64,000 nt of DNA, taken from positions 1-64,000 of IMG/VR virus record IMGVR_UViG_3300032770_000003. One strand, written 5' to 3'. Source of the DNA: a virus. Within the stretch, counting starts at the first letter, position 1. The number at the start of each line of letters is the position of its first letter. Positions 1 through 64,000 of the stretch are shown here, piece by piece. Made by a program: the position numbers and the translations under genes. A model generated the notes under the pieces. It was given only the letters and a program-made list of their open reading frames with translations. It was not told the origin of the DNA and searched no databases.

Positions 1-52
1 CCAAGTTCCAAGGAGCTGAGGGGAAGACCCCCCCCCCCAGCCCCAAACCCTG

Positions 53-457
53 CTAGCGGCGCAGGTATTCCGCGCCGTAGAGCCCGCAGCCGTAACTCTT
101 GAAATCCTGAGTGTAAATCGTGCCGCGGGGATGCTGCGCCTGAGATTTCCAGCTGCTCGCCTTGAAGACAAGCCCGGTGGCTTTCTCGACGAAGCAGTAC
201 ACGCTTCGACCGCCGGAGTAGGAACGGATGAAGATCCGCACATACCGCTGGCCGTTCGGGTCGATGTGAAGCTGCCACTCGTTCGTGTCCAGCAGGTTGG
301 GCGTGTGCTTGGCGTAGTGCGCCTTGCGGTACTGCGACATGGTCTCGACGAAGCGCGCCAGGGCGGCTTCGAACGTCTCGGCCTTGGCAGCGGGTTCGGG
401 GGCAAGTTCGGGCAACTCGATCGTTTCCAGTTCCAGTTCCAGTTCCATCTTTTCCAT
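53..457 (-). CDS. conserved phage hypothetical protein
   Basis: ORF trimmed to the ATG after an AAAGGAG RBS; follows the repeated motif; C-terminal SVYCFVEK...FKASSWK...PRG resembles a common phage family. Confidence 0.7.
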   Translation of the reverse strand: MEKMELELELETIELPELAPEPAAKAETFEAALARFVETMSQYRKAHYAKHTPNLLDTNEWQLHIDPNGQRYVRIFIRSYSGGRSVYCFVEKATGLVFKASSWKSQAQHPRGTIYTQDFKSYGCGLYGAEYLRR

Positions 458-476
458 TGTCTCAGCTCCTTTCGCT

Positions 477-500
477 GAGAGGTCGATCTGCACAGAAGTC
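477..500 (-). promoter_or_regulatory. conserved intergenic motif copy 1 (minus strand CTTCTGTGYRGATCGACCTC)
   Basis: gagaggtcgatctgcacagaagtc, between a stop codon and the next RBS. Confidence 0.75.
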
Positions 501-813
501 AGTCGGCCACCGCGTCGGTGTAGCAGCGAATCCCGCGCTCGTTGAGCACCTTCGCGAAGGCGTCGGACTTACCCAGCGCCCGCCCGTCGGCGTTGTCGTA
601 GCCGATGTAGATGGCGTTTCCTGTAGTTCCGTAGGCTTCTTTGAGGAACATCAGCCCCACTTCCTTACAGGCGGCAGCGATGAGCTTCAGCTCCGGCTTG
701 GGTGCGCTCACCACCACGTAGGCGCGCCCACAACCGGACGCGCGAGCGGGAGTGTAGGGAGCCGCGTTGGCGGCCTTGAGTGCCTCGACAATCTCAACCA
801 TGCTGCGTGCCAT
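499..813 (-). CDS. hypothetical protein
   Basis: ORF flanked by two motif copies; start MARSMVEIV. Confidence 0.7.
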   Translation of the reverse strand: MARSMVEIVEALKAANAAPYTPARASGCGRAYVVVSAPKPELKLIAAACKEVGLMFLKEAYGTTGNAIYIGYDNADGRALGKSDAFAKVLNERGIRCYTDAVAD

Positions 814-849
814 CTTCGAACCCTCACTTTCCTTTCTGACTCTCACGAT

Positions 850-873
850 GAGAGGTCGATCCGCACAGAAGTC
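850..873 (-). promoter_or_regulatory. conserved motif copy 2
   Basis: gagaggtcgatccgcacagaagtc. Confidence 0.75.
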
Positions 874-1069
874 AGAGGAGGATGTCCTCCCGGCGGATGC
901 TGTAGGGCGTCCCGCCCAGGTGGGTACGAGCCCACTCGATGGCCTGGGCCACGGTGGGGAAGGCGCCCCGTTGCAGCGTGGAGAAGGGACCCGTCTCGCG
1001 GTCAGGGTGCCACTCGGTGCGGAACTCGGCGGGGACGTACGGAACCAGGACTGTGTAGTAGGTCTTCAT
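872..1069 (-). CDS. small hypothetical protein
   Basis: GAGGAG RBS then MKTYYTV; flanked by motif copies. Confidence 0.65.
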   Translation of the reverse strand: MKTYYTVLVPYVPAEFRTEWHPDRETGPFSTLQRGAFPTVAQAIEWARTHLGGTPYSIRREDILL

Positions 1070-1109
1070 CGGACTCCTCACTTTCCTCTCTGGCGTTTCC
1101 TCTTACGCT

Positions 1110-1133
1110 GAGAGGTCGATCCGCACAGAAGTC
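1110..1133 (-). promoter_or_regulatory. conserved motif copy 3
   Basis: gagaggtcgatccgcacagaagtc. Confidence 0.75.
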
Positions 1134-1135
1134 AG

Positions 1136-1426
1136 CTACTCGATCTCCCACTCCTGACCACGTTCCTCCCCGCCGCGTGCGAACGTGACCTCCCCCTGAT
1201 CCTCCAGCCAATCGCACTGCTCCGCGAAGGTGAGTGGTGGGCGCGTATCCGGATCGTCGTACACCGGATCCCGGGAAGCGACACACTCACATTCTTCGGT
1301 CTTCCCGCACCTGTTGCACCGATATCGGTCAGCGTGGTTGAAGTAGCTGTCTTCCGCCCATACCCGGATTTCGTCTTCGGTGACGATTCGACGCTCCGGG
1401 TAGATGATCAGCATTTGCCGCTTCAT
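1136..1426 (-). CDS. hypothetical Cys-cluster protein
   Basis: CNRCG...CEC; ATGA overlap with the upstream gene. Confidence 0.6.
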   Translation of the reverse strand: MKRQMLIIYPERRIVTEDEIRVWAEDSYFNHADRYRCNRCGKTEECECVASRDPVYDDPDTRPPLTFAEQCDWLEDQGEVTFARGGEERGQEWEIE

Positions 1427-1908
1427 GGCTTGCCCTTGAGGCAGTAGTTGACCACCGCCTCAGCAGTGCTGTTGAGCCCCCACGCGCGCCCCACGTGGTG
1501 GCCGCAGCCGTTGGGCTGAATGGCCCACAGGTGGTAGGTGGTGTCGGTCTCGCGGTCGATCTGGATCTTGCCATCCTCGATGACCTTCCACTCACCCACC
1601 TTCAGATCCGCCAGCTCTGCCTCGCGCGCCTTGATGAGAGGGCTGAGCAGACCATCTGCGTAGCGAATCTCGGTGTAGGTGTTGCCCCCGAGAAGTGGCT
1701 CTCCGCTCACCTCGCAGGTGCGGGTGCTGTGAACGAGGTCGAGCGCCTCTTTCACCACGGCGTAGGGCACCGCCAAGTCACGAATGGTGGCGGTGACCGC
1801 CACCGAGTAGGTGCAGGGATCCTGGCGCACACTGACCTGCCTGGCGTTGAACCCCTTGCTCTTGAGGAAATCTCGAACCTTCTCAACCTTTTCGCTGGAG
1901 CGTGCCAT
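1423..1908 (-). CDS. hypothetical protein
   Basis: AAGGAGG RBS; follows a motif copy. Confidence 0.7.
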   Translation of the reverse strand: MARSSEKVEKVRDFLKSKGFNARQVSVRQDPCTYSVAVTATIRDLAVPYAVVKEALDLVHSTRTCEVSGEPLLGGNTYTEIRYADGLLSPLIKAREAELADLKVGEWKVIEDGKIQIDRETDTTYHLWAIQPNGCGHHVGRAWGLNSTAEAVVNYCLKGKP

Positions 1909-1928
1909 CGTCGAACCTCCTTACGCAA

Positions 1929-1949
1929 AGAGGTCGATCCGCACAGAAG
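1929..1949 (-). promoter_or_regulatory. conserved motif copy 4
   Basis: agaggtcgatccgcacagaag. Confidence 0.75.
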
Positions 1950-1975
1950 GCGAATCGACCCTCTTCGCGTCCCCC

Positions 1976-2845
1976 TCAGCGGCCCCCCTTGCGCTTGAGC
2001 GCCGACGCCAGCTCTTCGTTGCGCTCGCCCAGCTCCACCAGGGTGGCCTCCCCGAACACCCAGTTGACCAGGGTGCGCTCCCGGGGCGACAGGGCCGCCA
2101 TAGCTTCCTCGCTGCGATACAGGCGCCGCAGGCGCACCAGGGGCGAGTCAGCCCGCTTGGTCTTGCCGGCGGCGACCTGCCCCCCGTTCCCCTCCTCCTC
2201 CTGCGCGCCAGCGGCGGGGGCCGAAGCGATGACCCGCGCGAGCGCCCCCTTCTGCTCCGCCTTGCTGACGTTGGCCAGGTTGCGGACGGCGTCGTGGAAG
2301 GAGAGCTTGCCGGCGCGCACCGCGTCCCGAACCTCGGGGATCAGATCGGCCACCTTGGACCAGATCTTGATGGTCGCGACACCCACCCCCCAGATCCGCG
2401 CCGCCTGCTCCTCGGTGCGGTTGAAGTTGTTGATGTAGCGCAGCGCGTTCTCCGCGTTGGCGATGACGTCGTCATTCTCGCGGTGCGCGTTCGAGATGAT
2501 GTTGGTTTCGAACGTGCTCGCGTCGTCCACCTCGCGGCGCAGGCGAACCTGCACCTCGATGGGCGGCAGGCCCTTGGCAGCGCGCAGCTTGTTCGCTGCG
2601 ATCGCGCCCCGGGTGCGACGCCGGCCCGAGGTCACGACGAACTTGTCGCCGTCCTTGTGGACGATGATGACCTCGATGACGCCCATCGCCACGATGGACT
2701 CGATGAACTCATTGGTCAGCGGACGCTCGACGCGCGGGTCGTACAGCGGGTGATCCTTGTCCGTGATGATCACTAGCTTTTCCGGCGCGATTGTGAACAG
2801 CGTGCCACCCGCACGCGAGGCACCAGGGATTGCGATCTTTGCCAC
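1976..2845 (-). CDS. ParB/Srx N-terminal domain protein with HTH
   Basis: SIVAMGVIEVIIV...VVTSGRRRTRG (ParB GxRR box), NIISNAHRE, HTH-like segment. Confidence 0.75.
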   Translation of the reverse strand: MAKIAIPGASRAGGTLFTIAPEKLVIITDKDHPLYDPRVERPLTNEFIESIVAMGVIEVIIVHKDGDKFVVTSGRRRTRGAIAANKLRAAKGLPPIEVQVRLRREVDDASTFETNIISNAHRENDDVIANAENALRYINNFNRTEEQAARIWGVGVATIKIWSKVADLIPEVRDAVRAGKLSFHDAVRNLANVSKAEQKGALARVIASAPAAGAQEEEGNGGQVAAGKTKRADSPLVRLRRLYRSEEAMAALSPRERTLVNWVFGEATLVELGERNEELASALKRKGGR

Positions 2846-2885
2846 GTTCCGTCTCCTTGTTCGAAGTTTCAGTTCCAGTTGCAGC

Positions 2886-2907
2886 GAGAGGTCGATCTAC
2901 ACAGAAG
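2886..2907 (-). promoter_or_regulatory. conserved motif copy 5 (with adjacent inverted half-site to 2922)
   Basis: gagaggtcgatctacacagaag followed by gagatcgacctctc. Confidence 0.75.
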
Positions 2908-2927
2908 GAGATCGACCTCTCCCGTCT

Positions 2928-3194
2928 TCATTCGGCCTTCTGCAGCGTCTTACCCCAGGGCAACGACCCAGCCCAGGGCAGGCAGACCATGCAGTGGTCG
3001 ATGTGGGCGTTAGTGTGGGCAGCGCCGGTGCAGTCGGCAACCACGTAGTTGGAGTACACCCTACCGTTGACTTCGTGTGCGTAGCCCTTGCGCACCAGAG
3101 CCCGGAGATAGCGACGCTCGACATTCGAATTCTGAGTCAGCGCCACCAGCGCATTGGCTTCCTTGTCCGTCAGAGTCACCTTCTTCGTTTCCAT
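2928..3194 (-). CDS. hypothetical protein
   Basis: AAAGGAG RBS after the motif; His/Cys-rich C-terminus. Confidence 0.6.
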   Translation of the reverse strand: METKKVTLTDKEANALVALTQNSNVERRYLRALVRKGYAHEVNGRVYSNYVVADCTGAAHTNAHIDHCMVCLPWAGSLPWGKTLQKAE

Positions 3195-3212
3195 CTCAGC
3201 TCCTTTCACGCT

Positions 3213-3236
3213 GAGAGGTCGATCTACACAGAAGTC
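3213..3236 (-). promoter_or_regulatory. conserved motif copy 6
   Basis: gagaggtcgatctacacagaagtc. Confidence 0.75.
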
Positions 3237-3239
3237 GAG

Positions 3240-3476
3240 TCAGGGTTTCTCGGCCTGGGCACGACGCCACTGGTCAAAGGCATTCATCAATTCTTTCGCG
3301 TCGATATCGACGGCGACGTCCTGACCGGAGTCAGTGTACCCCAGGAGCTGAATCTGCTTACCGCCGTCGGTCGTGCCGAAATGTAAGCCTCGAACCTGGT
3401 AGTACTTTTCGCTGCCCCGGATGCGCTTGTGCCACACCTTGACCGTGAGGCCGGGCTTCTTGGGTCCCACTCTCAT
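3240..3476 (-). CDS. hypothetical protein
   Basis: ATGA-coupled ORF ending just before a motif copy. Confidence 0.6.
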   Translation of the reverse strand: MRVGPKKPGLTVKVWHKRIRGSEKYYQVRGLHFGTTDGGKQIQLLGYTDSGQDVAVDIDAKELMNAFDQWRRAQAEKP

Positions 3477-3667
3477 CGGAGCCCCTCCTCTGCGAGGTAC
3501 TCCTCAGGGAGCACGTCAGCAAACATACACAGGGCGCGGAGCCGCTCCACAGTGTCCTCTTCGATGACCTGTGTGGTGACCAGCGCCTCAGGAGGGGGAG
3601 TGGTGGCTGTCGGACAGAGCAGCTCAATCGCCTGCTCAATCTCACTTTCTGTGGGTCGCGGTGTCAT
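3473..3667 (-). CDS. hypothetical protein
   Basis: AAAGGAG RBS after the motif. Confidence 0.6.
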   Translation of the reverse strand: MTPRPTESEIEQAIELLCPTATTPPPEALVTTQVIEEDTVERLRALCMFADVLPEEYLAEEGLR

Positions 3668-3690
3668 CTCAGCGTCTCCTTTCTCACGCT

Positions 3691-3714
3691 GAGAGGTCGA
3701 TCCACACAGAAGTC
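3691..3714 (-). promoter_or_regulatory. conserved motif copy 7
   Basis: gagaggtcgatccacacagaagtc. Confidence 0.75.
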
Positions 3715-3716
3715 AG

Positions 3717-3908
3717 TCAGGGTTTCTTGACCGATGCCTCGACGCCGTAGCCGTCGCCTTCCGCAGTCGGGACGACATGGAAGATAATTCTCGTCCCATC
3801 CTCCAGCTCCAGGAACGCAAGCTGGGTGTACGGACCGGTGTTGCCGTCGTAGGCACAGGTCTGACCGACCTTCACGATCCGTTTGCCGAGTACGTCGCGG
3901 GCCCTCAT
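3717..3908 (-). CDS. hypothetical protein
   Basis: ATGA-coupled start MRARDVLGK. Confidence 0.55.
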   Translation of the reverse strand: MRARDVLGKRIVKVGQTCAYDGNTGPYTQLAFLELEDGTRIIFHVVPTAEGDGYGVEASVKKP

Positions 3909-4123
3909 TTGTTCACCACGGTCTTCGTGCGCTTGGCTCTGAGAGCAGCCGCCCGTCTCTGTAACCGCTGAATCACAGCGAGGTACCTTTTTACTTGCTG
4001 GTCCAGCTTGCAAGCGGTGCAGTACTGTTCACACCACTCCCGGGATTCCCATACACGAATCTTCACTTTGCGCACGTAACCGCAACCCTTGCAGGCGCGG
4101 GCCTCGCGCCTGTCGGCGCTCAT
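3905..4123 (-). CDS. small zinc-finger protein
   Basis: CKGC...CTAC; ATGA overlaps at both ends. Confidence 0.6.
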   Translation of the reverse strand: MSADRREARACKGCGYVRKVKIRVWESREWCEQYCTACKLDQQVKRYLAVIQRLQRRAAALRAKRTKTVVNK

Positions 4124-4395
4124 TTGTTCACCGCGTGGTAGATGATCTCACCGAGATTCTCGGCGTAGACCTCTGTGTGCTCTTCGAGCACGATGCGCTC
4201 GTGCGTCTTCCTCTTGAGGCGGTACGCGGTCACCTTGTAGGTGTCACTAGCATCGAGTACGACCTGAATGCGCAGCTCCCTACCGGCGCGGAACTCCACA
4301 CCACTCCGGATGAGTAGCGGCTCACGCGCACCCACAGCCATTTTGGTCGTGAGTGGGATTTGTGACCAGATCGTGGTTCCGACTTGAAGTTCCAT
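4120..4395 (-). CDS. hypothetical protein
   Basis: follows the motif; IQVVLDASDTYKV...EVYAENL resembles a common phage family. Confidence 0.65.
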   Translation of the reverse strand: MELQVGTTIWSQIPLTTKMAVGAREPLLIRSGVEFRAGRELRIQVVLDASDTYKVTAYRLKRKTHERIVLEEHTEVYAENLGEIIYHAVNK

Positions 4396-4415
4396 CTTCA
4401 CACCCCTCGCTTTCG

Positions 4416-4612
4416 CTAAGAGGTCGATCTGCACAGAAAGCCACGCTCGCGATAGAGACTCAAGCTACGAATGTCTTTTTTCGCGATACGTCCCCGCTGA
4501 CGCAACACTACAGCGTAGATCGCTCGACGAAGTGGTCGACGATGCGCTCTCCATTGCGCAGGATCACCAAGACTCGCTTCCCACGATGAACCCCGGTGTG
4601 TCCTAGGCGCAT
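4416..4612 (-). pseudogene. small ORF apparently split by a 1-nt frameshift
   Basis: MRLGHTGVHRGKRVLVILRNGERIVDHFVERSTL* continues in another frame as VLRQRGRIAKKDIRSLSLYRE. Confidence 0.35.
4419..4439 (-). promoter_or_regulatory. conserved motif copy 8
   Basis: agaggtcgatctgcacagaaa. Confidence 0.7.
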
Positions 4613-4616
4613 GGGC

Positions 4617-4802
4617 TCAACGCTTGGGTTGCCGACGTAGGCGGGGGCGCGCCAGAGGGGGACCGGTACGGTCGCGACTGGCGGCGGCGAACTCGTACTC
4701 GGTCTTGAGGCGCTTGCCGTCCCCGCAAAGCAACGTGAGCCGGCACTCCCGGCACTTCATGAAGTGATCCTCGAAGCGTTGATACAGCTCGCGCGGACTC
4801 AT
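4617..4802 (-). CDS. small hypothetical protein
   Basis: ATGA-coupled; HxxxCxxC...C. Confidence 0.5.
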   Translation of the reverse strand: MSPRELYQRFEDHFMKCRECRLTLLCGDGKRLKTEYEFAAASRDRTGPPLARPRLRRQPKR

Positions 4803-5374
4803 GCGTTGTCAACCGTCAAGAAGCTGGCCATCCGCCCAGTAAAGTTGAAGTCCTGGCTCAGTGCCTTGAAATCGCCAAGGTGCCGCTTGCCGTCCACAGT
4901 CTGAATCGGAGCCTGGTAGTGATTGCCCACGCCAACAACAGTCTCGTAGACCAGCATGACCAGCTCTTCGACACCAACTGCGTCCTCCAAGTTCTCCGGC
5001 ATGGCATCGCGGAACTGCTCAGGAGTCATGCCTTCCCGGTAGTAATGCTTTTCTGTGGCTTCCCCAGCGTGCCAAGACTCAGAAGCGAAGACACAGACGG
5101 AGGCTTTGGTGATTCGACACATCCGGCGGATGATGTAGCTGAAGAACTCTTTCGACACATTCGCGTCATTGAATTGGGTGTGGCCCATAAGGACGGTTCC
5201 CGCCGGGGGTGGGCCTAGCCCCAGCGCCGGAATCGCTACGGTTGGCGTGAGGAGGAAAAAGGGATCGACCCTGCCAGTCTCCTCGAACAACGAATGCGCA
5301 TGCTCTTGCGCGAATTTCAATGCTGACTTTGGGTCATCGAGTGTACCAATAGTGAACAGCACCGGTAAGTCCAT
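4799..5374 (-). CDS. hypothetical protein
   Basis: 191-aa ORF with GGGAGG RBS. Confidence 0.7.
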   Translation of the reverse strand: MDLPVLFTIGTLDDPKSALKFAQEHAHSLFEETGRVDPFFLLTPTVAIPALGLGPPPAGTVLMGHTQFNDANVSKEFFSYIIRRMCRITKASVCVFASESWHAGEATEKHYYREGMTPEQFRDAMPENLEDAVGVEELVMLVYETVVGVGNHYQAPIQTVDGKRHLGDFKALSQDFNFTGRMASFLTVDNA

Positions 5375-5398
5375 GGAAGCCTCCCCTCGATTCGTGGT

Positions 5399-5977
5399 CT
5401 ACCAGGTCGCGCGTGCGGCAGCAGCGTTGAGCAGCTCCTGGCGCTGCTTGAGCACGCGTTCGTAGTACGCTCGCTGCTTGCGGATCTTCGCCAGGGCGGT
5501 CTCGGCCCGACGCTGCTTGGTCTGCCAGCTCTTCTCACGCAGCTTGAGCACTTCGAGCTTGCGAAGAGCTTTGGTCTCGGAGTCGATCTTCCGATCCTCT
5601 TCGGAGGGCTCCGGCTTGGGGGGCTCAGGCTCCGGCTGGAGGATCTCCCCTTCGGGGGAAGACGCCAGCTCGGCTTGCGTCTTCACTCCCGGCGGGAGGT
5701 CACGCGGCGTGACCCCAGCGGTCAAGTAGAAGCCGTAACGCAACCAGGCATAGAGCCTGGTCACGGAGAGGTCGCGCTCCGGGAGCGAAAACGTCAGCCG
5801 CCCATGACTCACCTTACTGACGCGGTAGTAGGTGAATCGCACGGTGGACTTGGTGGTTGACCGGAAGGTGACATGGACCTTCTCCAAAGCACCCCGTACG
5901 GAGCACGTAGCGAGCGCTGTCCGCGCGATCGCACGCAACCGGGCCGTAGGGTACCGGGTCTTGTTCTTGAGCTGCAC
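5399..5977 (-). CDS. hypothetical basic protein with C-terminal coiled coil
   Basis: 192-aa ORF in the operon. Confidence 0.65.
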   Translation of the reverse strand: MQLKNKTRYPTARLRAIARTALATCSVRGALEKVHVTFRSTTKSTVRFTYYRVSKVSHGRLTFSLPERDLSVTRLYAWLRYGFYLTAGVTPRDLPPGVKTQAELASSPEGEILQPEPEPPKPEPSEEDRKIDSETKALRKLEVLKLREKSWQTKQRRAETALAKIRKQRAYYERVLKQRQELLNAAAARATW

Positions 5978-5980
5978 AGC

Positions 5981-6157
5981 TCACCCCTGGTCCAGCGCGC
6001 AGGAGACGCAGTAGACCTTGCCGTCCTGCGTCCAGGAGCACCGATCGTTGAGCGCGAGCAGCACCCCACACGCGACGCACGGGGTCGTCTTTTTTTGCCA
6101 CGGCTTCGGTTCCGGGCGTACCAGTACGATGATTTTACACACAGTTCCAAGTCCCAT
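5981..6157 (-). CDS. 58-aa zinc-finger protein (below the ORF-track cutoff)
   Basis: MGLGTVCKII...CVACG...YCVSC; ATG ~4 nt downstream of the motif. Confidence 0.55.
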   Translation of the reverse strand: MGLGTVCKIIVLVRPEPKPWQKKTTPCVACGVLLALNDRCSWTQDGKVYCVSCALDQG

Positions 6158-6161
6158 GACG

Positions 6162-6184
6162 GGAGGTCGATCCGCACAGAAGTC
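6162..6184 (-). promoter_or_regulatory. conserved motif copy 9
   Basis: ggaggtcgatccgcacagaagtc followed by gacctcc inverted half-site. Confidence 0.75.
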
Positions 6185-6276
6185 GACCTCCCCCTGTCCT
6201 ACGTGACCCTACCCCCGCGTAGCTGCCCCAAGCTACTTACTCGACGAACCGTAACTCGAACTTGAGTGTTCCGCAC

Positions 6277-6537
6277 TCATGATTTTCCTTTCTCTAGGTT
6301 TCGCAACACCGCTCCCATCCGCTCTCCGAGCTGGGTGAAGATCTTCAGGTCATTGGGGTCGCGACTGTTGCGGCACGTGACTCGGTGAAAGACCAGCCGC
6401 TCATTCAGCGTGGTCTCGGCCCACATCACAGCGATTGCCACCATCTCCGGAGAGTCCTCGGGCAGCACTTTTTGTGTCCGCAGATCCATGATCGCGGGGC
6501 GACACCCAGGACAATCGTCAGAGAACTCGTGATTCAT
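6277..6537 (-). CDS. hypothetical protein
   Basis: HxxxxxCPGC N-terminus; overlaps the methyltransferase 3' end. Confidence 0.55.
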   Translation of the reverse strand: MNHEFSDDCPGCRPAIMDLRTQKVLPEDSPEMVAIAVMWAETTLNERLVFHRVTCRNSRDPNDLKIFTQLGERMGAVLRNLEKGKS

Positions 6538-7075
6538 CCGGCACCTCATCACCAAAGACCGTCCAACCCGGACGACGTTTGCGCGCGAACACCTCAGCGT
6601 AGGGACCCGCGACTAGCGTTTCAACGATTCGGTAGAACTCGTCAGGCTTGGCACTGTGGATGTATCTCCCAGCTGCATCGACGGGCATCTTCGCCGCGAA
6701 ACGAGAGCGAATGCTTTTCGACTTCAGCTTGACTGACCCACGGACTGCGATGATCGCTGTTTCGTGAGAGGCGCGCACGTAGTGGCCCATACCGAAATGG
6801 GGCTTGCCGTTCTTGGTGAGCTTCTGCCAAACGATCTCGCTCTTGGGGACGAATCCCCACTTGCGCACAACCTGCAGTGCCTCTTCCTGCATGGCCGAAA
6901 CCCGCCACAGGAACAACATGGCGTTGTCTTGCAGCGGTGGCAGCGGAAAGCGGAAGATGTCCTCTAGCTTCATGCAGCGATAGTTCTTGACCGCACCCCG
7001 GGTTTTTCCGGGTAGCGCGTCGTCGAACAACCAGCCGGGATCCACCGACACTACAGCGAAAGGTTTCAACCCCAT
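6518..7075 (-). CDS. MT-A70 family adenine methyltransferase
   Basis: VDPGW (DPPW-like), LFLW, WGF, GMGHYVRASHE, HSAKP, EVFAR..RPGW..FGDE. Confidence 0.9.
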   Translation of the reverse strand: MGLKPFAVVSVDPGWLFDDALPGKTRGAVKNYRCMKLEDIFRFPLPPLQDNAMLFLWRVSAMQEEALQVVRKWGFVPKSEIVWQKLTKNGKPHFGMGHYVRASHETAIIAVRGSVKLKSKSIRSRFAAKMPVDAAGRYIHSAKPDEFYRIVETLVAGPYAEVFARKRRPGWTVFGDEVPDESRVL

Positions 7076-7277
7076 TCCTCTGGTGGAGGGGGTGCGCGAT
7101 GACGACTCATGCGAAACTTCCTGCTGATTCGGCCGGTACGGCGCTCCGCTTTGCTGCGAAGCTTTTTCCAACGGCGGCGACCAAGTGCTACTCCGTGTTG
7201 CCCCTCCGTCTGTCCTTCCCAAGTAGAAGCATGCTCCGTCCGCTTCTCACCCTTACGGCGATGATTCTTTCTTACCA

Positions 7278-8561
7278 TCACAGCCAACGCTTGTCTTGGT
7301 GTGTCGGACCCAAGGATAGCACGCGCACTTCCTTGCGCAGGAGCTTCTGCAGGACGCGCGCATAGTAGTACGGTTGCGCTGGCTTGCTGACCTGATCTAT
7401 CTCGCCGAGACAGGGCACGGCTTGCATCAAGTCGTCAGTCAGGCGCGCCTGATAGTCCAGGTCGTGAGGAACGACCATCAGCTCGTTCACGCGATCGCCG
7501 CGAATCGTGTAGGAGGTCACGATGAGCGAAGGCTCTATCCGATCGAGACAGGTCAATGCCAGGTGGTCGATGTTGCCGTCCGCTGCGAGCGCGTAGCGGG
7601 CCGCTACGAGGTCGAACCAGCCCACGCGGAAATTTCGCTGGTATGGATGCCAGTGGTTGGTGATGTCAGGCAGCGAGAGGTCGCGATCTTCGGCAACGAA
7701 CGGACCAGGACCGTGCCTGGTGGAATAGCCGCGAAGCACACCCATCACCGACCTCTCACCCTGAAAGTCCAGCTCGCGCAAGAGCTGGAGCGCGTTCGCG
7801 GATGTGCACGTACTCCAGGTCGTGTAGGGGTGAAATCCGTAATTCTCGTCGAGCAACACCCCCTGCGCACCCTCGAAGACCACGTCTGAGTCAGACGGCA
7901 GCGAGTGCCACTCACCAATCGTGACTCGTTCCGCGAGGGCAGCAAAGCGATTGGCGATGATCTCGATAAGGCTGTCGTCGTCTTCCAGAATCGCCAGCTC
8001 TGTCGACTTCACTCTCAGCGCGAAGGCTTCTTGCAGCTTCCTCTTTCGGATGGCCTTCAGTTTCTTGGTTACGAGAGCATGATTGGCTAGGTCGTAGGCG
8101 TAGATCCGCTCATGCGGATGCTCGATACTGTCTTGCACAGTCTCGCCGATTCCCATGCCGCAACTACCGTGGCGCTCAGATCCACGGGCCAGCTCCCGCA
8201 ACCTGTTCAGCGCCTGGTGGTAGGGCGTGATCACCAACGCGTGCCCGTCGATGTCAAGTCGCTCAAACGCGTCGGCGATCCCCTGGCTGCGAAGGTGTTC
8301 TTCCTCCTCCAGCGCGGCCGTGGGGTGAAGAATCATGAATCTGGACAGCAGTGTGCGGCATCCAGGAACGAAGGTTCCCGCGCCGAACTGAGAGAAAGAG
8401 TGTGAACGCCCGTCGGGGAGCACAACGGTGTGACCCGCCTGTGCTCCCCCGTTGTAGCGAACGACTAGCTGAGCGCCAGTCTTCCGTACCAGCGCATCCA
8501 CCATCGAGCCCTTGCCCTCATCGCCAAAGCCGAGACCTACGACGATATGTGCTCGGGGCAC
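7278..8561 (-). CDS. adenylosuccinate synthetase-like protein (divergent PurA paralogue)
   Basis: GFGDEGKG, NGGAQAGHTV, GSCGMGIG, FEGAQGVLLD, STRHGPGP. Confidence 0.9.
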   Translation of the reverse strand: MPRAHIVVGLGFGDEGKGSMVDALVRKTGAQLVVRYNGGAQAGHTVVLPDGRSHSFSQFGAGTFVPGCRTLLSRFMILHPTAALEEEEHLRSQGIADAFERLDIDGHALVITPYHQALNRLRELARGSERHGSCGMGIGETVQDSIEHPHERIYAYDLANHALVTKKLKAIRKRKLQEAFALRVKSTELAILEDDDSLIEIIANRFAALAERVTIGEWHSLPSDSDVVFEGAQGVLLDENYGFHPYTTWSTCTSANALQLLRELDFQGERSVMGVLRGYSTRHGPGPFVAEDRDLSLPDITNHWHPYQRNFRVGWFDLVAARYALAADGNIDHLALTCLDRIEPSLIVTSYTIRGDRVNELMVVPHDLDYQARLTDDLMQAVPCLGEIDQVSKPAQPYYYARVLQKLLRKEVRVLSLGPTHQDKRWL

Positions 8562-8572
8562 GAAGGGGGACC

Positions 8573-9562
8573 TCAGAGACGTTTGGTACCGCTCGCGCTA
8601 CCGCTCACAGGTGCCAGATCACCGTCGACGCTGCCCTTGCGAAGAGCCACGCTACCGATGAACGGTACGATCGCCCGCTTCGCTGCGTCAGCAGCGGTTG
8701 CGGTCATCCCGGGAGTTGCGACAATGTCACTGTGCATGGCATCGAGGTCGCGCCCCTCGCACGCACCGATCGTGAGTCCGATCAGCTCGCACACCCCCTT
8801 GGGGTCGTCGAGCACCAGCATGCGCTCACCATAGAGCTTCTTCCAGAACGCCTGAATCTCGTGCTGGTGACCGCCGTAGCTGCCGGAGTTGACGTAGATG
8901 AAGAACGACTCGAACTTCGCCTCACACTCCTTGACGATGTCCTCGACGGGAACGTTGTCTTGAAGCGCGTCTCCGATGACGTTGAACACCTGGTCCTTGA
9001 ACACGTTGGCGTAGCACATCTCGTCGCCCATCAGGAAGAGATAGCCCTTCTTGTTGCGCTTCTCCAGGCAGTCCATTGCCATGTGCCGAGCAGCGAAGTA
9101 CAGCGCCAGCTCGTAGGACTCCCGCATGCCACCGCCGCCTCCCCCTTCGAGGTGGAGATTGGTCAGGCAGTCATCCATTTCGAGCCCGCTTTCGAACTGC
9201 CCCACCTGCAGCGGTGAACGATCGCCGAAGGTGGCGTCTCCGATCGCGCCGAAAAGGATCTGCGGGTGATCGATGTAGCCCTTGGTGGCCAGGAGCTTCA
9301 TCAACCCCGGGAACTTCTCCATGGCGAACATCTTGGGAATGATGCCCATCGAGCCGGTCACGTCGAAGAAGAGCGCGATCGCGTTCGACTCCGGATGCAC
9401 ATCGCTGTCACGGGACTCGCGGACCTTGACCCCCTTGGGGTCCAACAACGCATGCGTGCGACCAACCATGCGACTGTGCACGAACACGTCGTCCGCCTTC
9501 AGACTGCTGCGTGCGGTACGCAGCCGATCGGCCGCATCATCACTCCATCTCGAACCACCCAT
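8573..9562 (-). CDS. vWA domain protein
   Basis: MIDAS FDVTGSMG; GGGGGG..ESYEL; LFLMGDE. Confidence 0.85.
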   Translation of the reverse strand: MGGSRWSDDAADRLRTARSSLKADDVFVHSRMVGRTHALLDPKGVKVRESRDSDVHPESNAIALFFDVTGSMGIIPKMFAMEKFPGLMKLLATKGYIDHPQILFGAIGDATFGDRSPLQVGQFESGLEMDDCLTNLHLEGGGGGGMRESYELALYFAARHMAMDCLEKRNKKGYLFLMGDEMCYANVFKDQVFNVIGDALQDNVPVEDIVKECEAKFESFFIYVNSGSYGGHQHEIQAFWKKLYGERMLVLDDPKGVCELIGLTIGACEGRDLDAMHSDIVATPGMTATAADAAKRAIVPFIGSVALRKGSVDGDLAPVSGSASGTKRL

Positions 9563-9572
9563 GGGATCTCCT

Positions 9573-10655
9573 TTAGTTCGTGGGAGGCATTCGGAATTGA
9601 CGAAACGTCGGTTTGCCCCACAACTGACGTACGATTCGGTCGAACTCCTCATAAACCTCCCACGCATTCTGGTATCTGCGTGTCGGATTATGAATCATGC
9701 AGCCGTTGAGCAATCCCTTGATTGCCTCAGGAACCGAGTGGTTCGGGACCAGCTCAGAGCCGTAGAGAAGGGCGCGCATGCAGACTGCAGCCATCCAGAC
9801 GTCTGTCGCCGGAGTCGCCGGCCGTTTCAGGTGGACTTCAGGCGGGTAGTAGACAGCGTGGTCAAGGACCACCGCCTTGATATGACTCGTGCCGTCCGCC
9901 TTGAGCGCGTAGCTCCAGTCGATCAGCTTCCCGGAGTGGTCTTCGGGCTTGATCAGGAAGTGAGCCGGGACCACAGCGCCATGGACAATCCCATTTCGAT
10001 GTGTCCAAGCCAGCACTTCGAGCATCCTACGCCACATCCATGCAGCGTCCTTCGGATCGAGTCCGTGCGGGAACGCCGCCAACACCGCGTCCAAGCTGTA
10101 CCGGGTAGGGTGGAAACTGAGAATGTTGCTCTGTCGATACCGGCCTGCAACACGTAGCTTGGTCGTCTCGATCAAGCTCGGCAGGTAGCGAACGAAGTGC
10201 GCGCGATTGCTGTCAGTGGATGCCCACAGTCGCTGCAACATACTCGCTTCGTTCGCTACGAGGTCGCTGTTCGCGTCGTCAGAGACTACCTTCACCAGCG
10301 CACGGTGGGGCTTCCCATCCTGGTCATACTCCGCGCTGTAGAGGTCACACAGATCGCCCTTGGCGAACGGCAGCACGTTTTTGTAGACATGCTTGGCCTT
10401 GATGGTCACCGGGCGTGGCTTGCCGTAACTGCCATCGCGCAAACGTGCCCGCGCCTGGAGCCGCATCTCTGTGAGCCGGGTCATGGCGACGACCGCTTCC
10501 TTGACCTGGCCAGGTCGATCCGGGTGCAACACCTTCGACCAAGCGTGGAAGAGATCCGTTAGGGCGTCGTCGGAGGCTACACTCCCGAAGCACTCTTCGG
10601 GAGTCCTGGCCTTCATGATCTGCGCGATGATCGCGGTGATCTCGTGGACGTTCAA
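9573..10655 (-). CDS. J-domain-like plus protein-kinase-fold protein (probable pseudokinase)
   Basis: N-terminal LHPDR; ALVK, NEA, HGAVVPAHFLI (no catalytic Asp), KLIDWS, YYPPE, DVW. Confidence 0.8.
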   Translation of the reverse strand: MNVHEITAIIAQIMKARTPEECFGSVASDDALTDLFHAWSKVLHPDRPGQVKEAVVAMTRLTEMRLQARARLRDGSYGKPRPVTIKAKHVYKNVLPFAKGDLCDLYSAEYDQDGKPHRALVKVVSDDANSDLVANEASMLQRLWASTDSNRAHFVRYLPSLIETTKLRVAGRYRQSNILSFHPTRYSLDAVLAAFPHGLDPKDAAWMWRRMLEVLAWTHRNGIVHGAVVPAHFLIKPEDHSGKLIDWSYALKADGTSHIKAVVLDHAVYYPPEVHLKRPATPATDVWMAAVCMRALLYGSELVPNHSVPEAIKGLLNGCMIHNPTRRYQNAWEVYEEFDRIVRQLWGKPTFRQFRMPPTN

Positions 10656-10870
10656 CTGAAGGATTCCGCGACAGCTATGTCCACGACGGGGTGCTTGCAG
10701 AGCGCGCAACGAATCATGAGGATCCCTTGCAGGTACTCTACCTCGACTGCTGAGTTGAGATGACAACGCGCATGAAGAAAGAGGGGTGCCGCTTCGTTGT
10801 CGTGCTTGTGATCACAGTCAGGCATGTCACAAGACATCTTGTCCAACTCAGCTCTGCTAAGCGGCGGCAT
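10652..10870 (-). CDS. small Zn-binding hypothetical protein
   Basis: CDMPDC...HARCH...CALC. Confidence 0.5.
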   Translation of the reverse strand: MPPLSRAELDKMSCDMPDCDHKHDNEAAPLFLHARCHLNSAVEVEYLQGILMIRCALCKHPVVDIAVAESFS

Positions 10871-11453
10871 CCGGCATCCGCGCCTGCGGCATGTGATTCG
10901 CGATCGAGAGGAATTGTCGCTCGTCAGTTTCGAGCAAGAGCTTCTGAATGAGCATGGTGTCTGCATCCGGAACCAGCTCATCAGGATGGAGACACAGTGT
11001 CTCGATCGGCTTGAGAACTCCGGCCTCCTCCCGGACCAGGTCTACATTCTGTGCTCTCCCGCGACGAATCCGATAGACCTTCTCAGCAACGTAGACCTTG
11101 AAGTAGCCATACTTTCGCAAGTCCTGTTTCTGATCGCTTGTCAGGTGGCGCAACAGCAGCTGTTCAGCCTTGATTCGGGCCAAACGATGCCTGGCCCGTT
11201 CGCGCCGGCAGAACCTGTCGACTGGATCCGGCTCATGCGCAGGTTGCATTGAGCACACGACTGTGTTGAGAGGTCCATTAGTCACCTGGCCTGTCACTGT
11301 CGTTGGCTCCAACGAGTAATACCAAACAGTGCAACTGCTGGTATTCGCCATAACACGGATCGTCTGTCCCCAGTTGTTGATGCACGTCGTTCCGGAGTCA
11401 CTCCAGCTCCGCAATGACGGTCCTGTTAGGTACGGGTACGCTGACTGTGGCAT
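10857..11453 (-). CDS. hypothetical protein
   Basis: 198-aa ORF, TGATG-type coupling. Confidence 0.65.
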   Translation of the reverse strand: MPQSAYPYLTGPSLRSWSDSGTTCINNWGQTIRVMANTSSCTVWYYSLEPTTVTGQVTNGPLNTVVCSMQPAHEPDPVDRFCRRERARHRLARIKAEQLLLRHLTSDQKQDLRKYGYFKVYVAEKVYRIRRGRAQNVDLVREEAGVLKPIETLCLHPDELVPDADTMLIQKLLLETDERQFLSIANHMPQARMPDAAA

Positions 11454-11455
11454 CG

Positions 11456-11767
11456 TCAGCCTCCCCGCACTGGGGGCGCCATGATGTAGCGCCCAGCAGA
11501 GCCGTCGAACTCTTTGATCTGCTCCCCTCGCTCGTCGCTGTCCTCTGCCATCTTGAAGCAGAGAAACCCTTTTTCTTTGAGTCGCTCGAAGCTCCGTTTG
11601 GCTTCCGCCACCTGCGCCGGGTCGCGAGGGTCGAAGACGAGCTTGTAGTCTCCGCCATAGAACATGACAGCCAGCTCAGCGTCGCCTTCGCGTTGCTGGG
11701 TCTGGTTTCGCAGGGGAACGTCTTTGGACCATCCCTCACGGATGAAGGCTTCGACGTTGAATGCCAT
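11456..11767 (-). CDS. hypothetical protein ending in GG
   Basis: GAGGAGG RBS; C-terminus PPVRGG. Confidence 0.65.
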   Translation of the reverse strand: MAFNVEAFIREGWSKDVPLRNQTQQREGDAELAVMFYGGDYKLVFDPRDPAQVAEAKRSFERLKEKGFLCFKMAEDSDERGEQIKEFDGSAGRYIMAPPVRGG

Positions 11768-11830
11768 GGGTGAGCGCCTCCTCTTGGATTGGTGAGCACA
11801 CTACACCAGCAGATTGACAGGTCAAGTACG

Positions 11831-12208
11831 CTAACCTGTCCTCTCTCTGCGCTCTTCGAGCAGGTGTGCAAAGTACTCCTCGAACTTCTTGATCCCCTCC
11901 AGCTCGACACCGAGTTGACTGGCGTAGAAGGACAGCATCCGCGGATCCCAGGTACCGTTCTCCAAGATTCGGTATACCTGCGAAGCCATCACGCGGATCG
12001 AAACACCGTTAGCCTTCTTACCATCAGGATTCTGCGAGACCTCCTGAGGCAGGTAGATGAAACGGAGAAGTTTCCGAGCACGGTTGATCACGAGGATGCA
12101 GTCGTTGGCACGGAACGGAGCAACGTCACCCATCTCGCCGCGCGCCTCTTCGTACAGGGTCACCTCGTTCTTGCGGAAGTTCCCTGTGTACACATATCGA
12201 AGTCTCAT
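11831..12208 (-). CDS. hypothetical protein
   Basis: GAGGAGG RBS, ATGA overlap. Confidence 0.65.
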   Translation of the reverse strand: MRLRYVYTGNFRKNEVTLYEEARGEMGDVAPFRANDCILVINRARKLLRFIYLPQEVSQNPDGKKANGVSIRVMASQVYRILENGTWDPRMLSFYASQLGVELEGIKKFEEYFAHLLEERRERTG

Positions 12209-12702
12209 ATCGGAATCACCTCCTCAATCGTATATCGGACACGCAGAGCACCGTCCTCGACGGTCATCGACTCGATCTTCACTCCCTGGAGAGACAGTGC
12301 CTGAACCACCCGGCTGAGCAGGAACGGCAGCGCCGTGCCCGGCGCTGAAGGCTCAAGCCGTTTCAGGGCTTCGTTCGCAATGCTGACCGTGTCCAGCTTC
12401 CGGGGACGTCCTCGTTTTCGGCGAACGGGAACGTCAATGGTGGCAGAAGCTGGCTCAGGAGCCGGTTCAGGAGCGGGAGCCGGTTTCTCTTCGCGCTTGC
12501 CGCTGGCTCGCCCGGTTTTCTGGAGCTTGACCATGCAGGTTCGGCAGGTCCGAAGATAGCCAATCTTCGATTTGACGTTCGGCTGAAACCAGGTCTTGGT
12601 GAGGAGCTTGTGCCCGCACGCCTTGCACTTGATCCTGTGCGGGACATTCACCGCGAATTTCTCGTCGGGCATCTTGGGCCCCTCCTTGGGTTCGAAGTTC
12701 AA
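12205..12702 (-). CDS. zinc-finger plus AT-hook-like DNA-binding protein
   Basis: CKAC...CRTC and RKRGRPRK. Confidence 0.6.
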   Translation of the reverse strand: MNFEPKEGPKMPDEKFAVNVPHRIKCKACGHKLLTKTWFQPNVKSKIGYLRTCRTCMVKLQKTGRASGKREEKPAPAPEPAPEPASATIDVPVRRKRGRPRKLDTVSIANEALKRLEPSAPGTALPFLLSRVVQALSLQGVKIESMTVEDGALRVRYTIEEVIPI

Positions 12703-12736
12703 AGTACCAACGTCAGCATCCTATCAAGATTTGTTC

Positions 12737-12765
12737 TTGACAGGGGTAGCCCCGTATCTTAGCTT
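12737..12765 (+). promoter_or_regulatory. sigma70-type promoter for the pth2-like unit
   Basis: TTGACA-17-TAGCTT; ATG at 12773 near the expected +1. Confidence 0.6.
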
Positions 12766-12772
12766 CCTCGTC

Positions 12773-13119
12773 ATGCATTGCTCTTCCCATTGACGCCGAC
12801 CTCCTCCCGCTGACGCAATATGTCCTTGTCCGCAAGGATCTTCCGGTGGGAGTGATGGCAGCGCAAGTCGCCCACGCAGCTGGCTCAGTCGGGCGACACC
12901 CAAAGGGAACGTTTGTTGTAGTGCTGGCCGCGGAGTCACAAGAGCACCTCATGGCCCTGGCTCAGCGCCTGCACAGCGCCCATCTCCAACACGTGCTGAT
13001 CACAGAGTCTGACGGGCCCTTCGCTGGCCAAGCCATGGCCATCGGCCATCGGCCTCGAACTCGTACATGACCGAACGCCGGTCAGAAAGGTGGTCTCCAG
13101 CCTGCCCTTGCTGCGCTAA
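12773..13119 (+). pseudogene. peptidyl-tRNA hydrolase Pth2-like gene, frameshifted
   Basis: TQYVLVRKDL..G.MAAQVAHAA...VVVL; removing a 7-bp duplication (13037-13050) restores the C-terminus AIGLELVHDRTPVRKVVSSLPLLR*. Confidence 0.8.
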
Positions 13120-13125
13120 CCAAAA

Positions 13126-13190
13126 GGGTCGGTAGCTCAAGTGAGAGCGCCCCGCAAGGGGAGACGGTGGTGCAAATCCATCACGACCCA
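13126..13190 (+). ncRNA. tRNA-like RNA with a GCAA tetraloop instead of an anticodon loop
   Basis: GGGUCG/CGACCC acceptor, GCUC/GAGC D stem, CCCC-GCAA-GGGG, GGUGG-UGCAAAU-CCAUC T arm. Confidence 0.7.
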
Positions 13191-13193
13191 CGA

Positions 13194-13267
13194 GCGTGCT
13201 TCGCCCAGTGGTTGGGCACCAAGAGTAATGACCTTGGCCAACGGGGGTTCGATTCCCTCAGCACGCA
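13194..13267 (+). ncRNA. tRNA-like RNA with a 9-nt non-canonical anticodon loop
   Basis: GCGUGCU/AGCACGC, GCCC/GGGC, CCAAG-AGUAAUGAC-CUUGG, UUCGAUU T loop. Confidence 0.7.
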
Positions 13268-13268
13268 C

Positions 13269-13808
13269 TCACTTCTTCTTGAAATTCTTCCACATCATCG
13301 ATGGAACTGGACGCGCACTCCGCTCGTTGTACTTCGCGGACACTTTGATGTCGTAGGGCACGACCACAGGCCCGGTGTCGTAGAAGGTAAACTGCCCGAT
13401 AGGCATCCCTGGGTAGACGATGACCGGCTTGAACGTCGCGATCTCCATGGTCCAGTGGTTGATGAAACCAACGTCACCACGGCCCGCGGTCACATGCACC
13501 AGGATGCCCAATCGCCCGACGCTGGACTTCCCATCCATGAAGGGAACGTAACGTCGACTGCCGATCACCTCGTGAGTAACTCCCAGGTAGAACTCACCTG
13601 GACGCAGCAAAAAACCCTTGTCACTCACCTCATAATACTTGACTGGGTTCTCTTCGCGGGCGTCGAGCACAGGCTTCTCGTACTGAGCGATCGTATTGCC
13701 CAGGAGAACGTCGTAGCTGTTCGATCCAAGGCGTTCGAGATCGAACGGCGTGATCGTGATGTCCCCCAGCTCGACGGCACCCTTGATCTGCTTGTCCGAA
13801 AGAATCAC
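13269..13808 (-). CDS. dcd: dCTP deaminase
   Basis: ILSD..I, NSYDV.L, GKSSVGRLG, TAG.GDVGF, YPGMPIGQ. Confidence 0.92.
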   Translation of the reverse strand: MILSDKQIKGAVELGDITITPFDLERLGSNSYDVLLGNTIAQYEKPVLDAREENPVKYYEVSDKGFLLRPGEFYLGVTHEVIGSRRYVPFMDGKSSVGRLGILVHVTAGRGDVGFINHWTMEIATFKPVIVYPGMPIGQFTFYDTGPVVVPYDIKVSAKYNERSARPVPSMMWKNFKKK

Positions 13809-14041
13809 GGCTCTTCCCCCTCGAAGGTGATACAAACGCGCCAGCGACCCTTGCGACCATGCCAGTCTGCGGGAATCAACTGACTGAGAAGCTCGCGACA
13901 GGTGGGTCGCTCATCACTCACGTCAGTAGGATTCACCAAGTGCGCATGATCCGATGAGCACTTGTCGAAGACGATGCGACCGAACCCGTCGAGTCGCAGG
14001 TAGTGCGCTGGGAACGACTCCGAAATGTTTTCGTGAGACAT
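13805..14041 (-). CDS. hypothetical protein
   Basis: 78-aa ORF coupled to dcd. Confidence 0.45.
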   Translation of the reverse strand: MSHENISESFPAHYLRLDGFGRIVFDKCSSDHAHLVNPTDVSDERPTCRELLSQLIPADWHGRKGRWRVCITFEGEEP

Positions 14042-14102
14042 TCACTCCCCTTAAACGAAAGCCCCTGAGCACCGACCACGGTACCCAGGGGCCTCCGGAG
14101 AA

Positions 14103-14445
14103 CTACTCTCTCAGCCAATCAGCGAGAACGGCCGGGGCCGACGTATCGAACCCCACGTGTGTCCAGCTCTTGCCATGAAGAATAGCCCAGACATTCGCAC
14201 GTGTCACCCCAGTGGCTCGCATGATGTCGGCCTGTCGCAGACCAGAAACTGCCAACATCTTCACTTGTCGAACAGTCGCCTCCGTCAGTTTGGAGCCATA
14301 GTTTCCTTCCCCCACTTGAGACTCTTTTTGGTGGATGACGTGAAGAACGGCCCTTTCTGACCATGTCTTGCATATTTTCCAACTGCGTCCCAGCGAACAG
14401 ATGGTCAAACCGCACACACGAGCGAACATCACAAGTGTGCAGTAG
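14103..14445 (-). pseudogene. HNH homing endonuclease remnant (5'-truncated, frameshifted)
   Basis: LHTCDVRSCVRFDHLFAGTQLENMQDM in one frame; GEGNYGSKLTE...HTH in another. Confidence 0.7.
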
Positions 14446-14449
14446 TCCC

Positions 14450-16075
14450 TCATATTCTACCGCCGACGAAATCAGCGATGACCTGTGGCATGGATGTATC
14501 CAGACCACAGAAGTCCATCATTCCTCCGTCAGCCGGATCGGCGATGCTGACGTTGTTTGCCGTGAAGGCGATGACCGCCAACTTCGCGCCGTCCACCCGC
14601 TCCCTGCGATACTGCTTGATGGCCTGCGCGGGATGGATGTTGCCGTGGTTGGTCTCCGAGTCGGTGTAGACCAGGAAGGCGTCGACCTCCAGGTTGTTTT
14701 TGTAGGCGTGGGCCATCGGCAGTGAGCAGTCAGTCGAACCGAAGTCCGACCGCTGCACGATGTGCTCGACCTCATCGAGCCGCATGCGCGGGCTGATCTT
14801 CAGATCGACGAACTTGTGACAGAACCCGAAGAAGTAGTGCTGCTTCTCCACCCGGGCTGTCACCATCGCCATGACCGCCGCCCCCACAGTGGGCGTGATC
14901 CCTGTCATCCCAGCCAGCTCAGGCGAGCGCATCGACGCAGAGCAATCGATGCCCAGCAGAGTCCTCTTTCCGGTGGGCTCGATCGTGGCGAACGTCGCGT
15001 AGAACGCTTCGTCGAGGGCATCCACGATCCGCTGAGAGACGTCCCACTTCAATGAGCCCTTCACCCCATGCCCCCGGCGGTAGGTGTTGAGCGCCACCAG
15101 CACCTGCATGGGATGCAGACGTGCCCGACGAAGCCGCTCACCGTCGCCCAAGATCTCCATGGCTCTCTTCTCGCCCGCGGACAGCGGAGCGATAAGACCA
15201 ACCTCGGACATCTTGCCCAGGTTGCGGACCAGGGCATGCACGGGCATGTCCTGGAGCAACACCTCCCACACCTCCGCCTTGTTGAGCGCCTCAGTCGGCA
15301 GAGCCTCACGAGGCAGCCGATAGGCTGAGATCATCTGGGTCAGACGGTCCAGGTCCGCCTTCTTCTCGACGTCCAGACTCTTGACCGTGTCCGATGCCCA
15401 CAGCTGTGACAGCGGATCCTCCGGAGCGAGGACAGTGTCACCCCACGCCGGCTTCTTCTTCTCGGTCACCCAGCCGAACATGGAACGGTAGATGTCATCC
15501 GCGGGCTTCGCATGAGCCTTCCGAAGGACGTCCCGGTGAGACCAGCTGTCGCGCGACGGGTACTTGATCAGCTGGTAGGCGAGGTCATCGTAGTCCTGGC
15601 TGAGATACCAGTTTGCGATGGCATGCCGGATTCCGCGTCCCCAACCACCGAGTGTCTGGAGAGCCTCCACCAGGTGGAAGAGATGCGTCCCAATCCGGCA
15701 GACCTTCGGAATCGCACCACGAGCGTGGTTCGCGACTTCGGGATCCTTCGAACGGCACGCGAGCGCCAGGGCGAAGATCGCCGGATCGTTCTTCGGCGCC
15801 CGTCCTTCCTGCGAGATCTTGACGATCTCATCGACGGTCCGCTTGCCGTCAGCCGCAAGACAACGCTGCACACACTGCGCGTTTTGCAGCGTCAGCTTGC
15901 GTTCGGTGGCGTAGTACGAACCACCTTCACTGCCGAGAATCAGGAAGCGACGGAGTCGCGTCCAGTCGTCGACTTGGAAGGAGTAGCCACCACCCGAGTT
16001 CGGAATCTGCTTGCTGCCCGGGATTGGTGCTGTCTGGGGAGTCTGCTTCGGGTTCAGATGCTGTGCGTACTTCAA
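14450..16075 (-). CDS. rsr: Ro60/Rsr TROVE-vWA RNA-binding protein
   Basis: NSGGGYSF.VDDW.RL.RFLILGSEGGSYY, GWGRG, KYPSRDSWSHRD.LR..H, ALVRNLGKM, DCSASM, TDCSLP, VYTDSET, DPAD.GMMD..G.D. Confidence 0.95.
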   Translation of the reverse strand: MKYAQHLNPKQTPQTAPIPGSKQIPNSGGGYSFQVDDWTRLRRFLILGSEGGSYYATERKLTLQNAQCVQRCLAADGKRTVDEIVKISQEGRAPKNDPAIFALALACRSKDPEVANHARGAIPKVCRIGTHLFHLVEALQTLGGWGRGIRHAIANWYLSQDYDDLAYQLIKYPSRDSWSHRDVLRKAHAKPADDIYRSMFGWVTEKKKPAWGDTVLAPEDPLSQLWASDTVKSLDVEKKADLDRLTQMISAYRLPREALPTEALNKAEVWEVLLQDMPVHALVRNLGKMSEVGLIAPLSAGEKRAMEILGDGERLRRARLHPMQVLVALNTYRRGHGVKGSLKWDVSQRIVDALDEAFYATFATIEPTGKRTLLGIDCSASMRSPELAGMTGITPTVGAAVMAMVTARVEKQHYFFGFCHKFVDLKISPRMRLDEVEHIVQRSDFGSTDCSLPMAHAYKNNLEVDAFLVYTDSETNHGNIHPAQAIKQYRRERVDGAKLAVIAFTANNVSIADPADGGMMDFCGLDTSMPQVIADFVGGRI

Positions 16076-16112
16076 GTATCACCTCCTGGACAAAAGGCCC
16101 AGAGAAGCCCCA

Positions 16113-16141
16113 GGAATACCGAACTGGTGTTGACGAGTCAA
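16113..16141 (-). promoter_or_regulatory. putative sigma70 promoter of rsr
   Basis: TTGACT-17-TATTCC, then AGGAGGTG RBS and TTG start. Confidence 0.5.
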
Positions 16142-16437
16142 GGCTTTTCGCGCCCGAACAGACTCGGCAACAGATTCGCAATCTCAGCTTCCGGAATGAG
16201 CAGACGCGCATCGCAGTTCACAGCACGACAACGAAAGCGCAGTTGTCGCGGCGTCGTACCCCCCACCATTCGTGAAGAGCCGACGATGCGATCGAGTTCC
16301 CAGATCGGACCAGTCCAGCGTCCCGCTGCTATGGCACGCCTCGCGAAGCAGTCCGCTGAATGCGGAATCTCAAGTACAAGTACCGCACTCCACAGCTCAG
16401 AGGGCCCACGGCGCGGACCCTTTTTTAGCAGTGCCAA
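16138..16437 (-). CDS. hypothetical protein
   Basis: 99-aa ORF filling the gap; H..DC...C...C. Confidence 0.45.
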   Translation of the reverse strand: MALLKKGPRRGPSELWSAVLVLEIPHSADCFARRAIAAGRWTGPIWELDRIVGSSRMVGGTTPRQLRFRCRAVNCDARLLIPEAEIANLLPSLFGREKP

Positions 16438-16609
16438 GTTCTACTACCTCCCGTGTCCCCTTGCAGTGGGGATACCGTCTGCACCCCCAGAACTGAGACC
16501 CGCGGTTCTTACCATGGATCGCGAACCTCAGGATCATAACAGACTGGCACAGAGGACAGGGCGGCGGGAGACGGCAGAGCGCCTCCCGAAGCTGGGCAGC
16601 AGACGACAT
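16397..16609 (-). CDS. topoisomerase-type C4 zinc-finger protein
   Basis: CPLCQSVMILR...G.N.GSQFWGC..YP.CKGTR. Confidence 0.8.
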   Translation of the reverse strand: MSSAAQLREALCRLPPPCPLCQSVMILRFAIHGKNRGSQFWGCRRYPHCKGTREVVELGTAKKGSAPWAL

Positions 16610-16628
16610 ATAGTTCGACCTCCGGGGC

Positions 16629-16650
16629 GGGAGGTCGATCCGCACAGAAG
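16629..16650 (-). promoter_or_regulatory. conserved motif copy 10
   Basis: gggaggtcgatccgcacagaag, ~20 nt upstream of the ATG at 16609. Confidence 0.7.
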
Positions 16651-16652
16651 GC

Positions 16653-16943
16653 TTACTGACAGCGATCAACCGCGTCGCATGACGCGGCTTGAGCGCGACA
16701 GCTCAAGTCCCACTTGAGGATCCCTGACGTCTGGACGTTCTGACACACCGCCGTACATGGGACGCCATTGGGCGTCGGCTGCCCCGCGGGACAGCCCAAG
16801 ACCTGCAAATTTTTGCATACGTCGTCACACGTCCATGTGTGTGGCTGAACCACACCAACGTCTGTGGAAGCAGGCCCAGCGGGCGGACACCCTGGACACG
16901 CCGGCATGAGCACCAGGAGCGCAAACAGCAACCGCTTCATCAC
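16653..16943 (-). CDS. Cys-rich putative lipoprotein
   Basis: signal peptide MKRLLFALLVLMPAC; multiple Cys. Confidence 0.65.
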   Translation of the reverse strand: MMKRLLFALLVLMPACPGCPPAGPASTDVGVVQPHTWTCDDVCKNLQVLGCPAGQPTPNGVPCTAVCQNVQTSGILKWDLSCRAQAASCDAVDRCQ

Positions 16944-17749
16944 GTCACCGCTCCGGAAAACTTCGGCGCCTGTTCAACCATCCAGAAGTCGTTGGACTCC
17001 TCCCACATGAGGTACTCAGCGGTGAACCAAACGTAGCCGCCGTAACCCCACTCCGTGCTCCACGAGTTGACGATCTCGAAGTGGTTGCCGTCGTAGCCGA
17101 TGATGCAAAGAGCGTGGCCACCAGCAATCTGCTTGTCGACGGGCGGATCCTCGGCAACCGGATCGAGAACGTTCGAGCAGAAATCCTCCGAAACAGACGT
17201 ACCGAAGGTCACGCAGTACCCGGCGGCGAGCGCTCGCTTGACGTCCGTTATCCGGGCTGTACCCGTCGAGGCGATTTTCCGGTAAATGGTTGGCGCGTGC
17301 TGATCATAGGCATCCCGGAACGCCAACGAGTCCGGCATGGTCTTGAACTTCACAGCGTCGTCGCTGTAGGTCCAAGCCGTCTCTGGCGGGAAACCAAGCT
17401 TGTTGACCGCCGAGTAGAAGTAGCGCAGGAAGGTGCCCGAGTCCTCGCCAGTCTGATGCGTGAACGCGCGTGCGAAGTAGTAGCCGAAGAGTCGTGACCC
17501 TAGCGGCGGGTTGACCGCTCCCAGGCGCACCTGACTCGCGCGCAGCGACTGCATACCTGCATTCGCCACACAGCTCCCCAACTGACCTTGGTCCAGCACA
17601 CTGATGATCAGGCTCTTGTTGCTGGCACTGGGAGGCGGTGGCGGGGCTGCCTTCAAGACCTCATCCGCATCACGATCCGGTGTCTCACCAGGCTGCTTGA
17701 TCGGATCGCGGCGGTAGCCCAAACCACGTCGAGTGAAGGAGGGACTCAC
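16940..17749 (-). CDS. papain-like C1 cysteine peptidase
   Basis: DQGQLGSCVANA, GGHA..IIGYD, NSW...WG.GG. Confidence 0.92.
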   Translation of the reverse strand: MSPSFTRRGLGYRRDPIKQPGETPDRDADEVLKAAPPPPPSASNKSLIISVLDQGQLGSCVANAGMQSLRASQVRLGAVNPPLGSRLFGYYFARAFTHQTGEDSGTFLRYFYSAVNKLGFPPETAWTYSDDAVKFKTMPDSLAFRDAYDQHAPTIYRKIASTGTARITDVKRALAAGYCVTFGTSVSEDFCSNVLDPVAEDPPVDKQIAGGHALCIIGYDGNHFEIVNSWSTEWGYGGYVWFTAEYLMWEESNDFWMVEQAPKFSGAVT

Positions 17750-18207
17750 TTCCTGCTCCTTCTCATGCTCTGAACCATGATCACCGGCTCAGGGACAACG
17801 AGACCTTGTGCGGTCCTCTGCAGGGTGTTGCCTTGCTGGGTGACCCCCAGCGGAGCAATGAGCGCCAGCAGCTGAGTGTAGACCTGCTGGAAGTCAGCGA
17901 AAGCAGCGTCGAGCTTGGCTTGATCGATGTCCTGCACACCTTGAGTGAGCGAGAGCGCCACCTGGAGGGCGCTCAAGGCCCGTGCGATGACCGTATCGAT
18001 CTGCTGCTCAAGAACCGGATTGGGCTTGGCTCTGAAATAGGTGTCGATGAAGTTCTTGATCGTGTCGATGACCAAGATCCCATCTGTGATCACCGACAGA
18101 ATCCCCGGCAGCGCAGCCGGGAGCGTGGCACAGCCTGGAGCTAGGAACGTCGCGAGAGCTGCCAGAAACGCCGACTCAGAAAAGACACGTCGCGTGAGCT
18201 GGTGCAT
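17746..18207 (-). CDS. putative lipoprotein
   Basis: RR..F-like N-terminus, hydrophobic stretch, APGC lipobox-like motif. Confidence 0.6.
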   Translation of the reverse strand: MHQLTRRVFSESAFLAALATFLAPGCATLPAALPGILSVITDGILVIDTIKNFIDTYFRAKPNPVLEQQIDTVIARALSALQVALSLTQGVQDIDQAKLDAAFADFQQVYTQLLALIAPLGVTQQGNTLQRTAQGLVVPEPVIMVQSMRRSRK

Positions 18208-18253
18208 GGGAGACAGCGTCCCCCGTCCGTCCTCTCAGGTCAAGAGGTACGGA

Positions 18254-18982
18254 TTACCGTTCTTTCACGCTGAAATCTATCGTCGTGCCCGCGGTCAACG
18301 TCCCGGAGGCATTGAGTCGGAATTGACTCGCCGTCCGCTCGACGTCGGGCATGCTGAGAAACGCTGGGCTGCCCGTGAGTGTGTTGAAGCTCGCATCCAC
18401 TGTGTAGTTGCCGTCCGTGAAGGCATCGGCCGGCAGATCGACCAGCCAGGTCGTACCGTCTCCAGGGACCTGCCAAGTGAAATTCACCGTCATGTCAACA
18501 GCTCCTGGATAGGCGATCAGCTCGACGGCGTTGAACACGTCGAAGGGGTGGAAGAACTGCTTGTTGTTGAACGCACTGCGCACATGCTCGTGCCGAAACG
18601 CAGCTTCCTGGTCCGAAGACAGCACGCGGCCCTGAATCACCAGGCGCGCGAGACGCATCATGGTGCGGTAAGGTAGGACAAGCTCGTACCGTATCTGGGT
18701 GCTGTTCGTGGTGCCCGGCTCCTCAATCTGAAGAGTCAGCTCCTGGTTCACCGTGTCATTCTTGACCACGGACGCACAGAAGGAGCGGCGGTTGAAGCCG
18801 ACGACCCGACGCCAGTCAGTGTGCTGGAGCGAGTGCCGGACGCCTCCGGGGGCGATGCGGAAGAAGCCGTGGTGGTCCGGTACGAACGACGTCAGCCGGC
18901 TGTTCGACGCAGAAGGGAGCAGGAGACGAACAAACGTCCCCTGCTCCACCTGATCCACGCGCAAAAGAGATAAACTAGCCAT
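18254..18982 (-). CDS. hypothetical protein
   Basis: start MASLSLL overlapping the HNH stop. Confidence 0.65.
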   Translation of the reverse strand: MASLSLLRVDQVEQGTFVRLLLPSASNSRLTSFVPDHHGFFRIAPGGVRHSLQHTDWRRVVGFNRRSFCASVVKNDTVNQELTLQIEEPGTTNSTQIRYELVLPYRTMMRLARLVIQGRVLSSDQEAAFRHEHVRSAFNNKQFFHPFDVFNAVELIAYPGAVDMTVNFTWQVPGDGTTWLVDLPADAFTDGNYTVDASFNTLTGSPAFLSMPDVERTASQFRLNASGTLTAGTTIDFSVKER

Positions 18983-19478
18983 CGAGATGCTTCCAAATCT
19001 CTCGTTTCCGGATCCGCCAAATGAGCTGGTGAGAAACACCGTAACGGTCTGCTAGTACCTGCTGTTTCTCACCAGAAGCGAGAATCTCTCGGACTTGCAC
19101 CTCAGTAAGGCGACAAGACCCGTGACGTTCTCCACGCGCATAGACGATGCCATCAAATCGTCCCCTCTGATGGGCTTCGTACATATTTACTGAGCGCGTA
19201 CCCTCACTCAAATGAAGCGGATTCACACACAACCGAACATCACAACTGTGCAAGCTATTCAGCTCCCTCTGAATAGGACGTCCAAGCTTGGCTTCCAAAA
19301 CTAGTCTGTGAGCTGACTCCGTTCTCCCGTTTATGCGAATGCAACCGTACCCCTGTCTGGTTGCCGAAGTCCAAAGCCAACAAGGACCTAAGCCAGGACG
19401 CACTTCGGGACCGTCAAAGTTGACCTTATCCCAGAAGCGCTGCGGCAGCGCACTGTGTATGAGACTCAGCCCGGCCAC
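18975..19478 (-). CDS. HNH homing endonuclease (HNH_3 plus HTH)
   Basis: RFWDKV...CWLW...GYG...AHR...LHSCDVRLCVNPLHL..GT..N. Confidence 0.92.
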   Translation of the reverse strand: MAGLSLIHSALPQRFWDKVNFDGPEVRPGLGPCWLWTSATRQGYGCIRINGRTESAHRLVLEAKLGRPIQRELNSLHSCDVRLCVNPLHLSEGTRSVNMYEAHQRGRFDGIVYARGERHGSCRLTEVQVREILASGEKQQVLADRYGVSHQLIWRIRKREIWKHLDG

Positions 19479-19493
19479 TGGCCGGATTCTACG

Positions 19494-20783
19494 CTACTTC
19501 CAGTCCAAAAGGACGAACGGACCGTTTCCCGCCACAGGGTAGGTCGCCACGGGCGACCCTGCGACGATGTCGAGGATGACGACCGCCCCGGTGCCGTCGT
19601 TCGCGATCACCGCCACCTGAGTTCCAGCTGGATTCCACACCGGTGATCGCGCCGCAGCCACCGCCAGGGGCTTCACGTATGGAAGAGCGAGATCGCTGGG
19701 CGTCGGCTTGCGGTCGAAGTCGAAGTAGTCGACGGACCAGTCGTTTCGCCGATAGACCAGCTGGCGCCCATCCGGAGAGAGCGCGAACGCAGGTCGTGGC
19801 GCCTTAGGTGGCGCCTTCGCCGGATGGTAAGTGTCAACCCAAATGGGGGCTTCGTCCACCGCCAACCCATCACAGACAAGCTCGGAATCGATCAAGACAC
19901 ACAGCGTGTTGCCTTTCAAATCGAATCCCGTGAAGTCCGATGACTCGTTGTTGACCCCGCCCCACAGCGTGGGAGCTGTGGAAGCATCTCCCTGACGGAT
20001 CCAAATCCCATAGCCACTCTGGGCCGGATCCCATGCCATGTATGCGAGTCCGTTGTTCGGCAACGCCACGACGTTCAGCAGTGGCTGCTTGCCGTAGGGT
20101 GGAGTGGATACTCCACGGTGAGCTGAGCAGTCTGTGAAATCGACACCGTCGATCTCGTAGTCACCGTTGCCACCGAAGGCAGCCGAGTGCGACCACAAGA
20201 GGTAGCTCCCATCCGCCGAACGCACCCAGTTTCCCGGTGACCCCGCGTAGACCGAAGTTGCCTCACACTCTTGGCCTGGCCAAAAGTCCTGTGTCGTGCC
20301 GTCGCTGGCGTTGAGCAGCTTCAGGCGCCCATCACCCGCTTGCAGCAAGATGCTCGCACCAGGTGCGGGCGGCGGTGGGGGCGGTGGAGGATCTGCTGTT
20401 CCCCCTGTCCCACCTGTTCCTACTCCTCCCGCGCCACCCACACTGACGCCGCTGTCTGGTGTGGGATCACCTCCACTGCCAGCACCGCTTCCTGCTCCAC
20501 CTGCACCTCCAACTCCCCCTGTTCCGCCTGTTCCTGCGCCCACCTCCGGAGCTGCCGCAGGCAACGTGTCAACAGCCGGCTGGCTGTCTGGCTGTTGTGT
20601 ATCCGCCGAAACACCACCATCGGCTTGTGGAGTGGTCACCACAGCCGGTTTGACGGGACTCTTCAACGGTGGATCGGTTGGCGTGGCCACCATTGGTGGT
20701 TGTGTGACCTCGCTGTGCGCATCATCCTGCTGTTGCGCACACCCTGCAACTAACGCGACAAGTACCAGAAACGTTGTTCTCAT
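19494..20783 (-). CDS. lipoprotein with Gly/Pro linker and TolB-like beta-propeller
   Basis: LVAGC lipobox; SPDGRQLVY and PVWNPAGTQVAV repeats. Confidence 0.75.
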   Translation of the reverse strand: MRTTFLVLVALVAGCAQQQDDAHSEVTQPPMVATPTDPPLKSPVKPAVVTTPQADGGVSADTQQPDSQPAVDTLPAAAPEVGAGTGGTGGVGGAGGAGSGAGSGGDPTPDSGVSVGGAGGVGTGGTGGTADPPPPPPPPAPGASILLQAGDGRLKLLNASDGTTQDFWPGQECEATSVYAGSPGNWVRSADGSYLLWSHSAAFGGNGDYEIDGVDFTDCSAHRGVSTPPYGKQPLLNVVALPNNGLAYMAWDPAQSGYGIWIRQGDASTAPTLWGGVNNESSDFTGFDLKGNTLCVLIDSELVCDGLAVDEAPIWVDTYHPAKAPPKAPRPAFALSPDGRQLVYRRNDWSVDYFDFDRKPTPSDLALPYVKPLAVAAARSPVWNPAGTQVAVIANDGTGAVVILDIVAGSPVATYPVAGNGPFVLLDWK

Positions 20784-20803
20784 AGTCCGAACTCCCTTCG
20801 TAC

Positions 20804-20824
20804 AGAGGTCGGACCGCACAGAAG
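20804..20824 (-). promoter_or_regulatory. conserved motif copy 11 (variant)
   Basis: agaggtcggaccgcacagaag, 20 nt upstream of the ATG at 20783. Confidence 0.6.
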
Positions 20825-21131
20825 TAACTTTAGGAGTGCTGTGATGTAGGTAACACAGTATGTGATTACACCTACATAAAAAACTGCTAGAGTACCTAGT
20901 TATTGCTCTGCGCAATCCAGATCTGGTCCCTGGACTGCTAGCAGCCAGCAAGCTCGTCTACAATCTTTCCTGTCAGGAGAAGCTTGTAGGAGACGAGTTT
21001 GGGGCAAATCTGCTCAGAGCCACGGTTGAAATCATCTTGGCACGGGCGTACCAAGAGGAAGCCGGGCTTATCGTCGACGAAGACACTGAGCCTCAGATTC
21101 GGCTCATCTGTCAAAACTGCGGGGCAGGTTA

Positions 21132-21419
21132 CTAGCGGTACGGACCGTACCGGTTGATCACGCCCCTCATCCGGATGGCCCCTATCGGATTCTGACTGTG
21201 CACCGTGGGCTTGTTGGCAGGCCAGTGGTGTTTGTCAGCCATCCAGACACAGAGGTCGTAACCCGTAGCTTTCGTGGTCCCCAGATCGTGATCGAGTGAG
21301 AGGTCATCGACCTTGCCGGTCTGAAGAAGCACCTTGGCCGCATCGACAGTCTGGCACCACACCCAATCAGGAGGTGCCGGGCGGGTGTCGTCGAGCCAAA
21401 CCTTCAGCACTTCAGTCAC
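21132..21419 (-). CDS. cyclic-phosphate-processing receiver-like domain protein
   Basis: KVWLDDTRPAP..W...LSLDHDLG...GYD...W...VHSQNP.G...M. Confidence 0.8.
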   Translation of the reverse strand: MTEVLKVWLDDTRPAPPDWVWCQTVDAAKVLLQTGKVDDLSLDHDLGTTKATGYDLCVWMADKHHWPANKPTVHSQNPIGAIRMRGVINRYGPYR

Positions 21420-21648
21420 CGAGCACGTACTGAAAGCGTTTGAGTTCCTCGCGCAAACGAAGCATTTGCTCCGCGGTCAGCGTGGTCCCAGCATAGACCT
21501 CGGTCACTTGCCAGGTAACCGGATCTTCGCCGATGCGGAGCCATTTCCCGCGCTTCGCAAAGCTGGCAGGGATCCAGGCGATATCGGTTTCACCAGTGCG
21601 AGGCCGGTGTAGCTCGCACTGGCGGTAAGTCACATCACTCACCGTCAC
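21412..21648 (-). CDS. hypothetical protein
   Basis: coupled ORF; YRQC.L...AWIP..FA..G. Confidence 0.6.
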   Translation of the reverse strand: MTVSDVTYRQCELHRPRTGETDIAWIPASFAKRGKWLRIGEDPVTWQVTEVYAGTTLTAEQMLRLREELKRFQYVLGD

Positions 21649-21959
21649 ACCGATGGTGTGACGCTCTGTAGCTCGTTGAGATCAGCCTGAATCTGGTTGA
21701 TCACAGCAAGCTCAGCGTTCTTGGCGTCTGTGCTCGCCTGGACCTTGAGGTCCGCGTCTTGCTGGGCGGCCCCGATAGCTGCAGCCTGAGTGGCCAGAGC
21801 TTGCTGCACCAACAGATGCTGGGCTGACGTCACATCAGCGAGATTCTGAAGCGCATCCTGTGCCGCTTCCGACGCCGTACCCGCAGCGTCTGCCAGCCCA
21901 GAGAGCTTGGGTACAAGCGTGTTCAGCTCCGCGATGATCTCAGCAGGTGTCCTCGGCAT
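21645..21959 (-). CDS. Ala-rich coiled-coil protein
   Basis: AAGGAGAGG RBS. Confidence 0.6.
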   Translation of the reverse strand: MPRTPAEIIAELNTLVPKLSGLADAAGTASEAAQDALQNLADVTSAQHLLVQQALATQAAAIGAAQQDADLKVQASTDAKNAELAVINQIQADLNELQSVTPSV

Positions 21960-21976
21960 GACCTCTCCTTACCACG

Positions 21977-23068
21977 TCAGTGGTGGTTCTCGACAACATT
22001 TCCGGAATGGTGCGCGAACGGCTGACCACCCAGGTACTGCAGCCAGATCTGCACCGCCTCCTTCTGAAACTGTTGCAACGCCTTGAGCCCCTCGGCCGCA
22101 GCTCGGTCACTCCACAGCAAGGAATTGCCGATGCGTGCGATCTCCTCGACGTCATCGGGGTCCGCTTGCCAGTGCTTGGGCGCCCACTCGATGGCGGGTG
22201 TTACCACGGACGGCACACCTTCCGCAGTCGCATCCGCCGTTGCGATATTGAAGGTCTCGGTGTGGCTGACTTGGATCGCGAGATCCATCGTCGCAACGAG
22301 ACGGCGAAACTCAGCCCAGTTCTTCCACCCGTCCTCGATGAGCTTCACCCCAGGGAGGTTGCCCATCATGTTGCGGATCGCCCGCGCCACCACGCCTCCG
22401 GTGATCCCCTCTTCGCGGTTGGCGGAGATGTGGAATTCGAGATCGCAGTTGCGCTGCTTGGCGATCATCAGAGCGGCTGCGGCGGCGGTGGTATGGTTCT
22501 TCAGCAAGCGAAGCGCACCGAAGCTCGATACCCGTAGCAACTTGTGGTCGTGTGTGAAGTCCTTCTTCACGAAGGCTCGATCGAAGTCGTAGAGGTTGGG
22601 CAAGTAAAGTACGTGGCCGCTGTACGAGGTCTCGATCCACTCTTTGAACTGCTTGCTGTTACCGGACAGAGTGAAGTTGAGCTGTGACTCCTGCAGCAGA
22701 ATGTCGTCGCGAATGAGGTTGATGGCTCCGGGCTCGACGACCAGGAAGCCAACCTGGCTGTGTGATCGCACGATGAAGTGCACGCTTGGATACTGCAGAC
22801 ACCACGAATTCAGAATCGGTGTCTGAATCCAAGGAGCCTCGATCAGGGCATGAGTGCACGTCGGAGTCTTGTTGAGGATCTCGACGATCTCATGCGGGTG
22901 CCTGACACCGTGAATGTCGACGTGGATCTTGTACCGACGAAGGACACGCGCTGTGTGAAGTGCGTTGACCCCAAGCCCGATGTGACAGAACTTGTCATCG
23001 AGCTTCATGAAATTTCGGTAGAAGATGATCAGATGGACGTTGGGGAGCGACGGATCGAGATAGAACAT
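21977..23068 (-). CDS. GT-B (GT4-like) glycosyltransferase
   Basis: FGALRLLKNH; DLAIQVSHTETFNIATADA.AEGVPSV. Confidence 0.8.
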   Translation of the reverse strand: MFYLDPSLPNVHLIIFYRNFMKLDDKFCHIGLGVNALHTARVLRRYKIHVDIHGVRHPHEIVEILNKTPTCTHALIEAPWIQTPILNSWCLQYPSVHFIVRSHSQVGFLVVEPGAINLIRDDILLQESQLNFTLSGNSKQFKEWIETSYSGHVLYLPNLYDFDRAFVKKDFTHDHKLLRVSSFGALRLLKNHTTAAAAALMIAKQRNCDLEFHISANREEGITGGVVARAIRNMMGNLPGVKLIEDGWKNWAEFRRLVATMDLAIQVSHTETFNIATADATAEGVPSVVTPAIEWAPKHWQADPDDVEEIARIGNSLLWSDRAAAEGLKALQQFQKEAVQIWLQYLGGQPFAHHSGNVVENHH

Positions 23069-23171
23069 CAGTTCACACCGATATGAGAGGTCGGCACAGA
23101 GCGACCTTATCACCGGTGGATCAGACCCGACAAGACCCGTGTGTAGTGTTACGTTCCCGACACAGTGGCGG

Positions 23172-23244
23172 TGTTCCCGATGGGATTCGAACCCACAAAC
23201 TTCCGCTTAGGACGCGGACGCCCGTCCGATCGGGCTCCGGGAAC
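23172..23244 (-). tRNA. tRNA-Arg(CCT)
   Basis: cloverleaf; loop GUCCUAA. Confidence 0.85.
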
Positions 23245-23468
23245 TTGCCGAACGACTCGCCAGCGATTTTTCGAACAGAGGGCCAGGTCGTGGAACGCCA
23301 ACCACGCCAGTAAGTTGATCAAGACGGTCATCTGAATGTTGTGCGTCAAAGACCAAGCTTCCAGCTCCCCCCAAGACCGACTGCGGCGTAAGAAGGACTT
23401 GAGAGGAGCTGTCCAAGCCCGCCACCGGTAGTCGTTCGCTGCTGGAATCTCGTAGGCAGCAGGGTAGT

Positions 23469-23987
23469 CTACGGCAGAAGGTCCGTCGACCAGTACTGAG
23501 CCCACTCCGGTGGAGTTGCCCCGCTCACCTTCACCGACACCACCGGCAGGTAGGTCGGCTTTTTCGGCTTGCGAACGAGCGTCATCCCCGCCTCCTGTGG
23601 AGTCCGATCGGCTTTCGTCGTGTTGCACGTTAGACACGATGAGACAATGTTCTGCCATGTCGTCTTTCCACCACGCGACCGTGGGATGACGTGATCAAAG
23701 TTCAAATCCTCGGTGTTGAAACGCTGACCACAGTACTGACACTCGAAATGATCACGAATATACACGTTCAGGCGGCTGAACTTGATCCGGATCCGGTCCC
23801 GCTTGAAGCGAGCGAGCACCCGAACCACTGAGGGCATGGGAAAGCTCCGCGAAACACCCTGAATGGTTCGGTCCTTGGAGTATTCGATTACCTCCAATTT
23901 GCCCAAGATGGTGTCGGCGATCGCGTCTTGCCAGGACGTGACCCGCAACGGTCTCCAGTCGATGTCAAGTACCAAAACGGCGGTCAT
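23469..23987 (-). CDS. McrA-like HNH endonuclease
   Basis: VLVL...P...W..A...PSVVR...FSR.NV..RD...CQYCG...DHVIPRSRGG.T.W.N...C..CN. Confidence 0.9.
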   Translation of the reverse strand: MTAVLVLDIDWRPLRVTSWQDAIADTILGKLEVIEYSKDRTIQGVSRSFPMPSVVRVLARFKRDRIRIKFSRLNVYIRDHFECQYCGQRFNTEDLNFDHVIPRSRGGKTTWQNIVSSCLTCNTTKADRTPQEAGMTLVRKPKKPTYLPVVSVKVSGATPPEWAQYWSTDLLP

Positions 23988-24028
23988 CGGATTCTCCTTC
24001 GCGTCAATGTCGATTCATTGTTCCCTCG

Positions 24029-24101
24029 TGCGCTCGGAGAGATTCGAACTCTCACTTTGTAAGGCTTGAGCTTACTGCCTCTTCCGTTGGGCTACGAGCG
24101 C
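24029..24101 (-). tRNA. tRNA-Leu(CAA), short variable arm
   Basis: loop CUCAAGC. Confidence 0.85.
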
Positions 24102-24102
24102 G

Positions 24103-24315
24103 CTACACCTTATCCCCATCACCATACTCCGCCCGAATCACCTGATACAAGAACCTCCCTTTGGATGGTGCGTCAATGAACTGCTCGAAGACCCCACGCG
24201 GGACGTCCTGGTACGCATAGACAGCTCCGTTGCGAAACTGGACGTAGAGGATCTGTTCCTCGCGGTCGTAGGCCACGGCACTGATGTGCGACGACGCTAC
24301 CGCCTGGATCCTCAT
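24103..24315 (-). CDS. KTSC domain protein
   Basis: VASSHI.AV.YD.....L.V.F.NG.VY.Y..VP...F.....APSKG.F. Confidence 0.9.
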   Translation of the reverse strand: MRIQAVASSHISAVAYDREEQILYVQFRNGAVYAYQDVPRGVFEQFIDAPSKGRFLYQVIRAEYGDGDKV

Positions 24316-24335
24316 GCGACCCAGTTTACATCAAG

Positions 24336-24416
24336 TGCGCTCGGGGGGATTCGAACCCCCATGCCCGAAGGCACGGCTTCTGAGACCGCCACGTATGCCA
24401 GTTCCGTCACGAGCGC
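24336..24416 (-). tRNA. tRNA-Leu(CAG)
   Basis: loop CUCAGAA; long variable arm. Confidence 0.9.
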
Positions 24417-24420
24417 GAAG

Positions 24421-24501
24421 TCGATGGGGAGGGATTCGAACCCTCATGCCGAAGCACTGGCTTCTAACGCCAGCGTGTCTTACCTGTTCCACCACCCACC
24501 G
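24421..24501 (-). tRNA. tRNA-Leu(TAG)
   Basis: loop GUUAGAA; long variable arm. Confidence 0.85.
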
Positions 24502-24523
24502 GATGGGTTGCGACTGCGCAAAG

Positions 24524-24598
24524 TAGCCACGGCGGGATTCGAACCCGCACTGTACACGTCCTCAACGTGCTGCCTCTTCCAAGTTGGGCTACGTGGCC
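24524..24598 (-). tRNA. tRNA-Leu(GAG), short variable arm
   Basis: loop UUGAGGA. Confidence 0.85.
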
Positions 24599-24599
24599 G

Positions 24600-24673
24600 T
24601 GGGGGCGGAGGGATTCGAACCCTCACTGAGCCGGTTTTAGAGCGGCTGCCTCGTCCGGTTGGGCTACACCCCC
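24600..24673 (-). tRNA. tRNA-Leu(TAA), atypical (C33, C31:C39)
   Basis: AGCCG-CUCUAAAAC-CGGCU; completes the Leu cluster. Confidence 0.7.
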
Positions 24674-24698
24674 TGGTGACTCGGGTCATGTGATCTTG

Positions 24699-24792
24699 TC
24701 CGGGTGACAGGAATCGAACCTGTGCACTTGCGCTTATCTAGCGCTAACGCGGGGTATAAAGCCGCTGCTCTACCTAGCTGAGCTACACCCGG
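24699..24792 (-). tRNA. tRNA-Ile(TAT)-like with long variable arm
   Basis: loop UUUAUAC; variable arm GCGCU-AGAUA-AGCGC. Confidence 0.75.
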
Positions 24793-24826
24793 GTCCTTAC
24801 CTTCCTCTCAGAACGAGAGGTGTATA

Positions 24827-24988
24827 ATGCTGATAGCCATAGTCCCGATTGTGATCATGGTGGTTGGCCTCTTGATGTGGGTGCTGGCCGGGAATCCGTA
24901 TGTCAAAGAAGCCGGAAAAATCATGTTCTTCAGCGGGATGCTAGTGACCACCTTTGTGTGTGCGAAGGTCACCTGGCGTATCACCTAA
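24827..24988 (+). CDS. 53-aa two-TM membrane protein, antisense to the tRNA array
   Basis: GAGAGGTG RBS; MLIAIVPIVIMVVGLLMWVLAGNPYVKEAGKIMFFSGMLVTTFVCAKVTWRIT. Confidence 0.7.
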   Translation: MLIAIVPIVIMVVGLLMWVLAGNPYVKEAGKIMFFSGMLVTTFVCAKVTWRIT

Positions 24989-24990
24989 AG

Positions 24991-25061
24991 CGGAGCTGAC
25001 GGGAATCGAACCCGCCTCACGCCGTAGACAGCGGCGCAGCCTCCCAGATGCTTACAGCTCC
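24991..25061 (-). tRNA. tRNA-Asp(GTC)
   Basis: loop CUGUCUA. Confidence 0.85.
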
Positions 25062-25068
25062 ATTCAAG

Positions 25069-25141
25069 TCCGGATGGAGGGAATCGAACCCCCGCTGTCG
25101 TGGTGTGTAGGACCACCGCTCTGCCCCTGAGCTACACCCGG
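25069..25141 (-). tRNA. tRNA-Val(TAC)
   Basis: loop CCUACAC (C33). Confidence 0.85.
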
Positions 25142-25150
25142 GTCATATCG

Positions 25151-25223
25151 TGGGAACGGCAGGCTTTGCTCCTGCGACCTCCGGCGTGTCGAGCCGACGC
25201 TCTCCTGACTGAGCTACGCTCCC
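25151..25223 (-). tRNA. tRNA-Val(GAC)
   Basis: loop UCGACAC (C33); T loop AGCAAAG. Confidence 0.8.
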
Positions 25224-25228
25224 ATGTG

Positions 25229-25301
25229 TCGGGGTAACAGGATTCGAACCTGTGTCGTCTCGGCCCCCAGCCGAGTGCCTGAACCTCTAGGCTACACCCC
25301 G
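25229..25301 (-). tRNA. tRNA-Pro(GGG)
   Basis: loop CUGGGGG. Confidence 0.9.
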
Positions 25302-25658
25302 GTACGAAACAGCATGTGCACGACTACAAAACGGCTTGGACTTGTGTACTAGACGCTTTTCTCTAAGGAACGCTTTTCCACAAAAGGAGCACGTCAAAGG
25401 AACCATGGTCTTGGGTTTGTGATGACGTCGAACGTGCTCAGCCTGAGACACCAACACTTCTAAGTTCTCAAGGCGGTTATCCTTCTTACGTTCATTCTTG
25501 TGGTGAACCACCTCAAGAGCAGTCAGCAGCCGTCCTAAATGGTTTTCCATCACCACACGATGCAGATACACACGTCCTCTTGTATCTGCTGCTGGATGCT
25601 CTGGAACAATTGCCACGTCGTACTGACCGCGGCTCTCTACTCGACGAATCACCCACAC
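25287..25658 (-). CDS. HNH endonuclease; stop codon inside tRNA-Pro
   Basis: HRVVME..LGR.L...EVVHHKN..K.DNRLENL; C-terminal CSFC...FCS. Confidence 0.88.
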   Translation of the reverse strand: MWVIRRVESRGQYDVAIVPEHPAADTRGRVYLHRVVMENHLGRLLTALEVVHHKNERKKDNRLENLEVLVSQAEHVRRHHKPKTMVPLTCSFCGKAFLREKRLVHKSKPFCSRAHAVSYRGVA

Positions 25659-25689
25659 CGGGAAAAGATATCACCACAGAGGGGCTTCG

Positions 25690-25760
25690 TGGCGGTGGAG
25701 GAATCTGCCCCCTCTCCAAGTCCTTATGAGAGACCCGTCTCCTCTGGTGGAGTCACCGCC
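25690..25760 (-). tRNA. tRNA-Met/Ile2(CAT), degenerate D and T loops
   Basis: loop CUCAUAA; GGCGGUG/CACCGCC. Confidence 0.7.
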
Positions 25761-25766
25761 AATCGG

Positions 25767-25840
25767 TACCGCCGACAGGAATCGAACCTGCTCTATTCCG
25801 GTTTCGTAGACCGGCGCCCATCCAATTAGACTACGGCGGT
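25767..25840 (-). tRNA. tRNA-Arg(ACG)
   Basis: loop CUACGAA. Confidence 0.9.
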
Positions 25841-25845
25841 GTGTG

Positions 25846-25918
25846 CGACCCAGCCGGGGGATGATCCCGGATCCTCAGTGTGAAAGACTGAGATGCTTGC
25901 CGTTTACACCACTGGGTC
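25846..25918 (-). tRNA. tRNA-Glu(TTC)
   Basis: loop CUUUCAC; T loop AUCAUCC. Confidence 0.82.
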
Positions 25919-26324
25919 ATTTACGCGATTCACGGCTAATAATCCGCTGAATTTGCTGCCAACAAACTACTGGAAACAGCTTAGCTATAGCTCGAAGTGA
26001 CATAGATGTTGTTGCTCTCAATCGGCGGATCTCAGCTACTTGAGCCACAGTCAGCTTGAACGGACCATCCAAACATTCCTCAGATTTATTCAGATGACAA
26101 GCGTGACAAAGAACTTGACACTTTACTATCTCGGCAGCGCGCTTTGACGCTTTCCAAGACCAAATGTTGTGATCTACTTTCTGTGTGGCGTCGATATGGT
26201 CAAGTTCCAAATCTTCTGTTGCACCACATCTAATGCAACACTTCCCAAAGAAAAATTGTTGTCTCCGCGCAATCATCCACTTACGTTGATACTCCCGCTG
26301 CGTCCGTACGTCCTTATATGGCAT
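25917..26324 (-). CDS. HNH endonuclease with C-terminal HTH, between two tRNA-Glu genes
   Basis: CIRCG..EDLELDHID...KCQVLCHACH. Confidence 0.85.
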   Translation of the reverse strand: MPYKDVRTQREYQRKWMIARRQQFFFGKCCIRCGATEDLELDHIDATQKVDHNIWSWKASKRAAEIVKCQVLCHACHLNKSEECLDGPFKLTVAQVAEIRRLRATTSMSLRAIAKLFPVVCWQQIQRIISRESRK

Positions 26325-26325
26325 G

Positions 26326-26397
26326 TGACCCCATCGGGTATCGATCCCGATCCTCCAGCGTGAGAGGCTGGTGACCTAGCCAGTAGTCTATGGGGCC
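26326..26397 (-). tRNA. tRNA-Glu(CTC)
   Basis: loop CUCUCAC. Confidence 0.88.
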
Positions 26398-26443
26398 AAC
26401 CGGGTTAATAGCCCGGTTATGTGCCCCCAGTGGGGCGATCGAA

Positions 26444-26884
26444 TCAACGACCGAATCGCTTCCGCTGCTTGAAGCGAAGAATTCCTTGAGCGTCCACAAA
26501 CGCTCCCGATACCGGAAGACAAAAGAGTCGATAGGGGCTGTTGTACTGAGTGACGATGTCTCGTTCCACGTGCCGCAGGAAGTGCCACCCCTTGAGCGTC
26601 CGCCGATCGTAGCGACGGCAAAGCTCACTGTAGACATCATTCCAGGGGCGTCCCGCGCGGGACGCCATGAAGCGTTCGGTCTGACTGAAGCGATCACCCA
26701 TCGTGGTCCAGTACTCAGGATCCCTGATGGGATCCGGACCAGCATCGGTGGCGTCTTCCTCCGAACGGATCCGTTTCAGATAGACTCTGATGGCCTGCCT
26801 TTCCGCACGCTGATTCCAGTAGTCCATCGCGCGACCAGCTCTGCCGCCTTCGACGACAGAACGAGCCAGGTTTCGTGTTGCCAT
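26444..26884 (-). CDS. hypothetical basic protein
   Basis: GGGAGG RBS; NLARSVVEGGR...GRPWNDVYSELC...FVDAQGILR. Confidence 0.7.
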   Translation of the reverse strand: MATRNLARSVVEGGRAGRAMDYWNQRAERQAIRVYLKRIRSEEDATDAGPDPIRDPEYWTTMGDRFSQTERFMASRAGRPWNDVYSELCRRYDRRTLKGWHFLRHVERDIVTQYNSPYRLFCLPVSGAFVDAQGILRFKQRKRFGR

Positions 26885-26935
26885 TGATGACCTCCCTTAA
26901 TGGGCTGTGATCATCGGGCACCTCCTTTCCTTTCG

Positions 26936-27003
26936 CGTCCCCTGGGTGAGTTGAACACCCTAACCCGCCTTCGGAGGGCAGGTACCAATCCGTTGGAGAG
27001 GAC
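26936..27003 (-). tRNA. tRNA-Arg(CCG), reduced D arm
   Basis: GUCCUCU/AGGGGAC; loop CUCCGAA; T loop UUCAACU. Confidence 0.65.
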
Positions 27004-27016
27004 AATAGTCAGAGAG

Positions 27017-27091
27017 CGCGCTCGGGGGGAGTCGAACCCCCACACGGCGACTTAGAAGGTCGCTGCTTTTCCAACCTTAAGCTACGAGCGC
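27017..27091 (-). tRNA. tRNA-Arg(TCT)
   Basis: loop CUUCUAA. Confidence 0.9.
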
Positions 27092-27513
27092 ATGAAAATT
27101 CGGTGAGGACCTAGGTAGTCTGTTGCCCATCGCATGTTCTTCTTTTGCTTAGATGCAACAACCCTTAAGTTGAGGTGTACGGCGCCACGCCAGTCTCTTT
27201 GGCGCAAATAGTAACAAAGCCCGTTGTCAGGACAGTAAACAGCAAAAGCATCATAATCCCCTTCTTTGTGAGTACGTATGTGCGTGCCGTGTCTGTCAGC
27301 CCACGAGCTTCTACGTGTCAATCTCAATGATCCTCCACGCAACGCCCTATACTTCACGGAAACTCTGGCCAATCTTCCATCTTCCGCGACCGCAATGAGG
27401 TCAAAAGGAAGATGCTCACTCAAGGGGAGCGCCACATGAAAGTTATTGCGCATAAGGTCAGCAATTACGTGCCCCAGCCCTTGGTCCCCTTTGTCCTTGG
27501 TGTGGTGTCGCAC
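27082..27513 (-). CDS. PD-(D/E)XK endonuclease (group I intron-associated type); stop inside tRNA-Arg
   Basis: TKDKGD.G...V..PLSEHLPFDLI...RVSVK...YD.FAVYCP. Confidence 0.85.
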   Translation of the reverse strand: MRHHTKDKGDQGLGHVIADLMRNNFHVALPLSEHLPFDLIAVAEDGRLARVSVKYRALRGGSLRLTRRSSWADRHGTHIRTHKEGDYDAFAVYCPDNGLCYYLRQRDWRGAVHLNLRVVASKQKKNMRWATDYLGPHRIFMRS

Positions 27514-27529
27514 AAAACCAGAATACCAG

Positions 27530-27602
27530 CTCCAGGAGCAGGAATCGAACCTGCCTCATCTCGCTTAACAGGCGAGCGCTTAAACCGATCAGCCATCCTG
27601 GA
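27530..27602 (-). tRNA. tRNA-Asn(GTT)
   Basis: loop CUGUUAA. Confidence 0.9.
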
Positions 27603-27605
27603 ATA

Positions 27606-27745
27606 GAGCGAACGAAATTATTAGCACTGAGAAGTTTTGAGACGGGATTCGAATCCGCGACCTCCGGCTTTTCGGGCCGGCGCTCTACCACTGAGCTACA
27701 TCCCCGTAATGTGGGGATGGACAACCCAACACAAGCGGCTCGCTC
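27606..27745 (-). ncRNA. Y RNA-like element Y1 carrying a permuted tRNA-Phe-like cloverleaf
   Basis: GAGCGAGCCGC...UUUCGUUCGCUC bulged-C helix; internal CAUCCCC/GGGGAUG, D arm, CCGAAAA loop, T arm. Confidence 0.75.
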
Positions 27746-27747
27746 AG

Positions 27748-27820
27748 AGCCTGTCCCCTGAATCGAACAGGGTATCTCCGCATTACAAGTGCGGCGCTTC
27801 GCCAGCAAAGCTTGACAGGC
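27748..27820 (-). tRNA. tRNA-Thr(TGT)
   Basis: loop CUUGUAA. Confidence 0.88.
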
Positions 27821-27842
27821 AGGTGCTCCACCCTCCCCGCAG

Positions 27843-27914
27843 AGCTGCTGCCGAGAATCGAACTCGGTTTTCCGTTTTACGAAAACGGCGCGTCACCATT
27901 TACGCTTCAGCAGC
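27843..27914 (-). tRNA. tRNA-Thr(CGT)
   Basis: loop UUCGUAA. Confidence 0.88.
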
Positions 27915-28018
27915 ACGAACGAACGCGGTCACATCTCAACTGGAACGTTCAGCACTCGGCGTTCTACCAAACACCGACTGAACGGAGGAACCAGCAGCGA
28001 GGTGACCTCCTGGTACTG

Positions 28019-28091
28019 AGCTGGTGGAGCGAATCGAACGCTCTCCCTCCCCGATACCAACGGGGTGCTCACCCAAATGAGCTTCACCAGC
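28019..28091 (-). tRNA. tRNA-Thr(GGT)
   Basis: loop UUGGUAU. Confidence 0.88.
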
Positions 28092-28097
28092 GATCGG

Positions 28098-28169
28098 AGC
28101 ACTGTGCGGAACTCGAATCCGCGTGGAACAGCTTGGAAGGCTGCCGCCTAACCTCTCGGCCAACAGTGC
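28098..28169 (-). tRNA. tRNA-Gly(TCC)
   Basis: loop CUUCCAA. Confidence 0.9.
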
Positions 28170-28176
28170 AGTTCTG

Positions 28177-28248
28177 AGCATCCAGCGGGAGTTGAACCCG
28201 CTATTCCAGCTTGGCAAGCTGGCGTGTAGCCACAAACACTTTGGATGC
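28177..28248 (-). tRNA. tRNA-Gly(GCC)
   Basis: loop UUGCCAA. Confidence 0.88.
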
Positions 28249-28251
28249 AAG

Positions 28252-28333
28252 GGGTGGACAAAGAATTGAGGACGGAAACGGGGTTTTCGCCCCGAGTCTC
28301 CAATGACGATAACCGTCCTCTGGCGGCCCACCC
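28252..28333 (-). ncRNA. Y RNA-like element Y2
   Basis: GGGUGGGCCGC...UUUGUCCACCC; upper stem GAGGACGG/CCGUCCUC; GUUAUC. Confidence 0.8.
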
Positions 28334-28337
28334 ACAG

Positions 28338-28408
28338 AGGTCTTGGTCAGAGTTGAACTGACGATGGCGCTTTTGCAGAGCGCTGCCTTGCCACTTGGCT
28401 ACAAGACC
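28338..28408 (-). tRNA. tRNA-Cys(GCA)
   Basis: loop CUGCAAA. Confidence 0.9.
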
Positions 28409-28413
28409 GAAAG

Positions 28414-28503
28414 AGGAGATGAAGCGAGTTGAACGCTCGGAGCCTTTGCAGGACTCGGTAGTTTAGCAAACTACTGTGGAAAACCGTCATCCACGTCATC
28501 TCC
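28414..28503 (-). tRNA. tRNA-Ser(GCT)
   Basis: loop UUGCUAA; long variable arm. Confidence 0.82.
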
Positions 28504-28508
28504 AAGAG

Positions 28509-28597
28509 AGGAAGGCGGAGGTCACGATCCCCATGCCGGTCACCCGGACACGCACTGTTTTCGAAACAGGCTCAGCACCAGTGCCGATTCGCCTTCC
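28509..28597 (-). tRNA. tRNA-Ser(CGA)
   Basis: loop UUCGAAA; long variable arm; atypical T loop. Confidence 0.78.
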
Positions 28598-28599
28598 AA

Positions 28600-28770
28600 G
28601 AAAGGTTCGACGGGTTCTTCCCCCGCTGATGACGGCCCAGCTCCCCGGCATTTCAAAAGTCACCATTGACCGGATCGTCGCGGCCTGCGCGTCAGTAGGC
28701 ACACGATGGGTGCCCCCATCATGACTACTATCCTGCACACTGTATGTGTACACCGTGCTGCGAACCTTTC
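28600..28770 (-). ncRNA. unassigned multi-hairpin RNA
   Basis: 10-bp closing stem GAAAGGUUCG/CGAACCUUUC filling the inter-tRNA spacer. Confidence 0.5.
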
Positions 28771-28771
28771 G

Positions 28772-28859
28772 AGGAGACGGCGTGAGTCGAACACGCGTGA
28801 CGCTTTCGCGATCAGCCACAGCTTTCCAAGCTGGCACATTTCCGCTCTGTCACGTCTCC
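28772..28859 (-). tRNA. tRNA-Ser(GGA)
   Basis: loop UUGGAAA; long variable arm. Confidence 0.88.
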
Positions 28860-28862
28860 AAA

Positions 28863-28950
28863 GCGGCCCGGGATTCCGTCGGGTCTGCGGTGCACCACTA
28901 CCCGATAACGTACCCGGTTGGCTTGCGGGTTAACAACCCGGGCCTGCCGC
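28863..28950 (-). ncRNA. possible permuted Y-like element Y3 (divergent)
   Basis: GCCCGG-GUUGUU-loop-AGCCAA-CCGGGU then GUUAUC; closed by GCGGC/GCCGC. Confidence 0.45.
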
Positions 28951-28974
28951 ATATTCAGTTGTCGTACGCTCAGG

Positions 28975-29298
28975 CTAGCAGGAGAAGCAGATACCGCCAC
29001 CACGCTTGTGGGGCATGTTCCGCGTCCCCTCCTTTCCGTTGCGCATCTTTCCGCCGAATCGGATCTTCTTGGTCAGAACCCGGATGGGCCCTCCGTCCGG
29101 TGGGCGGAAGGCTCTGGCATCGACCTGCGTGTACCCCTGCGCGAGCAAGCTGTGCTTCATGCAGTTGAACGCTTCGGTAGTCGATGAATGGGCCTTGATC
29201 TTGTCCTTGTCGAGGCTGTGATTCAGCGGGGTCAAAGTTCCTGTACAGTATTCCTCGGCAGTACCACACAGATACAGATACGGACGTCGGGCTGGCAC
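28975..29298 (-). CDS. hypothetical basic protein
   Basis: AAGGAG RBS, GTG start. Confidence 0.6.
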   Translation of the reverse strand: MPARRPYLYLCGTAEEYCTGTLTPLNHSLDKDKIKAHSSTTEAFNCMKHSLLAQGYTQVDARAFRPPDGGPIRVLTKKIRFGGKMRNGKEGTRNMPHKRGGGICFSC

Positions 29299-29562
29299 AG
29301 TGGGCTCCTTGGTTCGAGAGAGATTCGGTGAATCGACTCGAACGAGAAGCCCATCAGCGTGACGTCAGCCCCGCGAGTTACATGACACGCACCCGCGTGG
29401 AGGTGACGTCGGCCCTACTCATTTCGTGACTCATAGGGATTCGACCTCCTTTCAATTAAGGTGAACCAAGTCTGCGCCTGACATTTGGTTCGTCTGAACT
29501 TCCACAGGGTCAGGATCATAGACTCCAGGATCGTCTTAGCGTCCATTGACTCGGTCCACCAG

Positions 29563-29648
29563 CGGAGAGAGGAGGAATCGAACCCCCTGCGTTCGTCACG
29601 ACAGCCCCCGCGTTCAAGGCGGGTTTCCGACCAATCGGGGCTCTCTCC
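29563..29648 (-). tRNA. tRNA-Ser(TGA)
   Basis: loop CUUGAAC; long variable arm. Confidence 0.82.
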
Positions 29649-29651
29649 ATA

Positions 29652-29758
29652 GGGCGAACGAATTGATCGCTGGTCCGTTCCCCGTACCGGCAAGGTACGG
29701 GTCCTTCCTCCCGTCGAGCGGGCAGTGTGCCGATAACGAACCAACAGGCGGCTCGCCC
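29652..29758 (-). ncRNA. Y RNA-like element Y4
   Basis: GGGCGAGCCGC...UUCGUUCGCCC; upper stem UGUUGGUUCG/CGGACCAGCG; GUUAUC; two effector hairpins. Confidence 0.8.
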
Positions 29759-29760
29759 AG

Positions 29761-29829
29761 CGGGCTGATAGGGAATTGAACCCTACCCTACCGTTTTGGA
29801 GACGGTTTGGCCTCCTTGGCCTTCAGCCC
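29761..29829 (-). tRNA. tRNA-Trp(CCA), compact
   Basis: GGGCUGA/UCAGCCC; loop CUCCAAA. Confidence 0.75.
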
Positions 29830-30210
29830 TCTACTACGTCGTTTCCAATCCCGACACACCTCACAGCGACAATGTTGTCTAACATACATCGAAGCCGTTC
29901 CGTGTTGACGCCTGCGCGTCCAGAACTCACGCATTTCTGTTCGTGTCTTACGCCAGTGACACGCAACACACAACAACTGGCACTTGCTAAGTTCCTCCAG
30001 AAGAACAATAAGCGGTCGTCCGATATGTTTGGTAATCGCAAACAGTTTCGTACTAGGATCGACATGATCAAAGTCGAGTCCACACGTGTCACCACACCAA
30101 ACGCACCTGTCGCCAAGAAAAGCCATCATGACTCGTATGCGGGTACGATACCGCTGACTATCGTAGAGTCGATGATAGCGTCTTTGGTACTCCTTTTCTC
30201 GCACTGCCAC
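29788..30210 (-). CDS. HNH endonuclease reading 42 nt into tRNA-Trp
   Basis: LGDRCVWCG...LDFDHVDP..K...ELSKCQLLC..CH; HGT..Y...CRC..C. Confidence 0.85.
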   Translation of the reverse strand: MAVREKEYQRRYHRLYDSQRYRTRIRVMMAFLGDRCVWCGDTCGLDFDHVDPSTKLFAITKHIGRPLIVLLEELSKCQLLCVACHWRKTRTEMREFWTRRRQHGTASMYVRQHCRCEVCRDWKRRSRGLKAKEAKPSPKR

Positions 30211-30237
30211 GGTTCACTGCAACTCGTATAACACAGA

Positions 30238-30312
30238 TGGTGGAGGCGCGGAGAGTCGAACTCCGGATTACCGGGTGCAAACCGGTCGTGTTCCCGCTAG
30301 CACTACGCCCCC
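30238..30312 (-). tRNA. tRNA-Ala(TGC)
   Basis: loop UUUGCAC; G3:U70; encoded CCA. Confidence 0.92.
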
Positions 30313-30450
30313 AGACTCAACAAATACAACGGAGAGCATACCGAGTCCACCACAGATTCGGCACTGCTTGAGTGTCATGTCGTTGTAGCCTCGCCCCTGA
30401 CAGGCTGGACAACGTCCACATGCTGTGCTCTGCTTTTTTCTTTAGGCATG

Positions 30451-30523
30451 TCGGGATGACTGGATTCGAACCAGCGTCGTCACGCTCCCAAAGCGTGTGC
30501 CTGAACCCCTAGGCTACATCCCG
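30451..30523 (-). tRNA. tRNA-Pro(TGG)
   Basis: loop UUUGGGA. Confidence 0.9.
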
Positions 30524-30877
30524 TTTGTGTCGACGAAAATACTCACGAACGAACGCGCGACAAACATCACAACGGCATCGACGTTTGTAGCGTCCCCAAG
30601 TCCCGTGCCCTGGTGTACGCTCCAGCCTGGTTTTCAGATCATGACAAACTGCACACAGTAACTGACACTTAGCGAGTTCAGCTTCTACTCTTTTCGTGGA
30701 CCAGGACCATATCCTCGAAACAGACGCTGTCTTGGTTGTCCGGTCTATGTGGTCAAACTCAAGATTTTGCACTGATCCACACCAAGCACAGCAACCACCT
30801 AGCTTAGCAATCCAAGCGGCACGTAGCGCATGATAACGACGCAAACAATAAGCACTATGTGCTGGTCCGGATATCAC
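30509..30877 (-). CDS. HNH endonuclease; stop inside tRNA-Pro
   Basis: LGGCCAWCG...LEFDHID...ELAKCQLLC..CH; HGT..Y..CRC..C. Confidence 0.85.
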   Translation of the reverse strand: MISGPAHSAYCLRRYHALRAAWIAKLGGCCAWCGSVQNLEFDHIDRTTKTASVSRIWSWSTKRVEAELAKCQLLCAVCHDLKTRLERTPGHGTWGRYKRRCRCDVCRAFVREYFRRHKRDVA

Positions 30878-30884
30878 GAGTTAG

Positions 30885-30956
30885 TTCCACGGCGTGGATT
30901 CGAACCACGACAAGCAACTTCAAAGGATGCTGTCCTACCTATTAGACCACCGTGGA
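30885..30956 (-). tRNA. tRNA-Gln(TTG)
   Basis: loop CUUUGAA. Confidence 0.88.
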
Positions 30957-30960
30957 TCGA

Positions 30961-30997
30961 TACGTCAAGCAGTCCTGACCAATTGGACGAACCCGGA
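30961..30997 (-). ncRNA. tRNA 5' half (partner of 31096-31139)
   Basis: UCCGGGU-UC-GUCC-AAUUGGUCA-GGAC-U-GCUUG. Confidence 0.55.
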
Positions 30998-31005
30998 TCG
31001 CTGGG

Positions 31006-31079
31006 GGTGAGAAACCGGAGTCGCACCGGCTAGACCGTGGGTCACAGCCACGGGGCTCCACTCTTTGCCTTTTCTCACC
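31006..31079 (-). tRNA. tRNA-His(GTG)
   Basis: loop CUGUGAC; G-1:C73. Confidence 0.82.
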
Positions 31080-31095
31080 GCAATCGCTTCTTGGC

Positions 31096-31139
31096 CTCCG
31101 GGGTGAGTGATTTGAACACTCGCGCGGATGCTCACGTCA
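31096..31139 (-). ncRNA. tRNA 3' half (partner of 30961-30997)
   Basis: UGAGC-variable-GAGUG-UUCAAAU-CACUC-ACCCCGGA-G. Confidence 0.55.
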
Positions 31140-31144
31140 TTTCG

Positions 31145-31217
31145 TGCACGCATCGGGAGTCGAACCCGCGTCTCACGCTTATCGGGCGTGTGCTCTAGCC
31201 TGCTGAGCTATGCGTGC
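31145..31217 (-). tRNA. tRNA-Ile(GAT)
   Basis: loop CCGAUAA (C33). Confidence 0.88.
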
Positions 31218-31534
31218 GCACATTCCGTGTTTTCACAGTGCTCCTCACCATGACAGTTCAAGCACAGGAGTACACATTTCCGCAATTCGGTCTCGATCTT
31301 ACTCCAGGAACAAGCCCCACCAATGCCGAATGACTTCTCACCTGGATGATGAAAAATCAACGAGCGATGGCAACGGTTGTATCCACACCGATTACAACAC
31401 CCTCCTAGTAATGCTACCGCTTTGGCCTTCGTACGACGCCGCCAGACTTTCAGCTGATCATACGTTCGGCAGTTCCTGCACCGTCCCGTCTTGTTTCTTG
31501 ACGAGAGGTCTGTACCACACCGATCACATACCAT
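31208..31534 (-). CDS. HNH-like endonuclease; stop inside tRNA-Ile
   Basis: LGGCCNRCGY..C..SL.FHH...K.F.I...ELRKCVLLC.NCH.E.H. Confidence 0.85.
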   Translation of the reverse strand: MVCDRCGTDLSSRNKTGRCRNCRTYDQLKVWRRRTKAKAVALLGGCCNRCGYNRCHRSLIFHHPGEKSFGIGGACSWSKIETELRKCVLLCLNCHGEEHCENTECAHA

Positions 31535-31606
31535 GTCAGTCAGTGCTTATCAAAGAAAGATAAGACGATCAAGGACCCATCCTGACCATTAGATGAAAGG
31601 TGCAGG

Positions 31607-31735
31607 CGCGCGACGCCGGGACTCGAACCCGGATCTCCTCTTTCCATAGAGAGATAACCCTACCCAAGCGGCTCGGTTCCCCGAACGAAGAGACGAGCAG
31701 GATGTTTAGCGCTCTACCATTGAGCTACATCGCGC
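31607..31735 (-). ncRNA. Y5: tRNA-shaped RNA with an inserted, loop-closed Ro-binding domain
   Basis: acceptor GCGCGAUG/CGUCGCGC; D arm; AUCCUGCUCG/UGGGUAGGGU; UUCGUUCGG-GGAA-CCGAGCCGC; GUUAUC; T arm. Confidence 0.78.
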
Positions 31736-31740
31736 ATGAG

Positions 31741-31809
31741 GCGACGGACAAAGGGAACGTGCTGGGTGGTTTACCTTGAAGTGGTAACCCAACACTTGCG
31801 GCCCGTCGC
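31741..31809 (-). ncRNA. Y6: minimal Y RNA-like element
   Basis: GCGACGGGCCGC...UUUGUCCGUCGC; GUGUUGGG/CCCAGCAC; GUUACC. Confidence 0.8.
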
Positions 31810-31813
31810 TTTG

Positions 31814-31888
31814 TCGGAGTGGTGTGAATCGAACACACGTCATCTCGGTCCCGAACCGAGTGCCTGAAACCCACTAGGCTACACCCCG
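31814..31888 (-). tRNA. tRNA-Pro(CGG)
   Basis: loop UUCGGGA. Confidence 0.9.
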
Positions 31889-31890
31889 AA

Positions 31891-32004
31891 GATGTGATGG
31901 AGAGCGTTTGGATTCGAACCATTAGCTCCGATAACCCTTTCCGGTCGGCTCGCAGCGAGGCGAACAAAAGATTTGGAGAGGGAGTTGCCACTCTCCACCA
32001 CGTC
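31891..32004 (-). ncRNA. Y7: circularly permuted Y RNA-like element with T loop
   Basis: outer stem GUGGUGGAGAGUG/CGCUCUCCAUCAC; UUUUGUUCGC-loop-GCGAGCCGA; GUUAUC; UGG-UUCGAAU-CCA. Confidence 0.75.
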
Positions 32005-32005
32005 G

Positions 32006-32078
32006 TGCCCTAGTCCTGAATCGAACAGGAATCTTTGCAGTTTCAGTGCAACGCCTTCACCAGATAGGCTTCCAGGGC
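32006..32078 (-). tRNA. tRNA-Phe(GAA)
   Basis: loop CUGAAAC. Confidence 0.88.
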
Positions 32079-32165
32079 ATGATTGGCGGGCTTGGCAGGC
32101 CCGCCGCAGTCGCAACTATGAAGTTGTCAGTGATCAGATTTCAGGGGGAGCTACCCCACTGTCTG

Positions 32166-32236
32166 TTGGGGCGGAAGGAATTGCACCCTCATTCACGGAG
32201 TCAGAGTCCGCTGTCCTCCTGTTGGACGACATCCCA
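32166..32236 (-). tRNA. tRNA-Gln(CTG)
   Basis: loop CUCUGAC. Confidence 0.88.
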
Positions 32237-32252
32237 TCAATTTGTTCTGTCG

Positions 32253-32324
32253 TGAGCTGCCGGCGACTTGCACGCCGCTAGTCGGTTTAAGAGACCGATC
32301 CGTCGCTATCTACGGTTGCAGCCC
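32253..32324 (-). tRNA. tRNA-Lys(CTT)
   Basis: loop CUCUUAA. Confidence 0.82.
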
Positions 32325-32473
32325 GTTTCTTGTAAGCCGGCTCGTGTTTCGTCCAGCGAGTATCCTTCAATCAACGCGAGGTAGATTCCCTGATCTCCCA
32401 GTCCAGACAACTCCTTTGCTCGGGCAGTAGCCCATTCAACCTGTTCGTCCAGTGTAAGCAACCTTCTGCGCAT
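32306..32473 (-). CDS. 55-aa ORF between two tRNA-Lys genes
   Basis: MRRRLLTLDEQVEWATARAKEL...; ATG 3 nt after the upstream tRNA, stop inside the downstream tRNA. Confidence 0.4.
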   Translation of the reverse strand: MRRRLLTLDEQVEWATARAKELSGLGDQGIYLALIEGYSLDETRAGLQETGCNRR

Positions 32474-32476
32474 CTG

Positions 32477-32550
32477 TGCAGCCGACAGGACTTGAACCTG
32501 CTCAGTCCGTCTTAAAAGGACGGTGCCCAGACCAGTCGGGCGCCAGCTGC
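32477..32550 (-). tRNA. tRNA-Lys(TTT)
   Basis: loop CUUUUAA. Confidence 0.88.
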
Positions 32551-32555
32551 ATCGG

Positions 32556-32642
32556 TCGGCGGGGTGGGAATCGAACCCACCGGCGACCCGAAGGTCAACG
32601 CGTTTACGGCGCGCCCGGACTCCATTGTCCTGTTTCCCGCCG
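32556..32642 (-). tRNA. tRNA-Tyr(GTA) with C1:G72
   Basis: loop CCGUAAA (C33); long variable arm. Confidence 0.8.
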
Positions 32643-32678
32643 AAAAGGTCAGCGGGCGTTTATACGCAGGATCGGCCA

Positions 32679-32846
32679 TCAGTTCTCCCCTCCTCTCCGG
32701 ATGCGAGTCTTGCGCACCAGATCTTGCCAGCGATGCAAGCCGGGCTTCAGCTTGCCGTTTTTGTCACGAAGTTCCAATTCACCTTTTTCGTTGATGTACC
32801 GAGCTATGACTTGCTCGGCAGCTCGAACCAGCTTGGGCTTCCTCAA
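32679..32846 (-). CDS. small basic protein, first gene after the attenuator
   Basis: GGAGG RBS then TTG; MRKPKLVRAAEQVIARY... Confidence 0.5.
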   Translation of the reverse strand: MRKPKLVRAAEQVIARYINEKGELELRDKNGKLKPGLHRWQDLVRKTRIRRGGEN

Positions 32847-32862
32847 GGCTGCCTCCAAAACG

Positions 32863-32897
32863 AAAAAAGCCGCCTCGAAGAAGTTCTCCGGGCGGCT
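32863..32897 (-). terminator. intrinsic terminator of the array attenuator
   Basis: AGCCGCC-CGGAGAACUUCUUCGA-GGCGGCU followed by UUUUUCGUUUU. Confidence 0.85.
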
Positions 32898-32923
32898 GAT
32901 GCAGGGGTCAATGACTTGACTCG

Positions 32924-33076
32924 TTACATCAGCCACCCTTTATCTTCGGTCGTCCCAAACTCCGGATGGCAGACTGTTGAGCTTGGGACACTCGGATTCG
33001 CGGCAGCGTACACCCAACCGCGTCGGGGCTTGAGGCCCTCGCGGAGAATCTGGGTGGACAGCTGCTGCGACAACAT
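32924..33076 (-). CDS. putative attenuator leader peptide (50 aa, all 20 amino acids)
   Basis: MLSQQLSTQILREGLKPRRGWVYAAANPSVPSSTVCHPEFGTTEDKGWLM*; its 3' end pairs with the terminator 5' arm. Confidence 0.7.
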   Translation of the reverse strand: MLSQQLSTQILREGLKPRRGWVYAAANPSVPSSTVCHPEFGTTEDKGWLM

Positions 33077-33088
33077 GATGACCAATTC

Positions 33089-33117
33089 ACGGTAGGCACA
33101 GGGCGATCGAGATGCAA
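33089..33117 (-). promoter_or_regulatory. sigma70-type promoter of the tRNA/Y RNA array
   Basis: TTGCAT-17-TACCGT with an upstream A6 tract. Confidence 0.65.
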
Positions 33118-33174
33118 GGACTTTTTTCTGGGTTCCTCCTTGACTCGCGATTTCCCTACGCTTTACCTGTCTAG

Positions 33175-33930
33175 TCAGACACTGATCGGGCCGCCGTAGT
33201 CAATGAATCCTACGTTGATCTCGCTGATCAAGCGGACACGCTCGTAGACCCCGTCTCCGTCACGGGAGCCCGCCACGTTGGTATTCCCCTCCACGGTCAG
33301 GATCTCGCCCGCGCGGACTCCGGTCACGAGACCGGTATGACCGTGGTCGTTCCCGTGATCGATGATGAAAACCGACCCCACCGCGATCTTGGTCGGATCG
33401 TCGAACGCCATCCCGGCCAGGAGCTTCGTCGCCGGAGGCGACGCCGCCCACAGCTCAGCCACTGAGCCCGTCTTCACGCAAGGATTGGGAACGTTCAATT
33501 TAAGCGCCGCGTTATCGAAGCACCAGTAGACAAAACACGCACACCAGGCGTAGCCCTTGGTCGGATCGAGCCCGACTGACTGGACGTAGAGATCAACCAT
33601 GGGGCCCCGGTTCGGAACCCCCTTGGTCTCGCGCACCCCGACCTGGGATGTGGCCTGTTCGAGCAACGCCCGCAGCAGCTTCGACTTGGGCGTGATCTGG
33701 ATCGGATTCGGTTGATAGAAGAGCGCTGTCCACGTGCGCGGACCGACGACTCCATCAGCCGGCAGACCACGCCGAGTCTGGAAGAGCTTGACGGCACTCT
33801 CCGTCGCGGGACCATAGTAGCCATCGATCGCGGAAGGATCGCAGCCCACCAGCGCCAGCTGGCGCTGAACCTCCAGCACAGACGACGCCGGGCCACTGTT
33901 GAGGCGAAGGGCTCGACCAGGATAAGTCAT
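33175..33930 (-). CDS. endolysin: peptidoglycan-binding domain plus CHAP amidase
   Basis: DGYYGPAT..AVK.FQ...GL..DGVVGP.TW; AWCACFV, GHTGLV, TVEGNT. Confidence 0.92.
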   Translation of the reverse strand: MTYPGRALRLNSGPASSVLEVQRQLALVGCDPSAIDGYYGPATESAVKLFQTRRGLPADGVVGPRTWTALFYQPNPIQITPKSKLLRALLEQATSQVGVRETKGVPNRGPMVDLYVQSVGLDPTKGYAWCACFVYWCFDNAALKLNVPNPCVKTGSVAELWAASPPATKLLAGMAFDDPTKIAVGSVFIIDHGNDHGHTGLVTGVRAGEILTVEGNTNVAGSRDGDGVYERVRLISEINVGFIDYGGPISV

Positions 33931-34084
33931 CGTCGCAATCCTCAGAAGCAAAGCAGGCAGAGATACTTCGAACCTGGTGGGCGAGGATCGAGCTGGACAA
34001 CGAAGGCGCGATGACCACAGCTCAGATGAATCACAGTGACGCCGTTAGGATTCCTGTGCTGACCGATGATCGTTCGCGTGACGC

Positions 34085-34450
34085 CTATTTTCGGCGGCTG
34101 CGAGGTGGCGGCGGTGCCGTTGGAACTCTCGTCTTCGTTTCCTCGGTGGGCGGAGTCCATGCCTTCTCCCACTGCTTGCGCTCACTCGGTGGCTGATTGA
34201 GAACTTTCTCGTTCCACTGTCGATCGATCTCTGCTTCGTTGTGTTCGGCGACAGCTGCTTCGCGCTCGCGGCGCGCCGCCTGGCGACAGCGCCAGCACTT
34301 CTTCGGTAGCGGGAATCCCTCCCGCGCCAGGAAAGCCTGATCCTTCTCGGAGACGTAGAACTCCGATTGGCAATCAGGATTGGCACACCTACGGTAGATG
34401 CGTTCAAACTTCGGCATAGAATTTTGCGCCTGGCTCATCACAAAGCCCAT
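34085..34450 (-). CDS. zinc-ribbon protein
   Basis: C..PDCQSEF..S..DQ.F....G...PKKC..CR. Confidence 0.7.
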   Translation of the reverse strand: MGFVMSQAQNSMPKFERIYRRCANPDCQSEFYVSEKDQAFLAREGFPLPKKCWRCRQAARREREAAVAEHNEAEIDRQWNEKVLNQPPSERKQWEKAWTPPTEETKTRVPTAPPPPRSRRK

Positions 34451-34779
34451 GGAGCGTCAGGGTTGAGCATGTTGACTGATACGTTATCCTCGCTCTGGGG
34501 TGCCTCGTCTTCTGTGGCATGTTCGACCAAAGCACGCTGGTCACCAGACAGTTCCTTCAAGACGACCTGTAGTCGATGAATGGGAAGGTGTTGAAGCTGA
34601 GAAACACCGTCGTCGAACTCCACCAAAGCCCACGTCAGACCTGCCTCCTTGACGGTGCCATGAGCACCGGCGAAGCGTGCGTTCGATGTGGTCAGCCGGA
34701 CGCGCATCCCTGGCACGGCGGTGACATGCGTTAACGTGGGCCCGACGTCTGAGCCACGTGGGTGGCGGCGTGCGATCAT
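34438..34779 (-). CDS. hypothetical SH3/KOW-like protein
   Basis: PGMRVRL...GTV....ALVEFD. Confidence 0.5.
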   Translation of the reverse strand: MIARRHPRGSDVGPTLTHVTAVPGMRVRLTTSNARFAGAHGTVKEAGLTWALVEFDDGVSQLQHLPIHRLQVVLKELSGDQRALVEHATEDEAPQSEDNVSVNMLNPDAPWAL

Positions 34780-35552
34780 TCCTTCGTCTCGCTTTCAGGG
34801 CCATTCTCAGTCTTAGTGTCAGTACCAGCGTCCGCGTCTACTGTCTCGACAACGACAGCATCCACCACGCCCGCCTCCAGGGTCGGTTCAGCTAGCGTAG
34901 TCCGAAGCGACTCCTGAAGCAAAGCTTGCGCAACGCGTTCACGCATCTCAGGGGACCAGTCAAGATGCAGCGTGTGCTTGTGCTCATGTTCGACTTGCTG
35001 CGGCTTTTCGGGGTCCTTGACTATGACCCCGGTATCGATCAGAGCGCTGAACTCGTCGCGTTGCACAGCCCGAAGGACGTCAAGTGCCTTCAACTTGTAG
35101 CGCACCTCATCCGTCGAATAGTACTCAGACCAGGTCCGTTGACGGATCTCTTCGAAGCGCGCGAGCCCCTCACCAAGATACTTCTGCTTGTCGAAGTCGG
35201 TGATGACTTTTTTGTTCTCAGACTGCACAGCATCCAGATCTCTGCTTACGGTATGAATGTTGAGGTTCATTACCTTGGCAATCTGTGCCATCTGCAGCCC
35301 CTGCATGCGCAGCTTGGCCACCTGTTGCCGGCGCTCGAACTGCTCCCACTTCGAGAGCCGCGCCATGGCTCCATCTGAGCGTCTCGGTAGCTTGGGCTTC
35401 TCCGGTACCTTGCGCGGTCGTCCCGGTCGCCGCTTGACTTGCTCTTCGACGCTGGGTAGCGGGTAGCGCTCCTTCGGCGGATCCTGCGCAGCGACGGGAC
35501 GTCGCCGCAGACGTGGTACAGAAGGGGGCTTAGGTGCTTCGTCGTCGGGCAT
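34776..35552 (-). CDS. HTH protein, possible terminase small subunit
   Basis: RRQQVAKLR.QG....QIA.......TVSRDL; adjacent to terL. Confidence 0.6.
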   Translation of the reverse strand: MPDDEAPKPPSVPRLRRRPVAAQDPPKERYPLPSVEEQVKRRPGRPRKVPEKPKLPRRSDGAMARLSKWEQFERRQQVAKLRMQGLQMAQIAKVMNLNIHTVSRDLDAVQSENKKVITDFDKQKYLGEGLARFEEIRQRTWSEYYSTDEVRYKLKALDVLRAVQRDEFSALIDTGVIVKDPEKPQQVEHEHKHTLHLDWSPEMRERVAQALLQESLRTTLAEPTLEAGVVDAVVVETVDADAGTDTKTENGPESETKE

Positions 35553-35583
35553 ACTATACCAGCATGAAATGAGGATGACAGAG

Positions 35584-37407
35584 CTACATCACGATAATGC
35601 TTTGTCTTTTCATCCGTTCGAAGGCAATGGTCGCGTAGTTAGTTGCGTGGGTGAAATGCGGGTCTTGCCCCAGGTACACCCAAACCATCTTGAACTTCCC
35701 GGTCTCCTCATCGAGGATCTCTTTCTGACGGACGATGCCCTTGAGGTGGGTCCAGTAGACTTGGCGACAGATCGCTTCAGCAGCGAAGCGACCATCCTTG
35801 TTCCGCATCACCTGCACCAGCCCATCCGGGTGGGGCATCTCGATCTCGCGCTTCACGAACTGAGACAGCGTGAAGTCGATGGACGAGTAGCGGTTGAGCA
35901 CGACTTGCCACTTCATCTTGATCTGGCGGGAGCCACGCTTGATCGTCTCCTTGTACTTGAGACGGTCCGCCCACATCGCCATGTCCTTCTGGATCTCGGT
36001 GCCATACCAGGCGACGAAGACGCGACCAGGGAAGGTGCGCGCCAGCTCTGTCGCCTCGTTGTAGTTGGGCATGGCATCGACCACTGTCATGCTGATGTTG
36101 TACTCGCGGATCAGCTGATAGACCCGCTTGAAGGGAGTGACAGGATTGCCGGCTTCCCAGTAGCCAGGGTTGTCTCGATCCACGATCTCCAGGTGGACAA
36201 CCTGTTTTTTGCCGTCCGGCGCTCGCCGCAGAATCACGACGTAGACGTTGCCGCCGTGCTGATCGACGCCCATCGCAAACGAGCCCTTGTGGCGGCCCTC
36301 ATCCTTCGTCCACCGCAGCTCGGGATTCACGCAGTTCTGTAGCACCGCATCCGTGACCGGAACGTTCTCCTCATCAACGAATGGCTTACCCAGCTTGGCG
36401 TTGAAAAACTCTTTCTTGTGCGTGGTGCGGTTGTAGAAGTCCCAGATCTCCTTGGGCGTGATGAACTTCGAGATGAACTGGCTGATGTGATAACTCGGAT
36501 ACGCACCCCCAGGGTTGTGGGCAATGTATCGACCATTCTGCGCATCATGAATCCGAACCTTGCATCGCGGGCAACGAAGGTAGACCTCCTTACCGGTGTC
36601 CACAATACACTCCGGGAACACCTCGGATGGAATCAGCCCGTCAGGACAAGCACACTTGATGTGCCAGTACATCTGCGTCCCATAGAGGAACCGGCGATGG
36701 ATGTCCAAGTACGGATAGCCAGCCGTCGAGACGTACATCTTGTACTTGAAGGTGGAGTGAGACACGCGCTCGATCGCCTGATCGATGTCCTGTTGATTGC
36801 AGAGTCGGACCTCATCGAAGGCGAGGATATCTAGAGGAACGGAGTCCTTCGACGCCTTCCCCCCCAGGTAGAGCATGTAGAGCGACGACAGCTTGCCGTT
36901 GGTGTTGGTGATGTGCTTGAGCTGGAGAGCGTCCTTGGTCTCAGCTTCCTCGACAGCTCCCCGCAGCTCGGGAATCGAAGTGATCAGCGGACCGATGCGG
37001 TCCTTGGACAGGTTCATCACCCCTTCCTGGGTGGGGAAGTACAGACCTGCCTTGATCGTGTTGTAGCGGCAGAACCACAGAAGGCGCAAGACCTCATAGA
37101 TGGTCGCGCCCATCTGGGCCGACTTCATCCACACGATCTCTTTCTCCTGCTCCATGTAGAGCGGCAGGAGGTAGCGGTGGTTGTCGAAGTCGAACGGACG
37201 ACCATCGACCTCGACACCGCTGTACTGTGCCCAGAGGGGAAAGTTGCTGAAGGTCAGCATGCGAAGCTGCTCAGGAGTCGCGTTCCGGAGCATCTCATGC
37301 GTATCCAGCGGCTTGATGCCCTGGTGAAAGGCAGGGGCCTGCCCGTTCGCGGGTGGCACCACAGCGGCCTTGCGCGGGGGGTGCTTCTTGACCTCGGTGT
37401 CAGGCAT
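35584..37407 (-). CDS. terL: terminase large subunit (GpA-like)
   Basis: KSAQMGAT Walker A, LAFDE Walker B, VST, YHISQ, FFNAKLG.P, MGVD, DPHF.HA..Y. Confidence 0.9.
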   Translation of the reverse strand: MPDTEVKKHPPRKAAVVPPANGQAPAFHQGIKPLDTHEMLRNATPEQLRMLTFSNFPLWAQYSGVEVDGRPFDFDNHRYLLPLYMEQEKEIVWMKSAQMGATIYEVLRLLWFCRYNTIKAGLYFPTQEGVMNLSKDRIGPLITSIPELRGAVEEAETKDALQLKHITNTNGKLSSLYMLYLGGKASKDSVPLDILAFDEVRLCNQQDIDQAIERVSHSTFKYKMYVSTAGYPYLDIHRRFLYGTQMYWHIKCACPDGLIPSEVFPECIVDTGKEVYLRCPRCKVRIHDAQNGRYIAHNPGGAYPSYHISQFISKFITPKEIWDFYNRTTHKKEFFNAKLGKPFVDEENVPVTDAVLQNCVNPELRWTKDEGRHKGSFAMGVDQHGGNVYVVILRRAPDGKKQVVHLEIVDRDNPGYWEAGNPVTPFKRVYQLIREYNISMTVVDAMPNYNEATELARTFPGRVFVAWYGTEIQKDMAMWADRLKYKETIKRGSRQIKMKWQVVLNRYSSIDFTLSQFVKREIEMPHPDGLVQVMRNKDGRFAAEAICRQVYWTHLKGIVRQKEILDEETGKFKMVWVYLGQDPHFTHATNYATIAFERMKRQSIIVM

Positions 37408-38257
37408 CGTCCTCAGCCTCAGAAGCCGATCGACCAACCACCGGCTTCATCTCCTCTTCCAGCTCAGCGTCTTGCGCACCAGCGAGGACCACGTCCTTGA
37501 CACTCGTGTCGAGCGCAGCCAGCCCCAAGACGAGCGCGCCCGTGAGCACCACATTCATGTCCAGGTGCTCGGCAAGACACTTCTTGGCGATCCGCCCGAT
37601 CACCCGGCGTAGCTGGGTATTGGTCTGGACCGTGAGGTGGATCTTCCCTCCGTTGAGGAAGTACATGAACGAGTGCGGAACCGTGTCGCCGTACTCGGCA
37701 AAGAGCTTGTTGAGGATGACGGTCATCCCCTCGACCAACCTCGTCGGATCGCCCTGAGTCACCTCTCGGATTCCGCGTTGCTCCTTCTCGTGCTGCTTCT
37801 TGTAGTTCTTGGCGAACGACTCGACGCTGGTGAAGCCCAGCACGTCAGCGATCTGATCAGGAGTGTACGGAGTGCGAATGCTGTCCACCAACCGCGTGAA
37901 CCGCTCAGTGTTGATCTGGCCAGCGATCAGGTTGCGACGGACCACCTTGATCTTGGCCTTCTCAGCATTCCAGTCCTTGACCACGCAATCAGCGTGCGTG
38001 TAGCCGTGCAGCTTGAGCGCGCGAAAGCGGTGGTTACCAGAGACCACCGTCCAGCCCGGCTTGTTCTCGATCTGCATCCGGTCTACTACGATGAGAGGCT
38101 GATCGAATCCATCCTCCTGAATCTCCATCAGGAGGTTGTTGAAGACGAGTGACGCCTCCTCATTGGGATTGTCAACGAACTCGTAGAGGTCTGCCAAAGG
38201 TAAGAGAACAGTCGCTACCTTGGCGTCTTTCCGTCGCTGCCCTACGGCCTTTGCCAT
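37400..38257 (-). CDS. ParB/Srx-like nuclease domain protein
   Basis: NPNE...I..DGFDQPLIV...VVSGNHRFRA. Confidence 0.8.
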   Translation of the reverse strand: MAKAVGQRRKDAKVATVLLPLADLYEFVDNPNEEASLVFNNLLMEIQEDGFDQPLIVVDRMQIENKPGWTVVSGNHRFRALKLHGYTHADCVVKDWNAEKAKIKVVRRNLIAGQINTERFTRLVDSIRTPYTPDQIADVLGFTSVESFAKNYKKQHEKEQRGIREVTQGDPTRLVEGMTVILNKLFAEYGDTVPHSFMYFLNGGKIHLTVQTNTQLRRVIGRIAKKCLAEHLDMNVVLTGALVLGLAALDTSVKDVVLAGAQDAELEEEMKPVVGRSASEAEDDA

Positions 38258-38817
38258 GTCAATCCTATATCGACAATTCGCGTTATGAACCGGTGCTCCG
38301 GCACGAACCTCAGATCGGGGGGTACCGTTGACTTTCGGACATCAGAGGCAAACTCGCGAAACCGCATGGCGTCATTAGATCCAGTGGGCGCAAAAGTAAC
38401 TACAGATGTCAAGAATACACCAGCCTGAGGTTGCAACCCGACGATTTCTCGATTTGAGAGGTTCGATAGACCCAGTGCAGCAGGTGGAACCCCGCTCGCC
38501 ACCATGCGCATCGCCAGCTCTTGACCGCAGTCACAAGCGCGTGACACTGCCGCGACGACGCCTCCCGGTCGCACCAACTTGAGTGCTCGGTCTCGCAGTT
38601 TTCGCCGCGCCTCCAGGTCAGGCAAAAAGTTAAAGCAGTACATGAGCCCCACAGCATCCCAAGCGGAACCTCCGTCGGAGACCAAGAGGTGCTCGTGAGG
38701 CTCATCGACGATGATGACACCTTCGCGCCCGGCGAAGACCCGTGACATCCACCCGGTGCCTGACGTGGCCTGCTTAGCCAACCTCAGTGCCGGTCCTTCG
38801 ATACCAAGGATTCTCAT
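38242..38817 (-). CDS. SAM-dependent methyltransferase-like protein
   Basis: WDAV...Y..NFLPD...R......LVRPGG. Confidence 0.5.
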   Translation of the reverse strand: MRILGIEGPALRLAKQATSGTGWMSRVFAGREGVIIVDEPHEHLLVSDGGSAWDAVGLMYCFNFLPDLEARRKLRDRALKLVRPGGVVAAVSRACDCGQELAMRMVASGVPPAALGLSNLSNREIVGLQPQAGVFLTSVVTFAPTGSNDAMRFREFASDVRKSTVPPDLRFVPEHRFITRIVDIGLTWQRP

Positions 38818-39221
38818 CGCTGAAGGCTCTTGGACATCTCATCCGCTTCCGTGTTCTGTTCGCGCGGAATCCAGATGTAGCCCACGCGTGGAAACACTGT
38901 CGCCACCTCCCAAACCATGTCGCGAAGGCGGACCAGGTGTTGGGTGTAGCAGCCATACACCGCCAGAAGCTGGCGGACGATCAACTGACTATCGGTGTAG
39001 ATCTGAACCTGCTCTCCAACATAGCCGTTTGCTGACAGCCAGAGCAGAGCTGAGAGAACCGCTCCGTACTCAGCCACGTTGTTGGTCATCTTGGGATGCA
39101 CACCCAGATCGTCTGAGTGCTTGGCTACCAGCTGGCCTTCGTCATTCCGGATCACCCAACCTGTGTAGCCACGTCCCCCGGGGTTGGGCCCGGTGATCGA
39201 GCCGTCACAGAAGACGATCAC
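38814..39221 (-). CDS. rnhA: ribonuclease HI family protein
   Basis: FCDGS..NPG, TNNVAEY, TDSQL, WIPREQN.EAD. Confidence 0.92.
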   Translation of the reverse strand: MIVFCDGSITGPNPGGRGYTGWVIRNDEGQLVAKHSDDLGVHPKMTNNVAEYGAVLSALLWLSANGYVGEQVQIYTDSQLIVRQLLAVYGCYTQHLVRLRDMVWEVATVFPRVGYIWIPREQNTEADEMSKSLQR

Positions 39222-39754
39222 ACACGCTCCTTGTACGTCACCACGGCTTGCGTGAGCTGAACCACCTTGTCAGCAGCGCGATGGAGCGTTCGCGACAGTG
39301 AGTTGTCAAAGCTGAAAACCATGGTTTCCTTGCCGTACCGTCGCAGGTAGTCGAGCAGCATAGCGAAGTCACCGTCACCACTCATGAGCACGAACAGGTC
39401 GTACTCAGGCATGTGATGAATCGCATCGATCGTGATGCCCACGTCCCAATCGGTGTTCGTTGGCTGCTTGACCTCGGTCTTCAAGACCTTGGCATAGACC
39501 ATGTCGCGAGCGCGCACGCGAAACCCGTAGTGCCCGAGTGCCTTCCGAAAGACCTCGTTCGCCGGCTTCGTCCTCTCATGCATGACGACATACGCGATCA
39601 GCGTCTGCTGAACCAGACGCGGATGCATGAGCGCAGGCACTACCGTACTGAGAAGTCCAAAGTCGATACGAGCGTTGTCTCCGAACTGCCGGCGGCAGCT
39701 CCTCACCAGGTTAGCGACGTCGCACGCGACGAAGACGCGCGTGGGCGGCTCCAT
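39218..39754 (-). CDS. NYN (LabA/DUF88) domain protein
   Basis: DVAN; DWDVGITID; SGDGDF. Confidence 0.9.
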   Translation of the reverse strand: MEPPTRVFVACDVANLVRSCRRQFGDNARIDFGLLSTVVPALMHPRLVQQTLIAYVVMHERTKPANEVFRKALGHYGFRVRARDMVYAKVLKTEVKQPTNTDWDVGITIDAIHHMPEYDLFVLMSGDGDFAMLLDYLRRYGKETMVFSFDNSLSRTLHRAADKVVQLTQAVVTYKERV

Positions 39755-39876
39755 TCATCGCTTGCCCTTCTCCAGCTTGTTATCCTTACACTTGCAGCGG
39801 GTCATAGGTTGACCACAAGCAGGACAAGTCGGAACAGTGACTGGTGGTCTTGTCTTCGGAGATCTCGACATGGGAA

Positions 39877-40434
39877 TCACCTCGCAGACATTTGACGGAT
39901 GGTCTGCACCTCAGTGCTGGTCAGGCAGGTGATCCCCACCGCAACCGAGTCATAGATGTGCTCATGCAAGGAGGGAGGGCGGGTGGTCGCAGCCAAGCCG
40001 AGCACGTCGGGGTAGCGTGCCAGCACTGCTGCCTGGATCGCCTCTTTCGAGGCGTCGAGGCGACCACACAGAGCCTTCTTCACCGACTGAGGTGTCGCTT
40101 GCAGCACCGGGATCTGCCTGAGCGCAGCCACCGCCGAGAGCACCCCCCACGCCATGCCCTGCAGCTGCATGGCGTGGGCGTTCTTTGAGCCCTGCTGAGA
40201 CTCTGCACAGATCAGCGTTGGCTCGAAGGTGTTGATCAAGGTCTCGATCCCCTTGGCCAGCTCCATAGCACAGCGATGATTGTCGTCGGACTGCAGAACC
40301 TTTCGCTTCTTGTCGATCTTGGTCGTGTTGAAGACCCCGCCGGCCACAATCTGCTCACCCTTCGGCTCGAACCGCAGCACCGCCCAGCCAAAGTGGCGAA
40401 AGGCAGGGTCCAAAAGCAGGAGTTGCGCCTTCAC
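39877..40434 (-). CDS. ruvC: RuvC-like Holliday junction resolvase
   Basis: LDP....GWAV, AE, TPQSVKK...G...ASK, DSVAVG. Confidence 0.85.
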   Translation of the reverse strand: MKAQLLLLDPAFRHFGWAVLRFEPKGEQIVAGGVFNTTKIDKKRKVLQSDDNHRCAMELAKGIETLINTFEPTLICAESQQGSKNAHAMQLQGMAWGVLSAVAALRQIPVLQATPQSVKKALCGRLDASKEAIQAAVLARYPDVLGLAATTRPPSLHEHIYDSVAVGITCLTSTEVQTIRQMSAR

Positions 40435-41156
40435 GGCTGCTGCGGGTCACTCGATGTGATCGGTACCGGTACACCAACTTTGGTGTGCGTGGCCACGGGT
40501 GGATCTTCCTCTCCCAGGGTCGGCGCGATGTTGTATGCCATCGGAGCGCCCACATTCTTGTTGTCCAGGGCCATGAAATCCATGGTGGCCGTTGCGTTCG
40601 CCATAAACATGTGCTGAATGCCGCTCGAACTCGGTGTGTAGTGAGAGGCGACCTGGATACCGATCTTGGACGCCTCGATCGCAGCGTTGACATCAGCACC
40701 CAGATAGACGAACTGCCAAGCGTATTTTTCGCGCTGGTGCTTGATCATCTCTGAGATTCGAGCTGCACCGTTGAGATGGATGCTGAATTCCTTCGAGGCG
40801 TTCTCCATACCATCGGTGATGATCAGGAAGAGCACCTTCTCGGGGCGATCCCACTCAGCCATCCGGGCGAGTCGTTCGCCCACGCTGTTTATCGTTCTCG
40901 CCACAGCATCGTAGAGTGCAGTCATGTCACGAGGGACCAGGCGCAGCGGAGGCACGTGATGGACGTCGAGCCCTTCGTAGACCGGATTGTACTCACTGTC
41001 GAACTGATAGAGGGACACACGACAGATGACCCCCTTCACCTCCCGCTGCTTGGCCATGAAGGCGTTGAATCCCCCCTCCATGTCTCGCGCAATTGGCTCC
41101 ATGGAGCCGGAGCGATCGAGTAGCACTACGATTTCCGTGTAGCCTGGTCTGGTCAT
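40431..41156 (-). CDS. vWA domain protein
   Basis: LLDRSGSM, TALYDA, IITDGMENAS. Confidence 0.9.
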   Translation of the reverse strand: MTRPGYTEIVVLLDRSGSMEPIARDMEGGFNAFMAKQREVKGVICRVSLYQFDSEYNPVYEGLDVHHVPPLRLVPRDMTALYDAVARTINSVGERLARMAEWDRPEKVLFLIITDGMENASKEFSIHLNGAARISEMIKHQREKYAWQFVYLGADVNAAIEASKIGIQVASHYTPSSSGIQHMFMANATATMDFMALDNKNVGAPMAYNIAPTLGEEDPPVATHTKVGVPVPITSSDPQQP

Positions 41157-41168
41157 GGTTCCTCCTTT

Positions 41169-41672
41169 TCAGTCGAGCTTGCCCTTGAGATCAATCTGCT
41201 CCGCGACCTGTTCGGCGGCTTCCTGAACATCCTTTTGCGTCGCCGACGTGATGATGGCTGGCGCATCGTCTGGCTGGCCCATCGTCACCAGCAGCCGCTT
41301 CAGCGCCTCATCAGGCTTGCGACAGTTGTACATCTTGAGGACGCTGAGCATCTTGCCAACCTGAGCCCGCGAGAGAGGAGGACCGATAGCTCGCGGGTTC
41401 TCATAGACGGCAGTTTCGATGGACTGGGTTTTCTCGTCGATCCGATCCTGGATCACGTAGTTCATCTCGACGAACTTCAGAAAGCGCTCACACCGACAGA
41501 GCTGGATGAAGATAGCGAGCCAGCGGTTCTTCTTGGCGGCATTCGCTGCAGCCAAGATCTCCTCCGGAGTCATCGGAGTGGCCATCTCACCACCCGGTGA
41601 CAAGCGTTGCTTGAACTCTTCCGAAGCGCGCTCAGGAGCAGGAGCCTCTTCGGCGGCTTTCTCGTCAGACAT
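41169..41672 (-). CDS. hypothetical protein
   Basis: GAGAGG RBS; 167 aa. Confidence 0.65.
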   Translation of the reverse strand: MSDEKAAEEAPAPERASEEFKQRLSPGGEMATPMTPEEILAAANAAKKNRWLAIFIQLCRCERFLKFVEMNYVIQDRIDEKTQSIETAVYENPRAIGPPLSRAQVGKMLSVLKMYNCRKPDEALKRLLVTMGQPDDAPAIITSATQKDVQEAAEQVAEQIDLKGKLD

Positions 41673-41845
41673 GCATTCCTCTCAGTGTGAAGTGAAAAGG
41701 TAGGCGCCTCGCTGACTGTCCAGGGGTTTGGAAACCCTCGCCGGAGTTCGCAACGCGAACCCACTGCCTACCACGAAGGCGCTGGTCCAAAACTGAGCGA
41801 ACCATCATCGGCCCACTCACCAGCGCAGCCTGATCAACGAAGCGC

Positions 41846-43774
41846 CTACACCACAACAGATACACCATTTTGCTTTCGGATCGTGAGTTGATTTTGGAAC
41901 TGACTCTGCAGGTGCCCACTGTGTGTGATACACAGGATGGTCTCGTAGCGATCGATCTCCTTGTGAAGAAGTCGCACGACCGCGTCCTCACCAGTTTCGT
42001 CGAGGTTGACGAACGGCTCATCGAGCCCCTTGAACCGAATCGGCTTGCGCGCCCGCTGGGCGGCCAGGTCACCCAGTGCCCAGCCGACCGCTAGATCCAC
42101 CCGGCGTTTCTCACCATCAGAGTTTCCCTGGTAGACATCGGCGCCGAAGCGGTTGTAGGCCGAGACCTGAAACTGCTCTCTGGTGGCTCCGGTCTTGAGC
42201 TGTGTCTGCGTGTTGAACTGTATCTTGATATCTCCTCCTGAGAGGATGTCAGCATAGTACTGAGCCCGGCTCGTCAGGAAGGGCAACACGCCGTCGAGCA
42301 CGTAGCTCTTGAGCCCCTGGTTCGAGAACGCCTGGGTCCAGTAGTTGAGGTGCTTGAGGTGGGTCTCGACGATGTGGATGCGGAACTCCAAGTTCCTCAG
42401 CGTGCGGTGATGCTTCTCCAGCTGGAGGGCCGCCTCGTCAATCAAGGGCTGGAAGGGGTTGACGGCGCCGCTGAGCGCAGCGATCTCCTCGTCGAACGAC
42501 AAGATTTGCTGCTCTAGGTCACAAACCGTTTTCAGTTCTGTGTCACGCTTCTGGATCGCCTCTGATGTCCCCTGCAGGACACCCCTCAGCTCCGTCAGTC
42601 GCTGGACGACCGCAGCGCGCTCATTCGCGAAGGCGGCCAGCTGCTTCGTCTCCGCGGCGCGCACCCGCCCACGGATGCGAGCGAAGTCCTTGACCTTGTC
42701 TTCGAGAACCTGGGCCTCCTCAGCCCACTGTTTCATGCCCGCCTCAGCCGCATCAGGCAGCAAGGTCTGCTTGCAGGTGGGGCACGGCTTGCCGACGAAC
42801 TGATCGATCGTCTGCAGGTCGGTCGAAATCTGACGCAGTCTGCCTATGACGATGCCCTCTTCGCGGGCCAGCTCGGTCAGCTTGGCTCCTGACTGCTGGG
42901 TGATCGCCACAACGCGCTCCTGGAGCGTCGCCAACGTCTGTTCGAGCTGCGCCACGCTCTCCGCCTGGTCCTCTCGCTGCGTCAGCAAGACATGTAGACC
43001 AGTGTGCGCGTAGACCTCTTCCAGCCTGACTTCTTGCTCCAACCGCCGCCGTACGAGTTCTTTTCGGCGCTCCTCCACCAGGGCGCTGTGCTGGTCACGC
43101 TGTTCGGTGAGCTTGCTGATCTGGATCGCGAGGTCACGACTCTGTTGGGTGACCTGTTGTTGGTTGCTCCGGAGCCCCACCATCTCTTGCTGCAGCCGGA
43201 TAATTCGCTCCTTGGTCTTGGCCTGAGCCGCGGAGAGCATCTCAGTCTGCAGGATGTTCTCCAACACCTGCTTTTGCTCCTTGTCCGTCATGGCGGAAAA
43301 CGAAACTGCCCCCGCGTGCAACATCACGCTCTGTGTGAAGGTGCTGAAGTCCATTCCCACAATGGTCTGAATCTGCTCCTGGGTATCGGCGTTTGTGCCG
43401 CCCGAGATCTCCAGCTCCCCGCGGTCGCAGACACTGAAGAGACGGACGTCGTTTGGCTTCTTCGCTCCCAGCGTCTTGCGCGTACGAACGATCAGATACT
43501 CACGCTCATCGTCCTGGAGACGCAGAGCCACCGCGCAGTCCTTTCCCACGACACGATTGACGACCTCATCACCTCGGTAGCCGCGCATGGTCTCACCGTA
43601 GAGCGCCCAAACGATCGCCTCCAAGACCGCTGACTTCCCAGCGCCGTTGGCATCGGCTCCTTGGCTATCGAAGTTCTCGCCGAAGACGGCAACCAATCCT
43701 CGCTGATCAAGACTGATCTCTTGCGCCGCCCCGAAGCTGATGAAGTTGGTGATTCGTACGTTGAGGAACTTCAC
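41846..43774 (-). CDS. sbcC: SbcC/Rad50-like ATPase
   Basis: NGAGKS, coiled coil with CPTC hook, SDGE, LDE..LD, ITH. Confidence 0.92.
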   Translation of the reverse strand: MKFLNVRITNFISFGAAQEISLDQRGLVAVFGENFDSQGADANGAGKSAVLEAIVWALYGETMRGYRGDEVVNRVVGKDCAVALRLQDDEREYLIVRTRKTLGAKKPNDVRLFSVCDRGELEISGGTNADTQEQIQTIVGMDFSTFTQSVMLHAGAVSFSAMTDKEQKQVLENILQTEMLSAAQAKTKERIIRLQQEMVGLRSNQQQVTQQSRDLAIQISKLTEQRDQHSALVEERRKELVRRRLEQEVRLEEVYAHTGLHVLLTQREDQAESVAQLEQTLATLQERVVAITQQSGAKLTELAREEGIVIGRLRQISTDLQTIDQFVGKPCPTCKQTLLPDAAEAGMKQWAEEAQVLEDKVKDFARIRGRVRAAETKQLAAFANERAAVVQRLTELRGVLQGTSEAIQKRDTELKTVCDLEQQILSFDEEIAALSGAVNPFQPLIDEAALQLEKHHRTLRNLEFRIHIVETHLKHLNYWTQAFSNQGLKSYVLDGVLPFLTSRAQYYADILSGGDIKIQFNTQTQLKTGATREQFQVSAYNRFGADVYQGNSDGEKRRVDLAVGWALGDLAAQRARKPIRFKGLDEPFVNLDETGEDAVVRLLHKEIDRYETILCITHSGHLQSQFQNQLTIRKQNGVSVVV

Positions 43775-44835
43775 GTGTCCTCCACTTCCTGGAGAATCTC
43801 CAGAGCCAGCTGAACCAGATAGTCACTGTCCAGCCCCTCCACCGGCTGCACCCCCGAACCAACCCAGCGCTGAATCATGTCTCGATAGGACATCCCATGC
43901 TCGATCGCTACGCGCACGCCATTCGTGTGCGGGACATCAGCGACGACAACCTCCAGCGAACGAGCGCCATAGGCCCGCCGTGCCAGCTCTGCCTCATCCT
44001 CGGAATAGGCCCGCGACGCGGTCATGCGAACATAGCAATCCTCGACGTCGACTTGCTCGTTCTCCACGATGTGCACGAAGCGCGGGGCCCGTAACAGAAC
44101 GCGCTCGTGCGCCTTGGTCTCGGTGTCGTAGATCAGAAACCCCCGCGGATCACCACTGTCGCCCCAGGTATGCTGCAGCGGAGCCCCGATATAGTGGAAG
44201 TTGTGACCCACCGGTTGGTACGTGTGGAAGTGCCCCAAGAAACCCGCGTCGAAGCCAGCCGGATTGAGATCTGCGACCACAGCATCATGCGGGTTGGCGT
44301 AGACGAAATCGGCACCGACCTTCGCCCCCTGCAGACCAAGGTGGCCTAGGAAGATCCTGGGACCGGGAGCAGGCGCTGGCTCCTTCACCAGGTCCCGCAG
44401 ATGGGCGAGGTTCTCGGTATAGGGCACAGCCATGAGGTTGATCAGCTGCTGAGAGTGCCCCGCGACCATCACCCATCCCGGCTGATCGACGACCGTACAG
44501 ATGGTGCGAAGGGTGTGGATGCTGTAGACCGATCCTTCACGATCCGCCTGGTCATGGTTGCCGTGGATCAGCACCGTCGGGACTTTCCGTAGCGAGAATC
44601 CAGAGAGCACCTCATAGATCGCGTTGAACGCTTGCACGGCCAAGCGCCCACGCGTGTGAAACAGATCACCGCCAAAGAGGACAAGGTCAATCTCAGGGTG
44701 AATGGCCACGTAGTCGATGATCTGTTTCACACAGTTCACGGCATCCACCAGCCGACTGTTCATCCCATTCGGCAGAATGGTGGCGTAGGGACGAAACAGG
44801 TGCGCGTGAAGATCCGAGAAGATCAGGATTCTCAC
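43771..44835 (-). CDS. sbcD: SbcD/Mre11-like metallophosphoesterase nuclease
   Basis: SDLH, GGDLF, GNHD, LGHFH. Confidence 0.92.
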   Translation of the reverse strand: MRILIFSDLHAHLFRPYATILPNGMNSRLVDAVNCVKQIIDYVAIHPEIDLVLFGGDLFHTRGRLAVQAFNAIYEVLSGFSLRKVPTVLIHGNHDQADREGSVYSIHTLRTICTVVDQPGWVMVAGHSQQLINLMAVPYTENLAHLRDLVKEPAPAPGPRIFLGHLGLQGAKVGADFVYANPHDAVVADLNPAGFDAGFLGHFHTYQPVGHNFHYIGAPLQHTWGDSGDPRGFLIYDTETKAHERVLLRAPRFVHIVENEQVDVEDCYVRMTASRAYSEDEAELARRAYGARSLEVVVADVPHTNGVRVAIEHGMSYRDMIQRWVGSGVQPVEGLDSDYLVQLALEILQEVEDT

Positions 44836-45950
44836 AGCACCTCTTGGACCGTCGTGACGAGATCACTGTACTCAGGATGGTCCACCACTTTGTCGATGAA
44901 GCCAGCGTAGCCCTGGAACTTCACCTCCTTGCCCCCAGACGGAGGTATCCACTCCGACCACGACCCGCTTTTCTTGATGAAGCCGAGGCGGGCGGCCACC
45001 TCCCAGACGGTGTAGTCGTTGACGAACCCTCGATGGGCCATGACCACCCCCTCACACTCCTTGAGGATCCCAGCCATCGAGTTTTTCAGAGCCTTGACCC
45101 GGATACGTTGGCCAACGATTGATTCCTGGCCAGTAGCCGCATCAGCCTCCTTGATGGCTCCGCAGCTCGTCAGTTGCAAGCGGACGGTCGCGAAGTACTT
45201 TGGCTTGTTCCCGCCGGTGGTCTCGCGCGCCGGACCCCACACCGATCCAATCGCGGTGTACTCGTGGTTGGTGTAGATATAGCAAGCACGCGTCTTACTG
45301 ATCACGCCGTTGATCAGGCGCATGCCGTCCGAGATCACCTTCGCCTGTTGCATCCCGAACTTCTGCGCCTGAGTCATCGGGTCCTCTTTGGCGTCTGGGT
45401 CGACCATGTCGATACCAGACGTTGCCCCCAAGGAGTCCCAAATCAGCAGGATGTAGCGGTCCGGTGCTTGGTCGCGAGCGAACTGCAAAGCTCGGTACTG
45501 CTTGTTGAAGACGTCACGCAAGCCGTTCGACTTGATCCGAATGATCCGCTTAACGTCGACGCCCAACTTCACCCAATAGGCGTGGTCGATCCGCTCCTCA
45601 GTATCGGTCACAACGACCACGCCACCCTTGCTCTGCACCTCTGCCGCGATCTGCGCACAGAGCGTGGTCTTCCCCGAAGACGGGGGACCGGAGATCTCCA
45701 CCTGGCGACCAAACGGAACCAGTGATGATCCTAGCGGCCGTCCGCCCCGCAAGACCGCATCCACCACCAGGCTCCGACTCGATACCCAGTGATCCACCCT
45801 GGATAGGGTGTCCTGGGAGTCGAGGCGCATGGACGCATCATCGCCATACGCCTCGTTCAAATCGCCCTGCAGCTTACTCAGTACATCATCAACATCGTCC
45901 TTCGGCTTTGGGTCCTCTTGCGTTTTGGCAGCTGCTGGTCTGGCACTCAC
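44832..45950 (-). CDS. recA: RecA/UvsX recombinase
   Basis: EISGPPSSGKTT, IWDS, TTGG...KYFATVRL. Confidence 0.92.
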   Translation of the reverse strand: MSARPAAAKTQEDPKPKDDVDDVLSKLQGDLNEAYGDDASMRLDSQDTLSRVDHWVSSRSLVVDAVLRGGRPLGSSLVPFGRQVEISGPPSSGKTTLCAQIAAEVQSKGGVVVVTDTEERIDHAYWVKLGVDVKRIIRIKSNGLRDVFNKQYRALQFARDQAPDRYILLIWDSLGATSGIDMVDPDAKEDPMTQAQKFGMQQAKVISDGMRLINGVISKTRACYIYTNHEYTAIGSVWGPARETTGGNKPKYFATVRLQLTSCGAIKEADAATGQESIVGQRIRVKALKNSMAGILKECEGVVMAHRGFVNDYTVWEVAARLGFIKKSGSWSEWIPPSGGKEVKFQGYAGFIDKVVDHPEYSDLVTTVQEVL

Positions 45951-47131
45951 GTGTTAAGCGCCGAGCGCATTTGCGCTTCCAAGAGGTCCGCTTCTGCGTT
46001 GTCTGGCGTGCTGGCCGCTGCGGGGGCCGGAGGTGCCGCTGACGCTGGTGGTCTTCCCCGTCGACGGGCAGGCGTTGGTGCAACCAACTTGCCGGCGAAC
46101 TCGCCGCACTCCTGGAAGAAGGGGCACTTCTCGAACTTCTCGATGGTATCGGTTTCTGGATCTTTCTGCTCTCCTCCCGCGCACTGAGCATCCGCCTGAT
46201 CGAACGTCGTCTTGTCCTTGAAGCAAGGGGGAGGTGGCTCCGCTGGCGCAGGAGCAGGGGCCGCAGCCTTCGGCGCAGCCTTGGGCGCATAGTTCAAGCC
46301 GGCGGCGGCTGGTGCAGGTGCGGGGGGCGGCAACGATACGGGCGCAGGGGACGCCGCTGGGGGAGGCAGTGCAGGCGGCCTAGCAGCAGCCGGCATTGCG
46401 GGAGCCGGAGCGGCTTGGGGACTCAGAGCTGCCAGCATGTCCTCGATCGGCTTCGGGGGCAGGATCTTGTCGAGGTCGATGAGGATCTCCGACAGCGACT
46501 TGCGCCCTGTGATGTGCATCGGCCGCGCAGGTGGCGCAGGGATGATCGTGTACTTGGTATTCATCTTCTGCCCCACCTTGGTGAGCAGCAGATCGTAACC
46601 ATGCTCGATATCCGTGATGTCCTGTTGGAGCTGCGCGAAGATGTTCATCAGCTGGGTGTAGATCATGGCGCCGTAGCCGAAGACTTGGACCTTGGTCTGA
46701 CCCACTTCGAAGGGGCACGCATCAGTACCACCTGACTGTTGCTTGGCGGCTTGCCATTCCTCGACGTCCTTGCCTGTGTAGACAGGGTCGTTCAGGTCGA
46801 CGATGTTCGACAGGTACCGTTTCTTGGCGGCCATCTCGTTGGCCTTCTCAGCATCAGCCGGATCACCTGTGGCACGGAGCTTTTGCACGTACTCACAGAT
46901 TGGGCACCCAGCTCCCGGACAGGTGAACATGAGACCGTCAGGGCCCACGCTCCAGTGGGTCATCGTCGCGCGCTCGAAGGAGCGCACACCCTCAGCCCAC
47001 GGAGGCATGAGGCGCAACTTCGACTTGCCAGCTTCGGGGTTCCAGAATCTGAAGCCCCCTACACCACGCGCAGCAGCCGCTGCTTCCAGCTCTTGCTGCT
47101 TCTGATTGATGTAATTGAGATCAACACCCAT
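45947..47131 (-). CDS. ssDNA-binding protein (gp32-like) with Pro/Ala linker
   Basis: LRLMPP, H..., CPICE, D.TD...GYD....K.G....TKY. Confidence 0.7.
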   Translation of the reverse strand: MGVDLNYINQKQQELEAAAAARGVGGFRFWNPEAGKSKLRLMPPWAEGVRSFERATMTHWSVGPDGLMFTCPGAGCPICEYVQKLRATGDPADAEKANEMAAKKRYLSNIVDLNDPVYTGKDVEEWQAAKQQSGGTDACPFEVGQTKVQVFGYGAMIYTQLMNIFAQLQQDITDIEHGYDLLLTKVGQKMNTKYTIIPAPPARPMHITGRKSLSEILIDLDKILPPKPIEDMLAALSPQAAPAPAMPAAARPPALPPPAASPAPVSLPPPAPAPAAAGLNYAPKAAPKAAAPAPAPAEPPPPCFKDKTTFDQADAQCAGGEQKDPETDTIEKFEKCPFFQECGEFAGKLVAPTPARRRGRPPASAAPPAPAAASTPDNAEADLLEAQMRSALNT

Positions 47132-47149
47132 GGATAATCTTCTCCTTTG

Positions 47150-47683
47150 TCATCGGACGGGTTTACGACGAAGAGCCTTGTTGTTGTCTGTAATCAGTCC
47201 TTCCACCACAGGCGCCTGCTGCTCCACCACTCTGGTGGGCGCCTGGCTCTGCCGGAACATGCCTCCGAGCTGGACCAGCATGTCGCGACGCTGGGCCATG
47301 GCTCGTGCGGCCTCGCTGAGCTGACCAGCAAGGAGGTTGGCCTCAATCTCCTCCTTCTGAGCCTCTACGTAGCGAGGATCGGTGATGACCTCAGACTCAT
47401 ACATCTTCTCTGTGTACTTGACGGTTGCTTTCACATCGGCCGGGAGCTTCATAACAGCGCCGCGCTTCTCTGCATCAATGCGCGCATACACCTGCTTGAC
47501 CTCGTTCTTCTTGAATGCCGCTTTGGCTTCCGCAACCTGAGCGAGGAACGCGTAGTAGTAATACTTCTCTGCGTGCGTCGCGAACTCTTCCTCCAGGTTC
47601 GTCCGATCGATGGAGATGTCCTGGGCAAAGGTGTTCTCGTAAACGATCCCGTCGATCTTGATCTCGATGTTGGGTAGCTGCAC
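47150..47683 (-). CDS. UvsY-like recombination mediator
   Basis: helical; ID..NL.EEF..H...Y; TE...E..V..DP.Y; located between pol and SSB. Confidence 0.55.
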   Translation of the reverse strand: MQLPNIEIKIDGIVYENTFAQDISIDRTNLEEEFATHAEKYYYYAFLAQVAEAKAAFKKNEVKQVYARIDAEKRGAVMKLPADVKATVKYTEKMYESEVITDPRYVEAQKEEIEANLLAGQLSEAARAMAQRRDMLVQLGGMFRQSQAPTRVVEQQAPVVEGLITDNNKALRRKPVR

Positions 47684-47696
47684 TGACTCCCTCCTC

Positions 47697-50600
47697 TCAA
47701 AGTTTCAGTTCCTGTTTGGCAGCCCAGTCACGTCGTGAGAAACCGAAATCCACAACGATGGGCACCCGGAATTGGAAATCCTCCATAGCCTTCTTCACCT
47801 CACCGAGCAACGGCAATTCCTTCTTGTGCCAATAGAACTGGATCTCGTCGTGAACGAAGTTGACGATTCGGGTGCGGGCGTTGTGCGCCTTCAGGATTCG
47901 GTTGACACGTACGATGGCCGTCTTGAAGGTGTCAGCAGCGTCACCCTGAATCAGGAAGTTCCCGCCCTGGCGAGCCGCACGAGCGCGCTCCCACTTCTTG
48001 TTGGAGTGGATGTTGGGCAGTCGGCGAAACCGCCCAAAGCTGTTCTGAATGTAGCCCTGCCGACGAAGCATCAACTCGGTGTGATCAACCCAAGCCTTCA
48101 CGCCGCGGTAGCGCTGGAAGTACCCCTTGATGTACTCGGCGCACGCCTCACGGCTCACGCGACGCTTGGGCGTGGACACCTGACGCTGGATAGCTCCCGG
48201 TCCCGCTCCGTAGATGATGCCGAAGTTGACCCGCTTGGCGATGTTCCTGAACCACTTGATGTCATGGTTCTCGGGGTGGTTCTTGTCCTTCAGGATGGCC
48301 AAGACCTCAGGCAACGGTCGCTGCAACACCACGTCCGCACAAGTGAGGCTGTGGATGTCCAGCTCATGCCCAGCCCACCCGGGTGCTGTCGGTGAATAGG
48401 CAGCTAGCAGTGTGGGGTCTTGAGACCAATGCGCTGTCAGGCGCAACTCAACTTGACTATAATCAGCAAAGACGAAGACGTAATCGTCGTCAGGAACAAT
48501 AAATGACCGTCGAATTTCGAGGTTTTTACCAGGAATGTTTTGACACTGACCAGTGACACAGACACGACCATTGTGTCTGGTCAGAATAACTTTTGACGGG
48601 ACACTGAGACAATAAACGAATCCATCATGAGCTATCCGTGTAATGACAGCATTGTCTGTGTAACTGTAGTTCCGTGCAGTTGAATCAACAACGTAGCAAA
48701 CAGTGTCTCGCGGTGTTTTGTATTCACGGATCTTGGCGCGATAACCAGACAAACAAAGCACGATCTGCGCCCAATCCACGTTTCGACGATGCATAGACGC
48801 GTACTGTGATCTCGTCCGCCAACAACCATCCCAGAAAAACAGCTCTTGACACCACAAGTCTAACGTCGGTCTATCACAACTCAGAAGCCACGATCCAAGC
48901 TGTTTAGCGTCCCCCAAGTACGAACGAACCCACTCCACACACTCACCTGCAGGGACCCTAATCCGAACGCGGCCAGAGAGGGATATGCGCTTGCTGTATG
49001 AGAAACCTAAGCCCTGTAAAGCCCACTCCAACCGATCAATCTTACGATGCTTTTTGAAACTAAAATCAAGAGTTCGATCGGCATAAGAACCGTCCGCCTG
49101 TGTCGCTGCCAATAGAACAACTTCTTGCTCTGACATTCGCAGCGAACCACCTGCGTATATGCCAGCATGCAGTTGCTTATGGTGTGTCCCATTAGATGGG
49201 TATTCACTAGCAGAACAAAAACCACCAAGTCCATCACGGTTTACCAAGAAGCAACGATGATCTGGTGTCATAAGCAAATCTATTTGCTGATTCTGTACGT
49301 GTACCAGCTCCTCCTTGCGGTAATGCTTGATGTATTCAGTAGGCATGACGAACTCGACAGCGTTGTCACGCCACTGAGCCACAGGTACTCCTCTAGGCAA
49401 ATCATCGAGTCGTCGCCAACCATCTGGTGTAAGCACCTCAGTGTCCCCTGTGAAGCAGTTGGGGTCCCTCGAACTCATGCGGCCGGTGTCGACGTTGGCG
49501 TTGAACGTACTGTGGAGGTAGTGGTGCTCATCGACCAACAAGCGGATCTTGCGTACGTAGGTGTTGAGGAGTTTCTGCTTCTCACGGAAGCTCAAAACCT
49601 TGTTGGCGAACTCGTAGGTCGCGGCCAGCTCCTCCAAGACCTCCTTGTCAACCGAGAACTGAGCCGCCGTCGGCTCACCCCCCTCGCGTGCCACCTCTTG
49701 ACCCTTCTTGGTCAGCTTGTTCAGGGGGCAGCCAGCCTTGCGCAAGGCTGCTAGCAACTCCTCATTCGACTCGATATTGAACCTGTAGCCAATGTCTCGA
49801 TAGACGTCAGCCTCAGCCTCCTCCATCGCCTTGATGAACTCGGGCTCGATCCTGTCGAGGTGAGCAATGTCGATCTTGACTCCGTGCTGCTCGACCTCAT
49901 ACAGCACCTGTGACAGGTGCATCTCGTTGATGTACAGAGACCGGAGCGCGTCGTGTTTCGCTACGTCAGGGAAGAGTTGCTTCCAGATCATCCAGGTGTA
50001 GTGCACGTCCGCGCACGCGTAGGGAGCGAGGATCGACAGCGGCACCTTGTCGTAGGTGATGTCCCCTTTTTTCGCGTTGGCGTAAGGGTGGGTTTCGAGC
50101 CCCGCCTTGACCCTCTTCTTCAGGAAGTTGGTGACCTGCGCCTTGGTCATCCCTGAGTAGCGCCATAGCGGATTCTGCGCGGTGACCTCGTTCTCCAGAT
50201 CCACACGTCGCGCAGTCAAAGTGTCAGTGATCAGTTTCGAGAACTCACGCCGTCGCCGCTTGGACTCGTCCACACGCCAGCTATCGACGCTCTTTTCCCA
50301 CACATCAGCAGTCTTCCCAATCAGGAGACGTGCAACCTCCTTGAGCCCCTTGTCCGAATTCTCATCCAGGAGGTGAACAAGAATGACCCCGTCGTGGCTG
50401 GGTCCCTTCAGGGTCATCCCGCAGCGATCGAGAAAGTGCTGATCGAAGACCTTGTTCCAGAAGAGCTTGGTGACGTCTGGATTCTCGATCACCTTCCGCA
50501 GCGGTTCGCGGATGTCATCCAGATTCAACTGCGGGTCAGTTGTCTCATGACCGATCGGCAAGTAGTAGTTGTTCTCAAGCCCCCAACCAAAAACGAGCCC

Positions 50601-50822
50601 ACACGCACGGTCCCTAACCCAATCGAGACCACTGGTCTCGGTATCGACCGCGATCATCCTCTGCCGAGTCAGTCGCGTGTAGAAGGACCAGAATTGGTCC
50701 ATCGTCTGAACCAACCGGTACTGTGCTCCTTGCAAACCCGTCCACTGCGCCATCGCTGGCGCCGCGACCGGTATGTGTACCGGTGGTGGGGCTGGTAGAA
50801 GGGTGCTGAGTACCTGATCCAC
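47697..50822 (-). CDS. polA: family A DNA polymerase with 3'-5' exonuclease and intein
   Basis: DTETSG, YAC.D, TGRMSS..PN/QNIP, ADYSQVELR, AKRVNFGIIYG, VHDE. Confidence 0.95.
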   Translation of the reverse strand: MDQVLSTLLPAPPPVHIPVAAPAMAQWTGLQGAQYRLVQTMDQFWSFYTRLTRQRMIAVDTETSGLDWVRDRACGLVFGWGLENNYYLPIGHETTDPQLNLDDIREPLRKVIENPDVTKLFWNKVFDQHFLDRCGMTLKGPSHDGVILVHLLDENSDKGLKEVARLLIGKTADVWEKSVDSWRVDESKRRRREFSKLITDTLTARRVDLENEVTAQNPLWRYSGMTKAQVTNFLKKRVKAGLETHPYANAKKGDITYDKVPLSILAPYACADVHYTWMIWKQLFPDVAKHDALRSLYINEMHLSQVLYEVEQHGVKIDIAHLDRIEPEFIKAMEEAEADVYRDIGYRFNIESNEELLAALRKAGCPLNKLTKKGQEVAREGGEPTAAQFSVDKEVLEELAATYEFANKVLSFREKQKLLNTYVRKIRLLVDEHHYLHSTFNANVDTGRMSSRDPNCFTGDTEVLTPDGWRRLDDLPRGVPVAQWRDNAVEFVMPTEYIKHYRKEELVHVQNQQIDLLMTPDHRCFLVNRDGLGGFCSASEYPSNGTHHKQLHAGIYAGGSLRMSEQEVVLLAATQADGSYADRTLDFSFKKHRKIDRLEWALQGLGFSYSKRISLSGRVRIRVPAGECVEWVRSYLGDAKQLGSWLLSCDRPTLDLWCQELFFWDGCWRTRSQYASMHRRNVDWAQIVLCLSGYRAKIREYKTPRDTVCYVVDSTARNYSYTDNAVITRIAHDGFVYCLSVPSKVILTRHNGRVCVTGQCQNIPGKNLEIRRSFIVPDDDYVFVFADYSQVELRLTAHWSQDPTLLAAYSPTAPGWAGHELDIHSLTCADVVLQRPLPEVLAILKDKNHPENHDIKWFRNIAKRVNFGIIYGAGPGAIQRQVSTPKRRVSREACAEYIKGYFQRYRGVKAWVDHTELMLRRQGYIQNSFGRFRRLPNIHSNKKWERARAARQGGNFLIQGDAADTFKTAIVRVNRILKAHNARTRIVNFVHDEIQFYWHKKELPLLGEVKKAMEDFQFRVPIVVDFGFSRRDWAAKQELKL
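48546..49457 (-). mobile_element. intein in polA (304 aa; Cys...Gly-Gln; degenerate LAGLIDADG)
   Basis: CFTGDTEVLT...TPDHR...VYCLSVP...VTGQ|C; lower GC than flanks. Confidence 0.9.
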
Positions 50823-50831
50823 AGAGCCTCC

Positions 50832-51128
50832 TTAGGAGGACTTCTGTGACCTCACGTTCCACGGAGCTTGAGCCCTCGGAGTCGCGCCGTACTGGCGAGC
50901 TAGGCGTTCAGGGTTCCGTCGAGCCTCACGAACGCTGTGCTCAAAAGACCGTCGCTGCAGACTCTCTGCATGACGAACTGGGTCATTGAGTTGCCCAATA
51001 TGGGCGGCACTGAGGGTGCGCTCAGCCGGTTGCCCACAGCTGGGGCAGGCTTCGCGCTCCACGCCCGAGGCTACCAGGGCCTCGAACGGATGGTCACAAA
51101 CCGAGCAGTGAAAATCGTAGAGGATCAC
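50832..51128 (-). CDS. FmdB-type zinc-ribbon protein
   Basis: LYDFHC..C.H.FE.L.......CPSCG....R..SA. Confidence 0.85.
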   Translation of the reverse strand: MILYDFHCSVCDHPFEALVASGVEREACPSCGQPAERTLSAAHIGQLNDPVRHAESLQRRSFEHSVREARRNPERLARQYGATPRAQAPWNVRSQKSS

Positions 51129-51180
51129 CGAAGACTAGGGAACACTACCATGCTGAGACGAAAGGGAAACAGGGAAATTC

Positions 51181-52614
51181 TCAGACCCGCGTGACGGCTT
51201 TGGGTCGCCGTACCACTGGCCTGGGCTTAGGTTGAGCCGGAGTTAGTGGCGATGGTGGAGGTGCACCGGCGCTACCACTAGCTGTAGTGTTGGGCGGTGG
51301 CTCTCTTAGCAGATCTTGCAGAATCATCTTGTCGTAGGAGCTGCAAATATCGACTGTGAACTTGTCAGGGCCATTGCGATTCTTGACCCCAAAGAGACGC
51401 AAAACTCCTTTCTCGATCTCGTCCTTCGTCGCACAGAGCGCGATGATGACGTCCCCAATGAACGCTTTCTGGATCGAGTCAGCGATGTGCTCGACGTCGA
51501 TGACATCAGCCACGAGCCCCACCCGGTTCGACTGCGTCGCACTCCAGATCGGCAATTGCATCTCGCCTGCGAGCCCGCGTAGGTCCTTGAAGATCGCTCC
51601 CAGGTCGGCGTACACGTCCTGATAGTTGGTCAGCGGCTTGAGCAGGTCACCGTAGTCGACGATGATCAGGTCGGGACGCCAGCCGGTCGCATCCAGCTGC
51701 CGCAGATGCTGCTTGATCGTCATGATCGACGCAGTACCGGTGGGGTAGTGCTTAATCCGAAGCTGGTGCCCCCAGCGCTCCTGCATGAAGGCGGCCTTGC
51801 GCCTCACCTGTGCGGTGTGGTTGCCCAGCTCGTTGATCGGGACCCCGGTGAGAGCTGCATCGTAGCGTTCAGCGATGTCCCCTTCGTCCAGCTCCAACGT
51901 ATAGTGCGCTACGTTATAACCGTGGGTGACGGCAATCTTCCCGCAGTGAGAGAGCGCGATCGACTTGCCACGGCCCGTGCCGCCAAGCCAGAGACCGAGC
52001 TGGCCGTCTTTGAGCCCTCCCCCGATCTTGAGGTCCAGCTCGGTGATTCCTACCGGGATGGCACGCTTGTTCGTTCCCCCATTCTCGCGTCCCCTGATCC
52101 GCTCCTGCAGCGTCTGGAAGTAGTTCGTTCCTATGTCAAGGTGATTCATCCCGATCGCGGGGATCTGCGAAATTCGATTGACGATGTCGTCCCAGACCTC
52201 GTCATCGGCCGTCTCCATCAGCGGCGCAGTCTCCAGCCACACCTTCCGCCCCGCCTGGCGACGGCAAAAGCGGATGACCTCTTCGATCGTGTAGGGTGTG
52301 TTGGAGACCGGTTGCTGGAGCTTCTTGAGGACAAACTCGTAGTCCGCGAGATCGGTGTCTCGGACTGTCTTGGAGCGTACCGCCTTCCGCAGCTCGTTCG
52401 AGAGCACCGGATCGATCGTCGGGTGCGACTGGAATTGCTCGTAGAAGTTCTTGATCGTGCTGAAGAACCAAATCAAGATCTTGTCTTCGAAGTACTCCGG
52501 CTGGAACAGCTCGACGCCGGTCAGAAGAAAATCATGCCTGGCCAGCATGAGCGCCAGGATTCCGATCTGAAAGTCACGGTCGAAAGGAAACGAGACAACC
52601 GGCGCCGTGCTCAT
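51181..52614 (-). CDS. dnaB: DnaB-like replicative helicase
   Basis: GGTGRGKS, TLE, IIVDYGDL, ATQ.NR, KNRNGP. Confidence 0.92.
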   Translation of the reverse strand: MSTAPVVSFPFDRDFQIGILALMLARHDFLLTGVELFQPEYFEDKILIWFFSTIKNFYEQFQSHPTIDPVLSNELRKAVRSKTVRDTDLADYEFVLKKLQQPVSNTPYTIEEVIRFCRRQAGRKVWLETAPLMETADDEVWDDIVNRISQIPAIGMNHLDIGTNYFQTLQERIRGRENGGTNKRAIPVGITELDLKIGGGLKDGQLGLWLGGTGRGKSIALSHCGKIAVTHGYNVAHYTLELDEGDIAERYDAALTGVPINELGNHTAQVRRKAAFMQERWGHQLRIKHYPTGTASIMTIKQHLRQLDATGWRPDLIIVDYGDLLKPLTNYQDVYADLGAIFKDLRGLAGEMQLPIWSATQSNRVGLVADVIDVEHIADSIQKAFIGDVIIALCATKDEIEKGVLRLFGVKNRNGPDKFTVDICSSYDKMILQDLLREPPPNTTASGSAGAPPPSPLTPAQPKPRPVVRRPKAVTRV

Positions 52615-52808
52615 CTCGCCTTGGCAGCAACCAGCTTGTGGCCCTCTTCGACCGCTCGCCGGAGACCAGGGCTAAGCATTTTCAGGAACTCGATCGTCTC
52701 GATCGCTGCCATCAGCGAGTAGCGTTGCTCAGCCGTCAAATCCATCGTCTGGTGCATGTGGCGCAGGTGCCCCTGCACCTCGGACACCGACGGGCGAAAC
52801 TTTCCCAT
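52611..52808 (-). CDS. hypothetical protein
   Basis: ATGA-coupled to dnaB. Confidence 0.5.
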   Translation of the reverse strand: MGKFRPSVSEVQGHLRHMHQTMDLTAEQRYSLMAAIETIEFLKMLSPGLRRAVEEGHKLVAAKAR

Positions 52809-52879
52809 TGATGCTGTCACTCCGAGAGGAAGAGCAGCCAACACTGCTCTCCCAAAATCATGAGGTCAAGAAGTGACGA

Positions 52880-53386
52880 TCAGCCGCAACCCTGATCTGT
52901 TGCGGTGACTTCATTCCATGTAAGGTAATTTACAATCTTGGAGATCGCCGTTTGCCCTACTCCAAACTCTGCAGCAAGCACAGACTGTAGAGCACCTTCC
53001 GTGAATCGACGACGGATCTCCTCAACAGCCTTTCTAGTCAGCTTGCTTTGTGGGTGTGCGTCCCCTCGATTGTAGTGACTGGCGTGGCGGTGCTTTCGCC
53101 ACATGTCGTACATGTTCAGACTGTAGTCTCCAAGAAAGAGATGCTCAGGACGAACACACGGAGGAGTATCGCAAGTATGTAACACCAACATCCCATCCGG
53201 AATCGCCCCAAAAAAGTACTCCCAAGAAACACGATGCGCTTGAAGATGCCGGGTCCTCCCAGCTTGCGTTATCGTGTAGTGGCCATAGCCTTTGCGAAGC
53301 TTCGCAGCAGACCACAACCAGCAGCCATCCGTAAACTTAACCTTGTCCCAAAACCGGGCAGATCCCACAGGTAATGAGCGCAACAT
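52880..53386 (-). CDS. HNH homing endonuclease (HNH_3 plus HTH)
   Basis: RFWDKV...CWLW...GYG...AHR...VLHTCD.PPCV.PEHL. Confidence 0.92.
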   Translation of the reverse strand: MLRSLPVGSARFWDKVKFTDGCWLWSAAKLRKGYGHYTITQAGRTRHLQAHRVSWEYFFGAIPDGMLVLHTCDTPPCVRPEHLFLGDYSLNMYDMWRKHRHASHYNRGDAHPQSKLTRKAVEEIRRRFTEGALQSVLAAEFGVGQTAISKIVNYLTWNEVTATDQGCG

Positions 53387-56300
53387 CAACCACACCCTTG
53401 TGACCAACCACAGGTTCGGCAGGTAAGACAAGCACCGGCTCTCTGCGCAGGATTCCCACATTGACCACACACAAATCCGCTGGTCGGCTTGACCACCGCT
53501 TGCTCCTGTGTGTTGGCGATGATCTTCACCGCCGCTGCCAGCTCATCCACCTGCTCTTGGTTCAGCTGTGCTTCGCTGAACTCCGAACCCAGCCAGCGGA
53601 AGAGGTAGTCAAGCGGTGATTTGGCGAATCGTACGGCAGCGTACTCAGTCATGCCTGCTGGCTCGAAAGACGTGTACGAGAACTTGTCCACCAGCACCTC
53701 AAGCGGTACCCCGTACTGCAGGCACAGCGATGTCAGCACCCCGACGGCGTCCATCAGGCCCGAGACTGTCGAGCCCTCCTTGGACATCTTGATGAAGATC
53801 TCGCCTGGCTTGCCGTCGCTATAGAGCCCAACGTGGATGTACCCTTCGTGACCGCCGATACTGAACTTGTGCCGGTGAGACATCACATCGGCCGGCAGCT
53901 TCTTCCGCGTCTGCAGCGGTACCGGAGAGGTCTCGGAAGGCGCTGAAGCTGTCTTGCTCTGCAACGGCTGCGTGCGCTTGGAACCGTCACGGTACAGCGC
54001 CACCGCTTTGAGACCCTTGCGCCACGCCAGCTGGTACAGATCGCTGATCTGCTGCTCCGTCGCATCGTTCGGGATGTTGCACGTCTTCGAGATCGCACCC
54101 GACACGAACGGTTGCACGGCGCTCATCATGAGAATGTGCGCCTGAGGTCGCAAGAAGCGACCTCCGACTGGATCAGGAAAGCTGCTATCGAACACCGGCT
54201 GGTGCCGCACGTCCAGCCCCGGCGCACCTACGGTCGATCCGTGTTCGAGCACGTACTGCGAGATGCCCCCGACCGTTGTCTCATCGTACCCCAGACACCC
54301 AAGCGCACGGATGACCTGCTGGTTCGTCATCGTGAGAGTGCCACCCCCCACCAGTTTCTTGACTTTGATCAGCGACAGCTCCGGCTCGATGCCCGTGGTA
54401 TCGCAATCCATGAGAAAGGAAATCGTTCCCGCTGGCGCAAGAACACTGATCTGACCGTTCCGGTAGCCGTGCCTCGATCCCAGCGCCAAACAGCGAGCCC
54501 ACGCATCTGTGGCTGCATCCGCCAGGGACGCGATCGTGTCGTTGGGCCCGGTGATCGTGTCCTCGGCAAATGAGACCTTTGCTACAGCGTTCTGATGCAT
54601 GCGCATGACGCGCAGCATGTCAGATTCGTTGTAGGCATCGAAGGCGCCCTTGACTTCTGCGATCTCGGCGGAGCGTGCGTACCCACGTCCCGAGAGGATG
54701 GCGGTCACGTACGCGGCTTGGGCGCGAGCTTCGTTCGAGTCGTAGGCCAAGCCCTGGGCCATCAAGAAGGCGCCCAGGTTGCTGTAGCCGATGCCTAGCG
54801 TGCGGTGCCTGCTGCTGTTCGCCTGCATGAGCGGCGTGGGGTAACTGGCGCCGTCGACCAAGATCTCCTGCGCCGTGATCATCACGTCGATCACGTGCTC
54901 GAAGCTCTTGACGTCGACACTCCCATTGTCACGCAGGAACTTGAGCAGATTGATCGACGCCAGATTGCACGCCGTATCGTTCAGGTACATGTACTCGCTG
55001 TTCGAAACAATAGGAGCGTGTTCAAAACCAGGACAAGCAATCCCAAAATTATGAGTGGCCACAACCTCGATGTCATAGACAGACACCGGCATATCCAGTG
55101 ACAAAAACTCAACAGATGCGACCTTATCGTTTACATCAGCACGATGCGCTTCGATGAAGTCGGAGAACTCTGTCCAGCTCATCCCATGAATACGCCCCCC
55201 ATCACGTGAATGCGCGATTGGAATCGAACCAAGCAATCCATGATCCCTAACATGACTGTTCCAGCGCCACACAGTAACTGGTCCAGTGGACTCCAACGCC
55301 TCCCACGCCTCTACCAACACACAAGGTTCTACGCTAATGAAGCGTGGATTTCGGGCACCAGTTGAATGCTCTGATTGGTGGCTTCCGATGGTTGTTAATT
55401 CATAGTTCGAGAGACGATCATCTGTTGCGTCATTGTTTCGATGATGAACCTGCATCCCTTTTGGAATAGACCCATTCACTTGTTCCCACAGCCAACGGTT
55501 GAACCACTCAGTTCCGTTTGCTGAAGTCTCAGTTACGCGATGATTGATTGTCCTGCGATTGTTTCGCTGAACATTACGAGTAAAACTCAGCTTCATGAGC
55601 CGCATACCTGGCTTCAATCGCTGCGCTTCAACAGATGAACCATTGCGCAAATACCAATGATGCTCAGGTGTACACGTAAACTGTAAACCCCGCTCAGTCG
55701 TAACCTTAACTAGTGATGTAGTTTCACCAGCTTTCCAAGCTTTTTTGATTTGTTTCGCCACGGGTAGGCGTGTCTCGAAATCATAGGAGAGCGCCAAAGG
55801 CAACTTCTCCATGTCTGCAAGTTGACCAATCGGTATACGCCCTTCACTAGTCTCCACCAACGTCTCCCCTACAAAACAGCAAGGATTCGACGCCTCGATC
55901 CTGCCGTCAGTGGGGCAGGTGTGCCAGCGGTTGATGGTTGTGTCGAACTGCAGTCCTGGGTCACCGCAAACGTGAGCGGCTTTGCAGATCTCTTCCCAAA
56001 GCATGCGTGCTTTGACGGTTTCGAGCACCGCCGTCTTCCCATCACGAGCCATGAGGTTCCAGTCGGCGTCGCTTTCCACCCGTCGCATGAACTCGTCAGT
56101 AACGCGCACACTGTGATTCGCGTTTTGGAACGGCACTAGCTGATAAGCACCCCACCGCGCTCGGAAGTCGCCCTCGAAGCCAGCGTCGATGAGCGCATGA
56201 GCCGCTTTCTCACTCTGCGCCTTGCTGCGGATGAACTCCAGAATATCGCCGTGGTCGATATTCAGAATCGCCATCTTGGCCGCTCTTCGTGTCGTGCCAC

Positions 56301-57015
56301 CGCTCTTGATCGCGCCCGCGTTGAAATCGTCCTTGGCAATGAAGGGCACTGGACCCGATGCCATCCCACCACCAGAGAGACCTTCACGCGAGCTACGCAG
56401 CTTGGAGTAGTTGACCCCGGAGCCACTGCCACCTTTGTAGAGACGTCCTTCGATCTCCGCCAATTCCAAGATCGAGGTCATTGTGTCTTCGAGCCCAACT
56501 ATGAAGCACGCTGAACATTGCTCAGCACGAAGTGCACCACCCGATGTGCCTACGTTGAACCAGACCGGTGAGTTGAAGGCGGCTATCTGGTGCAGAAGGA
56601 TGTAGCTCAGCTCGTCTCGAAAAACTTCATGAGCCGCTTTCGCACCATTCGACTTGACGTCGGGGAAGTATCCCAGCTCCACCCCCCAGCGTGCGATCGT
56701 CCCAGCGACACGACTGATCATTTGCCGGACGCTGGTCTCACGAACCTTCGTGTCGAGAGACGGCACGTACCGGAAGTACTTCTCCGCGGTGACCATGGCG
56801 CAGTTCTGAGACCAGGTCGCGGGGAACTCCAGATTGTGGCCACGGAAGACCACCTCACCATTCGGCTTCGTGATCTCCACCGTTCGGTGTTCCCACTTCA
56901 CTGTGCTGTAGACATCAGCCTCCGGCGAAACGAACTGCGACAACACAGTCAGCATCAGCTGCTTTTGATCGACCGGAACACCAGCACTCGAAGTACCAAA
57001 GCCACGCAGCTCCAT
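53386..57015 (-). CDS. nrdJ: class II (B12-dependent) ribonucleotide reductase with intein
   Basis: FNSPVWFN, QCSACFI, RRAAKM, NPC|SEY, CNLAS, APAGTIS, GAISKT, YRDGS, C-terminal TSCPD-like domain and Zn finger. Confidence 0.95.
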   Translation of the reverse strand: MELRGFGTSSAGVPVDQKQLMLTVLSQFVSPEADVYSTVKWEHRTVEITKPNGEVVFRGHNLEFPATWSQNCAMVTAEKYFRYVPSLDTKVRETSVRQMISRVAGTIARWGVELGYFPDVKSNGAKAAHEVFRDELSYILLHQIAAFNSPVWFNVGTSGGALRAEQCSACFIVGLEDTMTSILELAEIEGRLYKGGSGSGVNYSKLRSSREGLSGGGMASGPVPFIAKDDFNAGAIKSGGTTRRAAKMAILNIDHGDILEFIRSKAQSEKAAHALIDAGFEGDFRARWGAYQLVPFQNANHSVRVTDEFMRRVESDADWNLMARDGKTAVLETVKARMLWEEICKAAHVCGDPGLQFDTTINRWHTCPTDGRIEASNPCCFVGETLVETSEGRIPIGQLADMEKLPLALSYDFETRLPVAKQIKKAWKAGETTSLVKVTTERGLQFTCTPEHHWYLRNGSSVEAQRLKPGMRLMKLSFTRNVQRNNRRTINHRVTETSANGTEWFNRWLWEQVNGSIPKGMQVHHRNNDATDDRLSNYELTTIGSHQSEHSTGARNPRFISVEPCVLVEAWEALESTGPVTVWRWNSHVRDHGLLGSIPIAHSRDGGRIHGMSWTEFSDFIEAHRADVNDKVASVEFLSLDMPVSVYDIEVVATHNFGIACPGFEHAPIVSNSEYMYLNDTACNLASINLLKFLRDNGSVDVKSFEHVIDVMITAQEILVDGASYPTPLMQANSSRHRTLGIGYSNLGAFLMAQGLAYDSNEARAQAAYVTAILSGRGYARSAEIAEVKGAFDAYNESDMLRVMRMHQNAVAKVSFAEDTITGPNDTIASLADAATDAWARCLALGSRHGYRNGQISVLAPAGTISFLMDCDTTGIEPELSLIKVKKLVGGGTLTMTNQQVIRALGCLGYDETTVGGISQYVLEHGSTVGAPGLDVRHQPVFDSSFPDPVGGRFLRPQAHILMMSAVQPFVSGAISKTCNIPNDATEQQISDLYQLAWRKGLKAVALYRDGSKRTQPLQSKTASAPSETSPVPLQTRKKLPADVMSHRHKFSIGGHEGYIHVGLYSDGKPGEIFIKMSKEGSTVSGLMDAVGVLTSLCLQYGVPLEVLVDKFSYTSFEPAGMTEYAAVRFAKSPLDYLFRWLGSEFSEAQLNQEQVDELAAAVKIIANTQEQAVVKPTSGFVCGQCGNPAQRAGACLTCRTCGWSQGCG
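55000..55878 (-). mobile_element. intein in nrdJ (293 aa) with HNH endonuclease
   Basis: CFVGETLV...TPEH...QVHHRNN...DDRLSN...VYDIEV..THNF...VSN|S. Confidence 0.9.
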
Positions 57016-57028
57016 CAGAGTTCCCCTT

Positions 57029-58327
57029 TCAAAGCTCGTTCGCGTTCTTGAGGCGTTGATAAGTCTTGTTCTGGCGCAGCCACTTCGTATCGAAGTAGGC
57101 TTGTGCCTGATCACCCTTGGCGAAGATTCGGAGAATCTCCTCCTCCGACTTCTGGTGAACAGTCATCAGACGCTTGAGTGTGCGCTCGCTGAACGCGTAG
57201 CGAACAGCAAGAGACACCTCCGGCGCAGCACGGGTCTGCCCCACGATCGGTGCCTCAGGATCAACCGCCCCCGCTGCGATCTCAGCTTGGTAAGCGCGCA
57301 CGCGCTCGATCGCATTGAACCGACTTGGTGTCACGCCGATCAGCTCCCAGATGCGGGGCTCACGCAGAAACCAGCGATCGAACCAGAAAAACTGGGCGCG
57401 CACGAAGGTCTCACACGAGACCCCTAGCTCATCAGCCAGCTCTGCCGCTCTGAGAAAGCACGTGTACTGCTGATTCCCGGGTGAAAGGAGCACCGTCGAA
57501 TTCGGCACCTTCCAGCTGTTCCGGTACCAGCGCAGGTGTACGTTGTACGTCTGGGACATCGCATAGACCCGTGCACGGTCCGCGCTGTCAGCAAGCCGAA
57601 CGTTGCGCTGTACGGGCGCACGGGACGCACGTATCAGGTCTTCGATGGAAGCGCGCTGAAAGCTGGCACCATTTTCGCTACGCGCGCGTGCACGCGCGCG
57701 CGAGAGATCACGGTCAAGAAGACGTTGGGTCTCAGGGTCCGGGATGTTGGGGACCCTAGTCGCCAATCTCGCCGAGTGACCTTCGGCTCCGTTCGCTCTG
57801 CTGCCCTGCGGGCAGCTCCGCTCCGGATCCGAAGATGCGGTACCACGCATCATTTTAATTCCCGACGAAGGAGCGGCTAAAGTAGCATTTTCACTAGGAG
57901 CATTTTCACTTGACAGATCCTCGGTGACCCCCCCTATGGCTAACGTAGCACTATTATTGGGGTTATCACTGACCGTATGTGTTAAGGTAGCATTATCATT
58001 CGGGTTTTGTTCATTCACAGTTTTAGGATTCATAGCGTCATAGTACTGGTTGTTGACGCACTTTGTGCCGCTAGCAGTCAACTGAACCAGGGGACGTCCT
58101 TCGGGATCCTTCTCGCGCTCACGGAAGTACCCCAGGTAGAGTCCCCACTCCATCACCTGCACCACCTGTCGTGGGTGGCACTTGATGAGCCGGGCGATGT
58201 CGCTACAACCGAAGACCACCGCCGGGCCCCAACGTCTCAGGCCGAGAGTTTTGAAGAGTGACTCCAGGCGTACTTTCACAGGCGCAGGACATAGCTCAAG
58301 CACAAGGTGCCTCCTAGCTAAGCACAT
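57029..58327 (-). CDS. putative replication initiator
   Basis: N-terminal wHTH-like segment, AT-rich repeat-containing linker, RARARAR; heads the replication block. Confidence 0.45.
   Translation of the reverse strand: MCLARRHLVLELCPAPVKVRLESLFKTLGLRRWGPAVVFGCSDIARLIKCHPRQVVQVMEWGLYLGYFREREKDPEGRPLVQLTASGTKCVNNQYYDAMNPKTVNEQNPNDNATLTHTVSDNPNNSATLAIGGVTEDLSSENAPSENATLAAPSSGIKMMRGTASSDPERSCPQGSRANGAEGHSARLATRVPNIPDPETQRLLDRDLSRARARARSENGASFQRASIEDLIRASRAPVQRNVRLADSADRARVYAMSQTYNVHLRWYRNSWKVPNSTVLLSPGNQQYTCFLRAAELADELGVSCETFVRAQFFWFDRWFLREPRIWELIGVTPSRFNAIERVRAYQAEIAAGAVDPEAPIVGQTRAAPEVSLAVRYAFSERTLKRLMTVHQKSEEEILRIFAKGDQAQAYFDTKWLRQNKTYQRLKNANEL
57877..58030. repeat. AT-rich imperfect direct repeats (iteron-like)
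   Basis: taaagtagcattttcact, agcattttcact, taacgtagcactattatt, taaggtagcattatcatt. Confidence 0.55.
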
Positions 58328-58437
58328 GAAACTACAGGGTTATCCACCGCTGAGTAGCTTCCCGAGAGATCCACCATACAGACCCCTCGTGACAAGAGTC
58401 AACGCTGTGAAACATCTCCGTGACTCTTCAGGGTTTT

Positions 58438-58908
58438 TTAGGCTGAGAGGGACCGCAGTTTCAGAATCGCCTGGTAGGCGTCGCTCACTTCGCGGAAGCG
58501 CTCCGCGGAGCCGCCAGCGTCGGGATGATGGATCTGGGCCAAGGCTTTGTAGGCTGCCCGAACCACCTCGATGGGCGCGTCTTCGAGCACGTGGAGCTTG
58601 AGATACGGGCTCTCTGCGAGCACCGAGGTACCGTTCTCCCCCGACAGCTGCGCTCCCGCTGCGCGGAGCTGCCACGTCGTCGGCAGACTGGCGTAATCGA
58701 TGCTGTAGCCGTACGAGCGCGCGAGGTGGACCAGCCAGCCCAGCCAGGTGTAGTGAACCAGCCAGATTTGTGTGGTGTTGTCGTACTGGCGGTAGCCGAG
58801 CTTCACGCCGTAGCGGACGGCGGCCATGAGACGCCCGCCAAGCCCCCAGATCTCCACCCAGCATGGTTCACGCTGCTTCAACGTGAGCCGCAGCGATTCT
58901 TCGCTCAA
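58438..58908 (-). CDS. J-domain protein
   Basis: SPY..L.V...A....V.AAYK.LA..HHPD.GG..ERF..V..AY. Confidence 0.88.
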   Translation of the reverse strand: MSEESLRLTLKQREPCWVEIWGLGGRLMAAVRYGVKLGYRQYDNTTQIWLVHYTWLGWLVHLARSYGYSIDYASLPTTWQLRAAGAQLSGENGTSVLAESPYLKLHVLEDAPIEVVRAAYKALAQIHHPDAGGSAERFREVSDAYQAILKLRSLSA

Positions 58909-59366
58909 AAACGCACCCTGATGAGCCTGGCGAAGCCTGGCGCCGCTCCACCAGGAACGCCCACACCAGGCAGCCCGAACGCCTGAGCCCCGGGCCGGCG
59001 GATGGCATCTGGACCGCCGCTGATCGGGACGGGGCGGGGTTCTTTCGCGGGCGTGATGTACTTCTGGACTACACCTATGTCTTTGTAGTACACCGTCGCT
59101 GCGTAGAGCGTTCGGTTCGCCCGCGTGGGGTGCCCGACCTGCAAGCTGAGCGTTCCTGTCGAGGGATCGTTCGCGGTCACGAACGCGTGGAAGGTGACCC
59201 GACCGAACGGCGGCGTCGCACGGGCCACGGAGGTTCGCTGAAGCCGTGGCTGTTGGCCCTTGGGTGAAGGTACCGGCATGAGATGATGCCCAGCCTTCAT
59301 CGCCAGCCGGAGGACATCTCCTGGCTGGATCTTCGAGATGTGAACCGGAGCGTCGAGATCGCTCAC
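58905..59366 (-). CDS. hypothetical protein
   Basis: 153-aa ORF in the operon. Confidence 0.6.
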   Translation of the reverse strand: MSDLDAPVHISKIQPGDVLRLAMKAGHHLMPVPSPKGQQPRLQRTSVARATPPFGRVTFHAFVTANDPSTGTLSLQVGHPTRANRTLYAATVYYKDIGVVQKYITPAKEPRPVPISGGPDAIRRPGAQAFGLPGVGVPGGAAPGFARLIRVRF

Positions 59367-59369
59367 CGG

Positions 59370-59819
59370 CTATGCGTTCGTGCCAGCGGGGATGATTGGG
59401 ATCGTCTGTCCGTTGCTGGGTCCACCGCTGGCGACGCCGCTGATGCCCGCCAATGCCGTAAGGAGAGCACCGAACCGCGTTCCCTCAGATCCGGATACAA
59501 GATACGCCGTCGACACTGTCGTATACGCTGTCGGCGTCGATGCCGGAGTCAGCCGGCACTGCACAATGGTATCCAACAGAGTGGCAGGACTTGGATTGAC
59601 TGCGAGAGCATCACAACCGCCACCGTTGGTGACAGACATGGCGAAAACACGACCAGCTGTTCCCGGACCTCCAAACAGCACACCGCCGCCGCCCTGAAGC
59701 TGTAGCTCGAAGCTCATGATTTGGTTGTCCTCATCGATCAACGTGACTCGAACAACCTTGAACTTGGTCATGTTCGCTTCAGTGATCGGCGTTGTCAGCG
59801 TCCAAGAGTTGCCAGCCAT
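59370..59819 (-). CDS. putative virion/tail-associated protein
   Basis: Thr/Gly-rich; follows the tail fibre gene. Confidence 0.55.
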   Translation of the reverse strand: MAGNSWTLTTPITEANMTKFKVVRVTLIDEDNQIMSFELQLQGGGGVLFGGPGTAGRVFAMSVTNGGGCDALAVNPSPATLLDTIVQCRLTPASTPTAYTTVSTAYLVSGSEGTRFGALLTALAGISGVASGGPSNGQTIPIIPAGTNA

Positions 59820-59822
59820 TGT

Positions 59823-62213
59823 CTATCTCCACACAGGGACAAATGACGGCGTACCGTCGATGTTGATAAGCGACCAACCAGCTTGCGCTGCTGAGGCAGG
59901 TCCAGACGCTCCGATCGTGCCAAAGGTTGGCGTACTGCCACCACCGTTGGCTACCAAACCGTCATAGCGGAAGACACCATTATCAATCCACAAGGAGTAG
60001 GGTGCAGTAATGGTGCATGGGCCTGCACCAACACCCGAAGGTGGACCGGCGATGTACACAGTCGCCGCAAGGTCTACTGTCAATGCGCTCGCCGCTGAGT
60101 AGCTTGGAGCACGAAACGAAACCATGTTCACGCCGGTCGCGGTCGTGATGTGTGTGCTCCCAGAGAGCGTCAGTGTGGCGGCAATGACGTCGATCCCATT
60201 CCATACGGCGCTGCTGGACGACGCCACAGTCGCGGACGTGTTGAACTGAACGTTACCACCAGAGGCGACGGCCAGCGCGATTCCAGTCGAGGTTAGTTGG
60301 ATGGTGGTTGAGCTGAACGCTAGTCCGATGAGGCTGTCCTGGACCGCGATGGCAGCAACGCCGCCGTAGCCCGATGTCGCCGGACTCCAGAGGTTGATTG
60401 AACCGGAAGACGGCTTGATGTAGATGGCCGTGTTGCTCCACAACGCAGTCCCGCCTGCCAGAGCACCGGCTGCCCAATCGTTAGAACTGACTACGTACCC
60501 AACACCGCCCCTAGCTGTACCGCTTGAGTCACGCAACACCATGCCGGTTCGAGCCGTACCCGAGACCTGCAACTCGATGCCACTTCCCGCCTTAGCGTTA
60601 GTGACGAAAATGGGACTGACGGTGGATGAGACTCCTTGAACCCATAGAGCATAGGGGTTGGTGAGCGATGCAGAACCGGAGACGGTTGGTCCTCCGATTA
60701 TCGCCATGGTTGCTGCATAGTCTACAGTCACGGAACTGGAATCCGTGATTGTCGGTGCTCGCACCGTAACCATATTGAGACCGGTTGCTGTCGTAATGTG
60801 TGTGGTACCGGTCAAAGTCAACGTAGCGCCTAAGATATCGATACCGTCCCATGTAGCGCTCGTGGCACTAGCGACCGTGCGCGAGGCATCCGCACGCAAA
60901 AGCGTCGTCGCCACAGTGGAGACGTTGTTCCCGATCAGGACGTTCGGCGCTGATGTCGAACCTTGTGACTGGACACGAAACACGCTCGTCCCGCCGACCT
61001 GCATATCGAGCAGGTTGTGAACCGCGCCGGCCGTGAGAGCCGTTTCTGTGCCGTTGACGAAGAGGCCCGTGATCGTGCCATTGGCACCACCACTCTGGTT
61101 GATCGTATAGGTCGCGCTGATGTCCCGAAACGCGCCGCTGCCACTCGTGGGAGCAAACGTCGGCGCCAGCGAGATAGCCCGGCCGGTAGTTCCGGTACCG
61201 TTGGACCACGTCCCATAGACGCGAACGCCATCAAGATTCGTGATCGTCGCAGGCCCGGCTCCGCCTCCAGCTGGCGGCCCAGCCACAGCCAGCGTCGACG
61301 ACGTAGTGACCGTTAGTGCCGATCCAGCCGAAAGTGTCGGCGGGTTGACCGTGACGTAGTTATACCCGTTGGCCGTCGAGATCGACGTCGAACCCGTGAT
61401 GACCACGGTCCGCGCCGGCACGGACAGGACGTCGAGCGTGGCCGAGGCGCCCGAGGCATAGGTGAGGTTTTCCGAGACGATCAGCGTCGGCGTGGCACCG
61501 AAATTGAAGACACCCTTCGTCGTGTTCGTCGTCGTATTGAACGTGCCATTGGCACCGCTTGCAATGTCGAAGGTCAGGCCGGCGTTGGACGCGACACCGG
61601 TGACGAGGTCATTCGTGACGTTGTTTATCGCTCGCGTGACTCCGTTCGTGAATGTCAGCACAGGGGAATAGCTCGCTGTCGCGGCCGCAGTCACCCGACC
61701 CTGGGCGTCCAGGGTGATGCTGGCGATGCCAGAGCCGCCGATGAGGCCCGCCCCAGGTCCCACGGCCGGCATGGACACCGTCACGTTGCCGGTCAAGCTG
61801 CCGCCTCCAGATAGCCCGGTTCCGGCGATCACCTGTGTGGTCTGCGGAACGTATGCAGTGGCTAGGGCAACGACAGTATCGGGTGTGCTGTCAGAGACGT
61901 TGAAGTCGGCGCTGAACTTTAGGTTGCTGCGCTGGGCGAGTGTGGTCGTGTTACTCTTGATCGTCGTGTACGCTTGCGTGAGGTAGTCAGTCCCTGGACT
62001 GGCACCGACGAGCGTAGTTCCTGCGCGCTTGACGAGGTTCCCATCAGCGATGGAACCAAAGGTGATCTGTGTTGCGCCAAGGTGGAGCGCAAGAACAGTA
62101 GGATCAGGATAGGTCCCGCCTAAATCACCGCCAGCAGCTCCCGTAGGAGGTCCCCCACCGCCACCTCCGTCGGAGGTGCCATACATTGATTGGCTGTATT
62201 TTTGTGAAGGCAT
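59823..62213 (-). CDS. tail fibre/spike-like protein
   Basis: GAAGGDLGGTYPDPTV; AGTGLSGGG; ITLDAQGRVTAA; three imperfect ATLTL.G.THITTATG repeats. Confidence 0.7.
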   Translation of the reverse strand: MPSQKYSQSMYGTSDGGGGGGPPTGAAGGDLGGTYPDPTVLALHLGATQITFGSIADGNLVKRAGTTLVGASPGTDYLTQAYTTIKSNTTTLAQRSNLKFSADFNVSDSTPDTVVALATAYVPQTTQVIAGTGLSGGGSLTGNVTVSMPAVGPGAGLIGGSGIASITLDAQGRVTAAATASYSPVLTFTNGVTRAINNVTNDLVTGVASNAGLTFDIASGANGTFNTTTNTTKGVFNFGATPTLIVSENLTYASGASATLDVLSVPARTVVITGSTSISTANGYNYVTVNPPTLSAGSALTVTTSSTLAVAGPPAGGGAGPATITNLDGVRVYGTWSNGTGTTGRAISLAPTFAPTSGSGAFRDISATYTINQSGGANGTITGLFVNGTETALTAGAVHNLLDMQVGGTSVFRVQSQGSTSAPNVLIGNNVSTVATTLLRADASRTVASATSATWDGIDILGATLTLTGTTHITTATGLNMVTVRAPTITDSSSVTVDYAATMAIIGGPTVSGSASLTNPYALWVQGVSSTVSPIFVTNAKAGSGIELQVSGTARTGMVLRDSSGTARGGVGYVVSSNDWAAGALAGGTALWSNTAIYIKPSSGSINLWSPATSGYGGVAAIAVQDSLIGLAFSSTTIQLTSTGIALAVASGGNVQFNTSATVASSSSAVWNGIDVIAATLTLSGSTHITTATGVNMVSFRAPSYSAASALTVDLAATVYIAGPPSGVGAGPCTITAPYSLWIDNGVFRYDGLVANGGGSTPTFGTIGASGPASAAQAGWSLINIDGTPSFVPVWR

Positions 62214-62246
62214 TGCGTCCTAGTCAATAGTCAGTATTGACTGACT

Positions 62247-64000
62247 TCACGGGTTACCGTCAGCGGTCACGGGTAAGTTGTCGACAGAGCCAACGACCAA
62301 GCCGAGATTGCCTGACGCCTTGGCTGCGAACCCAAGACGACGCTTCTGATTGGTGGCCGCCACCGGCGGCACAGTGGTAGTGGCAGTACCTGCGGTCCCG
62401 ACTGAGACGTAAGCAAGCGCCTCAGTGGTTGGTGCACCGTCAAAGAGCACCCACGCGGCCTGCTGCGAGAGCGGCGCAAAATACCCTGGGGCGTTGTTCG
62501 AGACAGTAGTGAGGCACGCGTACAGAGGTCCGGATGCGTCTGCTTGGGTATCAGCTCGTGCAGTGACTACTTGCGTGGGTGTTGAAAGCCGAACCAACGC
62601 ACCCACAGGCAACGTACTACCGCTGATGTTGGTAAATATGAAACATGGCGTGGTTACAACGTCACTCACCTGATAAACACGGATGTTGTTCTGCCCAACG
62701 TCGACGACGTTACCGAGTGCTCGGTCACCATAAGCCGAAATCACGTTGCCCAACAGCTGCATATCGCCGCTAGGACCTGTCACGGTGCAGCCATTGAGAA
62801 TAACGGTACTGTCCTGCAGACCTATCAGATTCAATCCGACTCCTGAGCTAACAGTGCCGGCGAGTGCAGTCAGATAAAGGACTGATTTGACACCTGCTGC
62901 AGGACTGGTGGCATCGAGACCGCTGGCGCCTTCGAAATGAATATTGCCGAGTTGGATAGCCGGGACACCGAATAGCTTGATCCCGCTGATTGCCCGCGTT
63001 TGTGGACCGCTTCGCGAACCAATAATCAAGGGGGGATTGATGCCCGGTGTACCGATGTTGAAAACCGATAGAATCGATCCGAGATAGGAACCTTGCCCAA
63101 AGATGCCGTTTTGCAGATTGGTGGAGTCAGAATATTGAATGTCACGCAACCGCAACGTGAAAGGGCCACCGACTGCTGTGTTGGGCCACGCGAAGGCATT
63201 AGCGGTGAAAGAGAACAAACGCACAAACTGGAAACCGCCGTGGACTGCTGCACCGAGTCCAACGGTACGCATGACACCAGTTTCGTCAATGTAGTTTGGC
63301 TGGACGTCGATGCTGAATGCGTCTTGTACAGTAAAATGGTAGTCGTCGTTGGTGGCCAGAGTTGCTACGCCGCAGATGGTGAGCGAGCCGCCCGAAAAAA
63401 GCAGCGCACCACCAGTGGTGTCGTTAACGGCTATGCCGACAGTCGCCCGCAGCGGTACGTTGCCAGTGGGGTTCTGAAGTGGAGCCCCAGTACCGGGGCT
63501 GGCATCGGTCCAGCGCGCAACGGTGACACCGGGGCCCTCGATCCAAAAATCGTCACCGAGGACTGGAGCGTTAGTAATTGCCGCACCGAAGGTGACCTGG
63601 GAAGTGGTGTGGGCTTGTATATTGATGACGACGTTGGCAAGCGCACTGGTAACGTTGCCTTTGAAACGAACCCGATAGGGGATAGCAGCAGGTTCAGTAC
63701 CAAAGGTACCTGACGAAATGGACACCGCGTTAACAGTGCCGCTGCTAGCAGTGAATGAACCATCACCATTCGGGCCAGTGACTTTGGTCTGAAATCCGCA
63801 CAACACACGGTCGGTTGCTGAATTTGTCAGATCGGTCGAGCCCCGGCGCACGAACCGCCGATAGCCACGCACGCCCGTGAAATCGAAAACAGATGCTGTT
63901 ATGCCGTCCGCATCGAGATAGACGGCACCAGCTGCGCGTGGCTTAATCAGCAACACACAGTCACGGTCGTTGCCCAGAGCCGGAAGGATCTGCATCAGAC
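62247..64000 (-). CDS. tail/virion protein (5' end probably outside the window)
   Basis: Gly/Thr/Ser-rich beta-strand composition; ORF runs to the window edge. Confidence 0.55.
   Translation of the reverse strand, partial: LMQILPALGNDRDCVLLIKPRAAGAVYLDADGITASVFDFTGVRGYRRFVRRGSTDLTNSATDRVLCGFQTKVTGPNGDGSFTASSGTVNAVSISSGTFGTEPAAIPYRVRFKGNVTSALANVVINIQAHTTSQVTFGAAITNAPVLGDDFWIEGPGVTVARWTDASPGTGAPLQNPTGNVPLRATVGIAVNDTTGGALLFSGGSLTICGVATLATNDDYHFTVQDAFSIDVQPNYIDETGVMRTVGLGAAVHGGFQFVRLFSFTANAFAWPNTAVGGPFTLRLRDIQYSDSTNLQNGIFGQGSYLGSILSVFNIGTPGINPPLIIGSRSGPQTRAISGIKLFGVPAIQLGNIHFEGASGLDATSPAAGVKSVLYLTALAGTVSSGVGLNLIGLQDSTVILNGCTVTGPSGDMQLLGNVISAYGDRALGNVVDVGQNNIRVYQVSDVVTTPCFIFTNISGSTLPVGALVRLSTPTQVVTARADTQADASGPLYACLTTVSNNAPGYFAPLSQQAAWVLFDGAPTTEALAYVSVGTAGTATTTVPPVAATNQKRRLGFAAKASGNLGLVVGSVDNLPVTADGNP

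Follow-up and report, generated by a model that had tools for sequence, protein, structure and literature searches.

A conserved, putative ribosome-mediated attenuator at the entrance of a phage tRNA array

On comparative evidence, the sequence between the endolysin gene and the tRNA array of an uncultured phage contains a real, conserved regulatory element. We consider it probable that this element is a ribosome-mediated transcription attenuator, placed at the entrance of the array and reading general decoding capacity; no expression data are available, and use of the promoter, translation of the leader and termination are inferred. Directly observed are the sequence elements, the competing helices with their conservation and covariation, a conserved reading frame, and the conserved amino-acid completeness of the encoded peptides. 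An attenuator had been proposed from a reading of the sequence alone. The proposal was supported here by codon diversity above that of the null models and by orthologues that retain the frame, the competing helices and peptides with all 20 amino acids.

The window analysed comprises the first 64,000 nt of an uncultured virus record of 171,494 bp, estimated by CheckV to be 96% complete, with ~59% G+C. In this part of the genome nearly all genes are carried on the minus (-) strand. Along that strand, the order is large terminase (TerL, 37437-35584), a sigma/HTH-like protein and two small proteins, a CHAP/PG-binding (PG_binding_1) endolysin (33951-33175), the leader element, and a tRNA array (32642-23170) of at least 35 tRNA genes with small ORFs interspersed. 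The array opens with tRNA-Tyr (32554-32642, -), which is likewise the first tRNA past the terminator in the three orthologous loci described below. The sequence-only reading had placed 40 tRNAs and a set of Y RNAs downstream of the element. Neither figure was reproduced: the tools detected 35 tRNA genes on the - strand, and no Y RNA was found in the window at the Rfam gathering threshold.

Promoter-like element, leader ORF and competing helices

All features of the element lie on the - strand. A promoter had been read as TTGCAT (33117-33112) and TACCGT (33094-33089) separated by 17 nt. Both hexamers are present at this spacing, but they match only 6/12 sigma-70 consensus positions, which is chance level when taken alone, and a simple consensus scan did not flag them. 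Support for a promoter comes instead from conservation in the orthologues. An A-tract (33127-33122) and a -35-like CTTGCAT (33118-33112), together spanning 33112-33127, form the pattern AAAAAAG-NN-CTTGCA, which is invariant in all four loci. The -10-like TACCGT (33089-33094) follows 17 nt past the -35, and this spacing is kept, although the consensus match of the hexamer alone is weak. Across the orthologues the -10-like boxes read TACCGT, TACGGT and CATTGT, with A at position 2 and T at position 6 retained. The genome of 171 kb contains a single copy of the promoter motif, and thus no promoter family backs it.

The ATG of the window (33076) lies 12 nt past the -10-like box, and the AUG is invariant in all four loci, 9-14 nt past the -10. 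This implies a near-leaderless mRNA; a transcription start ~7 nt past the -10 would, by inference, leave a 5′ UTR of 2-7 nt. Such an mRNA would account both for the invariant AUG and for the absence of a Shine-Dalgarno sequence, none being found upstream of the leader AUG. Translation of the leader therefore rests on an assumed near-leaderless start, behind a promoter with no more than 6/12 consensus positions. A longer frame of 62 aa from TTG 33117 was considered and rejected, having a codon score of -0.43 and no conservation of frame.

The leader ORF (32924-33076, -) was found as claimed, with 50 codons from ATG 33076 to a TAA at 32926-32924, and with all 20 amino acids encoded by 38 distinct codons. 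The sequence-only reading would have been refuted by a codon diversity no higher than that of random ORFs; the leader ORF lies far above every null. Of the 50-codon windows within the genome's long ORFs, 0.06% combine 20 amino acids with at least 38 codons; the proportion is 0.07% when codons are drawn at random from the genome's usage, and among 310 small ORFs the combination is reached by one, taken to be the leader ORF itself. The leader contains no tandem runs of one codon; it specifies all 20 amino acids, in keeping with an array whose tRNAs cover many or all of them. Its codon score of 0.01 is intermediate between those of real genes (0.27) and off-frame sequence (-0.56). No second genomic copy of the leader region was detected by self-BLAST.

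The 3′ end of the ORF takes part in an extended helix. Region 2, the 5′ arm of the antiterminator (32925-32938, -), is made up of the final four codons plus two stop-codon bases, and region 3, the 3′ arm, lies at 32890-32903 (-). The 14-pair helix proposed earlier could be confirmed: GGGUGGCUGAUGUA (32938-32925) and UGCAUCAGCCGCCC (32903-32890) form 14 consecutive pairs, 12 Watson-Crick and 2 G-U. The helix is part of the minimum-free-energy fold, and the hairpin alone has a predicted energy of -31.1 kcal/mol.

Downstream is an intrinsic terminator (32863-32897, -; -21.3 kcal/mol), made up of an interrupted 13-bp G+C-rich stem with a 3-nt loop (32897-32869) and a U6 tract (32868-32863). Its 5′ arm overlaps region 3, also as claimed, and the 8 nt at 32897-32890 are common to the terminator and the 14-bp helix; the two helices are therefore mutually exclusive. 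A genome-wide scan for hairpins of -12 kcal/mol or better followed by a run of at least 5 T returned 18 sites in 171 kb. The leader terminator ranked third among these 18 and is the cleanest canonical one, though a simple consensus scan did not list it. The top hairpin with a T-run (-25.3 kcal/mol, U5) falls beyond the window, at genome position 144988 (-). With 18 candidates per 171 kb, the phage has few canonical intrinsic terminators.

A further hairpin, B (32952-32990, -; RNAalifold), lies inside the ORF, and its 16-nt loop holds region 1 (GCCAUCC, 32970-32964). The sequence-only reading had considered a helix between regions 1 and 2 possible. In agreement with this, the duplex of GCCAUCC with region 2 has a predicted energy of -16.7 kcal/mol (P = 0.008 relative to shuffled loops). 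Over the four loci the energies of the duplex between loop B and region 2 range from -10.7 to -16.7 kcal/mol, and the pairing beats that of shuffled loops in the window and in L017. The loop of L020 pairs better with its own region 2 than with that of L017 or L019. Support for the 1:2 helix is thus moderate.

Conservation and composition in orthologous loci

Relatives of the locus were not found by direct similarity. A DNA search of the region against cultured phages gave no match, and the TerL proteins of cultured phages are only ~30% identical to that of the window. Searches of viral contigs for the locus with the endolysin, an 85-aa ORF spanning the terminator, the Ro60-like protein and the tRNA-Tyr/tRNA-Lys junction pattern returned nothing. 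TerL relatives on viral and metagenome contigs of IMG/VR and JGI (L002-L013) either had no tRNAs or were on contigs that end before the region, and most endolysin homologues were found in bacterial contexts without a leader. A pattern scan combining promoter and terminator gave 4 viral-contig and 58 prokaryote-genome matches, which were rejected as chance, having no nhmmer similarity to the leader and no tRNA array. Three orthologous loci, L017, L019 and L020, were traced via three contigs that carry homologues of both the sigma-like protein and the endolysin.

These loci belong to related uncultured phages with TerL 74-80% identical to that of the window (78% for L019 and 74% for L020; L017 comes from the same metagenome as the 80% relative). 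They carry tRNA arrays of 19 to at least 31 genes, each starting with tRNA-Tyr, and in all three the element lies between the endolysin stop codon and tRNA-Tyr. As the loci were found by gene order and not by properties of the leader, they constitute an independent test. The statistics derived from them are nevertheless not fully independent, since there are only four sequences from one clade.

Among the loci searched, the promoter-to-AUG motif was confined to the four with tRNA arrays. It was missing from the searched relatives without tRNAs, including a 94%-complete genome of 162 kb. A relative of this size (record G003, 162,637 bp; L004/L011), with 64% TerL identity and the same terminase-to-lysin order, has neither tRNA genes nor the promoter-to-AUG motif; array and leader may therefore be gained or lost together in this lineage.

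It had been suggested that leader ORFs with conserved pairing and divergent peptides be sought upstream of other phage tRNA arrays, and the three orthologues are of this kind: they share a conserved frame and conserved pairing, have the stop codon in the antiterminator arm, and encode divergent peptides. In the alignment of the four loci (A1: window, L017, L019 and L020), the open frame comprises 50, 48, 53 and 51 codons, respectively, and both other frames are interrupted in the relatives. Between the AUG and hairpin B, the relatives deviate from the window by -3, +12 and 0 nt, all of them multiples of 3. The stop codons (UAA, UAG, UAG and UAA) are always at the 3′ edge of the antiterminator 5′ arm.

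Both competing helices were conserved. For the antiterminator, 87% of the cells of the alignment were paired, and 6/14 pairs had changed on both sides. Only 2/500 column shuffles were equally good, and sliding of the partner strand reduced pairing to 30-41%. The consensus structure of the four loci predicted by RNAalifold was the antiterminator. The terminator, with its 5′ arm in the same eight columns, had 94% of cells paired and compensatory changes in 2/8 pairs, and hairpin B formed a 12-bp RNAalifold consensus helix, again with compensatory changes. The unconstrained fold was the antiterminator in 4/4 loci. When the RNA was masked through 12 nt past the stop codon, the terminator folded in 4/4, at -18 to -24 kcal/mol. 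The first ~28 codons were poorly conserved in both sequence and structure.

The comparative data bear directly on the possibility that an open frame and hairpins co-occur by chance in G+C-rich intergenic DNA. At 59% G+C, long ORFs often arise spuriously; in the window, each of the three frames is open over most of the ORF, with its first stop within or just before region 2, and the diversity statistic was chosen after the ORF had been seen. Chance would nonetheless have to account for compensatory changes and complete peptides in three orthologues that were found independently, as well as for a terminator among the three strongest in the genome. We regard this explanation as very improbable, and it is already contradicted by the comparative sequence data.

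Alternatively, the conserved frame could belong to a small protein gene of the ordinary kind, and the late operon (terminase to endolysin) could end at a plain terminator behind it. The hairpin would then be an RNA-stability element, or an RNase III-type processing element between mRNA and tRNA precursor. A codon score of 0.01, lying between coding and non-coding values, is compatible with this, as is the ~20-bp two-part hairpin, which we take to resemble phage processing sites. The peptides, however, are only 29-50% identical, and their best-conserved stretches coincide with the RNA helices. Moreover, the hairpin overlaps the terminator arm by 8 nt in 4/4 loci, so that by default the terminator would be off, and a conserved promoter-like element stands between the endolysin gene and the ORF. 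A small protein gene thus seems quite unlikely.

Each of the four leader peptides contains all 20 amino acids in spite of their divergence. Dinucleotide shuffles of each ORF gave probabilities of an open frame of 0.22, 0.29, 0.11 and 0.14, and probabilities that all 20 amino acids are present, given an open frame, of 0.013, 0.018, 0.072 and 0.020. As the sequences are related, a conservative, phylogeny-aware simulation was also run, in which the ancestor contained all 20 amino acids, positions identical to the nearest relative were fixed, and the rest were redrawn from the leaders' own flat composition. The probability that all three relatives remain complete was ~7 × 10−4 in this simulation. 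The rare residues (C, H, F and I) had been relocated. Cys occupies column 42 in the window and L020, and column 20 in L017 and L019; His has moved to column 16 in L020, Phe to column 17 in L019, and Ile has moved in L020. This is the pattern that would be expected if completeness itself were under selection. The number of distinct codons (38, 38, 42 and 41) was above that expected from the peptide and local codon usage (P = 0.095, 0.049, 0.001 and 0.006, respectively), and the four leaders combined use 55/61 sense codons.

These features also weigh on the reading of the element as an RNA switch that works independently of translation, in which a structured 5′ domain (hairpins A and B, with loop B paired to region 2) would choose between antiterminator and terminator on binding a small ligand, a tRNA or a protein, and the frame would be incidental. 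The 241-nt fold of the region is strong (z = -5.85), the ORF region is strongly structured with hairpin B conserved and covarying, loop-to-region-2 pairing exceeds that of shuffled loops in the window and L017, and the leader AUG has no Shine-Dalgarno sequence. Such a switch would leave unexplained an invariant AUG with a single frame open in 4/4 loci (P(open) 0.11-0.29 each), a stop codon held at the edge of the antiterminator arm, and an all-20 composition conserved through relocation of rare residues. The poor conservation of the first ~28 codons also speaks against it, and no Rfam family was matched in the leader region, either at the gathering threshold or at E up to 10; this includes the T-box, for which there was no match in 32600-33250 (Rfam, E up to 10). 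An RNA switch of this type remains possible, if rather unlikely.

Proposed mechanism and relation to known attenuators

Under the preferred reading of ribosome-mediated attenuation, transcription would begin at the conserved promoter a few bases before the AUG to give a near-leaderless mRNA, and a ribosome would trail RNA polymerase across the 50 codons. Instead of a run of one amino acid, it would sample all 20 amino acids and ~40 codons. With fast decoding, the ribosome would reach the stop codon and cover region 2, allowing regions 3 and 4 to pair, and transcription would stop at 32863. A delay at nearly any earlier codon, or a failure of ribosomes to load, would let the stable 2:3 helix form first; the terminator could then not form, and the polymerase would proceed into the tRNA genes. 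The outcome would be a feedback loop in which the supply of tRNA follows the capacity for decoding. It is inferred that the promoter is used, that the ORF is translated and that transcription ends at the U-tract; the kinetics of coupling and the physiological trigger are likewise inferences. That the element gates the whole array and the Y-RNA-like elements is unproven, and internal promoters are not excluded.

Stalling was examined with a purely thermodynamic footprint model, in which each ribosome masks from 15 nt before to 14 nt after the A-site codon. In L017, L019 and L020, a stall anywhere ahead of the last 8-10 codons favours the antiterminator in this model, except at two codons of L017, which are borderline, and at five of L020, which go the other way. 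The stall-sensitive window so defined covers 19/20 amino acids in each of these three. The Asp codon always falls within the last 8-10 codons, where the model predicts termination, not read-through. The window's own stall map was noisier than those of its relatives. The antiterminator is predicted to be ~10 kcal/mol more stable than the terminator, and termination would therefore need tight coupling of ribosome and polymerase. Since the antiterminator wins thermodynamically in the absence of a ribosome, the default is probably read-through.

In its architecture, the element satisfies what is required structurally of a leader-peptide attenuator. Like the trpL, hisL, leuL, thrL, pheL and ilv leaders, it has a promoter-proximal mini-ORF and alternative 1:2, 2:3 and 3:4 helices, and, as in the enterobacterial leaders, the position of the stop codon lets a terminating ribosome mask region 2. 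The intrinsic terminator lies ~55-60 nt past the stop codon, again as in enterobacterial leader attenuators, and the spacing is similar to that of trp. The differences are nonetheless considerable. In place of a run of regulatory codons, the phage leader offers every one of the 20 amino acids within 48-53 codons, which accords with the logic of leader attenuation but departs from its classical form; it is three to four times as long as trpL, and its cargo consists of tRNAs and not biosynthetic enzymes. Unlike the enterobacterial leaders, it has no Shine-Dalgarno sequence, its mRNA being probably near-leaderless. Further, the 1:2 helix of the phage is far weaker than its antiterminator; without translation the default would therefore probably be read-through, whereas the default of trp is termination.

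By function, the nearest described system is bmrB-bmrCD, one of the attenuators that sense general slowing of ribosomes. In this locus of Bacillus subtilis, a long leader ORF is combined with alternative stem-loops and an intrinsic terminator (Reilman et al. 2014, PMC4191407), and read-through needs translation of the leader and rises with general ribosome slowing (PMC4191407). It is a host system and not a phage one, however, and it senses antibiotics and controls an efflux pump; no amino-acid completeness is reported for it, and it has no sequence similarity to the phage element. T-box riboswitches also report the state of tRNA through a terminator/antiterminator switch, but they do so without translation, through direct binding of one uncharged tRNA. 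In addition, the UGG-containing arm of the phage element is fully paired, not bulged as in the T-box, and is unconserved in L020.

No description of a leader-peptide attenuator for tRNA genes was found in the literature, and to our knowledge the control of phage tRNA arrays is largely unknown. An all-20 leader would supply a first regulatory logic for these arrays, namely that tRNAs are made when decoding is slow, and it would widen attenuation from the sensing of one amino acid to that of overall translation capacity. Why phages carry tRNA arrays is debated, with codon compensation and the replacement of tRNAs destroyed by host defences among the proposals (e.g. PMC10264068). With a meter of general decoding capacity, a phage would not have to sense individual tRNAs in order to respond when host tRNAs are depleted or cleaved, or when it has itself shut off their synthesis. 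Anticodon nucleases as the biological trigger are unproven. The element is only 270 nt long and, if it works, may offer a compact and portable translation-speed sensor for synthetic biology. A broader possibility is that the ORF has been selected to contain every amino acid and ~40 codons, acting as a general 'decoding-capacity meter' whose transit time sets transcription of the phage's complete tRNA set, and that large phages widely carry attenuators of tRNA supply, a class so far unpublished of which the leader would be one family. We hold this to be evenly balanced.

Start of the tRNA array and other genes of the window

The gene caller had placed an 85-aa ORF (P0001, GTG 32936) across the terminator. 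An exhaustive HMMER search with this ORF found one clear homologue, P0122 (48 aa, 62% identical), whose residue 1 aligns to residue 31 of the 85-aa ORF, which corresponds to TTG 32846. This TTG lies directly past the terminator, with a perfect GGAGG (32856-32852) 5 nt upstream. The 85-aa ORF was therefore rejected in favour of a start at TTG 32846, and it follows from the match to the start of P0122 that the terminator is intergenic. The first gene past the terminator is then a 55-codon ORF (32679-32856, -, including its GGAGG). It is a phage-specific insertion, absent from L017, L019 and L020. P0122 (L018, 393-539) lies directly past a tRNA-Arg(cct) in an unrelated 1-kb contig, and a second protein, P0124 (83 aa), has a P0122-type C-terminal motif behind a Cys-rich N-terminus. 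Together, the 55-codon ORF, P0122 and P0124 look like a family of small ORFs living within tRNA arrays.

Directly before tRNA-Tyr, a shared arrangement of GGAGG-like ... ATGG ... CC(T)GCGTATAAACGC was observed in the window (32643-32700, -), L017 (4283-4336) and L020 (11245-11298). It is thus present in 3/4 phages; L019 is without it, its tRNA-Tyr lying 5 nt past the terminator. The conserved CGTATAAACGC motif, which contains TATAAA (at about 32664-32659 in the window), could be a second promoter that bypasses the switch. Alternatively, it could be a processing signal or the start of a tiny ORF. Genes for HNH endonucleases occur between the tRNAs of L017 (4432-4850) and L019 (11009-11620), at sites that differ from those in the window.

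The host of the phage is unknown. The closest homologues of the endolysin (33175-33951, -) are 50-61% identical and are mostly on bacterial contigs with cellular neighbours, some of them labelled Polyangia or Acidobacteriaceae, which is a possible hint at the host lineage. A 541-aa protein encoded at 14450-16075 (-) matched phrog_850, 'RNA-binding protein' (E = 3 × 10−70), consistent with the Ro60-like protein that the earlier reading had paired with Y-RNA-like elements. In the 1041-aa DNA polymerase (47697-50822, -), residues ~455-760 matched PHROG families of PhoH, ribonucleotide reductase and thymidylate synthase, which suggests a shared inserted element, such as an intein.
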